Shown: positions 1-64,000 of the stretch, piece by piece
Layout of the letters: the number at the start of each line of letters is the position of its first letter
Position numbering within the stretch: the stretch's first letter is position 1
NCBI GenBank assembly: GCA_964628905.1
Contig: CAZVNS010000002.1
Location: 25,767-89,766 of the forward strand
Direction of reading: 5' to 3'
Length of the DNA stretch: 64,000 bases
From: an uncultured Muribaculaceae bacterium
Lineage (GTDB): Bacteria > Bacteroidota > Bacteroidia > Bacteroidales > Muribaculaceae
Translations under genes and position numbers: made by a program
The notes under the pieces: model-generated
Database searches by the model: none
What the model was told of the DNA's origin: nothing
The model's input: the letters and a program-made list of their open reading frames with translations, nothing else

Positions 1-2
1 AC

Positions 3-1115
3 CACCTTTATAAATACACTTACGCCGGAGCACAGCAGCGTCAGATTACTTCCGGCGACTGGAACGTGACCGACTACTATGGCATGGACGCCGCCGGCAA
101 CCACTACTTCCAGTCGACCTCCACATCACCCCTTGACCGCACCGTCGAGGTGGTCGACGCAAATGGCGCCCGCCGCCAGTTATCCCCCGCCCAAGGTAGC
201 GGTTCGGCAACCTTCTCCCCGGCGATGAACGTCTACACCCTCTGCTACTCCAACACCACGACTCCACCGGTCTACACATTATGTAATATAAAGCACAAAC
301 AGCTGCGCGTGCTTGAGGACAACCAACAGCTCGCTATGAAGGCACAGTCGATGGCTCAGAAGGAATTTTTCACCATGCAGAGCGACGGCGTGACCCTCAA
401 CGGCTACATGATACACCCCAAGAACTTCAACCCCGGCCGACGTTACCCCGTGATCATGTGGCAGTACAGCGGCCCCGGTTCGCAGGAGGTGCTCAACCGC
501 TGGCAGTACACATGGGAGCAGCAGGCTGCCGAGATGGGATTTGGCGTGGTGTGCGTCGATGGCCGCGGCACCGGAGGTCGTGATGCAGAGTTCTGCCACA
601 TCGTTTATCGCCACTTAGGCCATTACGAGACTATCGATCAGGTGAATGCCGCCCGCCATGTAGCCTCCCTCCCCTGGGTTGACCCCAAATGCATAGGCAT
701 CGCCGGATGGAGCTACGGAGGGTATGAGACACTGATGGCCGCCTCCGACAAGAGCGCCCCCTACTCAGCCGCCGTGGCCATTGCCCCCGTGACCGACTGG
801 CGCTACTATGACACCGTCTACACCGAGCGCTACATGCTCACCCCCCGCGAGAATGAGGAGGGGTACGACGAGTCGGCCCCCATCTCCCGCGTGAACCAAT
901 TGGGCTGCCCATTGTTGATGATGCATGGCACATCAGACGACAACGTGCATCTGGCCAACACCATGGAATACGCCTCACGGATGATAGCCGACGGCGCGTT
1001 CTGCGACATGATGCTCTTCCCCGGCATGAACCACTCAATCAAAGGCTGCGATGCCCGCGCGGTGGTCTACGGCAAGATGCTCAGCTTCTTCAACCAGCAC
1101 CTTAACAACAAGTGA
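3..1115 (+). CDS. dipeptidyl-peptidase IV-like S9B serine peptidase, C-terminal part (5' end outside the window)
   Basis: The frame is open from nt 3 (..ITSGDWNVTDYYG..). Alpha/beta-hydrolase domain with nucleophile elbow GWSYGGY and later HGTSDDNVH, typical of the S9B family. Confidence 0.85.
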   Translation, partial: HLYKYTYAGAQQRQITSGDWNVTDYYGMDAAGNHYFQSTSTSPLDRTVEVVDANGARRQLSPAQGSGSATFSPAMNVYTLCYSNTTTPPVYTLCNIKHKQLRVLEDNQQLAMKAQSMAQKEFFTMQSDGVTLNGYMIHPKNFNPGRRYPVIMWQYSGPGSQEVLNRWQYTWEQQAAEMGFGVVCVDGRGTGGRDAEFCHIVYRHLGHYETIDQVNAARHVASLPWVDPKCIGIAGWSYGGYETLMAASDKSAPYSAAVAIAPVTDWRYYDTVYTERYMLTPRENEEGYDESAPISRVNQLGCPLLMMHGTSDDNVHLANTMEYASRMIADGAFCDMMLFPGMNHSIKGCDARAVVYGKMLSFFNQHLNNK

Positions 1116-1131
1116 CATAAACAGATACACA

Positions 1132-2469
1132 GTGGGCGATAAACAGCGACTCAACTTCGTAAAGGCAATCAAGGGGCTCTTTGTCCAATGGGCGATATGC
1201 GTGGGCTTCTTAGCCGGATTGTCACTGCTGTCGATGTGGATACCGATGTTCTGGGTGCCCTTTATAGGCCTGTGTATGGCCATTATAGTCTATCACTATC
1301 ATTGTCAGACAGGTAAAGAGAAGCCACAAGTGTGCGGCCGCGCATATTATGTGGCAAACCTCACCTTGGGATGGTCGTCGCTCATCATGATCGTCTGGCA
1401 CTTGGTAATCAACCACACCGACTGGGTGTCGGAGATATGGCTCAAGCACACACCACTGAACTTCGAAATACCCTATATCCCCATACTCATCACCGGGCCG
1501 ATGGCGACACTGATATGCGGATGGTTGCTCTCCCGGCGTCGCAAGCACCCCTACTGCCGCCGCTGCATCATCGTCAATGGCGAGCCGGCGGAGCGCGGAT
1601 TTCTTGGACGACTGTTCGATCAGGAGAGCAGCGCACAGATATGGCTGTTGTTCGGCCTTTCGCTATTCCTCACTATTGGCGAGTACATCTACTATGTGCT
1701 GAGCTTCATCACCACCGACCTTAATGGCAGCGACAAATTCTTCTTCGGATGGGTTCCGACAATCATCTATCTGATGTCGCTCATATACCTTGCCCTGCGA
1801 TACTTGGGCATTATCGCATACTACAACCGCGAGATGTCAGGGAGCGTGTTCAACAACGGCAACTTCTCGATGGTGCGTTTCCTGGTGATCAGCGGCGACC
1901 ACTTGCTACTGGCCGAGCCGGAGACGATGTCGAGCAGCGCCAACCTGCAAAACTCCAAATACGACACTCCCGCAGCTCTGACCGCGGGCTATCACAAGCG
2001 TGTGGAGGTTTGGGAGGCTGAGACCTACTTCCGCGGAACAGCCGGCATCGACGCGGGGACGCGCTTCCTCTACCGCACCGACACTGAGGATTCGGGCAGC
2101 AACATATTCCACTTTGCGGCCATCATCGACGACCCCGCGGAGATTGAGAAGTCACGCCTAAAGGGGGAGTGGGTGACACAAGGCGCCCTCCAGGGGATGA
2201 TCGACCGACATCAGATAGCGCCACTGCTCGTATCGGAGCTCAACCGCATATTCCACATCACACTGGCGTGGAAAACCTACGACCGCACCGGTCACCGACT
2301 ATACGCGATCAAGCACTATAAGCCAGCGTTCCGCCTGCGCGAACTCCCCACATCCGACGTCGACTTCAACGATTCCACATGGCTCCGTGTGGCCGACAAC
2401 AATGAGGACCGCCCATTCTTCCGCCTCCGCAAATGGTGGCACAAGTATATCAGCAGCAACGGCCGTTGA
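1132..2469 (+). CDS. hypothetical multi-pass membrane protein with a soluble C-terminal domain of unknown function
   Basis: Long ORF with several hydrophobic helices in the N-terminal half and a roughly 200-aa hydrophilic C-terminal half. The ORF-track start at 1051 overlaps the DPP-IV gene. The first start after its stop is GTG 1132, with ATG 1234 as an alternative, so the start is uncertain. Confidence 0.5.
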   Translation: MGDKQRLNFVKAIKGLFVQWAICVGFLAGLSLLSMWIPMFWVPFIGLCMAIIVYHYHCQTGKEKPQVCGRAYYVANLTLGWSSLIMIVWHLVINHTDWVSEIWLKHTPLNFEIPYIPILITGPMATLICGWLLSRRRKHPYCRRCIIVNGEPAERGFLGRLFDQESSAQIWLLFGLSLFLTIGEYIYYVLSFITTDLNGSDKFFFGWVPTIIYLMSLIYLALRYLGIIAYYNREMSGSVFNNGNFSMVRFLVISGDHLLLAEPETMSSSANLQNSKYDTPAALTAGYHKRVEVWEAETYFRGTAGIDAGTRFLYRTDTEDSGSNIFHFAAIIDDPAEIEKSRLKGEWVTQGALQGMIDRHQIAPLLVSELNRIFHITLAWKTYDRTGHRLYAIKHYKPAFRLRELPTSDVDFNDSTWLRVADNNEDRPFFRLRKWWHKYISSNGR

Positions 2470-2472
2470 CAC

Positions 2473-3411
2473 ATGGACAGCAACACCCGGATACTCGTGA
2501 TCACCGGCCCGACGGCCTCGGGCAAGACCCGCCGGGCCGTAGACTGCGCCAAAGCCTTCGGCGGTGAGGTCATCAGTGCCGACTCGCGGCAGGTGTACCG
2601 CGGCATGGACCTCGGCACCGGCAAGGATATCGACGAATATGGCCCGGTGCCATACCACCTGGTCGACATCGCTGAACCGGGCGAGAAATACAACCTCTAC
2701 CGCTTCCTCGACGACTACAACCGTGTGGCCGATGAAATCGCCGGACGCGGACAGATGCCGATACTCTGTGGCGGCACTGGACTTTATGTAGAGTCGGCAA
2801 TCAACGGAGTGAAGCTGCCCGAAGTGCCCGAAAACCCACAGTTGCGCCAATCGCTCCGCGGCAAAACCCTCGACGAGCTAACCGTAATCCTCGCCTCGAT
2901 GAAGACCCTGCACAACGTCACCGACGTCGACTCATGCCAGCGCGCCATCCGCGCCATCGAGATACAGACCTATTACTCCGAGCACCAGTGCAACCCACAG
3001 CCTCTCACCCCCGACAGCGTAGGCCGCGACCCCAAGCCGTTGATAGTCGGGGTGGACATCGACCGCGAGGCACGCCGCGAGCGCATAAGCCGTCGCCTCC
3101 GCGAGCGCCTCGACGCAGGGATGATTGATGAGGTGCAAGGGTTGATCAACCGTGGCGTGTCGCCCGAAAGCCTGATATATTACGGGTTGGAATACAAATA
3201 CTTGACTCTACATGTGATAGGTGAGCTTACCTATGACCGGATGGTGAGTCAGCTCGAGATTGCCATCCATCAGTTCGCCAAGCGGCAGATGACTTGGTTC
3301 CGCGGCATGGAGCGGCGCGGTCACACCATACACTGGCTCCGATACGATCTGCCGACAGATGAATTTGTCGGTGAAGTGTCAAAATTGTTAAATCAACAGT
3401 ATAAGGGATAA
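2473..3411 (+). CDS. miaA: tRNA dimethylallyltransferase
   Basis: P-loop GPTASGKT followed by ISADSRQVYRGMDLGTGK, and about 310 aa long, both diagnostic of the IPP transferase family. Confidence 0.9.
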   Translation: MDSNTRILVITGPTASGKTRRAVDCAKAFGGEVISADSRQVYRGMDLGTGKDIDEYGPVPYHLVDIAEPGEKYNLYRFLDDYNRVADEIAGRGQMPILCGGTGLYVESAINGVKLPEVPENPQLRQSLRGKTLDELTVILASMKTLHNVTDVDSCQRAIRAIEIQTYYSEHQCNPQPLTPDSVGRDPKPLIVGVDIDREARRERISRRLRERLDAGMIDEVQGLINRGVSPESLIYYGLEYKYLTLHVIGELTYDRMVSQLEIAIHQFAKRQMTWFRGMERRGHTIHWLRYDLPTDEFVGEVSKLLNQQYKG

Positions 3412-3499
3412 AATTGTCAAAATGTCAGAAAAAAGTGTTAACTTTGCATCCTAAAAGTGATTATCACATTATCTGAAAAATTAGGAATAATACAGTGCT

Positions 3500-4354
3500 A
3501 TGAAGATATATGCAATAGGCGTAGCCGTAGCGGCGGTAGCCATCCTCAGCGGTTGTTCAGCCCATAAGAAAGTACCCTTGATCCAGTATGCAGATACCAT
3601 CCCGGCCGAGATTTTGGCACAGCCCCTGCCGTCGGAGGACCCCATACTTCGTCCCGGTGACATGCTCAACATCGAGGTATCGTCGACCGACCCCATCGCC
3701 ACAGCCCCCTTCAACAAAGGTCATTATCTCGACGCCGAGGGGCACATCCAGTCGTACGGACACTCCAATAACAACCTGATTAACAGCAACAACGGCATCA
3801 CCAACACCGCATCGACCGAGTATTACCTGGTCAATAAGGAGGGCAACATCATCTTCCCCATCGTCGGTGAGTTGCATGTGGCCGGACTGACCAAAGACCA
3901 GGCCCAGGATGTAATCGTCAACGCCATTTATCCCAAATATCTGAAAATCAAGCCTACGGTTGATGTGCGTTTCATGAACTTCCGCGTGACAGTGCTTGGC
4001 GCCGTAGGGCATCCCGGCATCATCGTGTCGCCCAACGAGCAGCTCAACATCTTTGAGGCCCTGGCCATGGTGGGTGACCTCGACATACAGGCCGACCGCG
4101 AGAACCTGCTGCTGGTGCGCACCAATCCCGACGGCTCGCGCGAGGCGCACCGTCTCGACGTGCACGACAAGAACATGCTCTTCTCGCCCTACTTCAACCT
4201 CAAGCCCAACGACATGATCTATGTCAACTACAACCGCTCAGGCGCGCAGAACGCTTGGCAGATCTCGCAGGGCTTCACCACCACACTCGCAGTGGTCGGC
4301 GGCCTATCGTCGGTAACAGCGCTTGTGATAAGCATTATTAACCTCACAAAGTAA
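3500..4354 (+). CDS. polysaccharide export outer-membrane lipoprotein (Wza/BexD-like)
   Basis: Signal peptide ending ILSGC (lipobox), then a Poly_export-like region (PGDMLNIEV) and an SLBB-like region. It lies immediately upstream of a Wzc-like kinase gene. Confidence 0.8.
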   Translation: MKIYAIGVAVAAVAILSGCSAHKKVPLIQYADTIPAEILAQPLPSEDPILRPGDMLNIEVSSTDPIATAPFNKGHYLDAEGHIQSYGHSNNNLINSNNGITNTASTEYYLVNKEGNIIFPIVGELHVAGLTKDQAQDVIVNAIYPKYLKIKPTVDVRFMNFRVTVLGAVGHPGIIVSPNEQLNIFEALAMVGDLDIQADRENLLLVRTNPDGSREAHRLDVHDKNMLFSPYFNLKPNDMIYVNYNRSGAQNAWQISQGFTTTLAVVGGLSSVTALVISIINLTK

Positions 4355-4364
4355 TTCATCGCAG

Positions 4365-6764
4365 ATGAACGAGAATAATATCGATAAGGAGAAAGAACAA
4401 GACAAGATGGATGTGGCGTTCGACCTCGGCGGACTGCTTCTCGATTATCTTGGCAATTGGAAATGGTTTGTGCTCAGCGTGGTGCTTTGTGCCTTCGCTG
4501 CGCATTTCTATATCAAGACGGTGATACCCACCTACGAGGTATCAGCCTCAATCTATCTTAACGGCGACGCCGCCAACCTGGCCGCTCAAGCCCTGTCTAT
4601 GTCCGACAATGATATGTCGTCGCAGAAGCAATTCCTCGACGAGACCGAGTTTGAGCTGATGAAGTCGCGCAACAACATGATGAAGGTTGTAGACTCGCTC
4701 GACCTGTATTACTCCTACGCTGAGGTGTCGCGTTTTCGCAACACCCCCATCTATAAGACCAACCAGGTGAGTGTCAAACTCGACACCCCCTACTTAGCCA
4801 ATCTTGACAAAATCATCACCCTTGAGCTGACCAACGGCGAAAAGGGTGGGGTGAACGTCAACCGCACCGTCGATGGTGAGCTCAAGTCATACGCCGTGGC
4901 CACCTTCCCCGACACCATCAAGCTGGACGAAGGCCCGCTGATCGTAGATTGCAAAGAGGGCTTCAAAGGGCTCGTCAACCCCATGGAGGTGCAGATCATG
5001 CCTCGGCGTGTGGCCGCCGGCCGCCTTACCGGAGACATGAGTATCCAGTATGCCGAAAAATCATTCACCGTGGTGCGCATCAATTACACCACTCCCCTTG
5101 TGGCTGAGGGCGTCGATGTGGTCAACACCATGATCAAGTTTTACAACGACGACATTATCGCCGACAAGAACCGTGCCGCCATCCAGACCGAGGCATTTAT
5201 CGTCGACCGTCTGAAGATGATAGCCAACGACCTGAAGGAAGTGGAGACTCAACTTGCGCAATATCAGAGCGAAAACAACGCCATCAACCTGGAAGGTCAG
5301 ACTCAGATGAACATGATGCAAAAGCAGGAGGCCGAGGATGAGATCGTCAACCTGCGCAGCGAGCGCGATAAGCTCGTCGAAGGCCGCAACTTAGTGCAGA
5401 GCGTTCCCGAGTTCCAGCCCATCTATGGTTTAAATTCAGATCCCGCCGTCGCTGAAAAAATCGAGGAGTACAACAAGAAAATCCGATCGTACGAAAACCT
5501 CTCCAACCTCACCGACGAGAATGTGCAGAAGCGCGAGCTGAAAGAGGAGATACCTCAACTCCGCCGCGGCATCATATCCACCATCAACCAAGGCATCAAG
5601 GGGTATGACGGTAAAATCCGCGCATTGCAAAGTCAAGCAGGTCAGGCAACAGCCAATACCTCATATATTCCTGAGAAGAAAAAAGGTTTGGAAGAGATTT
5701 TCCGCGATCAGCAGGTTAAGGTCAACATCTACACCTTCCTGCTCCAAAAGCGAGAGGACATCGCCTTGCAGAAGAACCTCGCCACGCCTACCGCCCGCCT
5801 AATCGACGACCCCACAGGCTCAGGCCCCGTATCGCCCAAGCGCGGCACGATCTATGCGCTCGCCCTGCTCATCGGTCTGGCGATCCCCGGAGGCATCATC
5901 TACCTGCGCCGTATGCTTTTCCCCGTATTCGCTGACCGCAACGACCTTGAGCGTGTCACCAGGGTGCCGGTGCTTAGCGAAATCAACCGTGTGAAGAAGT
6001 TGGACTCAGATATCGTGGTCAGCGCAAGTGGCACTACGGTAAGCGACGAGCTGTTCCGTCTGCTGCGCAACAACATCAAGTTTGTCATGGGTAAGGGTAA
6101 AGTGATGCTCGTCACCTCATCGCTCTCAGGCGAGGGTAAGACCTTTATCGCCACCAACCTGGCCATGTCGTTCGCCCTCACCGGCAAGCGTACCCTCGTG
6201 GTCGGACTCGATATACGCAGCCCGAAGCTTGCTCACGCATTCGGTATCAGCGACCGTGAAGGTATCACCAACTATCTTTGCGGCCAGACCGACGATTGGG
6301 CCTCGTTGGTTAAGCAGTCGTCGGAATGCCCCGACCTCTATGTGCTCCCCGCCGGATTCATACCGCCCAACCCCAATGAGCTGCTGCTGAGCGACCGACT
6401 CTCCGTCCTGATCCAGCAAGCCCGCGAAAGCTACGACTACATCATTCTCGACACAGCTCCTATCGGCCTGGTATCCGACTCACTGCTGATAACCCATCTG
6501 ACCGATGTACAGATATATGTAACCTGCGCTCGGTTCTCAACCCAGCGCTGCATCAAGCTGATGCACAACAATATCAAGTCGGGACGTCTGCCTCACGCCT
6601 ATCTGGTGCTCAACGGCGTGGACATGCGTTCAAGGACTTACTACTACCGCAGCTACGGTCAGTACGGCGGCAAGTCGGGTAAGGGCTACGGCTATGGCTA
6701 TGGCACTGAGACTCCTCGCTTGTCGTCACGCAAGAGCAACGTATGGCGTAAGCGTCGCAAATAA
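4365..6764 (+). CDS. chain-length determinant / tyrosine autokinase (Wzc/GumC-like)
   Basis: N-terminal TM plus a Wzz-like coiled-coil region, a second TM, Walker A SSLSGEGKT, and a C-terminal Tyr cluster YYYRSYGQYGGKSGKGYGYGYG. Confidence 0.85.
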   Translation: MNENNIDKEKEQDKMDVAFDLGGLLLDYLGNWKWFVLSVVLCAFAAHFYIKTVIPTYEVSASIYLNGDAANLAAQALSMSDNDMSSQKQFLDETEFELMKSRNNMMKVVDSLDLYYSYAEVSRFRNTPIYKTNQVSVKLDTPYLANLDKIITLELTNGEKGGVNVNRTVDGELKSYAVATFPDTIKLDEGPLIVDCKEGFKGLVNPMEVQIMPRRVAAGRLTGDMSIQYAEKSFTVVRINYTTPLVAEGVDVVNTMIKFYNDDIIADKNRAAIQTEAFIVDRLKMIANDLKEVETQLAQYQSENNAINLEGQTQMNMMQKQEAEDEIVNLRSERDKLVEGRNLVQSVPEFQPIYGLNSDPAVAEKIEEYNKKIRSYENLSNLTDENVQKRELKEEIPQLRRGIISTINQGIKGYDGKIRALQSQAGQATANTSYIPEKKKGLEEIFRDQQVKVNIYTFLLQKREDIALQKNLATPTARLIDDPTGSGPVSPKRGTIYALALLIGLAIPGGIIYLRRMLFPVFADRNDLERVTRVPVLSEINRVKKLDSDIVVSASGTTVSDELFRLLRNNIKFVMGKGKVMLVTSSLSGEGKTFIATNLAMSFALTGKRTLVVGLDIRSPKLAHAFGISDREGITNYLCGQTDDWASLVKQSSECPDLYVLPAGFIPPNPNELLLSDRLSVLIQQARESYDYIILDTAPIGLVSDSLLITHLTDVQIYVTCARFSTQRCIKLMHNNIKSGRLPHAYLVLNGVDMRSRTYYYRSYGQYGGKSGKGYGYGYGTETPRLSSRKSNVWRKRRK

Positions 6765-6792
6765 CCTAAAACACATTATTTACCAAATTAAT

Positions 6793-7479
6793 ATGATTAT
6801 GAAAAAGTATTTATCAGAGATGTTTGGCACACTGGTGCTGGTGCTCATGGGCTGCGGTGTGGCCGTTAGCCTTAATTGCGGAGTTGACGCAGGTTCAGTA
6901 GTAGGCACAGCCTTTGCCTTCGGTCTGGCCGTGGTGGCCATGGCCTACACCATAGGTGGCATCAGCGGATGCCACATCAACCCCGCCATCACACTCGGCG
7001 TATGGCTTTCGCGTCGCATGAGCGGCCGCGACGCCATCATGTACATGATATTCCAAGTGATAGGCGCCATCATCGGAGCTGCTCTTCTCTACTGGCTCGT
7101 CGACTCTAACACGGCTCTCAACGGCATGGGAGCTAACAAATGCCAAGAAGGAGTGTCGACCTTGGGCGGACTCCTCTCAGAAATCATCTTCACCTTCGTG
7201 TTTGTGCTCGTAGTGCTGGGCACTACTGATGAGAAGAAGGGCGCAGGCAAGTTTGCCGGCCTGGCCATCGGCCTGTCGCTGGTGCTCGTCCACCTGGTGT
7301 GCATCGCCTACACCGGCACTTCAGTCAATCCCGCCCGTTCAATCGGTCCGGCCCTGTTTGCCCGCGGCGCGGCCCTTGAGCAGCTTTGGATCTTCATCGT
7401 TGGCCCCTTCGTGGGAGCTATCCTCTCTGCCGGCGTGTGGGCTTTGCTCGGTACCGACAGCAAGAAAACCGACGAATAA
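6793..7479 (+). CDS. aqpZ: aquaporin (MIP family)
   Basis: Two NPA boxes (HINPAITLG, VNPARSIGPA) and six hydrophobic helices. The start is trimmed to ATG 6793 (MIMKKYLSEMFG) to avoid overlapping the previous gene. Confidence 0.9.
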   Translation: MIMKKYLSEMFGTLVLVLMGCGVAVSLNCGVDAGSVVGTAFAFGLAVVAMAYTIGGISGCHINPAITLGVWLSRRMSGRDAIMYMIFQVIGAIIGAALLYWLVDSNTALNGMGANKCQEGVSTLGGLLSEIIFTFVFVLVVLGTTDEKKGAGKFAGLAIGLSLVLVHLVCIAYTGTSVNPARSIGPALFARGAALEQLWIFIVGPFVGAILSAGVWALLGTDSKKTDE

Positions 7480-7498
7480 TCCGAAAATGTAGTTTTCA

Positions 7499-7522
7499 GG
7501 GGACGCACCTCAGTGCGTCCCC
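7499..7522 (+). terminator. GC-rich hairpin downstream of aqpZ (GGGGACGCAC-ctca-GTGCGTCCCC)
   Basis: Perfect 10-bp stem 20 nt after the aqpZ stop, with no T-tract after it. A second perfect 9-bp hairpin (GGGCGTAAT-gct-ATTACGCCC) lies at 7531-7551. Confidence 0.5.
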
Positions 7523-7588
7523 TACATAGTGGGCGTAATGCTATTACGCCCCTGAGATGGGGTCTTACAATGCAAGTGAACTCACAAT

Positions 7589-9550
7589 ATGGCAATTTCA
7601 TTAAGGATTAAGCGATTATACACGTTTGTGCTGCAGAGTTTCCTGCCGCTATTCCTGATGACATTCTTTATTTGTCTGTTCATAGTGCTGATGCAGTTCC
7701 TGTGGCGCTATGTCGACGACCTTGTGGGTAAGGGGCTGGAGCTGAGTGTTATCGGTGAGCTATTCTTCTACGCCGCGCTGACTATGGTGCCGATGGCTCT
7801 CCCATTGGCGGTGCTCCTGGCGTCGCTGATGACATTTGGCAACCTTGGTGAGCGAGTGGAGCTGACGGCGATGAAGGCCGCCGGCGTGTCGCTACTCAAG
7901 GCCATGCGCCCTCTGATAGTGCTGATGGTGCTGATAGCCATCGGTGCATTCTTTTTCCAGAACAATGTACTGCCCATAGCGCAGACCAAGATGTGGACGC
8001 TGCTCTTCTCGATGCGTCAGAAAACCCCTGAGGCTGAGATACCTGAGCGCGTGTTTTACGATCAGTTGCCGGGGCTAAACATCTATGTGCAGCATAAGGA
8101 CCCCGAAACCGGCATGCTCTACGATGTGATGATCTACGACATCTCCAAGGGGTTTGAGAACTCGCGCATACTCCTCGCCGACTCAGGCTCAATGGCTGTC
8201 ACTGAGGACCAAAGCCACATCTTCCTGCAACTCCACCACGGCTCACAGTTCGAAAATCTGCGCGAGTCAAACGGCTCTTCCAATCCCGGCAACATGCCTT
8301 ACCGGCGCGAGCAATTCGACGAAAAGTCAATCATCGTGGCCTTCGATACCAGTTTCTCTCGAATGGACGAGGGTGGCATGCGCAACCAGTATGTGGGCAA
8401 AAACATCACTGAGTTGCAAGCCACCATTGACTCGCTTAACATCAAGGTCGACTCCGCCGGATACTCCCAGGGTCGGCTCCTTGTGGAGACACCGATGCTC
8501 GGCATCGACTACTACAAGCGCGTGATGGTCGATGGACAAGTGGAGCAAGTGCCTAACAAGCCGGTGACTCTTGTGGAGCCGCTCGACCTCGACTCCCTGG
8601 TCAATGTGGCACAGGGCACCATGGCTCGCACCTATTACAACCAAGCCATTAACAAGGCCAAGCGTCTGGAGCAGACTTACGAGTTCAAACGTCTGACGAT
8701 GGACGACACGCAGAAGAATATTCGCCGCCACGGTATCGAGATGCATAAGAAATTTACACTTTCGTTCGCGTGCATCATATTCTTCTTTATCGGCGCACCG
8801 CTCGGCGCCATTATCCGCAAGGGTGGCTTGGGCATGCCGTTGATCATCTCAGTGTTCCTCTTCATCGTCTACTATATCATCGAAAACACCGGCTACAAGA
8901 TGGCCCGCGAAGGTCGCATCGGGGTGTGGGAAGGTATGTGGCTCAGTTCGGCTGTGCTTCTACCATTAGGTATATTCTTTACCTACAAGGCGATGCGCGA
9001 CTCCGCCGTGTTCAATAAGGACGCTTACCTCAACTTCTTCAACCGGCTCTTCGGCATCCGCCCGGCACGCCACTTCGAGGTCAAGGAGTTTACGATGGAT
9101 GAGGTCAACCCCACCGTCGGGCGTGACATGGTGGACGAACTCGACAGCGAGGCCCGTTCGGCCGTCGCCGCCTCTAAGTCGCGCATGGGCTACTTCGGCT
9201 ATTTGCGCCACGGCATCATGCCCGGTGTGCTGGAGCCCCTTGAGGCAAAACTTGAGCAAACAGTCACATATCTATCCAACTCACAGGAGCAGTTGGTTGT
9301 TAACAAGATAAGCGACTACCCCACGTTGCCGCATCTGTGGCTTATCCACCCGTTCAGCCACAACTGGAGCGCGTGGGCAGCGGCGATATTCTTCCCCTTG
9401 GGGTTGCCGCTGTGGCTGTTGGCTATCCGCGAGCGTAAAGAGATACGCCGCGAACTGCAACTTATTATCAATACCGACGACCAGCTCCTGACCATCCTCG
9501 CCCCTATGTCGACTGAGACTGAGGCAGGTCAGGACACAACCAACTCATAA
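7589..9550 (+). CDS. LptF/LptG (YjgP/YjgQ) family permease, long form
   Basis: The N-terminal pattern [42 protein letters not shown] and the TM layout are typical of Bacteroidota YjgP/YjgQ proteins. A roughly 160-aa C-terminal extension carries an extra TM. Confidence 0.75.
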
Positions 9551-9557
9551 CCAGACA

Positions 9558-10766
9558 ATGATAAAGCTTGACTCTGTCGAAGAGGCTTTGGCCGACTTCA
9601 AGCAAGGTAAAATAGTGATAGTGGTCGACGATGAGGACCGCGAGAATGAGGGCGACTTCATAGCCGCCGCCGAAACCATCACCCCCGAGCAGGTCAACTT
9701 CATGCTCAAACATGCACGCGGTGTGCTCTGCGCGCCCATCACGCTGTCGCGCGCCGAGGCTCTCGACCTCCCCCCGCAGGTTGTCACCAACACCTCGATG
9801 CTCGGCACACCGTTCACCGTCACCGTCGACAAACTTGAGGGATGCACCACCGGAGTGTCGGCCCACGACCGCGCCGCCACCATCCGCGCCCTCGCTGACC
9901 CTAATTCCACCCCCGCCACATTCGGTCGTCCCGGACACATCAACCCCCTCTACGCCCAGGATCAGGGTGTGCTTCGCCGTGCCGGTCACACCGAGGCCGC
10001 CATCGATCTCGCCCGCCTGTCGGGCCTACAGCCAGCGGCCGCGCTGATGGAGGTGATGAACGACGATGGCACCATGGCTCGCCTCCCTCAACTTCGTGAG
10101 ATTGCCGACCAGTGGGGCCTGAAGCTCATATCGATAGCCCAGCTCATAGCCTACCGACTGGAGCGCGAGAGTCTTGTGGAGAAAGGCGTGGAAGTCGACC
10201 TCCCCACGGCTTACGGCCACTTCCGCCTGATACCTTTCCGCCAGAAGAGCAACGGCCTGGAGCACATAGCACTTATCAAAGGTGACCTCTCGACAGCTGA
10301 GCCCGCATTGGTGCGCGTGCATTCATCGTGTGCCACCGGCGACATCTTCGCCTCGAAGCGTTGCGACTGCGGTGAGCAGCTCCACCGCGCCATGCAGATG
10401 GTGGACCGCGAAGGCCGTGGAGCCATCGTCTACCTCAGCCAGGAGGGTCGCGGCATCGGACTGATGGACAAGATACGCGCCTACAAGCTTCAGGAGGAGG
10501 GTATGGACACCGTTGATGCTAACCTCCACTTAGGCCACAAAGCCGACGAACGCGACTACGGCGTTGGCGCTCAGATACTCAAGTCGCTTGGCGTCAGCAA
10601 GATGCGCTTGATGACCAACAACCCTGTGAAGCGCACCGGTCTCGAGGGCTACGGTCTCGAAATCGTGGAGAATGTGCCCATCGAGGTGTCGCCCAACGAG
10701 TACAACGCCCACTACCTCCACACCAAAAAGGACCGCATGGGGCACACCCTGCACCAGATAGATTAA
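9558..10766 (+). CDS. ribBA: bifunctional 3,4-dihydroxy-2-butanone-4-phosphate synthase / GTP cyclohydrolase II
   Basis: DHBPS motif [14 protein letters not shown] and GCH-II zinc and catalytic region [23 protein letters not shown]. Confidence 0.95.
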
Positions 10767-10853
10767 CTCGGTTTGTCGCATAATTGGTGAAAATTTTGCC
10801 TGAAATCGCTAACATTGTAGCCAAATTCGCCGTTTTCTATAGCTGATTTTGGT

Positions 10854-10861
10854 TACCTTTG
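10854..10861 (+). promoter_or_regulatory. candidate Bacteroides-type -7 promoter box TACCTTTG
   Basis: Exact TAnnTTTG match only 4 nt before ATG 10866. This implies either a leaderless mRNA or use of the downstream Met at 10899 (MTIVLSMLASAIAAADA). Confidence 0.4.
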
Positions 10862-10865
10862 CACC

Positions 10866-12032
10866 ATGTTTTCCGTTCGCCGATCAACTATCACATTTAT
10901 GACCATTGTATTGTCGATGTTAGCGTCGGCAATCGCTGCTGCTGATGCCTACAGCATCAGCTCTGATACATTGCGGGCTAAGAAAAACATCATCGACCGA
11001 GTGATCGACTACTTCGCCCACTCCAACGACGGACGCGCTGACGGTAAATTTGATGTGAGCTTCCTCGGCGGCCCACACTTCTCTTCCGAAACAAAGCTCG
11101 GCATCGGTCTTGTGGCTGCCGGCATGTACTCGGCAGCTCCGGGTGACACCCTCACTCCGCTGAGCAATGTATCGCTCTATGGCAATGTGTCGACTATCGG
11201 TTTTGTCACAGTGGGTGTCCGCGGCAACCAGATATTCCCCCGCGACCGTTACCGCATGAACTATGATGTGAGCTTCACCTACTTTCCCAACAAATTCTGG
11301 GGTATCGGGTTTGACAACGGTATCAACGATGTCAATGAGAGCGATTACGATCTGCTTGAGTCGGAGTTGGTAACGGAATTCTTGGTGAACTGTGGCAATC
11401 GGTGGTATGTGGGGCCGAAGGCTCAATTCTTCTATGTCAAGGGTGCCGACGTGCACAACCTCCACCTTTGGCAGGGGGAGGACCTGCGCACCTTCAACTA
11501 CGGCATCGGTCTGTCGGCTCAGTATGACTCGCGCGACAATCTGACCAATCCCCACCGCGGTTACTACTTCTCATTCGATCAGCTGTTCCTGCCCCGATTT
11601 ATGGGCAACGACTATGCTTTCAGCCGCACCGAGCTGACCGCTTGCTGTTACCGCACCCTATGGAGCGGAGGCACGCTGGCCTCGCAACTGCATGCCGACC
11701 TCAATTATGGCAACGTGCCCTGGGGGATGCTCGCCACCATCGGTGGCAACCGCTCGATGCGCGGCTACTTCAAGGGGCGCTACCGCGACAAATGCGACAT
11801 CGACCTCACCGTGGAGCTGCGCCAGCACGTGTACCGCCGCTCAAGCGTCGCCGTTTGGGGCGGTCTGGCGTCGGTTTTCCCCAAATTTAGCGCTATTCGC
11901 TTTGACCAGCTGCTGCCCAACGTAGGTGTGGGTTACCGCTGGGAGTTTAAGAAAAATATGAACGTGCGTGTCGACATCGGATTTGGCCGACATAGCCGAG
12001 GTTTCCTTTTTGGTATCAATGAAGCTTTTTAA
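10866..12032 (+). CDS. Omp85/BamA-TamA family outer-membrane beta-barrel (surface antigen domain)
   Basis: Signal peptide, alternating beta-strand pattern, GGNRSMRGYFKGRY motif and a C-terminal aromatic residue (..FGINEAF). Confidence 0.6.
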   Translation: MFSVRRSTITFMTIVLSMLASAIAAADAYSISSDTLRAKKNIIDRVIDYFAHSNDGRADGKFDVSFLGGPHFSSETKLGIGLVAAGMYSAAPGDTLTPLSNVSLYGNVSTIGFVTVGVRGNQIFPRDRYRMNYDVSFTYFPNKFWGIGFDNGINDVNESDYDLLESELVTEFLVNCGNRWYVGPKAQFFYVKGADVHNLHLWQGEDLRTFNYGIGLSAQYDSRDNLTNPHRGYYFSFDQLFLPRFMGNDYAFSRTELTACCYRTLWSGGTLASQLHADLNYGNVPWGMLATIGGNRSMRGYFKGRYRDKCDIDLTVELRQHVYRRSSVAVWGGLASVFPKFSAIRFDQLLPNVGVGYRWEFKKNMNVRVDIGFGRHSRGFLFGINEAF

Positions 12033-13755
12033 TCGCAAACAATCAGATAAATATAAGTTTGAGCTGACACGATATCGTCGGCAACAATCCCGCGGCCCGT
12101 TGTGGTGCCTGATTTTGGCTGTAATAGTGCCGCTGACTTTGATCATCCCCAACGTGGCCCTATCAATCACCGAAAGCATGGGCTTCTGGGGAGGTTCGGC
12201 CAACATCCTGCTGCCGTTGGGCGTGTTCGGGCTGTTGATGACAGTGTCGCGCCGCACAGGCATCAGCGCATTATGGTTCCTGCCGCTTCAGGTGCTCGCC
12301 GCATTCCAGATAGTGCTGCTTTTCCTTTACGGGGAGTCGCTGATCGCTGTGGATATGTTCCTTAACGTGGTCACCACCAACCCTCGTGAGGTAGGAGAAC
12401 TGTTGGGCAACCTGCTTTCGGCCATCTTCACGGTGGTCATCATCTACCTGCCGGTGATAGTGCTCGCCATCGTGGCCGCTGTGAAGCGTTGGAGACTCGA
12501 CATACTCGTCAAGGACACCTACCGCACAGTGGCCGCCACGGTCACATTGATTGGTATCGTGGCCTTGATAGTGTCATATATAATTTATCCGGCCTTTGGG
12601 GTCACCCGCGACCTCTTTCCCATCAACGGTCTCACCAACCTGGGCATCGCCGTCGACCGCTCAATCGATATGGCCCGCTACCCCAAAACGTCAGCCGACT
12701 GGGCCTACGAAGCACGCTCGCTACGCCCCGACTCGCTCCCCGAGACCTATATCCTCGTAATTGGCGAAACCACACGCGCCGACAACTGGCAGCTCGATGG
12801 ATATGGCCGTGAGACAAATCCCCGCCTGTCGCAGGTCGAAGGATTGACATTCTTCACTAAAGCCCTGACGCAGAGCAACACCACACATAAGAGTGTGCCC
12901 ATGATGCTGTCGAGCCTGACGGCTGAGGATTTCGCCGACGTCAACCAGCGCAAGGGGTTGATTACAGCCTTCAATGAGGCCGGTTACGCTACCTATTTCT
13001 ACTCCAACCAGCGTCGCAACCACTCCTACATCGACCACTTCGGCGAAGAGGCAGCATCACACCAGTTTATCAAGGATGACGGCAAGGAGCACTACGACCG
13101 CGAGTTGCTACCCCTTATCGCCGAGGCACTCGCCGACAGCACGCAGACCAAGAAGCTCATCGTGGTGCACACCTATGGCTCGCATTTCAACTACCGCGAC
13201 CGTTACACCGACGAATATTCCCACTTCAAGCCCGACCATGTGGTCGACGCCAACGAAGGCAACCGCTCGCAGCTCGTCAACGCCTACGACAACACCGTGC
13301 GTTATGTCGACTCGTTCTTAGCCGACATCAACCAGCAGCTTGAGGACTCAGGGGTGGTGGGAGCCATGATTTACGCCTCCGACCACGGCGAGGATATCTT
13401 TGACGACTATCGAGGACGGTTACTCCATGCATCCCCCACACCCACATACACGCAGCTGCATGTGCCGCTGCTCGTGGCAGTAAGCCCCGAGCACAGCGGC
13501 GCTTATCCGGCTATGACACAAGCGTTGAGTGATAATTCTCAAAAATATGTGGCAACGTCGGCAGCGATATTCCACACCCTGCTGCAGCTTGCCGGAGTCA
13601 CGGTCAAGGACTACGATGAGGGGCAGTCGGTAGCGTCAGGCGAGTACCAGCCGCCGTCGCCTCGTTACCTCACCGACCGCAACGAGGCCGTCGACCTGCG
13701 CCAGTCAGGCGTAAAGCCCATCGACATCGAGCGCCTCGACTCCCTCGGCATCTGA
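12019..13755 (+). CDS. phosphoethanolamine transferase (EptA-like, sulfatase superfamily)
   Basis: Five N-terminal TM helices plus a sulfatase domain (VIGETTRADN, VHTYGSHFNY, YASDHGE). The start is trimmed to ATG 12019 (MKLFNRKQ), overlapping the upstream gene by 14 nt. Confidence 0.8.
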   Translation: MKLFNRKQSDKYKFELTRYRRQQSRGPLWCLILAVIVPLTLIIPNVALSITESMGFWGGSANILLPLGVFGLLMTVSRRTGISALWFLPLQVLAAFQIVLLFLYGESLIAVDMFLNVVTTNPREVGELLGNLLSAIFTVVIIYLPVIVLAIVAAVKRWRLDILVKDTYRTVAATVTLIGIVALIVSYIIYPAFGVTRDLFPINGLTNLGIAVDRSIDMARYPKTSADWAYEARSLRPDSLPETYILVIGETTRADNWQLDGYGRETNPRLSQVEGLTFFTKALTQSNTTHKSVPMMLSSLTAEDFADVNQRKGLITAFNEAGYATYFYSNQRRNHSYIDHFGEEAASHQFIKDDGKEHYDRELLPLIAEALADSTQTKKLIVVHTYGSHFNYRDRYTDEYSHFKPDHVVDANEGNRSQLVNAYDNTVRYVDSFLADINQQLEDSGVVGAMIYASDHGEDIFDDYRGRLLHASPTPTYTQLHVPLLVAVSPEHSGAYPAMTQALSDNSQKYVATSAAIFHTLLQLAGVTVKDYDEGQSVASGEYQPPSPRYLTDRNEAVDLRQSGVKPIDIERLDSLGI

Positions 13756-13761
13756 CATTTT

Positions 13762-13816
13762 CACAAAGTGGGGTCGCACCGGTCTCGCGGTCGGCCACAT
13801 CTGTGGCCACGCCGGG
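13762..13816. repeat. REP-like element copy (CACAAAGTGGGGTCGCACC..) plus GGCCACA-tc-TGTGGCC hairpin
   Basis: The 5' half matches the copies at 58154 and 60696 with one 1-nt indel. It lies 7 nt after the eptA-like stop. Confidence 0.6.
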
Positions 13817-13945
13817 ATATTTCTTCCCTTCTTTTGCCAGATTATCGCCGCATTTGCAGCATTTCTTATTGTCGCTCATAGTTGTAAAAGTTTTACAATT
13901 ACAACGCCTCCGCCAAGGGGAATGTTTGTGAGCTGAGTCAGGATT

Positions 13946-14522
13946 TTATTCGACTGTAGTGGGGTCGGCTACAAAAGTCAAGAATATGGAGGGGGAGCCG
14001 TCGGTGTGTTTTCCCACCACTTCGCCGTCGACGGTCACTGTCTGCTTTGAGTTTGCGCTGGTCCAGCTTGTTTGAGTCATTGAGCGGCTGATTTGGATGA
14101 CATGTTGGCCGCCATTAGGGAGAACCAAAGTCATGAAGCCATTGAAGCTAAAGGCATCCATCGTACCAAAGATTAAATAACGCAGCCCTTCGTCGGATGT
14201 TGTGTAGGCCGGGTCGCAAATCAATCCTTCGATGTGCGGCATGATGGCTCGGCTATCAACGCTTTCGGTGTTGACTACCGGGGGCCACTGGGAGGTGTAG
14301 GTCTCACCATCGTACAGCATTTTGAAGTCGGCGTTGTATACCATACTCCATCGGGGGCTAACAGGTCGTTGCCATCAGCGTCGACAACTGAGCAATTAAC
14401 GGATAATGGCGTCCAATCGACGATTGCGTTTCCCTCATCTTCATCTTTGTCGGAGCATGAGCAAATGGTGCAGCCAAAGCATGCAAGCAGGGTGTACAGG
14501 AAGAGTGTGTATCTACATTCAT
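13946..14522 (-). pseudogene. surface-lipoprotein gene interrupted by two single-base deletions
   Basis: A TATATTTG box lies at 14560-14567, followed by ATG 14522. After ATGAA the lipoprotein signal (..CRYTLFLYTLLACFGCTICSCSDKDEDEG) continues in another frame. That frame stops at 14275-14277, while the 132-aa ORF (13946-14344) is in the third frame. Adding one A at 14518-14519 and one C to the C5 run at 14353-14357 restores a single ORF of about 192 aa. Confidence 0.6.
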
Positions 14523-14559
14523 AAAGCTCGTGATTAATGATTGTTGCGATTTTGCCTTA

Positions 14560-14567
14560 CAAATATA
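14560..14567 (-). promoter_or_regulatory. candidate -7 promoter box TATATTTG for the frameshifted lipoprotein gene
   Basis: Exact TAnnTTTG match on the minus strand, 38 nt upstream of ATG 14522. Confidence 0.45.
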
Positions 14568-14619
14568 TGGATATTAAGCCCTGAAATAAAAAATGATGAA
14601 GGTTAAGCTTATTAACAAC

Positions 14620-15228
14620 TCATTCGGTGGCGAGGGGGAGCTGGTTGAGCTGCTCGATGTAGTCGAGGAGCTGGTCGCGGCCTACGCGGTCGACTGACGA
14701 GGTGACAAACACGGGGGGGAGTTCCTCCCACTGCTCGAGCAGGCGGGTGCAGTAGTCGGCGACATGACGCTGAACGGTGGATTTGGCGAGCTTGTCGGCC
14801 TTGGTGAACACGATGCTGAAGGGCACTGAGTTCTCGCCGAGCCATTCCATGAATTCGAGGTCGATCTTCTGTGGCTCGTGGCGCACGTCGATCAGCAGGA
14901 ACAGGTTGGTCATCTGCTGACGGCCAAGGATATAGCTCTGGATGATGCGCTGCAGCTCGTTGCGCTGCTCTTTGCCACGCTGGGCATAGCCGTAGCCAGG
15001 GAGGTCGACCAGATACCACTCATCGTTGATCAGGAAGTGATTGATGAGCAGGGTTTTGCCTGGTAATTGAGAGGTTTTGGCCAGACCCTTTCGGCCGGTG
15101 AGCATGTTGATGAGCGACGATTTGCCCACGTTGGAGCGGCCGATGAATGCGTATTCATGGCGCACGTCCCGGGGGCACTTGTTGATGTCGGTGTTGGAGA
15201 TTACGAATCGGGCTTCGTTGACTATCAT
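14620..15228 (-). CDS. engB: ribosome biogenesis GTP-binding protein YihA/YsxC
   Basis: G1 [13 protein letters not shown]3 DLPGYG and G4 TKADK, about 200 aa. Confidence 0.9.
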
Positions 15229-15264
15229 GATTTTTGGTTATGTTTGTGTATGTATAACGCCCGG

Positions 15265-15975
15265 TCAGTCAAACATGTTTGTGTAGATTGAGTCTACCTT
15301 GGCGTCGAGCAGGTCGTCAAGCTCTATCGCGGGGGCGGTGACGGCGGGTGAGGGAGGTGTGGTGACCGCTGGTGCGTTGGTTGTCTTAGGGGCTTCGGGA
15401 GCTTTTTCGCTCTTGGGGGCTTTCTCAACCTTTGGAGCTTTGGGAGCTGCGGGGGAAGATGCTAATGCCATCACGCGCCCTGAGGAGTGGTAGGTGCGCT
15501 GATAGTATCGCTCGTCGAGTCTGGAGATGATCACTCCCTTTGATGTGGAGGCGTGCACCATCTTGCCGTCGCCGATATACATGCCCACGTGCGACACGCG
15601 CCCTGCGCTGCCGGTGCAGAAGAAAATGAGGTCCCCCTCGACGAGGTCCTTCTTGTTGATGCTCTGGCAAAAGGCCTGCTGCTCGCGTGAGGAGCGGGGG
15701 AGCGCGATGCCGCACACGGCAAGGTATACTTCCATCACCATCCCTGAGCAGTCTGTTCCCTTGCGTGAGTGGCCTCCATACTGATAGCGGGTGCCGATCC
15801 ACTTCTTGGTCTCCTTGACCAGCGCGTTCTGCTGTTGGGAGGTCAACGGCTTTGTGAGTCCGGACTGTGGCTTCTGTTGGCCGCGTTGGGTATGGCGCAC
15901 TGAGCCGCAGGCGGTCAAGATCATCAGCATCAGGGCCGCGGCGAGGGTAAGGGTATGGGTTGCACTGCGTTTCAC
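15265..15975 (-). CDS. C40 (NlpC/P60) peptidoglycan peptidase lipoprotein with a low-complexity AP/K-rich C-terminal tail
   Basis: Lipobox LTAC, catalytic Cys context YQYGGHSRKGTDCSGMV, His context VSHVGMYIG, and tail APKAPKVEKAPKSEKAPEAPK. Confidence 0.85.
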   Translation of the reverse strand: MKRSATHTLTLAAALMLMILTACGSVRHTQRGQQKPQSGLTKPLTSQQQNALVKETKKWIGTRYQYGGHSRKGTDCSGMVMEVYLAVCGIALPRSSREQQAFCQSINKKDLVEGDLIFFCTGSAGRVSHVGMYIGDGKMVHASTSKGVIISRLDERYYQRTYHSSGRVMALASSPAAPKAPKVEKAPKSEKAPEAPKTTNAPAVTTPPSPAVTAPAIELDDLLDAKVDSIYTNMFD

Positions 15976-16010
15976 GTCACAAAGATAATGATTTGCGGCA
16001 ATTTACCCAC

Positions 16011-16051
16011 AAAAAAACATCACCAATGCGCAGTTTGACGCATTGGTGATG
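16011..16051 (-). terminator. intrinsic terminator of pfp
   Basis: Perfect 13-bp stem CATCACCAATGCG/CGCATTGGTGATG (16018-16051) followed on the minus strand by T7 (16011-17). It starts 26 nt after the pfp stop. Confidence 0.85.
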
Positions 16052-16076
16052 TGTGGCTGTATGCCGGGGCGAGTGA

Positions 16077-17720
16077 TTACTTGCCTTGGTGCTCGTACTG
16101 GAGGGTGAGCGAGGGCTGGTCGCAGACCTCGGCCGGGCCGAAGTACTGGATGGGGCCGGGATAGATGTAACAGGTGTTGACTGCCCAGTCGTCGCGCTTC
16201 GAGGCGAACTTCAGGAAGGGCGCGCCGTTGAGGTCGACGAGAGCTTTTTGGATCACGGGCTTCATCTTGCCGTTGCGACGCTCCATGTTCATCATCGTGG
16301 TGATGGGTATACCGCCGGCAACCCACTGCACTGAGGGCTTGGTGAGGTTGCGCACCGACGACATGTAGCCGGTGACTCCGGCGTTGATCAGGCATGTGGC
16401 GTTGTAGCCTAAGGCGTAGCAGTAGTCAGCGTCGAAGTTTGAGGGGTCGGCACAGCGTCCCTCGTAGCCGAAGAAGTGGTGGAGGGGTGAGAACTTGCCG
16501 TTGTAGCGGCCCTCGGCGCGCATGGCCTCGAGCTTGGTGGCAACCATCTGCGACAGGAGTTTCTCAGTCTCGATCAGCGATACCTGCACGTTGCCGTGGG
16601 GGTCGCGGTCGAGGCAAAGCTGGTGAGCAACGGTCTCGGGGAGCGAGGCCAGGGTGGCAGCGTTGGCGGGAGCGAGGTTGGCCTTGATGTAGTCAACGAT
16701 TTCGTCGGCGCTCTTGCCGGACAGGTCGGCCTTGGCGAGCATGTCGTTGAGCTCGGCGATCAGCGCCTTGATGGCGGGGATGAACTCAATCAGACCTTCG
16801 GGGATGAGTACGGTGCCGAAGTTGTTGCCGCGGGCGGCGCGGGCTGCCACTACGTCGGCTATGTTGGCCACTACATCGTCGAGTGAGAGGTTCTTGGCCT
16901 CAACCTCCTCGGAGATGATGCAGATGTTGGGCTGGGTCTGGAGAGCGCACTCAAGGGCGATGTGCGATGCCGAGCGGCCCATGAGTTTCACGAAGTGCCA
17001 GTATTTCTTGGCTGAGTTGCAGTCGCGCTGGATGTTGCCGATCACCTCAGAATATACCTTGGTGGCGGTGTCGAAGCCGAACGAAGTCTCAATCTGCGAG
17101 TTCTTCAGGTCGCCGTCGATGGTCTTGGGGCAACCGAGCACCTGCACGGGAGCGCCGATGCTCTTGTAGTACTCAGCGAGGGTCGCGGCATTGGTGTTGG
17201 AGTCGTCGCCACCGATGATTACCACGGCCTTGATGTTGAGCTTTTTGAGGATTTCGAGACCTTTGTCGAACTGCTCCTTTGTCTCGAGCTTGGTGCGACC
17301 TGAGCCGATGATATCGAAGCCACCGGTGTTGCGGTATTCATTGATGATGTCGGCGGTGAGCTCCATGTATTCATGGTCAACGAGGCCGCTGGGACCCATG
17401 AGGAAGCCGTAAAGGCGGCTGTCGCGGTGGATGCGCTTGATGCCGTCAAACAGACCGCTGATCACGTTGTGACCGCCGGGGGCCTGGCCGCCGGAAAGGA
17501 TCACTCCCACGTTGATGGGCTTGCCTGCGGCGGGGGAGGGGTTCTTCTCAAATTTCAGCTCGGGGAGACCGTAGGTGTTGGGGAACAGGGCCTTGATTTC
17601 GGCTTGGTCGGCCACCGACTCGGTGGGAGCGCCCTTGACAGCCTTCACGGCCCCGGTCAGTACGATGGGGAGCTTGGGCTGGTAGGTGGCGCGTGCTTTC
17701 TGCAATGCACTCTTTTTCAT
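16077..17720 (-). CDS. pfp: diphosphate--fructose-6-phosphate 1-phosphotransferase (PPi-dependent PFK)
   Basis: [16 protein letters not shown] and MGR motifs, about 548 aa from ATG 17720 ([18 protein letters not shown]). The ORF-track N-terminal extension was discarded. Confidence 0.9.
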
Positions 17721-17769
17721 TAAGCAGATGGATATTAATAAGTTGAGGTTTTGTATCAAAAATTTGGGA

Positions 17770-17777
17770 CAAAGATA
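17770..17777 (-). promoter_or_regulatory. candidate -7 promoter box TATCTTTG for pfp
   Basis: Exact TAnnTTTG match on the minus strand, about 50 nt upstream of ATG 17720. Confidence 0.5.
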
Positions 17778-18001
17778 CTCATTAATTCTTGAATTTCGCC
17801 ACTTTGGGCGTTGCCATTTTGTCGACATGGTGCATCACAACGCAAAAATTAACTAATTTTATAAAAAAAGGCGCACCTCCGGTTATGCCCTGAAAATAAA
17901 ATCACGGGTGCATGTTGCTAAATTCGCGAAAAATAGCTATCTTCGCGAATATTATAAACCAAAACGACAGTCGCTACGACTCGGTAAAATCACCCCTGTT
18001 A

Positions 18002-18820
18002 ATGGACAAGCCCAAAGTACTTTTCATCTTGCAAGAAATCACGCCTTATCTACCGGCTACTACTATGTCGACACTCGCCGTGAAGCTCCCCCAATCGATC
18101 CAGGAGCGCGGCTTCGAGGTGCGCACATTCATGCCCAAATACGGTTGCATCAATGAGCGCCGCAACCAGCTGCACGAGGTGATACGTCTGTCGGGCATGA
18201 ACCTTATCATCGACGACACCGACCATCCGCTGATCATCAAGGTGGCCACATTGCAGCCCGCGAGGATGCAGGTGTACTTCATCGACAACGACGACTACTT
18301 CCGCCGCAACGGAGCCACCGACATCGAAATAAGGCAGCTCCCTGACGATAACGACGAGCGCGCCATATTCTTCACCCGCGGCGTGGCCGAGACCGTGAAG
18401 AAGCTCCGCTGGGAGCCCGCCGTGGTGCACTGCGCAGGTTGGATTTCGGCCTTAGCACCGGTCTATATCAAGAAGATCTACAGCGACGACCCGTCGTTCC
18501 GCTCATCGAAGGTGGTGTACTCGCTTCAGGACGACCGTTTTGAGGGCACTCTCGACCCGCGGTTTGTGGAGAAGCTGATGATGGACGACCTCACCGCCGA
18601 CGACCTCGCCGCCCTATCGGCCGCCACCGACGGCGTAGACTACGACGCACTCACCCGCCTCGCCATCGACCACGCCGACGCTATCGTGCAAGCCACCGAC
18701 CACGTCAGCGACGCCATCCTCGAATACGCCAAAGCCTCAGGCAAGCCTCTGCTCGAATACCCCGGCGACGATGACTACGCCGACGCTTACGCCGAGTTTT
18801 ACCGCTCGTTACTTCAATAA
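18002..18820 (+). CDS. short glycogen/starch synthase family protein (GT5 N-terminal domain type)
   Basis: MDKPKVLFILQEITPYLP...VRTFMPKYGCINERRNQLHEVIRLSG...YFIDNDDYF resembles the starch-synthase catalytic-domain N-terminus. About 270 aa from ATG 18002. Confidence 0.7.
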   Translation: MDKPKVLFILQEITPYLPATTMSTLAVKLPQSIQERGFEVRTFMPKYGCINERRNQLHEVIRLSGMNLIIDDTDHPLIIKVATLQPARMQVYFIDNDDYFRRNGATDIEIRQLPDDNDERAIFFTRGVAETVKKLRWEPAVVHCAGWISALAPVYIKKIYSDDPSFRSSKVVYSLQDDRFEGTLDPRFVEKLMMDDLTADDLAALSAATDGVDYDALTRLAIDHADAIVQATDHVSDAILEYAKASGKPLLEYPGDDDYADAYAEFYRSLLQ

Positions 18821-18832
18821 ACACAACCCCCT

Positions 18833-20200
18833 ATGAAGATACTTCCTTATCTTATCGGAGTTGCCGCATCGCTGTGCGCCCTGGCCGCATGCAACGAGAG
18901 TGGCAACATCGGCTCATCGATAATACAGGACGAGATACAGATTATCGTCGACTCAACCTACACTGTCACCGGCCACGCCGTCGACAATGAGCGCATACAG
19001 TCGCGCACCGTAACCCAGCTCTTAGGCCGAATCGACGCGCAGGAATACGGCACTTTCGCCGCCGACTTCGTGACACAATACCTCCCGTCGAGCGCCCTCG
19101 ACACCACAGGCATCTCCATCAACGACATCGACTCGCTACAGATGATACTCGCCGTGCCCCTCGGCGGTTTCGTCGGCGACTCCATAACCCCGATGGGCCT
19201 CACCATCTACGAGTTGACCGAACAATTGCAGTCGCCCATCTATTCCGACTTCGACCCCTCGGGATATTACGACTCATCTAAGCCCATATCCACTAAAATC
19301 TATGCCTGCAACGCTATGGGCGAATCCGACTCAGTGCAGGAACTCAGCTATCGCTACGTCACAGCCACACTCCCCCGCGAACTTGGCCAGCGACTCTACA
19401 AGGCTTATCTCGACAACCCCTCATCGTACCTCGATCCATCGACATTTTCGCAGATATTCCGTGGACTGTATGTGGCCAACTCCTATGGCACAGGGCGCGT
19501 GATGAAGATAGCCGGCAACCAGTTGCGCTTGCACTACCACAAGCCCGACACTACCTCCGCCGGCAATGATACGATAGTCAACGCTTACTCCAACTACTTC
19601 ACCGTATCGCCTGAGGTGATCACCAACAACAATATCCGGCTGCAAATGGCCCAGAGCATCCGACAGATGGCCCAGGCCGGCGACGCCGTCGTGCTCGCTC
19701 CTGCCGGCATGGACGTGGAAATGACCTTTCCCCTGGAGTCGATGCTCGAGCGCTACCGCAACAACCCCAACTCGCTCACCGTGGTCAACACCCTCAATCT
19801 CGACATCCCTGTTGAAGAGATTACCAACGACTACGGTATCGAACCCCCGCAGTATCTGCTGATGGTGCTCACGTCGAAGCGTGACCAGTTCTTCGCCAAA
19901 AGCCAGGTGGTCGACAACATCACATCATTCTACACCAACTACGACGCCACCAACCATCGCTACCGCTTCTCGGGCATGCGAGGCTACCTGCTGGAGATGC
20001 TCGACAAGGCCGAAATCACCCCCGACGACTACACATTCACCCTCACCCCGGTGAGCGTCGAAACCGAGACCACATCGTCGTACAGCTCCTCATATTATAT
20101 AAGCGCCATTGTGCCTTACATCGACACACCCGCCATGGCGCGCCTACTGCTCGACAAGGCGCAGATCAAGCTCACCTACTCCAAGCAATCGCTCCTGTAG
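18833..20200 (+). CDS. putative lipoprotein, possibly DUF4270 family
   Basis: Lipobox LAAC. The size (455 aa) and the position directly downstream of the short glycogen synthase gene match, as far as I recall, the usual Bacteroidota glgA-DUF4270 synteny. No motif-level confirmation was possible. Confidence 0.45.
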   Translation: MKILPYLIGVAASLCALAACNESGNIGSSIIQDEIQIIVDSTYTVTGHAVDNERIQSRTVTQLLGRIDAQEYGTFAADFVTQYLPSSALDTTGISINDIDSLQMILAVPLGGFVGDSITPMGLTIYELTEQLQSPIYSDFDPSGYYDSSKPISTKIYACNAMGESDSVQELSYRYVTATLPRELGQRLYKAYLDNPSSYLDPSTFSQIFRGLYVANSYGTGRVMKIAGNQLRLHYHKPDTTSAGNDTIVNAYSNYFTVSPEVITNNNIRLQMAQSIRQMAQAGDAVVLAPAGMDVEMTFPLESMLERYRNNPNSLTVVNTLNLDIPVEEITNDYGIEPPQYLLMVLTSKRDQFFAKSQVVDNITSFYTNYDATNHRYRFSGMRGYLLEMLDKAEITPDDYTFTLTPVSVETETTSSYSSSYYISAIVPYIDTPAMARLLLDKAQIKLTYSKQSLL

Positions 20201-20235
20201 GCCCACAAGGTGTTGGTGATTTCGCGGGAAATTGC

Positions 20236-20243
20236 TACCTTTG
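20236..20243 (+). promoter_or_regulatory. candidate -7 promoter box TACCTTTG for tRNA-Thr
   Basis: Exact TAnnTTTG match 52 nt upstream of the tRNA 5' end. Confidence 0.45.
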
Positions 20244-20294
20244 TGCCGCAAAATCGAGGAGCAGTCCCTGATTAGTGTAAAAAGATGTTTGCAA

Positions 20295-20368
20295 GCCGCA
20301 ATAGCTCAGTCGGTTAGAGCATCTCATTCGTAACGAGAAGGTCGTGGGTTCGAGTCCCACTCGCGGCT
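20295..20368 (+). tRNA. tRNA-Thr (anticodon CGT)
   Basis: Manual cloverleaf: acceptor GCCGCAA/TCGCGGC (one A-C mismatch), D arm GCTC..GAGC, anticodon loop TTCGTAA, variable loop AGGTC, T arm GTGGG-TTCGAGT-CCCAC, discriminator T. CCA is not encoded. Confidence 0.8.
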
Positions 20369-20373
20369 CCGCA

Positions 20374-20413
20374 GCAACCGCCGCAAGCGCTTTGATGCGC
20401 TTGCGGCGGTTGC
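20374..20413 (+). terminator. perfect 17-bp hairpin immediately after tRNA-Thr
   Basis: GCAACCGCCGCAAGCGC-tttgat-GCGCTTGCGGCGGTTGC, with no T-tract. A further hairpin CCCCGGCGC/GCGCCGGGG lies at 20426-20446. Confidence 0.55.
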
Positions 20414-20502
20414 CACTTCTGCAGACCCCGGCGCACAGCGCCGGGGCACGGTAAGCTCCCCGCCTCGCTCCCGGCTGCTGTGCGGCCTCTGCAACACACA
20501 AG

Positions 20503-20529
20503 CAGGGCACCCCGGTGAGGGGTGCCCTG
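20503..20529 (-). terminator. hairpin downstream of rplT
   Basis: CAGGGCACCCC-ggtga-GGGGTGCCCTG, an 11-bp perfect stem 28 nt after the rplT stop, followed on the minus strand by CTTGTGTGTTG. Confidence 0.6.
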
Positions 20530-20556
20530 CGTTGATTATCGGTCGTGGTGACGATT

Positions 20557-20901
20557 TTATTTCACTTTGTCGACGATAGCCTTGAAGGCTGCGGGGTTGT
20601 TGAGGGCGAGGTCGGCGAGCACTTTGCGGTTGATCTCGATGCCGGCCTTGTGGATGAGACCCATCAACTTAGAGTAAGTGAGGTCTTCCTGACGAGCTGC
20701 GGCGTTGATACGCTGGATCCACAGTGCGCGGAATTCGCGTTTTTTGTTCTTGCGGTCGCGGTAGGCGTAGGTGAGACCTTTCTCCCAGGTGTTTTTGGCA
20801 ACGGTCCACACGTTGCGACGGCAACCGAAGTAACCGCGGGTGAGTTTCAGGATTTTTTTACGGCGAGCTCTTGAAGCTACGTGGTTTACTGATCTTGGCA
20901 T
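20557..20901 (-). CDS. rplT: 50S ribosomal protein L20
   Basis: [26 protein letters not shown]... is the canonical L20 N-terminus, 114 aa. Confidence 0.95.
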
Positions 20902-21027
20902 TTTACTAAATGTTGTGAATGTTAGCGGCTGTTGCTCTTTATGTGCTAATCATTCGGTTAACTAAAAAATGTTCACGAATTAAAAAGAAATGGTTTCGAT
21001 GACGTTGAAACCGTGCATCGGCGCTTA

Positions 21028-21225
21028 TTACTTAAGGCCGAGCAATGCCTTAACGGAGCCTTCGTTGGTGCGGTCAACCAAGCCAGAGTGGGTAAGGTTA
21101 CGTTTCTGCTTCTTGGTTTTCTTGGTCAAGATGTGGCTCTTGAATGCATGTTTTCTCTTGATTCTTCCTGATCCGGTAAGGGCGAACCTCTTTTTGGCAC
21201 CGGAGTTAGTTTTAATCTTGGGCAT
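21028..21225 (-). CDS. rpmI: 50S ribosomal protein L35
   Basis: [34 protein letters not shown] is the canonical L35 sequence, 65 aa. Confidence 0.95.
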
Positions 21226-21287
21226 TTTTGTTACTTTAAAATTATTAATTCGAGTTTATCTCTGTGAGATTTCAATGTGTCGGTGGT

Positions 21288-21896
21288 TCAAGCCTTCTTC
21301 TTGGGGGCGAGCATCAGTATCATGCGCTTCCCTTCGAGCACGGGCATTGACTCTACTTTGCCGTATTCCTCAAGGTCGTTGGCGAAGCGCAGCAGCAGTA
21401 CCTCGCCTTGCTCCTTGAAGAGGATTGAGCGTCCTTTGAAGAACACGTAGGCCTTGACCTTCGAGCCTTCCTGCAGGAAGCCCTGGGCGTGCTTGAGTTT
21501 GAAGTTGTAGTCGTGGTCGTCGGTCTGAGGTCCGAAACGTATCTCCTTGACCACTACCTTCTGTGCCTTGGCTTTCTGCTCCTTGAGGCGCTTTTTCTGC
21601 TGGTAGAGGAGCTTCTGATAATCAAGAATCTTGCACACCGGGGGCTCGGCAGTGGGGGAGATTTCGATCAGGTCGAGCTCCTGCTCCTCGGCGATGCGAA
21701 GTGCTTCGGCGATGGGGTAGATGCCGGGGGTGACGTTGTCACCTACGAGGCGTACCTCACGTGCGCGTATGCGTTCATTGATTACATACGGGTCTTTGGT
21801 GTTGTCGCGTTGGCCGGGGCGGCGTTGCTGTGGTTTGGGGGCGCCGGCGCTCTTCATCGGAGGCTTGGGCCCGAAATGCATGGGTTTTTTCTGCAT
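21288..21896 (-). CDS. infC: translation initiation factor IF-3
   Basis: [39 protein letters not shown] and the C-terminal domain [15 protein letters not shown]. The start codon is uncertain: the ATG at 21896 gives a roughly 35-aa K/P-rich N-terminal extension. Confidence 0.9.
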
Positions 21897-21904
21897 TCAG
21901 TAGA

Positions 21905-23842
21905 TTATTGATTTATCATTTGGTTGACCTCGTCAGTCATTTTCTGGGCAAAGGTAGCAATTTTCATCGTACCTTGATCCCCTTCGCCCTGTTTTCTTAC
22001 GGAAACTTCACCATTTTCGGCTTCTTTTTCGCCTACGATGAGCAGATAGGGGATGCGTTTGAGCTCGTTGTCGCGGATTTTGCGGCCAATCTTTTCGTTG
22101 CGGTCGTCGACGATGGTGCGCACATCGGCGATGTTGAGCTCGCGGGCTACCTGGTGGGCGTAGTCGTTGAACTTCTCGCTGATGGTGAGCACCACTGCCT
22201 GGTCGGGGGTGAGCCACAGGGGGAACTTGCCGGCGGTGTGCTCGAGGAGAACGGCCACGAAGCGCTCGAGCGAGCCGAAGGGGGCGCGGTGGATCATCAC
22301 CGGGCGGTGCTTCTGGTTGTCAGAGCCGGTGTATTCGAGCTGGAAGCGCTCGGGGAGGTTGTAGTCGACCTGGATGGTGCCGAGCTGCCAGCGGCGGCCG
22401 ATGGCGTCCTTGACCATAAAGTCGAGCTTGGGCCCGTAGAATGCGGCTTCGCCCAGCTCGGTGCGGGCTTTGATACCCTTCTCCTTGCAGGCTTCGATGA
22501 TGGCGCTTTCGGCCAGGTGCCAGTTTTCGTCTGAGCCGATGTATTTCTCCTTGTGTGCGGGGTCGCGGAGCGAGATCTGAGCCTCGTAGTTGTCGAAGCT
22601 GAGTGTCTTGAAGATGTAGAGGATGATGTCAATCACCTTGAGGAACTCGTCCTTGATCTGGTCGGGGGCGCAGAAGAGGTGTGCGTCGTCCTGCGTGAAG
22701 CCGCGCACGCGGGTGAGTCCGTGGAGCTCGCCCGACTGCTCGTAGCGGTAGACGGTGCCGAACTCGGCCAGGCGCAGGGGCAGGTCGCGGTAGGAGCGGG
22801 GAGCTGCCTTGAAGATTTCGCAGTGGTGGGGGCAGTTCATGGGCTTGAGCATGTACTCCTCGCCCTCCTCGGGGGTGTGTATGGGCTGGAAAGAGTCCTT
22901 GCCGTACTTTGCGTAGTGGCCTGAGGTGACGTAGAGTTGCTTGTTGCCGATATGAGGGGTGATCACCTGGAGGTAACCGTACTGCTTCTGTATCTTGCGG
23001 AGGAACTGCTCGAGGCGGTCGCGCAGGGCGGCGCCTTTGGGGAGCCACAGGGGGAGGCCGGCGCCTACGTTCTGGCTGAAGGCGAAGAGCTCCATCTCGC
23101 GGCCGAGCTTGCGGTGGTCGCGTTTCTTGGCCTCTTCGAGCAGGGCGAGGTACTCGTCGAGCATCTTTTTCTTGGGGAATGTGATGCCGTAGACGCGCAC
23201 CAGCTGCCCGCGCTTCTCGTCGCCGCGCCAGTAGGCTCCGGCGAGCGATGTCACTTTGGCGGCCTTGATGGGGGCGGTGGTGGGGATGTGCGGGCCGCGG
23301 CACAGGTCGGTGAAGTCGCCCTGGGTGTAGGTGGTGATGTGGCCGTCCTCAAGCTCGTTGATGAGCTCGCACTTATATTTCTCGCCACGGTCGCCAAACA
23401 TCTTCAGGGCGTCGGCCTTTGAGATGTCGCGGCGCACTATCTGCTCCTTGCGCTGGGCAAGTTCGAGCATCTTGGCCTCGATTTTGGGGAAGTCGGCCGA
23501 TGTGATGGTGTGTCCGTTGGGGTCGATATCGTAGTAGAAGCCATTTTCGATGGCGGGGCCGATGCCGAATTTCACGCCGGGGAAGAGCTCCTGGAGAGCC
23601 TCGGCCAGCAGGTGTGCTGATGAGTGCCAGAAGGCGTGTTTGCCTTCGTGGTCATCCCACTTGAACAGCTGGATGGTGGCGTCGGTGGTGATGGGGCGGG
23701 TGAGGTCCCACGCCTCGGAGTTGACGTTGGCTGCCAATACGTCCTGAGCAAGGCGGGGGCTGATGCTCCGGGCAATCTCCAGGGGGGTAACGCCGCTTTC
23801 GTATTGCTTAACGTCGTTGTTGGGGAACGTGATGTTAATCAT
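21905..23842 (-). CDS. thrS: threonine--tRNA ligase
   Basis: TGS N-terminal domain, editing-domain H..H motifs ([12 protein letters not shown]), class II core ([24 protein letters not shown]) and an anticodon-binding domain, 645 aa. Confidence 0.95.
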
Positions 23843-23940
23843 CTGATGGTCAATATATTGTAGTAATAATGATGGTTCTGTGCGTACAAGTGCGCAAAAT
23901 CCGGACGCAAAGTTACTAAAAATTTCTCAGAATTAAGCGC

Positions 23941-23987
23941 TTATTTCAGAATAAAATAACCGGGCTAAAAAGTTTTTTAGCCCGGTT
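23941..23987 (-). terminator. intrinsic terminator of ald
   Basis: AACCGGGCTAAAAA/TTTTTAGCCCGGTT hairpin (23958-23987), followed on the minus strand by TTATTTTATTCTG. Confidence 0.75.
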
Positions 23988-24016
23988 GTGGGGAAGAGGG
24001 CGATTGATGGAGGTGG

Positions 24017-24090
24017 TCGAATAAAATCGAGTTAAGTTGAGTTAAGTCGAGGGAGGGTCGAGTTAAGTCGAGGGGAGGTAGGTCGAGGGG
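24017..24090. repeat. phased about-10-bp TCGA array (7 units) in the ald 3' UTR
   Basis: TCGA (one TTGA) starts at 24017, 24027, 24037, 24047, 24058, 24068 and 24083. Units are TCGAGTTAAG and TCGAGGGAGGG types. The array lies between the ald stop (24110) and its terminator hairpin (23958-87). Confidence 0.8.
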
Positions 24091-24109
24091 GCGAGAGCCC
24101 CCGGCGGGA

Positions 24110-25219
24110 TTACAGCTCGAGGGGGGTGTAGGTCATGTCCCAGGCGCGGGCTACTGCCTCGCAGGTGATTTTGCCGTCGACGATGTTGACGCCTGCGGCG
24201 AGTCCGCGGCATGAGGCGCAGGCTGCGCGCCATCCCATGTCGGCCAGGCGCAGGGCGTAGGGCATTGTGGCGTTGGTAAGAGCCATAGTTGAGGTGTAGG
24301 GCACGGCTCCGGGGATGTTGGCCACGGCGTAGTGGACGATGCCGTCAACTTCGTATGTGGGGTTGGTGTGCGATGTGGGCACTGAGGTCTCGAAGCATCC
24401 GCCCTGGTCGATGGCCACGTCGACGAGCACGGTGCCGGGTGTCATCAGGCGGAGCATCTCCTTGGTGACGAGATGGGGAGCTTTTGCGCCGGGGATCAGC
24501 ACCGAACCGATCACGAGGTCGGTGGTGGGGAGCTCCTTCTCGATGTTGTGGGTCGATGAGTAGAGGGTCTTCACGTTTTTGGGCAGCACTTCAGCCACGT
24601 GGCGCAGTGTGTCGAGGGAGATGTCGGTGATGGTGACGTCGGCGCCCAGACCGGCGGCCATCATGGCGGCGTTGCGTCCCACGGTGCCGGCGCCGAGGAT
24701 GAGCACCTTGGCGGGGGGCACTCCGGGAACGCCTCCGATGAGTTTGCCTTTGCCACCTTGGGGTTTCTCAAGGAAGCGAGCGCCTTCCTGAACTGACATG
24801 CGGCCTGCCACTTCGCTCATGGGTGTGAGCAGGGGGAGTCCGCGTCCGTCGCGTCCGGTCACTGTCTCGTAGGCGATGCAGGTGGCGCCTGACTTGAGCA
24901 TGGCTTCGGTCAGGGCCAGGTCGCTTGCGAAGTGGAAGTAGGTGAACAGCAGCTGCCCTTTCTTTACCAGCGGGTATTCGGGTTCGATGGGCTCTTTGAC
25001 CTTGATGATCATGTCGGCAGCGGCGTAAACATCCTCGATGGTGGGGAGTATCTTGGCGCCTGCGGCCTCGTATTCGGCGTCGGTGAAGCCTGTGCCTTGG
25101 CCGGCGGTGGCTTGAACGTAGACGGTATGTCCGTGGTTGACGAGTTCCTTCACTCCGGCGGGGGTAGCGCCTACACGGTTCTCATTGTTTTTAATCTCTT
25201 TGGGAATACCGATAATCAT
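24110..25219 (-). CDS. ald: alanine dehydrogenase
   Basis: MIIGIPKEIKNNENRVGATPAGV.. N-terminus, NAD fold ILGAGTVGRNAA, 369 aa. Confidence 0.9.
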   Translation of the reverse strand: MIIGIPKEIKNNENRVGATPAGVKELVNHGHTVYVQATAGQGTGFTDAEYEAAGAKILPTIEDVYAAADMIIKVKEPIEPEYPLVKKGQLLFTYFHFASDLALTEAMLKSGATCIAYETVTGRDGRGLPLLTPMSEVAGRMSVQEGARFLEKPQGGKGKLIGGVPGVPPAKVLILGAGTVGRNAAMMAAGLGADVTITDISLDTLRHVAEVLPKNVKTLYSSTHNIEKELPTTDLVIGSVLIPGAKAPHLVTKEMLRLMTPGTVLVDVAIDQGGCFETSVPTSHTNPTYEVDGIVHYAVANIPGAVPYTSTMALTNATMPYALRLADMGWRAACASCRGLAAGVNIVDGKITCEAVARAWDMTYTPLEL

Positions 25220-25328
25220 AGTTTTTTTGGTTATTTAAGGTGATGGGTATGGATAATGTTGAAACAATGTCCAAATATAGTAATTAGCCAAAAAATATGA
25301 ATAAAAATCAGAAAATTTTCCAAAAAAA

Positions 25329-26639
25329 TCAATCGAAGCGCATCGAGGCGGTGGGTTGCAGGCGCGCTATCGTGCGCGAGGGGATGAGCATGATGGCCAG
25401 GGTGAGGATTACTACGCCAAGGTTGACCGCCGCTATCTGCCACCCGACGAGGCTCACGGGCACTGCGTCGAGGTAGTATGCCTCGGGGTTAAGGGGGGCA
25501 AAGTGGTAGTGCTGCTGCAACAAGGCTAATCCTAAGGCGATTACGTTGCCGATCAGCAGTCCCAAGGCCACGATGCGGCAAGCTATCAGCGAGAATATGG
25601 AGGTGATTTGGCGGTTGGTGGCACCGAGCGACTTGAGTATGCCGATCATGCGTATGCGCTCGAGGATGAGTATGAACAGGCTTGACAGCAGGGTGAAGGC
25701 TCCTACGGCCCCCATCAGGGCGAGTATCACCACGACGTTGGTGTTGAGCAGTTCGAGCCAGTTGAGCCACACTCCCGCAGTGTCGAAGATGTCGGAGATC
25801 ACCCATGGGCCCGCCTCCATGCCGAGTGCTTGGGCTTGCAGTTGATATTGCGACAGTCCGCCTATGATATTGCTGCGCACACTGGCCACAGAGTCAAGCG
25901 CAAGCCCGCGTATCTCAATTGATTGCGAGTTGTCTTGGGGAAATCCGGCGATGCGGTTGAGCATAGCGAGCGAGCCGTAGCATTGCAGGCGGTCGCGGTC
26001 GGGGAAGTTGGTGTTGTATACGCCGGCTACAGTCAGGCGGCGTTGGCGCAGGTTGCCGTCGGTGAAGAAGAAGGCGTCGATGCGGTCACCGCTGCCAACC
26101 CCTAAGGCTTCGGATACATGTTGTGAAATCACGATGGAGTTGGCGGCTTCGGTGTCGCTCCAATCGGGCAGGGAGCCGCTGACCAGTGCGTCGCGGAGGA
26201 AGGCGTAGTCCATCGTCGGGGAGAAGCCTGAGATGCGCGCCCCCACAAAGTCGGAGTCGGTGCGGAGCACCCCTTCGCGATGAGTGGCCATCACCACCGA
26301 GGCTACAGCAGGCGCCATCCTCCCCACCACCTGTGAGAGCGTCGAGTCGATGCCTTGTGGCTTGGCTGCTTCCGGGTCGGCCTCGTAGGCGTAATTCAGG
26401 GCGAGGTCATTGTGGTTGGTGATGGTGATTGAGGGGTCGAGCGAGGTGATTTTGGCGGTGATATCGTGCTTAAAACCTACGACGATCGCCACTGCTAAAA
26501 TCATCACTGTCAGCGACAGAGCGAGTCCGCTCACGGCGATCCAGGCCGATGGCGACCGCCACAGGCCGTCGGCGCCGCCGCCCACCCTTGAGGCCACGAT
26601 GCGCGCTATGCCTTTATGTTGAGAATTACCCTTGCTCAT
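25329..26639 (-). CDS. FtsX-like ABC transporter permease (LolC/E-like)
   Basis: N-terminal TM, a large periplasmic MacB-like domain, and a C-terminal three-helix FtsX domain (RIRMIGILKSLGATNRQI). Confidence 0.7.
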   Translation of the reverse strand: MSKGNSQHKGIARIVASRVGGGADGLWRSPSAWIAVSGLALSLTVMILAVAIVVGFKHDITAKITSLDPSITITNHNDLALNYAYEADPEAAKPQGIDSTLSQVVGRMAPAVASVVMATHREGVLRTDSDFVGARISGFSPTMDYAFLRDALVSGSLPDWSDTEAANSIVISQHVSEALGVGSGDRIDAFFFTDGNLRQRRLTVAGVYNTNFPDRDRLQCYGSLAMLNRIAGFPQDNSQSIEIRGLALDSVASVRSNIIGGLSQYQLQAQALGMEAGPWVISDIFDTAGVWLNWLELLNTNVVVILALMGAVGAFTLLSSLFILILERIRMIGILKSLGATNRQITSIFSLIACRIVALGLLIGNVIALGLALLQQHYHFAPLNPEAYYLDAVPVSLVGWQIAAVNLGVVILTLAIMLIPSRTIARLQPTASMRFD

Positions 26640-26725
26640 AAATTTACCGCAAATATAGCGAAAAAAGAGCCTTCAGCGTGCATCACTTAGCGGATTTTGA
26701 CTACATTCGCGACATAATACCTTAA

Positions 26726-27502
26726 ATGTTGAGTAATATGTCACCTCATCAATACGCACGCCTGTTCGGGCTGATTGGCTACCCCTTGGGCCACTCATTC
26801 TCGCAAAACTACTTCAATCAGAAGTTTGAGTCGGAGCATATCGACGCTCATTACACCAACTTCGAGTTGCCCGACATCGGCGACCTGATGGAGGTGGTGG
26901 CCGAGTATCCCAACTTGTGCGGGCTCAACGTCACCATCCCCCATAAGGAGCAGGTGCTCCCCTATATGGATGAGATGGATCCCGATGCCGCCAAAATCGG
27001 AGCTGTCAACGTGATAAAGTTTATCAGGGGCAAAGGTGACGAACTGCGCTTCAAGGGGTACAACTCCGATGTGATTGGTTTCACAGACTCTCTGTCGCCA
27101 CTGCTCAAACCCGATCAGAAGAAGGCGCTGATACTCGGCGCCGGCGGCGCTGCAAAGGCCGTGCGCCAGGGATTGATTAACTTGGGCATCGAGCCCACCT
27201 ATGTGTCGCGCACAGCCCGCGAGGGTGTGATCACTTACGCCGACCTCACTCCCGAGGTGATGGCCGACCATCTGATCATCGTCAACACCACCCCTTTAGG
27301 CATGTATCCGCACATCGACAGTTGCCCGGATATCCCTTACGACATGCTCACACCCCGCCATCTGTGCTACGACCTGCTCTATAACCCTGACGAGACGCTG
27401 TTTATGAAGCGTGCCGCGGAATATGGCGCTGAGGCCAAGAACGGGCTGGAGATGCTGCTGCTGCAAGCCTTCGCGGCTTGGAAAATCTGGAACGAGAAAT
27501 AG
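26726..27502 (+). CDS. aroE: shikimate dehydrogenase
   Basis: LFGLIGYPLGHSFSQNYFN, NVTIPHK and GAGGAAKAV motifs. The start may be ATG 26738. Confidence 0.85.
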   Translation: MLSNMSPHQYARLFGLIGYPLGHSFSQNYFNQKFESEHIDAHYTNFELPDIGDLMEVVAEYPNLCGLNVTIPHKEQVLPYMDEMDPDAAKIGAVNVIKFIRGKGDELRFKGYNSDVIGFTDSLSPLLKPDQKKALILGAGGAAKAVRQGLINLGIEPTYVSRTAREGVITYADLTPEVMADHLIIVNTTPLGMYPHIDSCPDIPYDMLTPRHLCYDLLYNPDETLFMKRAAEYGAEAKNGLEMLLLQAFAAWKIWNEK

Positions 27503-27516
27503 TCCCGGATTTTTAG

Positions 27517-29502
27517 GTGAAGGCTCCACTATCTTATGTGCCGCTTTTGCCGTCGGCCGTTGGGCTGATGGTAGGAATTGTTGTGGCTCGATGGTTGCCG
27601 ATTTCACTGTGGATCATAGCAATAGTGGCTGCGGTGATTGCGTTGCTGCTGTTTTGGCGTCGGCGTTGGCTATGGGCGTCGGCGATGGCTGCTTTGCTGA
27701 TGGGAGTGGGTATCACCGCCGCAAGACATAGTAAAAACCTTACCGAGCCTCAACCGGGAACGGGTCGATATCGCGGGGTGGTTAAGGAGGTGGTCGAGCG
27801 TGAAACATCGCGTTCGATGGTGGTGGATGTCAAAGGATTGGGCTATAACGTATACATCACCACGCCGGCTTTTAACCCGGAGCTGCTCTGCGGCGACTCT
27901 ATCTCATTCGAATGTCAATTGGAGCCTATCGAGGAGGTGTCGGCCGTGGAGGGCTTGAATGATCTTAACACCTACTACTTCGTGCACCGCGTGGGCGCCA
28001 CCGGATTTGTAACCCCTGATAATTTTCATAAGACCACCGGCGACCAACTCACTATCCAACAATGGCTTGTACATCAGCGGCATCGTTGGGTGGCTGAGAT
28101 CATGCACTCCGATATGTCGCAGGGAGCCGCACGCCTGCTTGCCGCCACGTTTTTGGGGGAGCGTGGTGCTATGGATCAAGAGGAGGTGCAGCATTTCCGT
28201 GATGCCGGTGCGGCACATGTGCTCGCTCTCAGTGGGTTGCACGCCGCACTGGTGTGGCTTGTGATCACGATGGCACTTTGGCCACTGAGGAGTGTCGGAG
28301 GTGAGCGGGTTGTAAAGGTGGTGGCTATCACTTTGCTCTGGGCATATGTGCTGTTTACGGGGTTGACCCCGTCAGTGGTTCGTGCTGCGGTGATGGTGAC
28401 GATGGTGGCTGTAGGTCAGATGATTGAGCGGCGCAATTCGGTGTTTAATGCCTTGTTAGCGGCGATGATTGTGATACTGGTTGTTGAGCCGGAGGCTTTG
28501 TTCGATGTGAGCTTTCAGCTGTCGTTTGTGGCTGTCGCCGGTCTGCTGATATGGGGAGCGTGGTTTCAGGGGTTGAAGATACGGAGCCGATGGATGAGGA
28601 CGGCGTTGGGCGCTGTGGGTGTCACGATGTCGGCGGTGATAGCAACCTCTATGCTTACGGCTTACTATTTCCACCGCTTGCCGCTGCTGTTTCTGTTGGT
28701 CAATATACCGTTAGCGTTGCTGTTTCCACTGTTCTTGGGAGTGGGCATAGTGTGGTGCCTGTTGGCATTGGTGGGATGGAATTGTGCGCCTTTGATATGG
28801 CTGCTCAACTTGCTTTATAACGGTATGGATTGGGTGGTAAGCACTGTAGCGGGTATCGGAGGGGGAGTGGTCGACGGCTTGTATATCACACCATGGGCCG
28901 TGATTACGTGGATGTTGGCCTTGGTTGCAATTGGGGGATGGATATATTTCCGTCGCCGAGTGTGGGTGATGGCTTGCGGGGTGTGTGTGGTCGCTTCAGT
29001 GGCACTGCTTACCGTAGTCCCTTGCGCCAACACGCCTCAGATGCTCATCGACTCCCGCCGTGACCATACAATGGTGATGGTCAACGATGGCGCTGAGTGC
29101 AAGGCTTTTACCATAGGCCTCCCAAAGGATAGCGCATACCACAACGAATATTGGAGCGAGCGGTTGACTGACTATGCCGGAAGCCGCCGACTAGGAGCGC
29201 CAACGGTTATACACTTGTCAACAAGTCAGCTCAATGTAGCCGGTGAGCGATGGCTGATACTTAACGATGACGAGCTGGAACCTACCCCTTGCGACGTGAT
29301 ACTGATATGCCGCGGATATATGGACCGCGCCAGGAGTTGCCACGAGGTAGTGGCGGCCACCGGTGCCAAACGCGTGTATCTGTCGGGCGACCTTAACGCC
29401 CGCATAAGCCAACGCCTTGCACAGCAGTTGGCTGACGTGCAAGGCGTTGAGGTGATTTCGCTGAGGGGCGAACAGGCCCTCATCAAACTGAGCCGGCCTT
29501 AG
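27517..29502 (+). CDS. comEC: ComEC/Rec2 family DNA internalisation channel protein
   Basis: N-terminal DUF4131-like region, competence domain (FRDAGAAHVLALSGLHAALV) and many TM helices, with no obvious metallo-beta-lactamase HxHxDH motif seen. Confidence 0.8.
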   Translation: MKAPLSYVPLLPSAVGLMVGIVVARWLPISLWIIAIVAAVIALLLFWRRRWLWASAMAALLMGVGITAARHSKNLTEPQPGTGRYRGVVKEVVERETSRSMVVDVKGLGYNVYITTPAFNPELLCGDSISFECQLEPIEEVSAVEGLNDLNTYYFVHRVGATGFVTPDNFHKTTGDQLTIQQWLVHQRHRWVAEIMHSDMSQGAARLLAATFLGERGAMDQEEVQHFRDAGAAHVLALSGLHAALVWLVITMALWPLRSVGGERVVKVVAITLLWAYVLFTGLTPSVVRAAVMVTMVAVGQMIERRNSVFNALLAAMIVILVVEPEALFDVSFQLSFVAVAGLLIWGAWFQGLKIRSRWMRTALGAVGVTMSAVIATSMLTAYYFHRLPLLFLLVNIPLALLFPLFLGVGIVWCLLALVGWNCAPLIWLLNLLYNGMDWVVSTVAGIGGGVVDGLYITPWAVITWMLALVAIGGWIYFRRRVWVMACGVCVVASVALLTVVPCANTPQMLIDSRRDHTMVMVNDGAECKAFTIGLPKDSAYHNEYWSERLTDYAGSRRLGAPTVIHLSTSQLNVAGERWLILNDDELEPTPCDVILICRGYMDRARSCHEVVAATGAKRVYLSGDLNARISQRLAQQLADVQGVEVISLRGEQALIKLSRP

Positions 29503-29629
29503 TGTCGCCCGGAGGATCGATAGGCGCGGGGTCGTCGGCCTTGAATACCTTCGACAGATATTTATAACCACCGTAAAGGTTAACTCGTTTAACGATTTGT
29601 GAATTTTAACAAAAATTCAGCTGGGCGGA

Positions 29630-30295
29630 TTATTTGCCGGCGAGGGTGATTGAGCCGAAAAATTGGGGTTGGTGGAAGTCGGGGCGGTCGGTGTGGATGG
29701 GCGCCCAGCTCAGGTAGTGGGGTAGGGAGGTGCCGGATGCGCACTTATAGAAGTTACCCTTCATCTCGATGGGCTCCCCCTTGAATTCCAGCCCAATCAG
29801 ACTCAGCGGTATCTCGACCAGCAAGTCCCAGGTGAAGAGTCCCTCGACCTCCTCAAATGGGCGGGAGCCGCACGAGGCCATGCGGCGCACCTGCGCAAGC
29901 TCGTCGGTGGTGAGTCGGCGCGGGTTGGGGCGCTCGGCGCGGGTGGAGGCGTTGATGGCTCCGATGCAGTTGAACTCAAAGTTCCAGTAGCGCTCGTCGC
30001 CGAGGGGCGATACGAAAAATTCCACGCATGAGTCCTGGCTTACCGGCGACTGGTCGGTATAGTTCACCGCTCTGAGGTAGTTACAGCGCACGAAGAAGTC
30101 GATGAATATCGACTTGCCGGAGTGGGCAGCGGTGAACACCGTCAGTGGGTGGTAGGGAAATTGCTCAGGCCAGTTAAGCGACTCGATGGTGCGGCGCGCC
30201 CCGCTCTCTTCAAGTATGCTTTGAGCTTGGGCGAGGTCGCATCCGTCGAGCTGAGGCAGGTAGGGTATGGTGAGTTGTGGTTGTTGGGTCGACAT
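29630..30295 (-). CDS. carbohydrate-binding family 9-like domain protein
   Basis: The pattern LNWPEQFPYHP..F..AHS...I.I.F.V.....RA......SPV..DSCVEFF..P....YWNFEFNCIG resembles CBM9-like proteins of Bacteroidota. This is recalled from memory, not searched. Confidence 0.55.
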   Translation of the reverse strand: MSTQQPQLTIPYLPQLDGCDLAQAQSILEESGARRTIESLNWPEQFPYHPLTVFTAAHSGKSIFIDFFVRCNYLRAVNYTDQSPVSQDSCVEFFVSPLGDERYWNFEFNCIGAINASTRAERPNPRRLTTDELAQVRRMASCGSRPFEEVEGLFTWDLLVEIPLSLIGLEFKGEPIEMKGNFYKCASGTSLPHYLSWAPIHTDRPDFHQPQFFGSITLAGK

Positions 30296-30308
30296 GGCAA
30301 GGGAGGGG

Positions 30309-30956
30309 TTATTGAGGGGTGATTAGGTGGCGCAAGCCCATGAACAGACCGGCCAGGGCCATAAGCCCGAGCACGGTGCCGATGATGCGGTTGATGAGCC
30401 ATATCGAGCGCACGTTGAAGTGGGAGCGGACCTTGTTGACAAAGAAGGTGATCACCCACCACCATAGCAGCGCGCCACCGATTATGGCGGCATACCCGGC
30501 AACATAGTGGAAGTAGGTGAACTCAGGCAGCAGGAAGTTGAAGCGGGCGAAGAGACCTATGATGAAGAAGAGTATCAGTGGGTTGGAGAAGGTAAACAGA
30601 TAGCCGGTGATGAAGTCGCTTAGGAACGACGACGACTGCTCGTCGGGCGACTTGAGCGAGCGGGCCGGGTTTTTCTGGAACAGATACACTGCGAAACCTA
30701 TCAGCACCAAGCTGCCTAAGATCTGCAGCAGTATCTTGTTGTCGTTGATAAATCCCTCGATGAACGACAGGCCGAAGCCGGTGAGCAGGCAGTAGATCAG
30801 GTCGGAGAGTGCGGCGCCGACTCCGGTGGAGAAGCCCGCCATGCGCCCCTTGTTGAGGGTGCGCTGTATGCACAGCATCCCTATCGGGCCCATCGGGGCC
30901 GAGATGAGGATGCCTATCAAGGCTCCGCTGATTACTATGTCGAGGAATAGGTCCAT
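30309..30956 (-). CDS. LysE/RhtB family amino-acid exporter
   Basis: About 215 aa with six hydrophobic helices and the N-terminal motif PMGPIGMLCIQRTLNKGR. Confidence 0.8.
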   Translation of the reverse strand: MDLFLDIVISGALIGILISAPMGPIGMLCIQRTLNKGRMAGFSTGVGAALSDLIYCLLTGFGLSFIEGFINDNKILLQILGSLVLIGFAVYLFQKNPARSLKSPDEQSSSFLSDFITGYLFTFSNPLILFFIIGLFARFNFLLPEFTYFHYVAGYAAIIGGALLWWWVITFFVNKVRSHFNVRSIWLINRIIGTVLGLMALAGLFMGLRHLITPQ

Positions 30957-30976
30957 CGCCTTCTATTTGCAGCTTA

Positions 30977-30984
30977 CAAAGGTA
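30977..30984 (-). promoter_or_regulatory. candidate -7 promoter box TACCTTTG for the LysE-family gene
   Basis: Exact TAnnTTTG match on the minus strand, 20 nt upstream of ATG 30956. Confidence 0.45.
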
Positions 30985-31014
30985 ATCAATCTTTTGAAAT
31001 GCGATGCTTCTCCC

Positions 31015-31056
31015 GGAAAAAAAGTGCGGGCGCGGCCTTCAGTGGCTGCGCCCGCA
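31015..31056 (-). terminator. intrinsic terminator of the T9SS-cargo gene
   Basis: TGCGGGCGCAGCC/GGCCGCGCCCGCA hairpin with one mismatch (31025-31056), followed on the minus strand by a T run of about 7-8. Confidence 0.8.
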
Positions 31057-31065
31057 GTGATGGGG

Positions 31066-31115
31066 ATTTCGATTTCTCTCGATTTAAGTCGATTTAATTC
31101 GATTTAGGTCGAGGG
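31066..31115. repeat. phased 10-bp TCGA array (5 units) abutting a stop codon
   Basis: TCGA starts at 31069, 31079, 31089, 31099 and 31109, exactly 10 bp apart. Units are TCGATTTCTC, TCGATTTAAG, TCGATTTAAT, TCGATTTAGG and TCGAGGGTTA. The array ends at the stop codon (31116) and precedes the terminator hairpin. Confidence 0.85.
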
Positions 31116-33056
31116 TTAGAGGATGACTTTCTCTACCTTGTTGCCCTGGCGGCGGATCAGGAGCTGACCGGCTGCGGGGTTGTCGACGCGTACGCCCTGA
31201 AGGTTGTAGTACTCTACGGGTGCCTCGGCGTCGAGGTCAGCGTTGATGGTGTTCACGCCGTCGGTGTTGACTACGAAGATGTTGCCGTTGTTCTCGGGGT
31301 TTACGTACCAGTCACCGTAGCTGATGCCTGAGTTGCTTACGTTCATGCCGCGGATGCTGAAGTTGTAGCTGTAGCCGTCACGGTCGAAGTTGGGGCAGGG
31401 CACTGTGGGGAAGTTGTTGCCGGTGGTCTGGCGCTCAGCGTCGAGGTATGAGAACTTGCTGCCGGCGGGGATGTTGTTGAGGGTCACCTCGATGTTCTTG
31501 TAGTAGATGATCACGGGCCAGTCGGTGACGGTGCCTTCAGCAGCCTCAATGATTGCGGTCACATACTCCTCGTCCATGGTGGTTGCCACGGCGAAGTAGA
31601 TGTGCTTCAGGTCGTAGGTGTTGGCGTTGATGGCGTCGGTGGTGGCTGTGGTCTCCTGCCAGCCGTCCCACTGGAGTACGTCGCCGTTAAGCAGAGCCTC
31701 GTCGATGATCTCATACTTCTTGGTGCTCTTGTTGTAGCCTACTACCATGATGTCCATGGCTGCGCCGTCGGTGGCGTAGTGGTTGAGGAAGAGGGTGGCT
31801 ACGCCGCCGGTTGCGGTGAGGTCGTAGTCGCTGGTCTCAAAGCCGGCCCAGGGGCATACAGAGTTGGCGCCAACTACTGACAGGTCGAAGTAGAAGCCGA
31901 GGGCGCCGTCGATCAGCACGGGCCAGTGGGCGAGACCGCCGGGGATGGCGTCGAGCACTACGTCGGGAGCGGCTGCGCCTACATAGGGGTTAGCCACGTT
32001 GCTGGTACCGGCGTTAACGCCTGAGAAGTCCATGTTGAGGAGGTCGAGCGACGAGATCTTGCGGGTAGCGTTGACGTCAACAAAGCTGTAAAGCTCGGTG
32101 TGGGTTGAGTTGGCGGCTTTGGTGAAGTTGACCGAGTAGGTCTTGTGGTCGCTGGCCAGGTTGTAGGTCACGTTGGTGGGCACGCCTACCTCAACATCGG
32201 GATCGGGGGTGGGGTCGGGGGTAGGGGTGGTGCCGGAGTAGCGCTTGCCGCTGACGAAGAGGCCGCAGAATGCCAGACTGGTATCGGCTGAACCGTTGGA
32301 GTTCATGAACAGCAGTGAGATCTTGGTGCTGATCACCTGCTGGGTCTGGGTGTCCTTGAAGGCGTTGGAGCTGGACTGGAACCAGTAGATGTTGCCGTCA
32401 TAGGGGATGCTGCATACATCGGAGTTCATCAGGAATGCGGTGCCGTTGTCGCCCTCGATGTAGTTGATCATCAAGCCGGCGTTGTTCTCGAGTGCGCCCA
32501 CCCAGCAACCAATCTGCTGAGCTGAGCCTGAGTCGATGTCGATCACGCGGAATTCGGCAGAGCCAATCAGTGCGCCGAGGCCGTCGCCCAGCGAGTATAC
32601 GCCCCAGCCGTAGAGGTTGTCGGACGATGAGCTCTTACAGCTGATATTACCGCCAGAGTTGCTCACTGCCACGGGGTTTGACTGCGAACCGCTTGTGAAG
32701 CCGGCCATGGTCTCATTGAGCACGTTGTTGGTGTATGTCCATGAGCTGTGGGGGGCGTCGCGGTGCTGTGTGCCTTCGCCGAATGTAGCGCGCTCAAGGT
32801 CGGCCATCGTCACCTTGCCTGACTGGAAGTCGGCGATTTTGATGCCGGTGTTGACGAGCTGCACTTCGTTGAACTGAGGAGCGTTGGCTGCAGCCTTGCG
32901 GATTTGGTGCTTGCTTACTGAAGTTGCGGTCTCAACGTTGTTGAGGTCAAGATACTTAGCGCCCTGGCGCGATGAGCGGGTGCTGCTCACTGTGATAGCC
33001 GACATGGCGGGCACTGCCAGCGCGGCGGCTAAAGCTAATGTGTAGACTTTGCGCAT
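31116..33056 (-). CDS. secreted protein of unknown function with a T9SS C-terminal sorting domain
   Basis: Signal peptide MRKVYTLALAAALAVPAMSA from ATG 33056, a TPTPDPTPDPD linker, and a C-terminus VEYYNLQGVRVDNPAAGQLLIRRQGNKVEKVIL typical of type A T9SS sorting domains. Confidence 0.7.
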   Translation of the reverse strand: MRKVYTLALAAALAVPAMSAITVSSTRSSRQGAKYLDLNNVETATSVSKHQIRKAAANAPQFNEVQLVNTGIKIADFQSGKVTMADLERATFGEGTQHRDAPHSSWTYTNNVLNETMAGFTSGSQSNPVAVSNSGGNISCKSSSSDNLYGWGVYSLGDGLGALIGSAEFRVIDIDSGSAQQIGCWVGALENNAGLMINYIEGDNGTAFLMNSDVCSIPYDGNIYWFQSSSNAFKDTQTQQVISTKISLLFMNSNGSADTSLAFCGLFVSGKRYSGTTPTPDPTPDPDVEVGVPTNVTYNLASDHKTYSVNFTKAANSTHTELYSFVDVNATRKISSLDLLNMDFSGVNAGTSNVANPYVGAAAPDVVLDAIPGGLAHWPVLIDGALGFYFDLSVVGANSVCPWAGFETSDYDLTATGGVATLFLNHYATDGAAMDIMVVGYNKSTKKYEIIDEALLNGDVLQWDGWQETTATTDAINANTYDLKHIYFAVATTMDEEYVTAIIEAAEGTVTDWPVIIYYKNIEVTLNNIPAGSKFSYLDAERQTTGNNFPTVPCPNFDRDGYSYNFSIRGMNVSNSGISYGDWYVNPENNGNIFVVNTDGVNTINADLDAEAPVEYYNLQGVRVDNPAAGQLLIRRQGNKVEKVIL

Positions 33057-33287
33057 AATGTAAGTATTATGTGTGTGAATATTTGTTTTTGTCAATAACG
33101 GTAAACGCAAAGTAAACGATTGTAATAGGAGTGACAAAATGAATTAACTAAAATAATATGTTAAAATCAGTTAAATATCTCTTTTTTGCCACATTTTTAG
33201 TGGAATAAATATCATTTTGCCAAATATTATACAACTTTCTGCACAATTGATGAATTTTTGTGATGAATTCCTAACCAACCCAGTCTC

Positions 33288-33377
33288 GTCCGACAAGTCC
33301 GACAGGTCTGACAGATCCGACAGATCCGGTAGTTTAGAAAAGCCGGACAGGTCAGAATGCTCTGACGAGTCCGACTT
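33288..33377. repeat. phased 9-bp GTCCGACAG-type array (10 units)
   Basis: Units GTCCGACAA, GTCCGACAG, GTCTGACAG, ATCCGACAG, ATCCGGTAG, TTTAGAAAA, GCCGGACAG, GTCAGAATG, CTCTGACGA and GTCCGACTT in unbroken 9-bp register. The array begins 20 nt after the rbr stop. Confidence 0.8.
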
Positions 33378-33396
33378 CTATGGTGGTTGTTGGTGA

Positions 33397-33972
33397 TTAG
33401 AGGTTGTTCATCTTACGCTCAAACCAGCCCTGGTCCATGCCGCATACGGGGCAGCGCTTGGGCGCGGTCTTGCCGGTGAACACGTAGCCACACTTGCGGC
33501 ACTGCCACTGGATGGCCTCGTCGGTTGAGAATTCGGTGCCGGTCTCCAGGCGCTCGATCAGTTTGGTGTAGCGGGCTTCGTGCTCCACCTCGACGGATGC
33601 CACGAGCTTGAAGAGATTGGCGATTTCGGGGAAGCCTTCCTCCTTGGCGGTCTCGGCGAAGTTGGCGTACAGGTCGCTCCACTCCTCGCGCTCGCCGGCG
33701 GCTGCTTCCCTAAGGTTGGTCAGGGTGTCGCCCACCACGCCTGCGGGGTAGCCGGCCTTGATTTCGACCATACCGCCTTCGAGGCGGCTGAAGAACTGTT
33801 TGGCGTGAACCAGCTCCTGCTCGGCGGTGATCATGAATATCTGTGCTATCTGCTCATATCCTTCCTCACGCGCTTTCTCGGCGAAGAGGGTGTAGCGGCT
33901 GCGTGCCTGACTTTCACCGGCGAACGATGCCAACAGGTTGTGTTCAGTTTGGGTGCCTTTAATGCTTTTCAT
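33397..33972 (-). CDS. rbr: rubrerythrin
   Basis: Ferritin-like diiron domain (NLLASFAGESQARSRY, EQELVHAKQF, EVEHEARY) plus a C-terminal rubredoxin CRKCGY...CPVCG. Confidence 0.9.
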   Translation of the reverse strand: MKSIKGTQTEHNLLASFAGESQARSRYTLFAEKAREEGYEQIAQIFMITAEQELVHAKQFFSRLEGGMVEIKAGYPAGVVGDTLTNLREAAAGEREEWSDLYANFAETAKEEGFPEIANLFKLVASVEVEHEARYTKLIERLETGTEFSTDEAIQWQCRKCGYVFTGKTAPKRCPVCGMDQGWFERKMNNL

Positions 33973-34109
33973 CTTGTAATTGAATTATGGGTTAATGTGT
34001 AAGGTTTATATTTTGCATAACAAATATATGTGGGAGATGGTTCACGGCTGTGGTTAAGAATTTTTAAGTTAATGAACCGCCAGGGCTGAATTTTCGTTAT
34101 ATTCGCGGT

Positions 34110-35504
34110 ATGACCGACAAAGCAAAGAAGAAGGAGAAGAAGGCATCGAAGCTCATCGAGCACGGCAAGCGCTTGATCAATAAGGGTATATCGATGTATC
34201 AATATGTCACAGTAGGAGTGTGGAGCGACACCCGTTCCAACTGGCGCATCGACACGGTGCGCACCCTGTCGATGTCGGTCAAGTCGTTTATGGACCGCGA
34301 CCTGCAGCTGCGGGCGGCGGCACTGACCTATAAGACGGTGCTGGCGATAGTTCCGGCTCTTGCGGTGCTGTTCGCCATCGGGCGTGGCTTCGGCTTGCAG
34401 GATGTGCTGATGGATGAGCTGCACAAGACCTTCTCCGGCCAGCAGAGCGCCCTCGACGCGGTGCTCACCTATGTCGACAACTATCTTAAGCAGTCGTCGG
34501 GTGGTGGCGTGTTCGTGGGCATCGGAGTGGTGTTCCTGTTGTGGACCATCATATCGCTGTTGGGCAACGTCGAGGGGTCGTTCAACTCCATCTGGGGGGT
34601 GAAGCAAGGGCGCTCGTTCGCCCGCAAAATCACCGACTACACGGCTATCATACTGATACTTCCGATACTGCTGATATGTTCCAACGGGTTGACGATATTC
34701 ATGTCGTCGGCCATGCAGAGGCTGCTGCCGTTCCACTTTCTAACGCCGGCGATATCATGGATACTCGACGGTGCGTCGCTGGTGCTCACATGGCTCTTCT
34801 TCGCAGGCACTTATCTGCTGATACCCAACACCAAGGTGAGGTTTGTCAATGCGCTGCTCGCCGGGTGTGTGGCCGGCACCGCTTTCATGGTACTGCAATG
34901 GGTGTTTGTCAGCGGCCAGATGTATGTGGCCAAGTACAATGCTATATATGGGTCGGTGGCGTTCCTGCCGTTGTTCCTGATATGGGCGCAGTTGGCGTGG
35001 GTTGTTACCCTGTCGGGGGCAGTGATATGCTACTCGTCGCAAAATATTTTCCAGTTCAGCTTCAACGCCCAGATCCAGCGTATGTCGCTCAACTACCGGC
35101 GGCAGATTGCGATGGCAGTGATGACCGTTGTGGTTCAGCGGTTTATCGCAGGTGAGAAGCCGTTCACAGAGCATGATTTTGCCGTAAACTACCGCATTCC
35201 GGCTCGATTGATTTCTGAAATCACTAACCGCATGGTGGAGGTGGGGCTGCTCAGTCGTGTGGTGCTCGACGAGAAGGGCACGGAGTTAGGGCTGCAGAGC
35301 GCCATCCCGCCCAACGAGGTGACTATGGCCACAGTGCTCGACCGACTCAATGCCGACGGCAACCGCGACTTTGTGCCCGGTTTCCGCAAAAGTTTCGGCA
35401 ACATCATCACCACCATGGACAAACTCACTGAGTCAACCCTCCACAATGCTTCATCAATAAAACTCGCTGACATACAAATCGAAAACCCCGAATTTAAAGA
35501 ATAA
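34110..35504 (+). CDS. YihY/BrkB family membrane protein with a C-terminal cytoplasmic extension
   Basis: [26 protein letters not shown] and six TM helices, plus a roughly 130-aa soluble C-terminal region. Confidence 0.8.
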
Positions 35505-35523
35505 TAACCAAATTTCACACATT

Positions 35524-35898
35524 ATGAAAACTCCTATCGCTACTACCAACGCTCCCGGCGCAATCGGCCCCTACAGCCAGGCTATCGATGCTGGTCCATT
35601 TGTATTCATCTCCGGCCAAATCCCCGTTGATCCCGCTACCGGCGCTGTCGCCGAGGGTATCAAGGCTCAGACAGCCCAGTCAATCGCCAACATCAAGGCT
35701 ATCCTCGCCGCTGCCGGGTTGACCATAGACAATGTGGTGAAAACCACCGTATTCCTTGCCGACATGGCTATGTTTGGCGACATGAACGAGGTGTATGCCG
35801 AGAATTTCACATCTCCCTTCCCCGCACGTTCAGCCGTAGCCGTGCGCGAGCTTCCCAAGCAGGTGCTCGTCGAGATTGAGGTCATAGCTGCAAAGTAA
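35524..35898 (+). CDS. ridA: RidA family enamine/imine deaminase
   Basis: [22 protein letters not shown]...[21 protein letters not shown], 124 aa. Confidence 0.9.
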
Positions 35899-35900
35899 TC

Positions 35901-37181
35901 TCAGGCAAGCGCCTCGCCAACAACGTATGTGCTGCCGCCGACGAACACCACCTCGTCGGTGGCAGCATCGTTTCTGGCCGAGCGTAAGGCGTCGGCCACA
36001 GAGCTGTAGGCGCGTCCTTTAAGACCATGAGCTGCTGCTTTTTCGGCCAGGTCGACTGCGCTCATGGCGCGGGGTGTCCCGGCCTGGGTGAAGTAGTAAG
36101 TGGCCTCGGCGGGCATCAAGGCTAAAATCGCATCGACATCCTTGTCGGCCATAAAACCGATCACCATGCGCACCTTGGAGCCGTAAGTGGCGAGGCGCGG
36201 GCCGAGGTATTCCCAGCCTCCGATGTTATGGCCGGTGTCGGCGATGGTGGTGGGATTGGATGCAATCGTGGTCCATCGTCCCAGCAGTCCTGTGAGTTGA
36301 TTGACTTGGACAAACCCCTGAGCTACAGCTTTTGGAGTGATACGCCAACCTTGGCGGGAGAGTACGTCGAGCGAGGCCATCACCGTGGCGGCATTACGGG
36401 GCTGGTAGTCGCCAACGAGGGGGCAAGAGATGTCGCCCCAGAGGGTGTTGCGGTAGGTGATGAGGTGCGCTGAACGGTCGGCTGAGGTGAACCACAATGT
36501 ATCCTGTGCGAAATAGATCGGCGACTCGTTGGTACGTGCCACGTCGGTGAACAGTGTGCGCACCTGACCCTCGGCCTCACCGATCACCACCGGCACCTTG
36601 GGCTTGATGATGCCGGCCTTCTCGGCAGCAATCTGTGGAAGGGTGTTGCCCAAAAATTGTGTGTGATCCTTTGATATATTGGTGATTACCGACAGCTGCG
36701 GATGTAGTATGTTGGTGGAATCGAGACGTCCACCCATCCCTACCTCTACCACGGCCACATCAACGCCCTCGCGGGCGAAGTGCTCGAAGGCCATCACCAT
36801 CGTGAGCTCGAAGAACGATGGCTCCAGGTCGGGAACTTCCTCCCGCATCCGTTGCCAGCGCTCCACGAAGTCGATTACGTTCTCCTCCGAAATCATCGTG
36901 CCGTTGATGCGGATACGCTCGCGGAAGTCCACCAGGTGTGGCGACGTATAGAGACCCACCTTGTACCCGGCTGACTGTAGCACGGCGGCAATCAGCGACG
37001 ATGTCGACCCCTTGCCGTTGGTGCCAGCCACATGGATCGACTTAAACTTCTGGTGCGGGTCGCCCAACAATTGCTCAAAGCGCAGCACTCGGCTCAGCCC
37101 GGGCTTGTAGGCTGCGGCGCCAATGCGTTGGAATTGGGGGAATTGGGAGTAGAGGTAGTCGAGGGTTTGCTGGTAGGTCAT
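35901..37181 (-). CDS. folC: bifunctional folylpolyglutamate synthase / dihydrofolate synthase
   Basis: HVAGTNGKGSTSS P-loop and Mur-ligase fold motifs (EVGMGGRLDSTN), 426 aa. Confidence 0.9.
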   Translation of the reverse strand: MTYQQTLDYLYSQFPQFQRIGAAAYKPGLSRVLRFEQLLGDPHQKFKSIHVAGTNGKGSTSSLIAAVLQSAGYKVGLYTSPHLVDFRERIRINGTMISEENVIDFVERWQRMREEVPDLEPSFFELTMVMAFEHFAREGVDVAVVEVGMGGRLDSTNILHPQLSVITNISKDHTQFLGNTLPQIAAEKAGIIKPKVPVVIGEAEGQVRTLFTDVARTNESPIYFAQDTLWFTSADRSAHLITYRNTLWGDISCPLVGDYQPRNAATVMASLDVLSRQGWRITPKAVAQGFVQVNQLTGLLGRWTTIASNPTTIADTGHNIGGWEYLGPRLATYGSKVRMVIGFMADKDVDAILALMPAEATYYFTQAGTPRAMSAVDLAEKAAAHGLKGRAYSSVADALRSARNDAATDEVVFVGGSTYVVGEALA

Positions 37182-37182
37182 G

Positions 37183-37755
37183 TCAGTAGATGATGAGTCC
37201 GGCCACTCCGGCGAGGACTATAATGAGTATGGGATGAATTTTTGTGAAATAAACTGTGCAGAAGGCCGCTACGCAGAGTATTATGCTCCATACGAGCTGG
37301 TAGGTGTCAGTGCCGAAGTTGGCTGAATTCATCAGCAGTAATGCCGCTGAAGCGATAAGTCCCACCACCACCGGACGCAGTCCGGCAAAGACGCCTTTGA
37401 TCACCGTGCTGTCCTTGTGGCGTGCTATCAGATGACTTGTGTAAGCCACTAACAGGAAGGATGGTAGCACCACCACAACTGTGCATATCACCGAGCCTAA
37501 CAGTCCCCAGAGGGGCGACGAGAGCGATGGGTTGGCTACATGCGGGGCCACGTAGCCAATGTAGGTGGCTGAGTTGATACCAATGGGTCCGGGGGTCATC
37601 TGTGAGATAGCCACGATGTCAGTGAACATCTGCTCTGAGATGTACCCCGGGGTCACGATCTCGCGCTCGATCAGCGCCAGCATAGCATAGCCTCCGCCAA
37701 AGCCGAAGAGGCCTATTTTCAGGTAACTCCAAATCAGTTTGAGATAGATCATCAT
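37183..37755 (-). CDS. chrA: chromate transporter (CHR family, short form), second of a pair
   Basis: GLFGFGGGYAMLALIERE.. signature, about 190 aa, with a 4-nt overlap with the upstream paralogue. Confidence 0.8.
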   Translation of the reverse strand: MMIYLKLIWSYLKIGLFGFGGGYAMLALIEREIVTPGYISEQMFTDIVAISQMTPGPIGINSATYIGYVAPHVANPSLSSPLWGLLGSVICTVVVVLPSFLLVAYTSHLIARHKDSTVIKGVFAGLRPVVVGLIASAALLLMNSANFGTDTYQLVWSIILCVAAFCTVYFTKIHPILIIVLAGVAGLIIY

Positions 37756-38327
37756 GCTGCCTCACCCCCTTTCTTGTGCTTGTAGAGGTTGCGGCGGGTG
37801 TACCACAGGTAACCACCAGCTCCACCTAAGACTATAAACAGTATTGGGTTGGAAATCAACGGCCAACCGCTCCATATCAGCAGGGCGGTGACGGCAGGGA
37901 TCCATATCGTGCGCCAATTGATGCCGGCGGCGCGGGCTGTGGTGATCACCGGGGCGATGATTAGTGCCACCACTGCCGGGCGTATCCCCATGAATATGCG
38001 GTTGACGTAGGGGTTGCCCTTGATGATGTCGGGGGTTAGGAAGATGGCGATGGTCAGTATGATGGCAAACGACGGCAGTATCGTGCCAATTGCCGCCGCC
38101 AGGCTGCCGCGGATGCCGCGGAGCTTGTCGCCTACGGCCACCGAGATGTTTACAGCCAATATGCCCGGAAGCGACTGAGCTACAGCCAACAGGTCGAGAA
38201 ATTCATCCTTGCGCAGCCATTGGTGCTTGTCGACAATCTCGCGCTCGATTATCGAAATCATGGCCCATCCACCGCCAAAGGTGAAGGCCCCGATCCTCAT
38301 GAATGTTAGAAATAACTTGAAAAGCAA
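37752..38327 (-). CDS. chrA: chromate transporter (CHR family, short form), first of a pair
   Basis: GAFTFGGGWAMISIIEREIV.. signature, about 190 aa. Confidence 0.8.
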   Translation of the reverse strand: MLFKLFLTFMRIGAFTFGGGWAMISIIEREIVDKHQWLRKDEFLDLLAVAQSLPGILAVNISVAVGDKLRGIRGSLAAAIGTILPSFAIILTIAIFLTPDIIKGNPYVNRIFMGIRPAVVALIIAPVITTARAAGINWRTIWIPAVTALLIWSGWPLISNPILFIVLGGAGGYLWYTRRNLYKHKKGGEAA

Positions 38328-38476
38328 CGTGTTATGAATCTTGACGTTTATTCTGCGACCCCCTATGCCATAAGAATTTTATGAGAGGGGGCCCAAATAA
38401 CAAATTGTGGTGCAAAAATACAGAATTTTTGAGGTGTGAAGAAATTTTTGTATTTTTACACATTATTATACGTGAT

Positions 38477-38881
38477 ATGGACAAATATGTTTTCCAACTG
38501 CCGATAAAAGTGCGCGACTATGAGCTCGACACGCAGGGTATCGTCAACAATGCCAACTACATACACTATCTCGAACATACACGCCACGAGTTCTGCGAAT
38601 ATGCGGGTCTGACGTGGGACGAGATGAACCGCCGCGGCTGGATGCCCGTGGTGCGCCGCAACGACGTCATATATATGCACTCGCTGCGCTCAGGCGACAC
38701 AGCCGTGTCAAAGCTCTGGATGGAGCGTCGGGGCCCGCGCTTCATATTCCATCAAGATATCTTCAATCAGCATGGCGTGCAGGCCGTAAAGGCTGAGGTC
38801 ACAGTGGTGTCGGTGGTCGACGGCCAGCCCTCGCGAGGCGACGCTATGGCCGAAGCTTTTGCTGAATTTATCAATAAATGA
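38477..38881 (+). CDS. acyl-CoA thioesterase (4HBT/YbgC hotdog fold)
   Basis: VRDYELDTQGIVNNANYIHYLEHTRHEF pattern, about 134 aa from ATG 38477. Confidence 0.75.
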   Translation: MDKYVFQLPIKVRDYELDTQGIVNNANYIHYLEHTRHEFCEYAGLTWDEMNRRGWMPVVRRNDVIYMHSLRSGDTAVSKLWMERRGPRFIFHQDIFNQHGVQAVKAEVTVVSVVDGQPSRGDAMAEAFAEFINK

Positions 38882-38888
38882 GTCAATT

Positions 38889-40001
38889 ATGGCTGATGAA
38901 CGGGAGTTGATAGAGCAATTGGCACTGACATTCCTCACCGGAATGGATGTGGCTGATACACGTCGGTTGATTGAGCTTATTGGTTCGATCGACCGCATGA
39001 TGACGCTCCCGATCGATGAAATCGTGCAACTCATCGGCCCGTCGGGCCGTAAGTTTACCGAGGTCGCTCGCTCTCAAGCGCTTGCACGGGCTGAGAAGGA
39101 GATGCGGTTTATCGACGAACATAAAATCCGCCCGCTATACTACACCGACGACGCATATCCCAAACGTCTGCTCGAAGCCTCCGGCGCTCCCACAATGCTC
39201 TATGTGTTGGGTAGTTGCGATCTCAATGCGGCGAAGGTAATCTCAGTGGTGGGCACACGCCACGCCACTGCTTCCGGTGTCAGGTGGGTCGACAATATGA
39301 TAGCCGACCTGGCCTCCAACGTCGACGGCGCGATCGTGGTCAGCGGCTTGGCCTACGGTATCGACGTGGCCGCCCACCGCGCTTCATTGCAGCACGGGAT
39401 CCCCACGGCGGCGGTGCTCGCCCACGGACTCTCATCACTCTACCCGGCGCAACATCGCGACACGGCAGCGAAGATGGTGTATGAGGGTGGGGCGTTGGTC
39501 ACCGACTATCCTTCCGAAACCGTGATATACCGTGGCAACTTCCTGGCCCGCAATCGCATAGTGGCGGGATTGTGCGACTGCCTTATCGTAGTGGAGTCGG
39601 CACAGAAGGGTGGTGCCATGGTCACCGCTCGACTTGCTTTTGAGAACAACCGCGAAGTGATGGCCGTGCCCGGACGTCCGTCCGACACCTACAGTGCCGG
39701 GTGCAACTCGCTGATAGCTATGCAAAGAGCACAACTTGTGATTAATGCCGACGATATCCTCAAAGTGATGAACTGGTCGAATACAACCGATGAGGGCGCT
39801 CAAGGCACTCTGCCGCTGATACTTGACCCTGTGCAGCAACGCATCGTCGACTATATCACCTACAGCAGCGAGGCCACATCGCTCGACCGTATCTCCGCGG
39901 ACCTCGACATCCCCATCGCCCAACTGCTGCCAATCCTGGTTGACCTCGACTTCAACGGCGTGCTACTCGCCCTCCCCGGCAACCGTTATCGCTTGGTCTG
40001 A
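38889..40001 (+). CDS. dprA: DNA-processing protein DprA
   Basis: Rossmann-like DprA domain (VSVVGTRHATASG, SGLAYGIDVAAHRASL, GAMVTARLAFENNREVMAVPG) and a C-terminal wHTH-like tail. Confidence 0.85.
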   Translation: MADERELIEQLALTFLTGMDVADTRRLIELIGSIDRMMTLPIDEIVQLIGPSGRKFTEVARSQALARAEKEMRFIDEHKIRPLYYTDDAYPKRLLEASGAPTMLYVLGSCDLNAAKVISVVGTRHATASGVRWVDNMIADLASNVDGAIVVSGLAYGIDVAAHRASLQHGIPTAAVLAHGLSSLYPAQHRDTAAKMVYEGGALVTDYPSETVIYRGNFLARNRIVAGLCDCLIVVESAQKGGAMVTARLAFENNREVMAVPGRPSDTYSAGCNSLIAMQRAQLVINADDILKVMNWSNTTDEGAQGTLPLILDPVQQRIVDYITYSSEATSLDRISADLDIPIAQLLPILVDLDFNGVLLALPGNRYRLV

Positions 40002-40054
40002 AACCGTTTCCTACATTTAATTGTTGTAAACTTATATTTAATACCTAATACATC

Positions 40055-40930
40055 ATGAACAAAAAAGTTATAGCTCCCTCCGAACTGATCATCAACGCCG
40101 ACGGATCAGTATTCCACCTCCACCTGCTCCCCGAGCAACTCATCGACCGCATCATACTCGTGGGCGATCCCGGCCGCGTCAACATGGTGGCCGAACACTT
40201 CGACACTCGCACCTTCGAAGTGCAGTCGCGCGAATTCCACACCATCGGTGGCACCTACAAGGGAAAGCCTATCATGTGCCTCAGCCACGGCATAGGTCCC
40301 GACAATATCGACATCGTAATCAACGAGCTCGATGCCCTGGCCAATATCGACTTCGCAACCCGCGAGGTGCGCGACCAGCATCGTCAGCTATCGATGGTGC
40401 GCATCGGCACCTCGGGCGCCCTTCAGCCCGAACTCATACTCGGCACACCCGTGATCGCCGAGAAGGCCATCGGCTTCGACGGCGTGCTCAACTACTATGC
40501 CGGACGCAACGAAGTGGCCGATCTCGACTTCGAGCATGCGCTGTGTGAGCACACCGACTGGAACCCCCTGTGGGCCAAGCCCTACGTGGTAAATGCACAC
40601 TCCGAACTCGTCGACCAGATAGGTCGCGACGACATGGTGCGCGGCAACACCATCTCAGCCGTCGGCTTCTACGGTCCGCAGGGACGCGAGCTGCGACTCC
40701 CCCTGTCCAACCCCGACCTCAACCGCCGTATCGAGGAGTTTGAGTTCCGCGGCCGCCGTATCACCAACTACGAGATGGAGTCGGCGCCCCTCCAGGGACT
40801 TAGCGCGCTCTTGGGCCACCGCGCCATGACCGTATGCTCAATCATCGCCAACCGCATGCGCCACGACGTAACCCCCAACTACAAGACCGCCATGCGCGAC
40901 CTCATCGCCACCGTCCTCGACCGCCTCTAA
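40055..40930 (+). CDS. nucleoside phosphorylase (PNP/UDP_1 family, uridine phosphorylase-like)
   Basis: ILVGDPGRV, RIGTSGAL and EMESAPL motifs, 291 aa. Confidence 0.7.
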   Translation: MNKKVIAPSELIINADGSVFHLHLLPEQLIDRIILVGDPGRVNMVAEHFDTRTFEVQSREFHTIGGTYKGKPIMCLSHGIGPDNIDIVINELDALANIDFATREVRDQHRQLSMVRIGTSGALQPELILGTPVIAEKAIGFDGVLNYYAGRNEVADLDFEHALCEHTDWNPLWAKPYVVNAHSELVDQIGRDDMVRGNTISAVGFYGPQGRELRLPLSNPDLNRRIEEFEFRGRRITNYEMESAPLQGLSALLGHRAMTVCSIIANRMRHDVTPNYKTAMRDLIATVLDRL

Positions 40931-40937
40931 CCATCCG

Positions 40938-40973
40938 CTCTGACCTGTCTGACCTGTCCGACAGGTCGGAGAT
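40938..40973. repeat. short 9-bp array (CTCTGACCT GTCTGACCT GTCCGACAG GTCGGAGAT) in a 3' UTR
   Basis: Four units in 9-bp register, starting 8 nt after the stop codon and ending 10 nt before the terminator hairpin. The unit type matches that at 33288-33377. Confidence 0.65.
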
Positions 40974-40983
40974 TGAATAAAAT

Positions 40984-41018
40984 AGCTGAGGCTCCTCGCA
41001 GTGCGGGGAGCCTCAGCT
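40984..41018. terminator. bidirectional terminator between the phosphorylase gene and tRNA-Cys
   Basis: AGCTGAGGCTCC/GGAGCCTCAGCT 12-bp stem. On the minus strand it is followed by ATTTTATTC. Confidence 0.75.
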
Positions 41019-41023
41019 TGTTG

Positions 41024-41094
41024 AGGTACCAAGCAGAATCGAACTGCTGTAAACGGTTTTGCAGACCGGTGCCTAACCACTCGGCCATGGTACC
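41024..41094 (-). tRNA. tRNA-Cys (anticodon GCA)
   Basis: Manual cloverleaf: acceptor GGTACCA/TGGTACC, 3-bp D stem GCC/GGC, anticodon loop CTGCAAA, T arm AGCAG-TTCGATT-CTGCT, and discriminator U73 as expected for Cys. Confidence 0.8.
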
Positions 41095-41112
41095 CTGAGT
41101 TGGTTTCGGGTG

Positions 41113-41120
41113 CAAAGGTA
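41113..41120 (-). promoter_or_regulatory. candidate -7 promoter box TACCTTTG for tRNA-Cys
   Basis: Exact TAnnTTTG match on the minus strand, 19 nt upstream of the tRNA 5' end. Confidence 0.5.
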
Positions 41121-41152
41121 ATGCTTTTGTCTGAATTGCGCAACACCCCCGG

Positions 41153-41178
41153 CGATTTTTTTGCGAAAAAATCGCCTG
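41153..41178. terminator. A/T-containing hairpin GGCGATTTTTT-tgcg-AAAAAATCGCC
   Basis: Perfect 11-bp stem, symmetric, lying between fabF and the tRNA-Cys promoter. Confidence 0.6.
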
Positions 41179-41206
41179 TTAGTACAGAAAAGTGGGAAAT
41201 CCCTCA

Positions 41207-41332
41207 ACGAGTAGGGTCGCTCCCCGGAGCGTACGCATTATAATCCCCATATAATCAAGCGGCTGCATCGGTGGGATGCAGCCGCTTTGTGTGGTGTATG
41301 TCGCGGACGCTCCGGGGAGCGACCCTACTCGT
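41207..41332. repeat. MITE-like composite palindrome: 30-bp terminal inverted repeats of the REP-like element around an inner 13-bp hairpin
   Basis: Left arm ACGAGTAGGGTCGCTCCCCGGAGCGTACGC (41207-36). Right arm GCGGACGCTCCGGGGAGCGACCCTACTCGT (41303-32). The arms match at 29/30 positions. The inner hairpin AAGCGGCTGCATC/GATGCAGCCGCTT lies at 41257-87. Confidence 0.7.
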
Positions 41333-41373
41333 CAGTGGTGTTGTTACTGCGAAAAACGTTGCAGGTCAGAGGA

Positions 41374-42639
41374 TTATTCCTCGTATTTCTTGAGGATGAT
41401 GGTGGCGTTGTGGCCTCCGAAGCCGAACGAGTTGCTCAGTGCGGCGCGCACGGGGCGGTTCTGGGCTTTGTTGAAGGTGAAGTTGAGGGTGTAGTCGATT
41501 TCCTCATCTTCGTCTCCTTCCTCGTGGTTGATGGTGGGGGGCACTACGTCGTCGGTGATCGCTTTGACGCAGAACATTGCCTCCATGGCTCCGGTAGCAC
41601 CCAGCAGGTGGCCGGTCATCGACTTTGTGGAGCTGATGTTGAGGTCCTTGGCAGAGTCGCCGAATACTTCAACGATGGCTTTTACCTCGGAGATGTCGCC
41701 AACGGGGGTTGATGTGCCGTGAACGTTGATGTAGTCAATATCCTCGGGCTTCATGTGGGCGTCGTCGAGGGCGTTGCGCATTGCCAGGATGGCGCCTAAG
41801 CCTTCGGGGTGAGTTGCGGTGAGGTGGTAAGCGTCGGCCGACATGCCGCCACCTGCTACCTCGGCGTAGATCTTGGCGCCGCGGGCTTTGGCGTGCTCGA
41901 GCTCCTCAAGGATGAGCACTGCTGAGCCTTCGCCGATCACGAAGCCGTCGCGGCTCTTGCTGAAGGGGCGAGAGGCTGTCTCGGGAGAGTCGTTGCGGGT
42001 CGACAGGGCGTGCATTGAGTTGAAGCCACCGACACCTGCGGGGAATACTGCTGCCTCGGCTCCACCGGTCACCATCACGTCGGCTCGGCCCATGCGGATG
42101 ATATCGAAGGCTGAGATGATGGCGTTGTTGGATGATGCGCAGGCTGATACGGTGCCGTAGTTGGGTCCGTGGTAGCCATACTGCATCGAGATGTGGCCCG
42201 ATGCGATGTCGGCGATCATCTTGGGGATGAAGAAGGGGTTGTATTTGGGGCCTTTGTCGGCGTTCATGGCATAGTATCCGGCCTCTTCCTCAAAGGTGTG
42301 GAGGCCGCCGATACCGGCGGCTACGATTACGCCGACGCGGCTTTTGTCGAGATTGGGGTCGTCCTCAAGGCCGGAGTCTTTGACGGCCTGGTCGGCTGCG
42401 ACCATGGCGTACTGGGCGTAGAGGTCGAGCTGGCGCACTTTCTTGCGGTCGAAGTGGTCAGCTGAGTTGAAGCCCTTGACTTCGCAGGCGAACTGGGTCT
42501 TAAACAGCGAAGCATCAAAGTGGGTGATAGGGCCTGCGCCGCTGACACCGGCTACACAGTTGGCCCACGCTGTCTCCACGTCGTTGCCGATGGGAGTGAT
42601 GGCGCCAAGTCCGGTGACTACTACTCGTTTAAGTTCCAT
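41374..42639 (-). CDS. fabF: beta-ketoacyl-ACP synthase II
   Basis: Active-site Cys context GTVSACASSNNAI, HGTSTPVGD and GHLLGATGAMEA, 421 aa. Confidence 0.95.
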   Translation of the reverse strand: MELKRVVVTGLGAITPIGNDVETAWANCVAGVSGAGPITHFDASLFKTQFACEVKGFNSADHFDRKKVRQLDLYAQYAMVAADQAVKDSGLEDDPNLDKSRVGVIVAAGIGGLHTFEEEAGYYAMNADKGPKYNPFFIPKMIADIASGHISMQYGYHGPNYGTVSACASSNNAIISAFDIIRMGRADVMVTGGAEAAVFPAGVGGFNSMHALSTRNDSPETASRPFSKSRDGFVIGEGSAVLILEELEHAKARGAKIYAEVAGGGMSADAYHLTATHPEGLGAILAMRNALDDAHMKPEDIDYINVHGTSTPVGDISEVKAIVEVFGDSAKDLNISSTKSMTGHLLGATGAMEAMFCVKAITDDVVPPTINHEEGDEDEEIDYTLNFTFNKAQNRPVRAALSNSFGFGGHNATIILKKYEE

Positions 42640-42665
42640 GTATGTGGTTTGAAAAATTGGTTTAT

Positions 42666-42734
42666 AAAAAGAAAAAATCCTCTGCTCTGACAGCAGTGGC
42701 GCAAATGTGAGGCCGTCGGCTGTTTAGAGCAGAG
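42666..42734 (-). terminator. intrinsic terminator or attenuator between acpP and fabF
   Basis: Long imperfect stem CTCTGCTCTAAACAGC/GCTGTCAGAGCAGAG, followed on the minus strand by GATTTTTTCTTTTT. Confidence 0.75.
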
Positions 42735-42751
42735 AAAAATGGGATGTCAAA

Positions 42752-42991
42752 TTATTTGTTGAGCTCAGCCTCGATGTATGAGATGGCTTCGCCAACGTTG
42801 GTGATGTGTTCAGCCTTGTCATCGGGGATGGTGATGCCGAATTCCTTCTCGAACTCCATGATGAGCTCTACGGTGTCGAGGCTATCAGCGCCGAGGTCTG
42901 ATACGAAGCCTGCGGTTTCTGTTACTTGGTTCTCGTCAACACCGAGTTTGTCCACGATGATAGCATTTACACGTGATGCGATTTCTGACAT
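42752..42991 (-). CDS. acpP: acyl carrier protein
   Basis: [16 protein letters not shown] phosphopantetheine attachment motif, 79 aa. Confidence 0.95.
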
Positions 42992-43205
42992 GATAATAAT
43001 TTTTTAGATTGTTTTAAATTTTTTTTTCAGTTTTACGGGTGCAAAGTAAATGATAATTATTGAATTAGTAAAATATTTGAGTGTGAATATTACTGAACAG
43101 GGCTTGCTATGTGCCTAAAATCCACTGAAAATCACATTATAACGGAAATTTTTCCGTAATCTTAATGTTACAATTGCGTTACAATAATTATTCTATTTTA
43201 CTTAT

Positions 43206-43982
43206 TTAGAGTTCGATTTGTCGGTTGGCGTAGGGGTAGTATTGGTAGGTGACTTGGTGGAGGAAGAGGGGGTGTGGGGGCATCGAGGTGCCGGCGGCGC
43301 GGCGGTCGCGGCGGTCGATGATCAGGCGGAAGTCGTCGATCGGCAGTTTGCCGCGCCCTACGTCGACCAGGGTGCCGACCACGGCGCGCACCATGTTGCG
43401 CAGGAAGCGGTCGGCGGTGATCACGAACACCCACCGCGAGCGGTCGTCGTTCAAGGGCAGCCATTCGGCTTGGATGACGCGGCAGATGTTGGTCCGGGTG
43501 TCGGAGTGGAGCTTGGTGAACGAGGTGAAGTCGTCGACCTGGAGCAGCAGCCGGGCGGCGCGGTTCATGGCGTCGAAGTCGAGTGCCGCGGGCGCCTGCC
43601 AGCTGAGGGTGTCGATAAATGGGTTTTTGCCGATGTGGGCGAAGTAGTGGTAGGTGCGCGATGTGGCGTCGAAGCGGGCGTGGGCGTCGGGGTGCACTTC
43701 GGTGATGTCCTCGATGGCTATCGAACGGCCTACGAGCGAGTTGAGGGAGCGGATGAGTTGCGCAGTGTCGGTGATAGGTTCGGCGGTGTCGAGGTGGGCT
43801 ACCATCATCGAGGCGTTGACTCCGGCGTCGGTGCGTCCGGCTCCTACGATGGGGGTTGGGGTGCGCAGGATGGTCGACAGCGCGTCTTCGATAGTCGACT
43901 GCACGCTCACGCCGTTGGGCTGACGCTGCCAGCCGTGGTATGGGGCGCCGAGGTAGCTCAGGCGCATGAAGTAGCGGGCCAT
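43206..43982 (-). CDS. truA: tRNA pseudouridine(38-40) synthase
   Basis: YLGAPYHGWQRQPN and GAGRTDAGVNA (catalytic Asp). Its start overlaps the speA stop (TGATG). Confidence 0.9.
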   Translation of the reverse strand: MARYFMRLSYLGAPYHGWQRQPNGVSVQSTIEDALSTILRTPTPIVGAGRTDAGVNASMMVAHLDTAEPITDTAQLIRSLNSLVGRSIAIEDITEVHPDAHARFDATSRTYHYFAHIGKNPFIDTLSWQAPAALDFDAMNRAARLLLQVDDFTSFTKLHSDTRTNICRVIQAEWLPLNDDRSRWVFVITADRFLRNMVRAVVGTLVDVGRGKLPIDDFRLIIDRRDRRAAGTSMPPHPLFLHQVTYQYYPYANRQIEL

Positions 43983-45880
43983 CAGTCGCGTTCGAGGTAA
44001 GTGTAGCCGTAGAGGCCTGAGCGGTAGTTGCTGAGAAATTCGTGTCCCTCCTCAGGTGTAATCTTGCCGGCCTTCATTGAAGCTGTAACCCAGGTTTCGA
44101 CGTTGCGTACCAGGCGTTTGGGGTTGTATTGTACGTAGTCGAGCACTTCGGCCACGGTTTCGCCGTCGATTATGCGGTCGATCTCGTAGCGGTCCTTGTA
44201 GACGGAGATGTGCACGGCGTTGGTGTCGCCGAAGAGGTTGTGCATATCGCCGAGGATCTCCTGGTATGCGCCGACGAGGAATACACCTAAATAATATGGC
44301 TCGCCGGGCTTCAGGGGGTGCACCGGCAGTGAGTGCGTCATGCCGTGGTCGGAGATGAAGATGGTGATCTTGCCGTCGGAGTCGCAGGTCATGTCCTGGA
44401 TTGAGGCGGTGCGTGTGGGCTTCTCATCGAGGCGCGACAGGGGCACAATGGGGAACACCTGGTCGATGGCCCATGAGTCGGTGAGCGACTGGAACAGGGA
44501 GAAGTTGCAGAAATATTTGTCGGGGATCGCCTTGGCTATTTTGCGCAGCTCCTCGGGGGCGTGCTTCATTGTGGCGGCCATCTCGCCCACCTCGCGGGCG
44601 ATTGACCAGAAGAGCTTCTCGATTATGGCGCGGGTGCGCAGGTCGAGCATGCCTAAGGAGAAGAGGTCGAGGGCTTCCTCGCGGATCTGCTGGGCGTCGT
44701 GCCAGGCTTCGAAGAGCCCTGATTGCGAAAGCTGGTCCCAGATCTGGTATAGCTCTCTGGCGAGTTCGTGCTCGTTGATACCCACTTCCTCGGAGTCCTT
44801 CCACACTGGGAGTGAAGTGGTTTCGAACACCTCCATCACCAGCACTGAGTGGTGGGCGGTGAGCGATCGGCCACTCTCGGTGATGATGTTGGGCTGCTTG
44901 AGGTCGTTCTTGACGCAGGCGTCGACGATGGCCGACACGGCGTCGTTGGCGTATTCCTGGATGGAGTAGTTCATCGAGCTTTCGGAGGCTGCGTTGCGGG
45001 TGCCGTCGTAGTCCACGCCGAGTCCACCGCCGATGTCGACGAAGTCGATGTTGTAACCCAACTTGGTGAGCTGTACGTAGAATTGGGTGGCTTCGCGCAG
45101 GGCGTTCTTGATGCGGCGTATCTTGGTGATTTGCGAGCCGATGTGGAAGTGAATGAGTTTCAGGCAGTCGCGCATTCCGCGGCGGTCGAGTATCTCGAGG
45201 GCGTCGAGCAGCTCTGAGGAGTTGAGGCCGAACTTCGATGAGTCGCCGCCCGACTCCTCCCATTTGCCTGAGCCTGAGCTTGACAGCTTGATGCGTATGC
45301 CGATGTTGGGGAGCAGGTCAAGGCGCTTGGCGATGTCGGCTATGAGCTTGATTTCGTTGATTTTCTCCACCACCACGAATATGCGGCGTCCCATCTTCTG
45401 AGCCAGCAGCGCCAGCTCGATGTACTTCTCATCCTTGTAGCCGTTGCAGATTATCAGTGCGTCGTCGGCGATGTTGGTGGCGAGCACGGCGTGGAGCTCG
45501 GGCTTTGAGCCGGCCTCGAGGCCGATGTCGAATTTCTTGCCGTGGCTCACGATCTCCTCCACCACCTCCTTTATCTGGTTGACCTTGATGGGGTAGATGA
45601 TGTAGTTTTGAGCCTGATAGCCGTATTGCTCGGCGGCGCGCTTGAAGCAGTTTGAGATTTTCTCCACACGGGTGTCGAGGATGTCGGGGAAGCGCAGTAG
45701 CACCGGGGCTGTGACGTCGCGCACTTGCAGCTCATCCATCACCTCCTTGAGGTCGACCGAGGCATAGCCCTCCTTGGGCGTTACGATGACACGACCTTTG
45801 TCGTTGATAGAGAAGTAATTGCGGCCCCAGCCGTTGATGTTGTACAGCTCAGCGCTGTCATCGATACGCCATTTACGCAT
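43982..45880 (-). CDS. speA: biosynthetic arginine decarboxylase
   Basis: MRKWRIDDSAELYNINGWG.. N-terminus, PLP-binding YPIKVNQ, and GGGLGVDYDG, 632 aa. Confidence 0.9.
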   Translation of the reverse strand: MRKWRIDDSAELYNINGWGRNYFSINDKGRVIVTPKEGYASVDLKEVMDELQVRDVTAPVLLRFPDILDTRVEKISNCFKRAAEQYGYQAQNYIIYPIKVNQIKEVVEEIVSHGKKFDIGLEAGSKPELHAVLATNIADDALIICNGYKDEKYIELALLAQKMGRRIFVVVEKINEIKLIADIAKRLDLLPNIGIRIKLSSSGSGKWEESGGDSSKFGLNSSELLDALEILDRRGMRDCLKLIHFHIGSQITKIRRIKNALREATQFYVQLTKLGYNIDFVDIGGGLGVDYDGTRNAASESSMNYSIQEYANDAVSAIVDACVKNDLKQPNIITESGRSLTAHHSVLVMEVFETTSLPVWKDSEEVGINEHELARELYQIWDQLSQSGLFEAWHDAQQIREEALDLFSLGMLDLRTRAIIEKLFWSIAREVGEMAATMKHAPEELRKIAKAIPDKYFCNFSLFQSLTDSWAIDQVFPIVPLSRLDEKPTRTASIQDMTCDSDGKITIFISDHGMTHSLPVHPLKPGEPYYLGVFLVGAYQEILGDMHNLFGDTNAVHISVYKDRYEIDRIIDGETVAEVLDYVQYNPKRLVRNVETWVTASMKAGKITPEEGHEFLSNYRSGLYGYTYLERD

Positions 45881-45901
45881 GGTAGAGAATTTAAGAAGGT
45901 G

Positions 45902-46432
45902 TTAACGGTATTGAGGATTTTTTATTACGCGGTATTCGCCGGCCGTGCCGGGCACTACGTCGTAGACTGCGAGCTGGTAGCCTCGCTCGGCGGCCGGGCC
46001 TGATATGGGGTAGCCGTAGTTGAGTGTGCACACCTCGTACTCGCTGCCGCACACGGGGCAACGGGCGATGTGGGTCACGGGGTCAATCTGTATGCGCACG
46101 TTGTTTTTGCACTCCACGGGGCATGCCAGGTCGTAGGCCACGGGGTTGCCCATGTAGTCGGAGCAGAGCAGCACGCCGCCAAACCCGGTGAATGTGAGCT
46201 GGGTATAGGGATATCCGGCGGGCTTGCGTTCACCCTTGATGAAATATTGGTATTCGTAAGCTCCCTTGACGCCGTAGGTCTCCCAGTCGCCCTGGGTGGT
46301 GAACGGCACGCGCACATCGACCACCGGTATGCGGTCGTTGTCGAGGTGGTCGCACCCGCCCATCATTAGACCCGATATAGCTACGATCGTAAGGATCAAT
46401 GACTTGAATATGCCGTGTGAGGTGCTGCGCAT
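45902..46432 (-). CDS. hypothetical lipoprotein with a CPVEC...CPVCG four-Cys motif
   Basis: Signal peptide with lipobox MMGGC. The C-terminal half carries two CxxC-like pairs. No family was recognised. Confidence 0.5.
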   Translation of the reverse strand: MRSTSHGIFKSLILTIVAISGLMMGGCDHLDNDRIPVVDVRVPFTTQGDWETYGVKGAYEYQYFIKGERKPAGYPYTQLTFTGFGGVLLCSDYMGNPVAYDLACPVECKNNVRIQIDPVTHIARCPVCGSEYEVCTLNYGYPISGPAAERGYQLAVYDVVPGTAGEYRVIKNPQYR

Positions 46433-46849
46433 TTATGAGAGTTGGGTCATCAGTTGGCCGAATTTATCGGCTGCTTCTTGGATCTTGCCTCCTACGAGGG
46501 GGCGGAGCAAGGCGGGTATCTCCACGTCGATAGCTGCGGTGACTTCGGTCGACTCGGGGTCTACCTCCTTGAGGTTGATGCTCATCTGCAGGGGCAGGGG
46601 TGAAGATACTGCGGTGAAGGCTACATGGTTGGAAGCCTGACGGTCAGTGACTTGGAATTTAAGCTCACCCACTTGCGGGGTGATGATCGACATGGTGTCG
46701 GGGGTGAAGTGGACTTCGCCGATGCGTGCCAGTTGCTCCTCGGGGAGCTGCTGGATCTTGCGCTCGAGGTTGGTCAGGTCGCTAAACCGATCAAAGAGCT
46801 GGTCGATGGGGGTGGCGACTACGGTGGGCTTGCTTGAATATGTTGACAT
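46433..46849 (-). CDS. hypothetical protein, possibly SRPBCC-fold
   Basis: 138-aa ORF with good coding character. Its stop codon directly abuts the start codon of the downstream lipoprotein gene (45902-46432). The fold assignment is only an impression from size and pattern. Confidence 0.4.
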   Translation of the reverse strand: MSTYSSKPTVVATPIDQLFDRFSDLTNLERKIQQLPEEQLARIGEVHFTPDTMSIITPQVGELKFQVTDRQASNHVAFTAVSSPLPLQMSINLKEVDPESTEVTAAIDVEIPALLRPLVGGKIQEAADKFGQLMTQLS

Positions 46850-46870
46850 TATCTTTGATACTCGTTATAA

Positions 46871-46923
46871 TAAGGTCGTTAGGGACTTTAAGGTCGTAAA
46901 GACTCTAAGGACTTTAAAAAATT
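46871..46923. repeat. 9-bp TAAGGTCGT/TAAGGACTT array in the pyrE-downstream intercistronic gap
   Basis: Units TAAGGTCGT, TAGGGACTT, TAAGGTCGT, AAAGACTC, TAAGGACTT and TAAAAAATT. They fill most of the 84-nt gap between the pyrE stop (46934) and the next start (46849). Confidence 0.75.
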
Positions 46924-46933
46924 TTAATCCTAC

Positions 46934-47590
46934 TTAAAGGTCTGCGGGGTTGTCGGTTGCGGGTTTCCAGTTTGCGGGGTCCTTGCGCCACTCGCGCAAG
47001 GTGGCTATGTATGCGGGTGTGATGTAGTTGATGTTGACGGCGGCGTCGAGCATCGCGTTGTAGTTGCTCAGTGCCACGAGCTTCACGCCGGCTTTGGCTA
47101 AAGCATCCTCGGCCTGGGGGAAGAGGTAGGTGAAAATCGCTGCCATGCCCACTACTTTGCAACCTGCCATGCGCACAGCCTCGACTGCCTTGAGCGAAGA
47201 GGAACCGGTGGAGATGAGGTCCTCAATCACCACTACGCGCTGGCCGGGCTTGAGGTTACCCTCGATGAGGTTTTCCAGGCCATGATCCTTGGGGGTCGAG
47301 CGCACGTAAGCGTAGGGAAGGCCAAGCTCGTCGGCTACGAGCGCTCCCTGGGCGATAGCTCCCGTGGCCACGCCGGCGATGGCGTCAACATCGGTGAAGT
47401 TCTCCATGATCAGGCGGCAGAGCTCCACTTTGATGAAGGTGCGCACGTCGGGGTACGAGAGAGTCTTGCGATTGTCGGTGTATATGGGTGAATTCCAACC
47501 TGATGCCCAAGTGAATGGGTTGGCGGGCTGGAGCTTGATAGCGGTGATTTTCAGCAGTTTTTCGGCGAGGAGAGTGGCAATATCTTTCAT
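46934..47590 (-). CDS. pyrE: orotate phosphoribosyltransferase
   Basis: PRPP-binding motif VVVIEDLISTGSSS, 218 aa. Confidence 0.9.
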   Translation of the reverse strand: MKDIATLLAEKLLKITAIKLQPANPFTWASGWNSPIYTDNRKTLSYPDVRTFIKVELCRLIMENFTDVDAIAGVATGAIAQGALVADELGLPYAYVRSTPKDHGLENLIEGNLKPGQRVVVIEDLISTGSSSLKAVEAVRMAGCKVVGMAAIFTYLFPQAEDALAKAGVKLVALSNYNAMLDAAVNINYITPAYIATLREWRKDPANWKPATDNPADL

Positions 47591-47725
47591 ATAGTACTTG
47601 GTGTTGGTGAATTTTTACGCGAAGATAGTGAAAAAATCAAGGCAAATCGCGCTTTATGTTGAGAATGTGACACAAATATCACACAAATAGTAAGAACAAA
47701 CCTTGGTGCGACCGCCTGATTTTCG

Positions 47726-48040
47726 TTAGTCGAGGATATCGGCGGCGAGGGTTGAGTCGTTGGCGCGTATATGCTCCTCGAAGGCTTGGATATAGTCGTC
47801 GGCTGAGTAGTTGAGCCCCTCCTGGCGGAGTTTGGTTTCGTAGGAGCGCGTCTCGAGGATGATGCGGCGCATGGCGGTGGTGTCGGGGTCGGCCTCGATG
47901 AGCAGGGCTGCATGCTGGCGGCCATAACGCTGTGCCACGGTATCGACCTCGGGGTCGGCCGAGGAGTCCCCTTTTTTGCCTCCTCCGCAAGCGGTGAGGG
48001 TGAGCGTGGCGGCTATTGATATGAATATTAGGTGCTTCAT
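47726..48040 (-). CDS. small hypothetical lipoprotein
   Basis: MKHLIFISIAATLTLTACGGGKKGD lipoprotein signal from ATG 48040, which overlaps the ispH stop (ATGA). Confidence 0.45.
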   Translation of the reverse strand: MKHLIFISIAATLTLTACGGGKKGDSSADPEVDTVAQRYGRQHAALLIEADPDTTAMRRIILETRSYETKLRQEGLNYSADDYIQAFEEHIRANDSTLAADILD

Positions 48041-48912
48041 GGTTGAGAGGTGAGTTGGATTGCTCGTTGGCTCACTTGCTCCATGAGCCATCGAGGGGTA
48101 GAGGTGGCGCCGCACACTCCCACCGATGTGGCATCGTCAAGCCATCGGGGATTAATCTCTGAAGCGTTGGCTATCAGATGGGTGCGGGGGTTAACGGAGC
48201 GACATTCGTTGTAAAGGATGCGACCGTTGCTGCTTTTGCTGCCGGCCACGAAGAGCACTACGGAGTGGGCGGCGGCGAAGTTGCGCAGCCCCTCGGCGCG
48301 GTTAGCCACTTGGCGGCAGATGGTGTCGAAGGAGTGGAGGGTGGCGTGGGGCGACAGGCGCTTCTGGATCTCCTCGCGGATGTGCATGAAGCCGTCGACC
48401 GACATGGTGGTCTGTGAATAGAGAGCTATGTCGCGTGTAAAGTCCAGGCGTTCAAGGTCGTCGACCGACTCCACCACGATTGCTTGTCCGTCGGTCTGCC
48501 CTACAAGGCCGTTGACCTCGGCGTGGCCTATTTTGCCGTAGATTACTATCTGCGGCGAGGTGCCTGACGAGGTGTCGTAGGTCGACTTGATGCGGCGTTG
48601 CAGCTGAAGCACCACGGGGCAGGTGGCATCGATGATCTCGATGCGGTTGCGGCGCGCTATCTCGTAGGTTGTCGGGGGCTCGCCGTGGGCGCGGAGTAGC
48701 ACCTTCAAGTCATGGAGCTCGCGGAGTTGGTCGTGTGTGATGGTGATGAGTCCGCGCAGACGCAGACGTTCGACCTCGTCGGAGTTGTGGACGATGTCGC
48801 CAAGGCAGTAGAGGCGGCCCGACTTGTCGAGCTCCTCCTCAGCTTTGCGAATGGCCGTTACCACACCGAAGCAGAAGCCAGAGCCAGAGTCGATTTCGAC
48901 GTTGGGGGTCAT
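48037..48912 (-). CDS. ispH: 4-hydroxy-3-methylbut-2-enyl diphosphate reductase
   Basis: GFCFGV, HNSDEV, CPVV and GSKSSNG motifs. The start is trimmed to ATG 48912, directly after the cmk stop. Confidence 0.9.
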   Translation of the reverse strand: MTPNVEIDSGSGFCFGVVTAIRKAEEELDKSGRLYCLGDIVHNSDEVERLRLRGLITITHDQLRELHDLKVLLRAHGEPPTTYEIARRNRIEIIDATCPVVLQLQRRIKSTYDTSSGTSPQIVIYGKIGHAEVNGLVGQTDGQAIVVESVDDLERLDFTRDIALYSQTTMSVDGFMHIREEIQKRLSPHATLHSFDTICRQVANRAEGLRNFAAAHSVVLFVAGSKSSNGRILYNECRSVNPRTHLIANASEINPRWLDDATSVGVCGATSTPRWLMEQVSQRAIQLTSQP

Positions 48913-49598
48913 CGGCTGACGGCTTCGTTGAAGTGTTGGAGCAACCACTGATCCTGCTGGGCGTGGGTCATGCCGGAGTTGTCAAGCTCGATGGCGTCGT
49001 CGGCTTTGCGCAGGGGGCTTACCTCGCGGGTGCGGTCGATGTGGTCGCGGGTCTCCACATTTTCAAGCACCTCCTCGTAGGTGACGCTGTTGTCGCCGGC
49101 TTCGCGAAGCTCCTTGAAACGGCGCTCGGCGCGGGTGGCAGCGGGGGCATTGACAAATATCTTGAGCTCGGCGTCGGGGAACACTGCCGTGCCGATGTCG
49201 CGACCGTCCATCACTATCCCTTTGTCGGCACCGAAGGCCTTCTGCATGGCTGTAAGGGCGTAGCGCACCTCAGGCACCGCGGCGATGGGCGACACGTGGC
49301 TCGACACCTCGATGGTGCGGATCTCGTGCTCCACATCCTCGCCGTTGAGCATGGTGTGCTGCCCCTGGGGGGTAACTGCGAAGTCGATGTGTATGTCGGA
49401 GAGTTCGGGGATGAGGTGGGCGGTGTCGACAGTGCCATCGGCCCCGATCAGGTCGTGGCGCATGGCGTAGAGTGTGACGGCGCGGTACATGGCGCCGGAG
49501 TCGATATAGCGGTAGCCTATCTGGCATGCAAGCGCCTTGGCCATAGTGCTTTTGCCCGACGATGAGTAGCCGTCGATGGCTATTATGATTTTCTTCAT
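48909..49598 (-). CDS. cmk: cytidylate kinase
   Basis: IAIDGYSSSGKSTMAK P-loop and DSGAMYR. The start is trimmed to ATG 49598 (MKKIIIAIDG). Confidence 0.9.
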   Translation of the reverse strand: MKKIIIAIDGYSSSGKSTMAKALACQIGYRYIDSGAMYRAVTLYAMRHDLIGADGTVDTAHLIPELSDIHIDFAVTPQGQHTMLNGEDVEHEIRTIEVSSHVSPIAAVPEVRYALTAMQKAFGADKGIVMDGRDIGTAVFPDAELKIFVNAPAATRAERRFKELREAGDNSVTYEEVLENVETRDHIDRTREVSPLRKADDAIELDNSGMTHAQQDQWLLQHFNEAVSR

Positions 49599-49605
49599 AT
49601 ATACT

Positions 49606-50628
49606 TTAGTTGAGGATGTCGGCGAGGTTGAGGTTGAGGTTGACCATGAATGTTGTAGCTCCGGTGTGTGGCTGGGCCAGGGCGATGCCGAGGGAGAATT
49701 TGTTGACATTGAGGCCGGCGCCGAGCGAAAAGCCTGAGATGAACGAGCGCGAATAGGTGTTCATGTCGGTGCGGGTCTTGTAGTTGTAACCCAAGGCCAC
49801 ATAGAAGCGGTCGTTGGGCACCAGGTCAAGGCCAAACACTAGGTGGCGGAACAGATTGGATGTGAATGAGTCCTTGATTTTGGGCTCTGATGTGGCGGAG
49901 CCGTCGCCTCCGTCGTAGTATGGGAGCTTCCACTTGGTGAGGTTCCAGGCGGTGATATTAAATCGTAGGGGGAGCGAGCCGAACGATTGTGTCCAACCCA
50001 ATCGCACGTCAATGGGGAGACGGTCGTAGCGCTCGTTGAATTTCTTCACCTGGCCGCCGAGGTTGGCCACAACGAGCGAAAGCGAGAGGTCGCGTTCGGG
50101 GTCGAAGTAATTGATACCTAAGTCAGTGGCTAATGCGAATGCTGAGTAAGACTCATAGGCTGAATAGGCGCCTTTGATGGCGATACCTCCGCGGAGACGG
50201 TCGGTGATGTCGTGGGCGTAGGCTCCGGAGAACACTACGTCAGATGCTGAGAATGTACCGAGTATCGCTCCGGTCTCGTCGGTGTGCTTCATCGAGCCGT
50301 AGCCCAGATACTGGATGGATGCGGCCCAGGCGGCGCGCTCACCGGCGCTGTGGGCGAATTTCACTCCGGCGAAATTTGACTCCCCCACATATCGCATGTA
50401 GTTGACGGCGGTCTGCATCGACATCTCCGGGCCGAGGAGCGCGGGGTTCTGGTCGATGGTGTTGATGTCGTCCTCGACGGTAGAAATGTTCATGCCGCCA
50501 AGGCCGTAGATGTGCGACGATGATGTGAGGTTGAGAAATTCGTAGCCCGTGGTGCCATCCTGGGCGTTGGCCGCCACAGTGCACCCAATCAAGGCTGAAA
50601 AAAGTATGATGGAGCGTAATATCTTCAT
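49606..50628 (-). CDS. porQ: T9SS-associated outer-membrane beta-barrel, PorQ-like
   Basis: Signal peptide MKILRSIILFSALIGCTVAANAQ and a beta-barrel pattern. The position next to cmk-ispH matches my recollection of the porQ-cmk-lytB synteny in Porphyromonas. Not verifiable here. Confidence 0.55.
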   Translation of the reverse strand: MKILRSIILFSALIGCTVAANAQDGTTGYEFLNLTSSSHIYGLGGMNISTVEDDINTIDQNPALLGPEMSMQTAVNYMRYVGESNFAGVKFAHSAGERAAWAASIQYLGYGSMKHTDETGAILGTFSASDVVFSGAYAHDITDRLRGGIAIKGAYSAYESYSAFALATDLGINYFDPERDLSLSLVVANLGGQVKKFNERYDRLPIDVRLGWTQSFGSLPLRFNITAWNLTKWKLPYYDGGDGSATSEPKIKDSFTSNLFRHLVFGLDLVPNDRFYVALGYNYKTRTDMNTYSRSFISGFSLGAGLNVNKFSLGIALAQPHTGATTFMVNLNLNLADILN

Positions 50629-50855
50629 TTTCAGTGATAGGTGGTTTATCAGCGGGAATGCGTTTCCCCACAATAAATCTATATAATAACGATGGATTGG
50701 AGTGGCTTATTATAGCGGTTGAAGAATTTTTGCCACAATGTTAAAAATAATTCACATTTTTAATCATTTTGAGGGTGATTTGTAAACAAAGGATAAACAA
50801 TAATAATCAATGCCAAATTTGGGGCGCGGGGCTTGGCGGTCTCGGATGTAGGGTA

Positions 50856-50863
50856 TATTTTTG
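50856..50863 (+). promoter_or_regulatory. candidate -7 promoter box TATTTTTG
   Basis: Exact TAnnTTTG match 38 nt upstream of ATG 50901. Confidence 0.4.
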
Positions 50864-50900
50864 CGAGTGTAAAAGGGGAAAATTCCCCCTTTCTTAAATT

Positions 50901-51338
50901 ATGCTTAAATTCTCACATCGCATCGCTTCATTCATCCTCGTTGCTTCCCTAACGTCAATCGCAGTGAACGCTCAGCCGCCGAGTGGTGGCTCGCAACAGC
51001 GTCAGCGCACGGTGACGGTCAAGGTCTACGACTGCGAAAACGTTGAGGATCAGCCGTCGTTTCCCGGAGGACAGTGCGAGTTGATACGGTTCATCAACCG
51101 CCAGCGCCGCTATCCGTCGGCTGCCTACGACGAGGGGATTCAGGGGCGCGTGCTTGTGAGCTTCGTGGTCAACACCGATGGCTCGCTGTCGCATCTGCGC
51201 GTGGTGCGCGGTGTGGAGGAGAGCCTCGACCAGGAGGCGTTGCGTATCGTCAGTGAGATGCCCGCCTGGGAGCCTGGGCGCATCGATAACCGCCCGGTGC
51301 CCACCCACTGCCTCCTCCCGATCCCCTTCCGTCGATAA
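50901..51338 (+). CDS. TonB C-terminal domain protein
   Basis: QPSFPGG...YP..A...GIQGRVLVSFVVNTDGSLSHLRVVRG....LDQEALRIV pattern of the TonB_C domain, with a signal or anchor at the N-terminus. Confidence 0.65.
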   Translation: MLKFSHRIASFILVASLTSIAVNAQPPSGGSQQRQRTVTVKVYDCENVEDQPSFPGGQCELIRFINRQRRYPSAAYDEGIQGRVLVSFVVNTDGSLSHLRVVRGVEESLDQEALRIVSEMPAWEPGRIDNRPVPTHCLLPIPFRR

Positions 51339-51417
51339 CACACATATATATATAATAAGGCACACGAGGTTGAGCCATCCGGCTCGACCTCGTGTGCTGA
51401 TGGGTAGCTGCTATCCA

Positions 51418-53415
51418 TTATTTGGTGAGGGGGGAGTAGTCGCGCGAGTAGCGCAGGTGCTGCTGCAGGTAGCCTTCGTCATAGCTTACGGTCACATCGG
51501 TCACGTTGCCGTCGTTGTCAGTGACGAGTGTATACACGGGGTTGACGAAGCCTTTGTATGGGGCGATCGACAGATGGCTGTAGCGGTCGAGCACTTCCCG
51601 GTGGATTTTGGGGTCGACCTTCACGGCGTATTTCTCAACGAGGTCTGCACCGGCCTGGTAGTCACCCTCGCTCTTGATGCGCTGGATTTCGCCAAGGAGT
51701 TGGCCGAAGAGCTGGCGCAGAGCTTGGTAATCGTTGATTTTGACGAAGGTTTTGCCGTCGATGTTGACCAGTTCGATCACATTGTCGGGACGACCATGCT
51801 CGTAGGCCCATTCGGCGATGAGCTTGCGGTTGCGCATGTGAGCCTCCTCCACATCCTTGCCCGGCTCGATGCGCATCAACTGGGTCATCAGGCCATTGAG
51901 GATATATTTGTAGTATTCAGCCTTGTAGGCCTCGGGGTTGTCGAGAAGACCAAGTTCCACGAGTTTTGGGTCGGCGAGATAGTAGAGGGCGAAGAGATCG
52001 GCGCGAGTCTCCTCGAGGGTTGAGCCGTGGGCTTTGAGGGCATCGGGGTCAACGCCGGGGAGGAGCTGGCCTGAGCCGTGGCCGAGGCACTCGTGGAGGT
52101 CGGTGTGGAGATTGTCGGTAATGAAGAGATATTTGTCCATCAGGTCGCGTGTGGGCTGGTCGATTACAAACTCCTCGTTGAAGCCGTTGCCGTGGCTTGC
52201 CTCATCGTAGGCCTGGGTGATGTTTTCGATGGTTACTGACTTCGAACCGTGAGCGGCGCGTATCCAGTTGGCGTTGGGAAGGTTGATGCCGATGGGGGTT
52301 GCGGGATATGAGTCGCCGGCAAGTATGGCGGCTGTGATCACCTTGGCGCTGACGCCCTTGACGTGGGGCTTGCGGAAGCGGGGGTCGACGGGCGAGCGGT
52401 CCTCAAACCACTGGGCGTTGTCGCTGATCACCTCGGTGCGGTGCGATGCCTCCTGGTTTTTGAAGTTGACGATTGACTCCCATGAGCCGGTCATGCCTAA
52501 GGGGTCGCCATAGCTTTCGATAAAGCCGTTGATGAAGTCGACTTGCGAGTCGAGGTCGTCGACCCACAGTATTGAGTATTCGTCGAAGTCCTTGAGGTCA
52601 CCTGTGCGGTAGTATTTGATCAAGGAGTTGATCACCTGACGCTGGCGGTCGTTCTCGGCAAATTGAGATGCCTTCTCAAGGCTGGCCACAATGCGCTCGA
52701 TGGCAGGTGAGTAGAGTCCGCCCACCTTGTAGACCTCCTCAGTGATTTTACCATCCTTTTTCACCATGCGGGTGTTGAGGCCATAGGAGATGGGGGTCAG
52801 GTCGGTGGTGTCTTTGAGGGCAGCGAAGTAGGCTTCGACCTCGGGCTGGGTTACGCCGGGTCCGTAGAGGTTGTTGGCCGAAGTTAGAATAAGGTCCTCA
52901 CCTTCGGTCTGGTTGACGCGCTTGGCCATCGTGGCGGGGTTGAAGATCACGTCGAGCAGCACGTCGAGGTTGGCGGGAGCGTCGTCGCCTACCTGGGCCA
53001 CAAACCACTCCTGAGAGAACTCGGGAGTGAACTTGTCGGTCGAATAATGGTGATGTATGCCGTTGCCAAACTCCACTTGCTTCAGATATTTCTCAAAAGC
53101 CTTGTAGTTGGGGTCGGACTTTGATCCGGTGTAGTTGAGGAATGTGGTTTCGAGCAGGTCGCGGATTTCGAGGTTGTAGCGGCCGTTCTGATCCCAAAGG
53201 ATGTCGCGTCCGGCCAGGGCGGCCTCGGTGAGATGGTAGATGAGCTGTTTCTGCTGCAGTGAGAGATCCTCGAAGCCGGGAACCTTGTAGCGCAGGATCT
53301 CGATGTCGGCAAATTGGTCGACCACGTAGTTGAAGTTGTCGTCGTTGGCTTGCACGTTGACTGATGATGTTAATGCCGCGGCGATGAGTGCGCACGACAG
53401 GATGTTACGTTTCAT
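51418..53415 (-). CDS. M49 family metallopeptidase (dipeptidyl-peptidase III-like)
   Basis: HECLGH zinc motif and second motif EETRAD, with a signal peptide, 665 aa. Confidence 0.85.
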   Translation of the reverse strand: MKRNILSCALIAAALTSSVNVQANDDNFNYVVDQFADIEILRYKVPGFEDLSLQQKQLIYHLTEAALAGRDILWDQNGRYNLEIRDLLETTFLNYTGSKSDPNYKAFEKYLKQVEFGNGIHHHYSTDKFTPEFSQEWFVAQVGDDAPANLDVLLDVIFNPATMAKRVNQTEGEDLILTSANNLYGPGVTQPEVEAYFAALKDTTDLTPISYGLNTRMVKKDGKITEEVYKVGGLYSPAIERIVASLEKASQFAENDRQRQVINSLIKYYRTGDLKDFDEYSILWVDDLDSQVDFINGFIESYGDPLGMTGSWESIVNFKNQEASHRTEVISDNAQWFEDRSPVDPRFRKPHVKGVSAKVITAAILAGDSYPATPIGINLPNANWIRAAHGSKSVTIENITQAYDEASHGNGFNEEFVIDQPTRDLMDKYLFITDNLHTDLHECLGHGSGQLLPGVDPDALKAHGSTLEETRADLFALYYLADPKLVELGLLDNPEAYKAEYYKYILNGLMTQLMRIEPGKDVEEAHMRNRKLIAEWAYEHGRPDNVIELVNIDGKTFVKINDYQALRQLFGQLLGEIQRIKSEGDYQAGADLVEKYAVKVDPKIHREVLDRYSHLSIAPYKGFVNPVYTLVTDNDGNVTDVTVSYDEGYLQQHLRYSRDYSPLTK

Positions 53416-53437
53416 TATTATTTTGGGTTATAATGGG

Positions 53438-54616
53438 TTATTCCACATATAGCACCAGCCCTTTGAGATATTCCCCCTCGGGGTGGTAGATGTTGACGGG
53501 ATGGTCGGCAGGCTGGGTGAGCTGATAGAGTATCCTCACCTTGCGTCGCGACTGGGCAGCTGCCGAGAACACTGCCAAGCGGAACTGTTCGCGGGTGATG
53601 GCCTGAGAGCAGGAGAAGGTGAAGAGTATGCCGCCGCGGGCTATCTTCTTGAAGGCCGCATAGTTGAGGCGCTGGTAGCCGCGGAGTGCGTTGCGTATGG
53701 CCCCGCGGTGTTTGGCGAAGGCCGGAGGATCGAGGATGATCAGGTCGTGAGCGCCTTCGTCCATGGCGTCGAGATATTTGAACGCATCTTCGGCCACGGC
53801 CCGATGGTGGGAGGCGTCGACGAAGTTGAGGTCGATGTTGGTCTGGGTGAGCTGTATAGCTTTGGCCGATGAGTCGACCGATGTCACAGCCCTGGCACCG
53901 CCGGCCATGGCATAGACTGAGAAGCCGCCGGTGTAGCAGAACATATTGAGCACGTTGCGCCCATGGCTGAGCGTGCGCAGCAGCTGGCGGTTGTCGCGCT
54001 GGTCAATGAAAAATCCGGTCTTCTGCCCTTTGAGCCAGTCGATATGGAATTTCAGCCCGTTCTCCACGGCCACGTTGGTGCTCAGTCCCCCTATGATATA
54101 ATCATTGTGTGGGTCGAGTTCGGCCTTGTAGGGGAGGGTGGTCTCCGACTTGTAATAGACATTTTTGACACCTGGGCCGGGGAGGGCTACGAGTTCGCGC
54201 GCTATGATGTCGCGGCTGAAGTGCATACCCGGTGAGTGGGCTTGCATCACGGCAGTATCGCCATAGATGTCGACAATGAGTCCGGGGAGGAAGTCACCCT
54301 CACCATGCACCAGGCGGTAAGCGTTGTTGTCGTCGCGGGCCAGCCCCAACACTTTGCGCAGTCCCAATGCCTGGCGTAGGCGCGATGCGTAGAATGTGTC
54401 GTCGACGGGTGTGTCGTCAAATGTGAGCATCCTCACCATTATCGACCCTATCTGGTAGTGGCCGTGGCCTATCAGGCGGCCGTCGGAGGTCACAACCTGC
54501 ACCACATCCCCCTCCTCAATCGAGTCGGTAGGTGAAGCGATGGCGCCTGAGAACACCCAGGGGTGGAAGCGGTCGAGCGAGTCCTCTTTGCCGCGTTTGA
54601 GTATTATCTTTTCCAT
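53438..54616 (-). CDS. rlmI: class I SAM-dependent rRNA methyltransferase (RlmI-like, PUA plus MTase)
   Basis: HPWVFSGAI PUA start, FCYTGGFSVYA SAM motif, ILDPPAF motif IV, 392 aa. Confidence 0.8.
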   Translation of the reverse strand: MEKIILKRGKEDSLDRFHPWVFSGAIASPTDSIEEGDVVQVVTSDGRLIGHGHYQIGSIMVRMLTFDDTPVDDTFYASRLRQALGLRKVLGLARDDNNAYRLVHGEGDFLPGLIVDIYGDTAVMQAHSPGMHFSRDIIARELVALPGPGVKNVYYKSETTLPYKAELDPHNDYIIGGLSTNVAVENGLKFHIDWLKGQKTGFFIDQRDNRQLLRTLSHGRNVLNMFCYTGGFSVYAMAGGARAVTSVDSSAKAIQLTQTNIDLNFVDASHHRAVAEDAFKYLDAMDEGAHDLIILDPPAFAKHRGAIRNALRGYQRLNYAAFKKIARGGILFTFSCSQAITREQFRLAVFSAAAQSRRKVRILYQLTQPADHPVNIYHPEGEYLKGLVLYVE

Positions 54617-54625
54617 ATACTATTA

Positions 54626-55999
54626 TCAGAAGTTGATGCCCACGGCTCGGAGTATGTCAAGGCCGTTGGCGTAGAGCAGGAGGGCGAGTAGGAAGAACAT
54701 GCCGGTCATCTGCGCATATTCAAGGAATTTGTCGGAAGGCTTGCGACGCGTGATCATCTCCCAGAGGGTGAACATCACATGACCGCCGTCAAGCGCCGGT
54801 ATGGGTATGATATTCATGAAGGCGAGGATTACCGACAGGAAAGCTGTCATCTCCCAGAATGTAAGCCAGTTCCAGCGGTTGGGGAACATGTTGCCTATAG
54901 CTCCGAAGCCACCCATGCTTGTGGCTCCATCCTTGGTGAAGAGGTATTTGAGCGAGCCCACGTAGGTAGTTAGGCGGTTCATGCCCTTGTCCACGCCCTT
55001 GGGCACTGATTCCCAAAGCGAGTAGTCGACCACGGTCACGGGATAGATTTCGGTGGGAGATGTAAGCTCGATGCCTACCTTGCCATTGTCGTTGGGGGTG
55101 ATGGGGAGCGTCACCTCCTTACCGTCGCGCACCACGGTGATGTCGGTTGCCTTACCCTTGTGGGCCAGTAGCTGCTCGGCAAATTCGGTGTAGGCCGGGG
55201 TCGACACGCCGCCGACGGCTATCACCGAGTCGCCGGCCTCCATGCCCGCCTTCTGGGCGGCTCCACCTTGCACGCTCTTCACCACTACGGGGAAGCGTGG
55301 TGAGAGGAACCATTTGTCCTTCTCCATCTTGAGCACGAAGTTCTCGGGGATGGCTATATCTACTGTGCCGCTATCGCCGCGGAGCACTGTCACGCTCTTA
55401 GCCTCAAGCATCTTTAGGATGGCATCGTCCTCAATCGCCTTCAGGGGCTGGCCGTCGGCCATAAGGGGGATGTCGCCGTTGCGGAAACCGATGGTCTGGG
55501 CCGTGGGTGAGAAGTCGTAGCCCGCCTTGTTGTCGCGGAATTCGATCACCTTTTCACCCCAATAGAAGGCGATGCCGGCGTAGATGATGATGGCCAGGAT
55601 GAAGTTGAACAATACGCCGCCAACCATCACCAGCAGGCGCTGCCATGCGGGCTTTGAGCGGAATTCGTCGGGCTTGGCAGGCTGGGCCATCTGTTCCTTG
55701 TCCATCGACTCGTCGATCATGCCGGCTATCTTGCAGTAGCCGCCAAGGGGGAGCCAGCCGATGCCGTACTCGGTGTCGCGCCATGTGGGGCGCTCCGAGC
55801 CGTCGGGGTTGAGCTTGGGATGCTTGGCCTTCTTCGGTTTCCACTTGCACAGCGAGAACCAAGGGTTGAAGAAGAGGTAGAACTTCTCAACCTTGATGCC
55901 AAACACGCGGGCGAAGAAATAGTGACCCAGCTCATGGATTACCACAAGCAACGACAGCGATAATATAAGTTGTAAGGCTTTGATCCAGAATGTTTCCAA
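54626..55999 (-). CDS. rseP: RIP (site-2) metalloprotease RseP
   Basis: HELGHYFFAR, PDZ region, and NIIPIPALDGGH, 457 aa. Confidence 0.9.
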   Translation of the reverse strand: METFWIKALQLILSLSLLVVIHELGHYFFARVFGIKVEKFYLFFNPWFSLCKWKPKKAKHPKLNPDGSERPTWRDTEYGIGWLPLGGYCKIAGMIDESMDKEQMAQPAKPDEFRSKPAWQRLLVMVGGVLFNFILAIIIYAGIAFYWGEKVIEFRDNKAGYDFSPTAQTIGFRNGDIPLMADGQPLKAIEDDAILKMLEAKSVTVLRGDSGTVDIAIPENFVLKMEKDKWFLSPRFPVVVKSVQGGAAQKAGMEAGDSVIAVGGVSTPAYTEFAEQLLAHKGKATDITVVRDGKEVTLPITPNDNGKVGIELTSPTEIYPVTVVDYSLWESVPKGVDKGMNRLTTYVGSLKYLFTKDGATSMGGFGAIGNMFPNRWNWLTFWEMTAFLSVILAFMNIIPIPALDGGHVMFTLWEMITRRKPSDKFLEYAQMTGMFFLLALLLYANGLDILRAVGINF

Positions 56000-56011
56000 G
56001 GGTGTGTGGGG

Positions 56012-57172
56012 TTAAAGGTTTTTGTTACAGATGATTTCTTCGGCCAGGGAGCGCGTCAGTGAGTTGGTGGCCACATAGTCGTCGTAGGTGGGCGATGCGA
56101 TATGGTCCACACGCTCCAGGCAGTCGGTAATAGTAGTGTAGATGTCGCCAAAGCCTATGCGGCCCTGACGGAAGGAGGCGTTGGCCACCTCGTTGGCGGC
56201 GTTGATCACGCAAGCGGTGTTGCCGCCGCGCCCCAGGGCGTAGTGCCCCAAGGTGATGCAGGGGAAGCGGTCGGTGTCAGGCTCCTCAAAGGTGAGCTGG
56301 GACATATCCTTGAATGTCAGGCCCGGGTCGGAAGTCTCCAGGCGTGTGGCGTCGCCAAGGGCGTAGCGTATGGGCAGACGCATGTCGGGCACGCCGAGCT
56401 GAGCCTTGACAGCACCGTCGACCATCTCCACCATTGAGTGAACTATCGACTGCGGGTGCACTACAGCTGTAATCCGCTTAGGTTCAATGTCAAAGAGCCA
56501 GTGTGCCTCGATGATTTCGAATGCTTTGTTGAGCATCGTGGCCGAGTCAATTGTGATTTTGGCGCCCATTGACCAGTTGGGGTGATGGAGGGCGTCGGCC
56601 ACAGTGACCCGGCTAAGCTGTTCGGCGGGGGTGTTGCGGAAGGGGCCGCCGGATGCAGTGATGATCAGGCGGCGCACCTTGTCAGGGTGCTCACCCTGAA
56701 GGCATTGGTATATGGCTGAGTGCTCTGAGTCGACGGGTATCACCGTCGACCATGACTTCGACAGCTCTTGGGTGACCAAATCGCCGGCCACCACGAGGGT
56801 CTCCTTGTTGGCAAGGGCTATATCCTTGGCGGCACGGATGGCGCGGAGTGTGGGGGCGAGGCCGCTGTAGCCCACGGTGGCGGTAACCACGGTGTCGAAG
56901 CAGTCGAGCTCCATGGCGTCGGCTATGGCGTCAGCTCCGGCAGCGGTGTTGATGCCCAAGGGGGCGAGGGCGTCGCGCAACTGGCTGTAGCGGCTCTCGT
57001 CGGCGATGATGGCCCACTCAGGCTTGTGCCTGATGGCCTGCTCGATCAGAGCGTCAACCTTGCTGCCGGCAATCAACACGCTGGCTGTGAAGCGGTCGGG
57101 GTATTGGGAGATTATGTCGAGCGTCTGGGTGCCGATAGAGCCGGTGGAGCCCAGCACTGCAATTTTCTTCAT
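56012..57172 (-). CDS. dxr: 1-deoxy-D-xylulose-5-phosphate reductoisomerase
   Basis: VLGSTGSIGTQTLD, NKETLV and DSEHSAI motifs, 386 aa. Confidence 0.95.
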   Translation of the reverse strand: MKKIAVLGSTGSIGTQTLDIISQYPDRFTASVLIAGSKVDALIEQAIRHKPEWAIIADESRYSQLRDALAPLGINTAAGADAIADAMELDCFDTVVTATVGYSGLAPTLRAIRAAKDIALANKETLVVAGDLVTQELSKSWSTVIPVDSEHSAIYQCLQGEHPDKVRRLIITASGGPFRNTPAEQLSRVTVADALHHPNWSMGAKITIDSATMLNKAFEIIEAHWLFDIEPKRITAVVHPQSIVHSMVEMVDGAVKAQLGVPDMRLPIRYALGDATRLETSDPGLTFKDMSQLTFEEPDTDRFPCITLGHYALGRGGNTACVINAANEVANASFRQGRIGFGDIYTTITDCLERVDHIASPTYDDYVATNSLTRSLAEEIICNKNL

Positions 57173-57201
57173 GCGTGATGCGATTGGTATAGTTTAGCGC
57201 G

Positions 57202-57209
57202 CAAAGGTA
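57202..57209 (-). promoter_or_regulatory. candidate -7 promoter box TACCTTTG for dxr
   Basis: Exact TAnnTTTG match on the minus strand, 30 nt upstream of ATG 57172. The TCGA array begins about 22 bp further upstream. Confidence 0.5.
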
Positions 57210-57230
57210 CAAAAAATTCGCGAAACTCCC

Positions 57231-57346
57231 ACTCGACATCCCTCGACATCCCTCGACATCCCTCGATTTAAGCCGATTTAAGTCGATTTAAGTCGATTTA
57301 AATCGAATGAAATCGACCTAAATCGAGAATAATTCGGGGCTTCGAT
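57231..57346. repeat. phased 10-bp TCGA array (about 12 units)
   Basis: TCGA (or CCGA/TTCG) starts at 57233, 57243, 57253, 57263, 57273, 57283, 57293, 57303, 57313, 57323, 57333 and 57342. There are three perfect CTCGACATCC units, then TCGATTTAAG-type units. Confidence 0.9.
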
Positions 57347-57356
57347 GTCAGTGGGA

Positions 57357-57965
57357 TTAGAGGAGGCCGAGGTCCTCGGGAGAGAGTATGCGCTTGATGC
57401 CGATGTAACGGCTGCTGTAGTAGGCGTCGCCAAGGGTGTCGATGCGCACTCCGCGGCTGGTGGAGGCGTGGATAAAGCTGATGGCCCCGGTCAGGGGGTT
57501 GACCTCGGTGATGATGCCCACATGGCCCACGGTCTTGCCGGAGCGGCGGCCGCTGAAGAAAATCAGGTCGCCGGGCTGTGCGTCGCTGCGGCTCACCTTC
57601 TCACCCTGGGTGTACTGGCTGCGCGAGTCGCGGAGCAGGTCGTAGCCGAACTGGTGGAACACGTAGCTCGTGAAACCTGAGCAGTCGAAGCTCTTGGGCC
57701 CGGCGGTGCCGCGGCGGTAGGGACGGCCTATGTATTTCTTGGCGTAGGCGAGCAGGTCGGTTGCCACGATATCCTGCTGCGCCTTTTGCATCAGGGCGTG
57801 GGCATTGATTTTGGCGCTGATTGCCGCTGCGTATTGCTCGTTGTCCAACTCATCCTGACCCACTGTCACCGCTTTGGCCGCCGCGTGGGCGTGCTGAGCA
57901 GCTGCCGGCATTGCGGATGCCAGCAGCAGAGCGACGAAAATGAGTAGGATGCGGTTTATTTTCAT
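57357..57965 (-). CDS. C40 (NlpC/P60) peptidase
   Basis: Signal peptide, catalytic Cys context FDCSGFTSYVF, His context VGHVGII, 202 aa. Confidence 0.85.
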   Translation of the reverse strand: MKINRILLIFVALLLASAMPAAAQHAHAAAKAVTVGQDELDNEQYAAAISAKINAHALMQKAQQDIVATDLLAYAKKYIGRPYRRGTAGPKSFDCSGFTSYVFHQFGYDLLRDSRSQYTQGEKVSRSDAQPGDLIFFSGRRSGKTVGHVGIITEVNPLTGAISFIHASTSRGVRIDTLGDAYYSSRYIGIKRILSPEDLGLL

Positions 57966-58010
57966 GTGATTGTTAAGGTGAAACGCATAGATTGTGCGCC
58001 TTTACAATCA

Positions 58011-58018
58011 CAAAGATA
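58011..58018 (-). promoter_or_regulatory. candidate -7 promoter box TATCTTTG for the C40 peptidase gene
   Basis: Exact TAnnTTTG match on the minus strand, 46 nt upstream of ATG 57965. Confidence 0.45.
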
Positions 58019-58153
58019 CCGATTTTAACATTTCGCTCCAAACCGCTATGGGGTGAAAGTGCCGATATTTAAGTGAAATTAACCCTAAATTTTAACAATT
58101 GCGGTAAAATTCACAACTGTTGTGATTATCGTTACAGAATGTTAAAATCACCC

Positions 58154-58186
58154 CACAAGTAGGGTCGCACCCTGGTTCGTCCGCAG
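58154..58186. repeat. REP-like element copy downstream of radA
   Basis: CACAAGTAGGGTCGCACCCTGGTTCGTCCGCAG is 29/33 identical to the copy at 60696-60728. Confidence 0.7.
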
Positions 58187-58202
58187 TTCAGTGTCTTGAC
58201 TC

Positions 58203-59594
58203 TCAGGCTTGTCCGAGGAGAGCTTTGAGGGCGTCCTCGACGCGTGCGGCTTCGATGACCTGGATTTTGTAGCGGCGGCGGTCCACCCCCTTGAGGTTGC
58301 CGCGGGGGATGATGATATGAGTCATGCCCAACTTCTCAGCCTCGGAGATGCGCTGCTCGATGCGGGTCACGGGGCGTATCTCGCCCGAAAGCCCCACCTC
58401 GGCGGTCATGCAATACCCCTGGGGGATGGCGGTGTCGATGTTGGATGAGAAGATGGCGCCGATCACAGCTAAGTCGAGCGCCGGATCGTTGACCTTGATG
58501 CCTCCTGCGATGTTGAGGAACACATCCTTCTGGGCCAGCTTGAAGCCCACGCGCTTCTCAAGCACGGCAAGTAGCATGTTCATGCGCTTGGAGTCGAAGC
58601 CGGTGACCGATCGCTGGGGGGTGCCGTAGGCCGCGGAACTTACCAGTGCCTGAGCCTCAATCAACAGCGGGCGTATACCCTCCATGGTCACGCCGATGGC
58701 TATGCCCGACAGTTGTTCACCTTCATGGGTGAGCAGCAGTTGCGAGGGGTTGTCAACCTCGCGGAGGCCTCGCTGACACATCTCGTAGATGCCCAACTCC
58801 GAGGTGCTTCCGAAGCGGTTTTTGATTGATCGCAGCAGGCGGTACATATATTGACGGTCACCCTCGAATTGCAACACGGCGTCGACGATATGCTCCAGCA
58901 CCTTGGGTCCGGCAATGCTCCCCTCTTTGGTGATATGGCCGATAAGTATCACGGGCACGTTCGACGACTTGGCGTAGCGAAGCAGCTGGGCGGCACATTC
59001 GCGCACCTGTCCGACCGAACCTGCCGACGACTCTAAGGCGTCGGAGGCGATGGTCTGTATGGAGTCGACGATGAGTAGTTCGGGTTGTAGCGCCTCGATA
59101 TGAGCCATGATGTTTTCGAGCGATGTCTCAGTGACGATGTAGCAGTTGTCGCTTGGGCGGCCCAGGCGGTCGGCGCGCATCTTGAGTTGTGCTGCGCTCT
59201 CCTCCCCCGACACATATAATATGCGGCGCGACTTGATTGACAGTACGTTTTGCAGCACTAACGTCGATTTGCCTATGCCCGGCTCACCCCCGATGAGCAC
59301 CATCGAGCCGGCCACGAGTCCCCCGCCAAGCACGCGGTTGAGTTCCTCTGAGGGCATGTGGATGCGCTGCTCCTGTGAGGCTTCAATCTGCGATACGGGC
59401 ACGGCTTTCGACATTTGCGACGAGCGTCCGCCGATGAGTTTGGCGGCGGAATTGTTGGAGCGTCCGGCGCCGGTGACGGTGCGCTCCTCGACCATCGAGT
59501 TCCACGAACCGCAGGCCGGGCAGCGTCCTTCCCATTTGGGCGACTCGTTGCCACAGACGTTGCAAAACCAGGCTGTCTTAACTTTTGGGGACAT
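58203..59594 (-). CDS. radA: DNA repair protein RadA
   Basis: Zinc finger CNVCGNESPKWEGRCPACGSWNS, Walker A GGEPGIGKST, KNRFG, and a Lon-like C-terminal domain. Confidence 0.95.
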   Translation of the reverse strand: MSPKVKTAWFCNVCGNESPKWEGRCPACGSWNSMVEERTVTGAGRSNNSAAKLIGGRSSQMSKAVPVSQIEASQEQRIHMPSEELNRVLGGGLVAGSMVLIGGEPGIGKSTLVLQNVLSIKSRRILYVSGEESAAQLKMRADRLGRPSDNCYIVTETSLENIMAHIEALQPELLIVDSIQTIASDALESSAGSVGQVRECAAQLLRYAKSSNVPVILIGHITKEGSIAGPKVLEHIVDAVLQFEGDRQYMYRLLRSIKNRFGSTSELGIYEMCQRGLREVDNPSQLLLTHEGEQLSGIAIGVTMEGIRPLLIEAQALVSSAAYGTPQRSVTGFDSKRMNMLLAVLEKRVGFKLAQKDVFLNIAGGIKVNDPALDLAVIGAIFSSNIDTAIPQGYCMTAEVGLSGEIRPVTRIEQRISEAEKLGMTHIIIPRGNLKGVDRRRYKIQVIEAARVEDALKALLGQA

Positions 59595-59601
59595 GGGGGT
59601 A

Positions 59602-59633
59602 GGGTTTTTAGATTTTTTAGAGTTTTTAGAGTT
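59602..59633. repeat. phased T5-6 tracts (TTTTTAGA-type units) abutting the radA start codon
   Basis: GGTTTTTAGA TTTTTTAGAG TTTTTAGAG, with T-tracts starting at 59605, 59613 and 59623. On the radA sense strand these are A-tracts 10-40 nt upstream of the ATG. Confidence 0.6.
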
Positions 59634-59728
59634 GCGCCCTGCGGGCGCTCTGCTCTTGATTTTGTTTTCCGCATGCCAGCGAGCGCAGCGAGACGGCTTG
59701 CGGTTATATAGAGGGTCGCCCGGCGGGC

Positions 59729-59809
59729 TTTTAGCTTTTAAGGACTTTTAGGTCGTTAAGGACTTTTAGGTCATTAAGGTCGTTAAGGACTTTAAGGTCG
59801 TTAAGGATT
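59729..59809. repeat. phased 9-bp TTAAGGnCn array (8-9 units) overlapping the stop codon of the SpoU/TrmH-family gene
   Basis: Units at 59738, 59747, 59756, 59765, 59774, 59783, 59792 and 59801: TTAAGGACT, TTTAGGTCG, TTAAGGACT, TTTAGGTCA, TTAAGGTCG, TTAAGGACT, TTAAGGTCG, TTAAGGATT. The last unit encodes N-P-stop of the gene on the minus strand. Confidence 0.9.
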
Positions 59810-60562
59810 AAGGGTGCGCCGGCGGAATTCAGCAACGGTGATGGCTGCGGCCACACCCACGTTGAGCGACTCCACAGTGTCGGCCGTGGCGGGGTAGGGG
59901 GGTATCAGCAGCCGCTGAGTCACCAGGCGCCCTACGGTGGGGGATATGCCGTTGGCCTCGTTGCCCATCACTATCACACCGTTGGTGGTCAGAGGCGCAT
60001 CGTAGAGAATATCACCGTCGAGGTGTGTGCCGTAAATCGGAGCCTTGATCTGCGAAAGTGTGCTGTTGAGGTCGAGATAGTGCACGGCCACACGCCCGAT
60101 AGCTCCCATCGTGGCTTGCACCACCTTGGGGTTGAACACGTCGACAGTGTCGACCGAGCAGAGTATGTGCTTGATGCCAAACCAGTCAGCGAGCCTGACG
60201 ATGGTGCCCATGTTGCCGGGATCGCGGACGCTGTCAAGGGCGAGCACCAGTTCGGTCGAGGGTGTGGTGGGGTCGAAGGTCGGCTGGGGGATGTCGAACA
60301 CCGCGATTACCGGCTGCGGCGACTGCTGTTGCGACATCTTCTTGATTTGCTGAGGGGTAGCTGTGTTGACCTCGTTGGCTAAGAGCTGTTGCAGCGGGTG
60401 CTCGGCCAGCCACTCCTCGGTGGCGATCAGCCGGCGGCATTGCAGCAGCGGCAGCAGCTCCACCACACACCGCGTACCCTCAGCCGCGAACAGCCCCAGC
60501 TCCCTCCGGTGCTTTACCGCCCCGAGCGAGCCCACAGTCTTGATGGTGTTGTTGGTCAGCAT
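59801..60562 (-). CDS. SpoU/TrmH family RNA 2'-O-methyltransferase
   Basis: SPOUT domain motifs (DSVRDPGNMGTIVRLADWFG, IVMGNEANGIS, LNVGVAAAI), 253 aa. Confidence 0.8.
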   Translation of the reverse strand: MLTNNTIKTVGSLGAVKHRRELGLFAAEGTRCVVELLPLLQCRRLIATEEWLAEHPLQQLLANEVNTATPQQIKKMSQQQSPQPVIAVFDIPQPTFDPTTPSTELVLALDSVRDPGNMGTIVRLADWFGIKHILCSVDTVDVFNPKVVQATMGAIGRVAVHYLDLNSTLSQIKAPIYGTHLDGDILYDAPLTTNGVIVMGNEANGISPTVGRLVTQRLLIPPYPATADTVESLNVGVAAAITVAEFRRRTLNP

Positions 60563-60599
60563 TACGTTTTTTTAAGGGACAAATGTACGGAAAAGTTTG

Positions 60600-60607
60600 T
60601 AAATTTG
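60600..60607 (+). promoter_or_regulatory. candidate -7 promoter box TAAATTTG for the S8 peptidase gene
   Basis: Exact TAnnTTTG match 22 nt upstream of ATG 60629. Confidence 0.45.
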
Positions 60608-60628
60608 CGTAATCATTGAAAAATTCAG

Positions 60629-62860
60629 ATGCAAATACACACACGACTTATAGCAATCTTATCAGCGGCTCTATTCTCCCTGGGCTGCCTCGCCTCACAA
60701 GTGGGGTCGCACCCAGGTGCGTCCGCGGTGCAAGAGCAATCCCAAGAACAGTCCCCTGTGCTCGATGTGCGCAGCCGCCATATCGCCGACCGATATAAAT
60801 CGTTGGCTAAAAAGCGTATTCGCACGGCGTCGGCAGATGAGCCGGAGCAGGTAGTGTATATGCCAGCGGTGCTTAGGCTCGACCCCGGAACCACTGTGGC
60901 GGACCTTGAGGAGATGGGCGTCAAGGTGATGCGACAGCGCTTAAACCTGGTGCTTGCGTTCGTCCCCACCGACCGTATCGACCAGCTTGTCACCTTCTCC
61001 GGCATCAACCGCATGAGCCTGTCGGAGCCTAACCTCCCGGCCCTCGACCGCGCGCTCCCATTCTGTCAGACCGACCAGCTGATCGGCCTCGCTCCGGGGA
61101 TGCCGCGCAGTTGGAGCGGCAAAGGTGTGGTGGTGGGTCTGACCGACATCGGTATCGACCCTTGGCATCCCAACTTTATCGCCCCCGACGGTGAGCCGCG
61201 AGTGAAGCGGTTTGTGACATATCGCGACACCCTCGGCGTGCGCTCCATAGCCACCCCCGCCGAACCGGCGGCTTTAGTGAGTGATAACTCCGACGAATGG
61301 CACGGCACCCACGTGCTCGGTATCCTCGCCGGTGGATACACCGGCACTCCCTACCGCGGCATCGCCTCCGAAGCCGAGATTGTGGCCACGGCCAGCATGC
61401 TCACCGATGCCTGCATACTCGATGGCATCGAGGAGGTGATCGACTACGCCCGAGAGCAGGGTAAGCCCGCTGTCGTGAATATGTCGGTAGGCTCCTACAC
61501 CGGTCCCCACGACGGCACCACGCTGTTCAACCAATATCTCGACCTGATGGGCCGCGAGGCGATAATCGTGATGTCGGCCGGCAACGAAGGGGAGTCGAAG
61601 ATCTACTTCAACCACCGCTTCTCCACTGACGAACCCCGCAAGTCGGTGTGCGTCACCGACCACAAGTGGTATAACTGCCAACGCAACTATGGCTCAACCG
61701 ACTTTTGGAGCCGTGATGAGCGCGAATTCAAGATGGCCTTGGAGGTTCGCGACATGTCCGACTACTCGATGGTGGCCTCCTTCCCCATGGTGGGAGGCCC
61801 CGACAGCCGCGAGTGGGAGATAGCCTCGCCGGGCTACGCGACCACCAATGATGCGGTGCATAGCGATGTGTTCGACCGCTATTACCGCGGCTACTTTCGG
61901 CTGTCAGCCGGAGTCGACCCCGACAACGGTCGCTTCCATATCTATACCTCGATGGACCTGAGTTGCACCGACCTCCTTGGCGAGATGGGGCGCTACTTCG
62001 TCACACTCACCATCGCGGGTGACCCCGGAGTTGAGGTCGACGCCTATGCCGATGCCTACCAGGTGGAGTTCAACCACGGTGGCACGAGCCGCTTTGCCCA
62101 GGCCGGAGCCGACCGGTCGATAAGCGACATAGCCTGCGGGCACAACGTGATAGTGGTGGGGGCCGCCACATCGCGCAACACCGCCCCCACCTTGGCCGGC
62201 CCGCTGCTCGACTACACCCGCTACAACGAGGGTGAGGTTGCTCCATGGTCGAGTTATGGTGTGCTCGACGATGGACGCTCATTGCCGCACATTGCCGCGC
62301 CTGGCGGTTTCCTGATATCGTCTGTGTCGGGTGAGTATGTGAGGGCGCACCCTGAGGATGAGGGCCTGATGTCGTACAAAACCACCGTCAATGGCCGCGA
62401 CGCATGGTGGATATGCGAGGGAGGCACGTCGATGTCGGCCCCCTACGTGGCCGGAGTGATAGCCCTGCTGCTTGAGCAGGATCCCACGCTCGACGTTGAG
62501 CAAGTGCGCGGGCTGCTGATGTCGACTGCCGACAGCGATATGGCTGATGCCGCCGACATACGTTGGGGAGCCGGGAGGCTCAACGCCCCGGCGGCTATGC
62601 GCGAACTGTTAAAGCTTAATGGCGTGGCCGATGTGGCCGCTGACCGCGAGCCGATGATTGATGTGAGCTTTGAGCCTGGCCGGATTGTGATACTTGCCGC
62701 CGACTCGGCCCGTGGCGAGGTGGCGGTTTACGCCATCGACGGACGCCCTATGCTTCAGACCACTATCAGTGGCCCCCGCACCGAAATCGCTACCGAGTCG
62801 TTCCCCGCCGGCGTCTACCTGCTCCGCACCCCCACCTCCACCCACAAGTTCCACAAATGA
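60629..62860 (+). CDS. S8 (subtilisin-like) serine peptidase with a T9SS C-terminal sorting domain
   Basis: Catalytic triad contexts VVVGLTDIGID (Asp), HGTHVLGILAG (His) and GGTSMSAPYVAGVIALL (Ser). Signal peptide ending LGC. C-terminus VAVYAIDGRPML...FPAGVYLLRT...KFHK is typical of T9SS sorting domains. Confidence 0.9.
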   Translation: MQIHTRLIAILSAALFSLGCLASQVGSHPGASAVQEQSQEQSPVLDVRSRHIADRYKSLAKKRIRTASADEPEQVVYMPAVLRLDPGTTVADLEEMGVKVMRQRLNLVLAFVPTDRIDQLVTFSGINRMSLSEPNLPALDRALPFCQTDQLIGLAPGMPRSWSGKGVVVGLTDIGIDPWHPNFIAPDGEPRVKRFVTYRDTLGVRSIATPAEPAALVSDNSDEWHGTHVLGILAGGYTGTPYRGIASEAEIVATASMLTDACILDGIEEVIDYAREQGKPAVVNMSVGSYTGPHDGTTLFNQYLDLMGREAIIVMSAGNEGESKIYFNHRFSTDEPRKSVCVTDHKWYNCQRNYGSTDFWSRDEREFKMALEVRDMSDYSMVASFPMVGGPDSREWEIASPGYATTNDAVHSDVFDRYYRGYFRLSAGVDPDNGRFHIYTSMDLSCTDLLGEMGRYFVTLTIAGDPGVEVDAYADAYQVEFNHGGTSRFAQAGADRSISDIACGHNVIVVGAATSRNTAPTLAGPLLDYTRYNEGEVAPWSSYGVLDDGRSLPHIAAPGGFLISSVSGEYVRAHPEDEGLMSYKTTVNGRDAWWICEGGTSMSAPYVAGVIALLLEQDPTLDVEQVRGLLMSTADSDMADAADIRWGAGRLNAPAAMRELLKLNGVADVAADREPMIDVSFEPGRIVILAADSARGEVAVYAIDGRPMLQTTISGPRTEIATESFPAGVYLLRTPTSTHKFHK
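60696..60728. repeat. REP-like element copy embedded in the S8 peptidase coding sequence
   Basis: CACAAGTGGGGTCGCACCCAGGTGCGTCCGCGG encodes residues 23-34 (SQVGSHPGASAV), directly after the signal peptide Cys20. Confidence 0.7.
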
Positions 62861-62868
62861 CATCCCCT

Positions 62869-62912
62869 CCGCGGACGCACCAGGGTGTGTCCGCGAATAT
62901 GGGGTGCGTCAG
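62869..62912. repeat. REP-like palindrome directly after the S8 peptidase stop, readable as an inverted copy of 60696-60728
   Basis: CCGCGGACGCACCAGGGTGTGTCCGCG matches the reverse complement of 60696-60728 at about 22/25 positions. It forms the hairpin GCGGACGCACC/GGTGTGTCCGC, and a further GGGGTGCGTC half-site lies at 62901-10. It sits between convergent genes. Confidence 0.65.
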
Positions 62913-62923
62913 ATGGGGCGGGG

Positions 62924-63442
62924 TTATTGGAGGAAGCGGTGGTAGAGGTAGGCGTCGCGGTACTCGCGGCCTACGCGGAGCCATGAGCGCAGATGCCCCT
63001 CGATGGCGTAGCCCCGGCGCTCGAACAGGGCGCGGCTGGCGGCGTTATCTGCGGGGATGATGGCCCAAAGTTGGTGCATGCCTAAGAGGTTGCGGCTATA
63101 TGAGGCGAGGAGCTCAAGAGCGGCGCTACCTACGCCGAGGCGCTGATGGGCGATGTCGACCATGATGCCTACCTGGCCGCGGCGGTTGACGGGGTCGAAG
63201 TTGGTGATGTCGACCATGCCTAACGGCTCGCGCGATTGGGTGTCGGTGATCATCAGTCGCAGTTCGCCGCTGGCGTAGGGGTCGGCGGTGTAGCCGGCGA
63301 TATAGTCCCACACTTGTTTGCGAGAGAAGGGAGCTGCGGCAGAGCCGCTGAGCCATAGGCGGGAGTCGTTCTCCCAGCGGTAGATGGTGTCGATGTCGGT
63401 GGGCTCGAGGGCTCGGAGTGTAACGCGGTCGTTGGTGAGCAT
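62924..63442 (-). CDS. GNAT family N-acetyltransferase (RimJ/RimL-like)
   Basis: MLTNDRVTLRALEPTDIDTIYRWEND.. and QRLGVGSAALELL acetyl-CoA motif. The start is trimmed to ATG 63442. Confidence 0.8.
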   Translation of the reverse strand: MLTNDRVTLRALEPTDIDTIYRWENDSRLWLSGSAAAPFSRKQVWDYIAGYTADPYASGELRLMITDTQSREPLGMVDITNFDPVNRRGQVGIMVDIAHQRLGVGSAALELLASYSRNLLGMHQLWAIIPADNAASRALFERRGYAIEGHLRSWLRVGREYRDAYLYHRFLQ

Positions 63443-63453
63443 GGTGAGGGTAG

Positions 63454-64000
63454 TTAGGTGGCGGTGAAGGGGGTACGGTTGAGTAGGGAGCGGCCGAGGG
63501 TGATCTCGTCGGTGTATTCGATGTCGTTGCCCACGGCCACGCCGCGAGCCAGCTGGGTGACCAGCACACCGGTGTCGCACAGGCGGCGGTAGAGGTAGAA
63601 GCTCGTGGTCTCACCCTCGATGGTGGCGCCGAGGGCGAGTATCACCTCGCGAACCTGGCCCGAGCGCACGCGGTTTATCAGCGAGTCAATCTCAAGCTGG
63701 TCAGGGCCTACGCCATCCATCGGTGCGATGACACCGCCGAGCACGTGGTATACGCCGTCGAACTGGCGCGTGCGCTCGAAGATGAGCACATCCTTGACAT
63801 TCTCGACCACACACACCGTGGAGTGGTCGCGGCGGTCGTCGGAGCAGATAGGGCACACGTCTTCCTGCGAGATGTTGTGGCACACGCGGCAATATTTGAT
63901 GCCGCGGCGCATGTCGATCAGCGACTGCCCCAGGCCCACGGCCACCGACTCCTCCTGGCGCAGCAGGTGGAGCGCCAGACGCAGGGCCGTCTTGCGCCCG
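63454..64000 (-). CDS. recR: recombination protein RecR (N-terminus outside the window)
   Basis: Zinc finger CRVCHNISQEDVCPICSD and Toprim region VCVVENVKDVLIFERT. The frame stays open to nt 64000 (..GRKTALRLALHLLRQEE). Confidence 0.9.
   Translation of the reverse strand, partial: GRKTALRLALHLLRQEESVAVGLGQSLIDMRRGIKYCRVCHNISQEDVCPICSDDRRDHSTVCVVENVKDVLIFERTRQFDGVYHVLGGVIAPMDGVGPDQLEIDSLINRVRSGQVREVILALGATIEGETTSFYLYRRLCDTGVLVTQLARGVAVGNDIEYTDEITLGRSLLNRTPFTAT

Follow-up and report, generated by a model that had tools for sequence, protein, structure and literature searches.

Between the stop codon of a gene for a C40 peptidase and the promoter of dxr, an uncultured Muribaculaceae bacterium carries an array in which TCGA recurs every 10 bp. 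Is such an array a control element of the essential gene beside it, a platform for proteins that read one face of the helix, or a by-product of the way in which short repeats grow in free spacer DNA? The locus is considered here within a window of 64,000 nt, the whole stretch of DNA that was analysed, and against relatives and known repeat classes. The reading that suits the array best is a tandem repeat, lineage-specific and quick to evolve, that belongs to an ordinary class as an unusual member and is no conserved regulatory device.

Architecture of the array

The flanking genes named in the original prediction agree with matches to Pfam. In the direction in which these minus-strand genes are read, the locus comprises:

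57357 to 57965, minus strand: open reading frame of the upstream gene, an NlpC/P60 (C40) peptidase (Pfam PF00877, 1e-24), with its TAA stop codon at 57357 to 57359
57333 to 57356: degenerate tail, TTCGGGGCTT then CGATGTCAGTGGGA, read on the minus strand as TCCCACTGACATCGA; outer 5' arm of the predicted hairpin, which begins 1 nt past the stop codon (from sequence and fold)
57263 to 57332: seven units of TCGA (one CCGA) plus A/T-rich filler, with a TCGA-YTTAAR core that is its own inverted repeat (from the register listing, TRF, the shuffle scan and comparison of the inverted arms)
57233 to 57262, promoter-nearest end: three perfect 10-bp units, TCGACATCCC in the register of the original prediction and GGGATGTCGA in mRNA sense (TRF 57232 to 57266, 3.5 copies, 100% matches; register listing)
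57202 to 57209, minus strand: TACCTTTG box of the putative dxr promoter, with a T6 run before it (from sequence and alignment with the sister species L082 and L083)
56012 to 57172, minus strand: the downstream gene dxr, for DXP reductoisomerase (Pfam PF02670, PF08436 and PF13288)

A listing of the register confirms the phase-locked array at 57233 to 57323. TCGA begins at 57233, 57243, 57253, 57263, 57283, 57293, 57303, 57313 and 57323, all 3 mod 10, with degenerate in-phase copies at 57273 (CCGA) and 57333 (TTCG) and a final TCGA at 57342 that is out of register by -1; ten TCGA (the nine in register and the last) and one CCGA fall within 116 bp. The perfect units read CTCGACATCC in the TRF output and are followed by TCGATTTAAG-type units (TRF 57263 to 57306, 4.4 copies, 91%), the succession of filler types that had been predicted. 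Phase is indeed kept while filler drifts, the fillers in 57263 to 57332 being TTTAAG (three times), TTTAAA, ATGAAA, CCTAAA and GAATAA. The unit is made of two palindromes, TCGA and TTTAAA or CTTAAG, and the palindromes created by the units of the array also include GTCGAC and ATCGAT.

The spacing to the neighbours came out as predicted, with 11 nt from the C40 TAA stop to the nearest TCGA and 21 to 23 bp from the array to the TACCTTTG box, which we take, from established knowledge of Bacteroidetes promoters, to be a promoter of their TAnnTTTG type.

Arrays elsewhere in the window

A scan for (TCGA N6)x3 plus TCGA with at most one mismatch gave 10 matches at 3 loci in the 64-kb window and 0.00 in 100 dinucleotide shuffles, well above the expectation for shuffled sequence. 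More broadly, the 5.0 kb of intergenic DNA contains seven arrays of period 8 to 11 with at least three copies, where a shuffle set yields 0.015, and the 57 kb of coding DNA contains one. The window contains seven or eight arrays with 9- to 10-bp units, the C40-dxr array included. The others are:

24016 to 24109, minus strand: sister array of 10-bp CTCGACTTAA / CTCGACCCTCC units, placed after the stop codon of the alanine dehydrogenase gene and ahead of a canonical terminator at 23987 to 23958
31060 to 31115, minus strand: sister array of 10-bp TCGATTTAAG units with five phased TCGA, starting 3 nt past a stop codon, with a strong hairpin (-26.2 kcal/mol) and a U-run next
33288 to 33396, minus strand: 9-bp array behind the stop codon of the rubrerythrin gene, its mRNA-sense unit being CTGTCNGAC
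40931 to 40975, plus strand: 9-bp array, CTGTCTGAC and CTGTCCGAC, of the family of the 33288 array, after the stop of a plus-strand gene and followed by a hairpin of -32.7 kcal/mol
46871 to 46918, minus strand: 9-bp family CGACCTTAA / AGTCCTTAA, which takes up the 84 bp that separate two minus-strand genes
59728 to 59806, minus strand: 9-bp array CCTTAANNN, 7 to 8 copies, of the family of the 46871 array, its start falling within the final codons of the gene for SpoU methylase
59600 to 59633, minus strand: 9-bp array immediately before the start codon of radA, its mRNA-sense unit being AACTCTAAA; the sole array that does not adjoin a stop codon

Seven related arrays had been predicted. TRF finds every one of these loci, and the relationship holds for two of them, 24017 and 31066, which are TCGA arrays of 10-bp period; those at 33288, 40938, 46871, 59602 and 59729 have 9-bp units of other sequence. 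Units are common to separate loci 7 to 33 kb apart: TCGAnTTAA at 24016, 31060 and 57263, CCTTAA at 46871 and 59728, and CTGTCNGAC at 33288 and 40931. The 40931 array has the same orientation relative to mRNA as the 33288 array, despite lying behind a plus-strand gene.

All arrays but one lie within 0 to 22 nt of a stop codon, three of them between the stop codon and a canonical terminator, and arrays of this kind follow about a quarter of the window's stop codons. Since three of the sister arrays have their own strong terminator downstream, termination is not a general role of this class. A supply of backup in-frame stop codons was also considered and rejected: the TAA stop of the SpoU methylase gene belongs to the first units of the 59728 array, which has TAA every 9 nt in frame, and the other arrays have no such series. 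Separately, GTAG-tagged REP-like palindromes (GTAGGGTCGCWCCC) stand in the window at 41211, 41328 and 58159.

A tandem repeat that is also a hairpin

Where the original prediction saw no hairpin, the inverted arms 57262 to 57294 and 57295 to 57327 (33 nt each, with a gap of 0 nt) are 85% complementary, pairing extends to other registers, and the RNA fold of the region, which recurs in a 167-nt context, reaches -62 to -65 kcal/mol.

57227 to 57356, minus strand: the whole element, predicted to form, within the 3' untranslated region of C40, a single imperfect hairpin with about 48 pairs (MFE -61.7 kcal/mol, z -6.6)

The plus strand of the same segment folds at -56.6 kcal/mol (z -8.9). The z-scores, -5.3 to -8.9 over both strands, are uninformative on selection, because folding is unavoidable in a tandem array whose unit is self-complementary: an array of a two-palindrome unit is its own reverse complement and can therefore pair in many registers, offset by 5 or 10 nt. 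The outer stem, TCCCACUGACAUC paired with GAUGUCGAGUGGGA, with GUUUCGCGAAUUUUUU coming after the hairpin, uses the non-repeat flanks TCCCACTGACATC / GATGTCGAGTGGGA, and therefore the hairpin frames the array.

Selection for an mRNA-sense hairpin across the class is not indicated, as the antisense (plus, G/T-rich) strand folds better in most arrays, which is expected because of G-U pairing and strand skew. Nor does the element belong to a known structured RNA family: at the gathering score, Rfam 15 recognised only two tRNAs in the window, and relaxed thresholds added only sub-threshold matches to generic microRNA-precursor hairpins.

The hairpin resembles an intrinsic terminator in lying directly downstream of a gene, in having U-rich sequence next, and in occupying the slot of a shorter hairpin in a sister species. 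Unlike such terminators, in which a U-run directly abuts a short G+C-rich stem-loop, its stem is long (about 48 pairs), interrupted and rich in A-U and G-U pairs, the U-runs stand apart from it (U3 after 1 nt, U6 after 11 nt), and other arrays of the class come with a terminator of their own. This departure from the textbook form counts against reading it as a terminator; the output of a simple consensus terminator scan does not include it.

Comparison with relatives

Apart from the source contig, the exact C40 protein was found on a single Logan contig of 1.5 kb (SRR10165007), where the array is identical; for the exact dxr protein and an exact 646-aa protein no record was found. The representative genomes do not include the species, their closest dxr being that of Muribaculaceae MAGs at 74% identity, and the 80 dxr loci compared have neither conserved synteny nor an array upstream of dxr.

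Two sister species share with the window the gene order SpoU-radA-C40-dxr-rseP. In both, the C40-dxr spacer is 124 bp long and lacks the array. One of them (L082) has a 12+4-pair hairpin at the position corresponding to the array; the hairpin in the other (L083) is weak, with z +0.6. The sister-species segment GGGGGAAATATCG aligns with GGGATGTCGAGTGGGAGTTTCG of the window, and conservation extends to the dxr 5' end and to the promoter, whose shared stretch is TTTTTTnGTAyCTTTGCG. A conserved regulatory element of dxr can be set aside on these grounds, the array being missing upstream of the 80 representative dxr genes and in the closest sisters of equal gene order. Because these arrays are missing from the orthologous spacers of relatives and the dxr promoter is conserved, the arrays are lineage-specific expansions that are not needed for dxr expression.

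At the 3' end of SpoU the sister species do have a related 9-bp TCAACCNNN array, matching the place of the 59728 array and containing 48 to 53% C and 0% G. In the relative L207, orthologues of three other array-bearing genes are followed by a stop codon, 20 to 30 nt and a terminator, with no arrays behind them. Array density is 8 in the 64 kb of the window, as against mostly 0 to 1 per 21 kb in relatives.

A proposed origin by slippage

The account that we favour, which could well be right and could equally fail, is that the C40-dxr array is a minisatellite that slipped-strand mispairing has enlarged around an older hairpin, and that the C40 mRNA carries it at its 3' end as a long hairpin. The 10-bp unit would have multiplied about an older short hairpin in the free stretch from the C40 stop to the promoter of dxr, where nothing constrains the sequence. 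Self-pairing of the two-palindrome unit may stabilise slipped intermediates, helping arrays to grow and to persist. The array would be transcribed as C40 3' untranslated region and lie outside the dxr promoter machinery, and its hairpin of about 48 pairs is a putative 3'-end structure (a terminator or a 3' stabiliser) that may keep transcription of C40 apart from the dxr promoter.

Perfect units at one end with progressive decay toward the other are typical of polar minisatellite growth, which supports slippage. The three perfect units are the youngest portion of the array, and their presence at one end makes VNTR behaviour plausible. Slippage alone does not explain why units are common to separate loci, nor why the YTTAAR fillers are the commonest among the period-10 TCGA metagenome matches listed, including some from a different phylum.

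Possible action as DNA

It is possible, if unlikely, that the element works as DNA: some 100 to 130 bp of anisotropically bendable or cruciform-forming sequence could be a platform for gyrase or an HU/IHF-like protein, or an absorber of supercoils. Enterobacterial REP/BIME elements have been reported as such platforms between transcription units, and the length of this element, about 130 bp, is comparable to that of the DNA which gyrase wraps. The persistence of an exact 10-bp phase through drifting filler would suit such a role, as would zero-gap inverted repeats in several registers; the presence of the unit at three window loci and in Opitutaceae fits a physical property or a ubiquitous protein better than a single regulator. 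Against it, the period is 9 bp in four or five arrays of the window, a spacing that drifts off a single face of the helix, orthologous spacers of relatives have no array, and no binding protein or partner gene was identified.

Along the array a G/C-rich half-turn (TCGAC) alternates with an A/T-rich half-turn (TTAAA) every 10 bp. Static curvature, which the original prediction had inferred from this phasing, is not predicted by a wedge model: the ratio of end-to-end distance to contour length is 0.959 for the array and 0.961 for its shuffles, and 0.997 for (TCGATTTAAA)n, with parameters checked only through two controls, phased A6 (0.29) and A3T3 (0.54), both of which bend strongly as they should. 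Curved DNA of the phased A-tract type is excluded likewise by the A/T blocks themselves, since TTTAAA and TTTAAG contain a TpA step and TTTAAA is a T3A3 element, no A-tract.

Phased protein-binding arrays are familiar from the parC iterons of type II plasmid partition systems and from tandem sites of the OmpR/PhoB family. The C40-dxr array is like them in its phasing of 10 to 11 bp over about 100 bp, with sites on one helix face, and unlike them in its chromosomal housekeeping context, the lack of a partner gene, the many loci within 64 kb and the lack of conservation in relatives.

Less probable readings: action as RNA, methylation, mobility and promoter activation

A site acting in the transcript is decidedly improbable. 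The phased YC dinucleotides after the stop codon, the UC of every UCGA, where the RNA is free of ribosomes, would on such a reading form a Rho-utilisation site or a multi-site sponge for another, oligomeric RNA-binding protein. Placement right behind stop codons and ahead of terminators agrees with this, as do an excess of C over G in mRNA sense in six of the seven arrays (C/G 1.25 to 3.15), the composition of the sister species' SpoU array, and the consistent orientation of units relative to mRNA within each family, one plus-strand case included. The C40-dxr array is, however, the exception, with C/G of 0.76, and nearly all of it is predicted to pair, the reverse of what Rho loading would call for; Rho loading here is therefore weak, whatever holds for the C-rich arrays. 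The orientation bias, moreover, tracks local G/T strand skew and rests on one plus-strand example, and relatives do not conserve the arrays.

A cluster of methylation sites, as the original prediction had also proposed, is very improbable. TCGA is a known methyltransferase target (M.TaqI), and 10 to 11 TCGA on one face might serve a TaqI-type enzyme as an epigenetic switch or a restriction decoy; the density of ten TCGA and one CCGA in 116 bp would favour this, as would the further palindromes that the units create. Yet with 549 sites, or 8.6 per kb, throughout the window, TCGA is neither avoided nor array-specific, the 9-bp families lack it, and the spacer of the sister species has no array to methylate.

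We give equally little credence to the idea that a transposase, for example a RAYT, inserted or copied the array as a mobile or enzyme-propagated repeat of MITE or REP/BIME type. Units common to distant loci, the inverted ends that frame the element, its location at a gene 3' end, as with REPs, and the occurrence of GTAG-tagged palindromes in the window could all be cited for it. The end sequence, however, is single-copy in the 64 kb, other matches having 2 to 3 mismatches and those that were placed lying inside called ORFs; since it is not repeated elsewhere in the window, the array is no mobile element. There is no target-site duplication, flanks differ at each array, ten array-flanking genes scanned against Pfam include no transposase, and alignment of the promoter-proximal arm with sister-species sequence points to local growth over insertion. 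A MITE in particular is rejected, inverted ends notwithstanding, as the end sequence is unique in the window and the borders carry no duplication.

Least probable of all is an upstream activating element of the dxr promoter (acting by intrinsic curvature, in an UP-like manner or as a tandem site for a response regulator, and tuning expression through the number of units), for although the array ends about 21 to 23 bp upstream of the TACCTTTG box with its perfect units promoter-nearest, and contains CTTAAA-N4-CTTAAA, which we take to resemble the direct-repeat sites of the OmpR/PhoB family and which is a lead only, the promoter and the dxr 5' end are almost unchanged in sister species that lack the array, no curvature is predicted, and other arrays of the family are cut off from the next promoter by a terminator.

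Relation to described repeats

With slippage as the preferred origin, the nearest described class is that of simple repeats. In the account of Mrazek, Guo and Shah (2007) given in PMC4679880, LSSR with 5- to 11-nt units are mostly intergenic and sporadic, and derive from slippage in current thinking; heptamers predominate in most genomes according to the same summary. The C40-dxr array, like the other arrays of the window, has the features of LSSR and minisatellites: a short unit repeated head to tail, a length beyond chance expectation, and perfect beside decayed copies. It differs in that the window's units are 9 and 10 bp, the C40-dxr unit is made of two palindromes whose array is also a long hairpin, and a unit is common to several loci.

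TAACTGA heptamer repeats are intergenic and of unknown function, occur in Beggiatoaceae, Cyanobacteria and some Bacteroidetes, and lie mostly a few nt upstream of start codons, where they have been proposed as translational regulator sites (PMC4679880). The window's arrays share with them a short tandem unit at many intergenic sites, a consistent gene orientation and recurrence in unrelated phyla; unlike them, they follow stop codons and are self-complementary, and with unit, period and position all different this type is rejected. REPs are single palindromes of 20 to 40 bp with a conserved tetranucleotide tag (GTAG/CGTC), spread by RAYT transposases, and the roles proposed for REP/BIME include mRNA stabilisation, termination and supercoiling (PMC3733652). 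The C40-dxr array is similarly extragenic and hairpin-forming, at a gene 3' end between a stop codon and the next promoter, but it is a 130-bp tandem repeat with unique ends, not a single palindrome, and has no such tag, so membership is rejected. It is no CRISPR array either: such arrays have identical repeats of 23 to 50 bp set apart by unique spacers of similar length, here the 10-bp units abut directly without spacers, and the Rfam CRISPR models gave nothing significant.

The prediction that no described family matches has stood: a full-text search of six 14-nt unit strings gave nothing relevant, Rfam gave nothing, and the full-text literature searched by repeat strings and for intergenic tandem repeats in Bacteroidetes does not describe the unit. 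Among the metagenome matches listed, which are a sample and no census and of which many are unrelated 5-mer satellites, TCGA-YTTAAR arrays recur, including in termite-gut Opitutaceae (Verrucomicrobiota), and the four most frequent fillers in period-10 TCGA arrays are those of the YTTAAR form. Some of the Opitutaceae arrays listed lie in divergent promoter gaps and therefore cannot be 3' UTR elements. Recurrence of this kind invites the thought that TCGA-YTTAAR arrays are a functional cross-phylum DNA element, generated by an enzyme or selected as a bendable, cruciform-forming, gyrase-type platform at transcription-unit borders, which we regard as rather improbable.

Implications

If the slippage reading is right, the locus is a caution: a phased repeat beside the promoter of an essential gene can be a slippage by-product in free spacer. 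It would also illustrate that "tandem" and "palindromic" are one property when a unit is built of two palindromes. Should the arrays prove instead to be a functional cross-phylum element, those of the window would be this lineage's functional counterpart of enterobacterial REP/BIME. The TCGA-YTTAAR unit, which an unrelated phylum also has, seems not to have been described before. The arrays are candidate strain-typing (VNTR) markers in a gut lineage that is uncultured, and with about a quarter of the window's 3' spacers carrying them, where relatives have a plain succession of stop codon, spacer and terminator, they point to an unusual propensity for such repeats, or use of them, in this lineage.

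Structure and position of the focal array

The array between the C40 (NlpC/P60) peptidase gene and dxr is real, far above chance and more structured than the original prediction saw. It was read on the strand opposite to both genes, and the spacer is laid out as follows.

57172, − strand: dxr start (ORF and Pfam)
57202-57209, − strand: TACCTTTG box upstream of dxr (sequence)
57231-57346: TCGA array
57357-57359, − strand: TAA stop of the C40 peptidase gene (ORF and Pfam)

Listing of the register confirmed the extent and the 10-bp phase originally described, with TCGA starting at 57233, 57243, 57253, 57263, 57283, 57293, 57303, 57313 and 57323, an in-register CCGA at 57273, TTCG at 57333 and a final TCGA at 57342 that is off by one base. 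The perfect units reported at the array start were likewise recovered by Tandem Repeats Finder (3.5 copies of CTCGACATCC at 57232-57266, then TCGATTTAAG-type units, 91% identity). In the proposed comparison with shuffled sequence, a pattern of four TCGA in phase, allowing a single mismatch, matched 10 times at three loci of the window, against 0.00 in 100 dinucleotide shuffles, and a chance origin is excluded.

The unit consists of two adjacent palindromes, TCGA and TTTAAA (or CTTAAG). Reverse-complementing (TCGATTTAAA)n gives the identical array moved four bases, which makes the tandem repeat one long palindrome as well. The earlier statement that there is no hairpin is contradicted by inverted arms at 57262-57294 and 57295-57327 (33 nt, 85% complementary, zero gap; the repeat finder gives four more registers) and by the fold predicted for 57227-57356 as RNA, a single interrupted hairpin of about 48 pairs. 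The mRNA-sense strand has a predicted energy of -61.7 kcal/mol (z = -6.6), the opposite strand one of -56.6 kcal/mol (z = -8.9); folding both strands gave no indication that an mRNA-sense fold has been selected, and since arrays of a self-complementary unit must fold anyway, the z-scores are no evidence of selection. The outermost stem extends beyond repeat units: on the promoter side GAUGUCGAGUGGGA is the partner of TCCCACUGACAUC, a segment beginning 1 nt past the C40 stop, and GUUUCGCGAAUUUUUU and then the TACCUUUG box follow downstream of the predicted hairpin.

Tests for membership in REP/BIME, MITE, CRISPR, A-tract and Rfam families placed the array in none of them. It is best filed as a prokaryotic minisatellite (long simple sequence repeat) with a double-palindrome 10-bp unit in a 3' spacer. 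A full-text literature search with six 14-nt strings built from array units returned no relevant paper, in keeping with the original remark of no known matching repeat family. The nearest described classes are the long simple sequence repeats (units of 5-11 nt) of Mrazek and colleagues, as summarised in PMC4679880, and the intergenic TAACTGA heptamer repeats (PMC4679880).

Expansion inside an older spacer

Identity of the dxr protein to its matches in representative genomes reaches 74% at most, the best being in Muribaculaceae MAGs, and the species is therefore an unrepresented Muribaculaceae-like Bacteroidales (window G+C 56%). No related dxr locus in representative genomes has the array upstream. 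Two sister species (contigs L082 and L083), found through the C40 protein at 70% identity, keep the gene order SpoU methylase-radA-C40-dxr-rseP; their C40-dxr spacers are 124 bp, against 184 bp in the window, and the TCGA array is absent from both. The L082 spacer has a predicted 12+4-pair hairpin (-27 kcal/mol for the whole spacer), and L083 has only a weak predicted one there.

In alignment, promoter and dxr start are nearly identical in all three from the T-run on (TTTTTTnGTAyCTTTGCG...ATGAAGAAAATTGC), and the sister segment GATGGGGGAAATATCG aligns with GATGTCGAGTGGGAGTTTCG of the window. The array is thus an expansion inside an older spacer, its promoter-side arm derived from ancestral sequence, and since the promoter is kept in species without the array, the dxr promoter does not need it. 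Both sister contigs also carry a Ser/Thr protein kinase gene between S8 peptidase and SpoU (L082 5988-7598, L083 6291-7574), which the window lacks, its S8 peptidase and SpoU genes lying side by side in divergent orientation (60563-60628).

A lineage-specific class of arrays

Arrays of period 8-11 bp with at least three copies number seven in 5.0 kb of intergenic DNA, against 0.015 in dinucleotide shuffles, and the 57 kb of coding sequence contain one; in most relatives the figure is 0-1 per 21 kb. The related arrays originally listed do exist, but only those at 24016 and 31060 are 10-bp TCGA arrays, the ones at 33288, 40931, 46871, 59600 and 59728 having a 9-bp period.

24016, 31060, 57263: family TCGAnTTAA, 10 bp
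33288, 40931: family CTGTCNGAC, 9 bp
46871, 59728: family CGACCTTAA / AGTCCTTAA, 9 bp
59600: outside the three families, before the radA start codon

Every array except 59600 starts 0-22 nt after a stop codon, and of roughly 27 gene ends that border 50 bp or more of spacer, 7 by our own count carry an array. The genes concerned are ordinary (by Pfam, alanine dehydrogenase, rubrerythrin, nucleoside phosphorylase, phosphoribosyltransferase and SpoU). At 24016, 31060 and 40931 the order is stop codon, array, terminator: each array has its own strong predicted hairpin downstream (-26 kcal/mol after 31060, -33 kcal/mol after 40931), with U-runs after those of 24016 and 31060.

In L207, a relative in which synteny is conserved (68% identity), a terminator follows the stop codon after 20-30 nt at the orthologues of rubrerythrin, the 673-aa protein and alanine dehydrogenase, with no array besides a two-copy 11-mer. 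The one spacer with arrays in the window and in the sister species alike is SpoU-radA: in the latter, a G-free 9-bp TCAACCNNN array (48-53% C; L082 8350-8403, L083 8339-8379) fills the gap from SpoU stop to radA start at the position of the window's 59728 array, with a unit related to CGACCTTAA but different. Together these comparisons indicate that the arrays are lineage-specific, with quick turnover.

Several further observations concern the window. The 9-bp CCTTAANNN array (59728-59806; 59801-59830) begins within the last codons of the SpoU gene, whose TAA stop is the first in a series of in-frame TAA at 9-nt spacing (tandem backup stops). GTAG-tagged REP-like palindromes (GTAGGGTCGCTCCCCGGAGCG...) are also present, four of them matching GTAGGGTCGCWCCC where 0.07 would be expected; an inverted pair of these encloses a hairpin that lies downstream of the 41374-42639 gene, and similar GTAGGG... 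palindromes occur in contig L133 and in Ereboglobus luteus (L206 10766-10849).

41211-41236, + strand: GTAG-tagged palindrome
41303-41328, − strand: GTAG-tagged palindrome
58159-58185, + strand: GTAG-tagged palindrome
60701-60714: weaker GTAG-tagged palindrome

An 824-bp "intergenic" gap of the crude ORF list contains a gene (6803-7520, + strand) whose product, MKKYLSEMFGTLVLVLMGCGVAV..., looks by eye like an aquaporin/MIP channel. Throughout the window C exceeds G on the coding strand, whichever strand that is (GC skew about -0.08 in regions of + strand genes and +0.15 to +0.2 in regions of − strand genes), and the arrays show the same skew.

Recurrence in other lineages

A metagenome scan for five phased TCGA found at least 120 stretches. 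Among the matches listed, with 5-mer satellites removed, at least 85 are period-10 arrays, 15 of TCGA-YTTAAR type; the four commonest fillers there are CTTAAG, CTTAAA, TTTAAG and TTTAAA, and many of the arrays come from termite-gut samples of 57-65% G+C. On one termite-gut contig (L184) arrays flank an exonuclease III gene on both sides, and its 83% identity to the Ereboglobus gene places the contig in Opitutaceae, Verrucomicrobiota. Termite-gut arrays also occupy divergent promoter gaps and reach to 3-13 nt from start codons, so the family overall is not confined to 3' ends.

No TCGA array occurs in 21 kb of Ereboglobus luteus genome sequence (L206, CP023004.1). Directly beside gene starts this piece carries AATGCGG heptamer arrays of 4.6 copies (4823-4854; 12060-12091; inverted copy 12134-12165), a different short-unit family in a phylum that also carries TCGA-YTTAAR arrays. 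Entire intergenic gaps of termite-gut contigs are short-repeat mosaics, like those of the window, with other short arrays adjoining the TCGA arrays: CCGAAATC x7 (L189 222-290), AACTTAAACTTAAC (L105 5983-6020) and GTCGCCACA/GTCGAAACA (L100 1765-1880). On two Bacteroidetes-like contigs (L156 1400-1470, L159 1330-1400) a TATATTTG promoter box has a 10-bp TCGA array just 5' of it, and repeated AAAACACCGGTGTTTTGAAAAC palindromes of operator-like appearance flank the array.

Origin and possible function

We give an even chance to the focal element being a slippage-grown minisatellite around an older hairpin that forms a long 3' hairpin of the C40 transcript. Slipped-strand mispairing would have enlarged the array where the spacer is least constrained, around that hairpin, and the double-palindrome unit, by letting slipped strands pair in many registers, may have favoured growth and persistence. 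As a presumed part of the C40 transcript, the array would fold into a long 3' hairpin, whose probable role is to terminate or stabilise the C40 mRNA and set it apart from the dxr promoter. The weak points are that the unit is common to separate loci and phyla, that the shape is unlike a typical terminator and that other arrays have separate terminators.

DNA that bends easily or forms a cruciform, serving a wrapping protein as platform or absorbing supercoils, would agree with the strict 10-bp phase, a length of about 130 bp and the recurrence across phyla, but is unlikely given the 9-bp families, which do not fit, and the lack of conservation. Loading of Rho or another RNA-binding protein on phased YC dinucleotides is a longer shot: other arrays are C-rich (C/G 1.25-3.15), but the focal array has C/G = 0.76 and is predicted to be almost fully paired. 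Slimmer still, and about equally so, are the prospects of a methylation cluster, as TCGA is abundant throughout the window (8.6 per kb), and of a mobile or enzyme-propagated repeat, which would account for units common to several loci but not for unique array ends or a promoter-side arm alignable with sister sequence. Curvature or UP-like activation of dxr is the least probable, being contradicted by the sister species; the intrinsic curvature originally suggested also fails in the wedge model (array 0.959, shuffles 0.961, (TCGATTTAAA)n 0.997, positive controls 0.29 and 0.54). Among 130-bp segments of the window, that model gives the strongest curvature at 33151-33280 (d/L 0.67), which is A/T-rich, lies upstream of the 31116-33137 gene and adjoins the 33288 array.

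The interest of the focal array lies in the dense arrays that follow stop codons in this lineage, and in the apparently undescribed recurrence of the TCGA-YTTAAR unit in two phyla.
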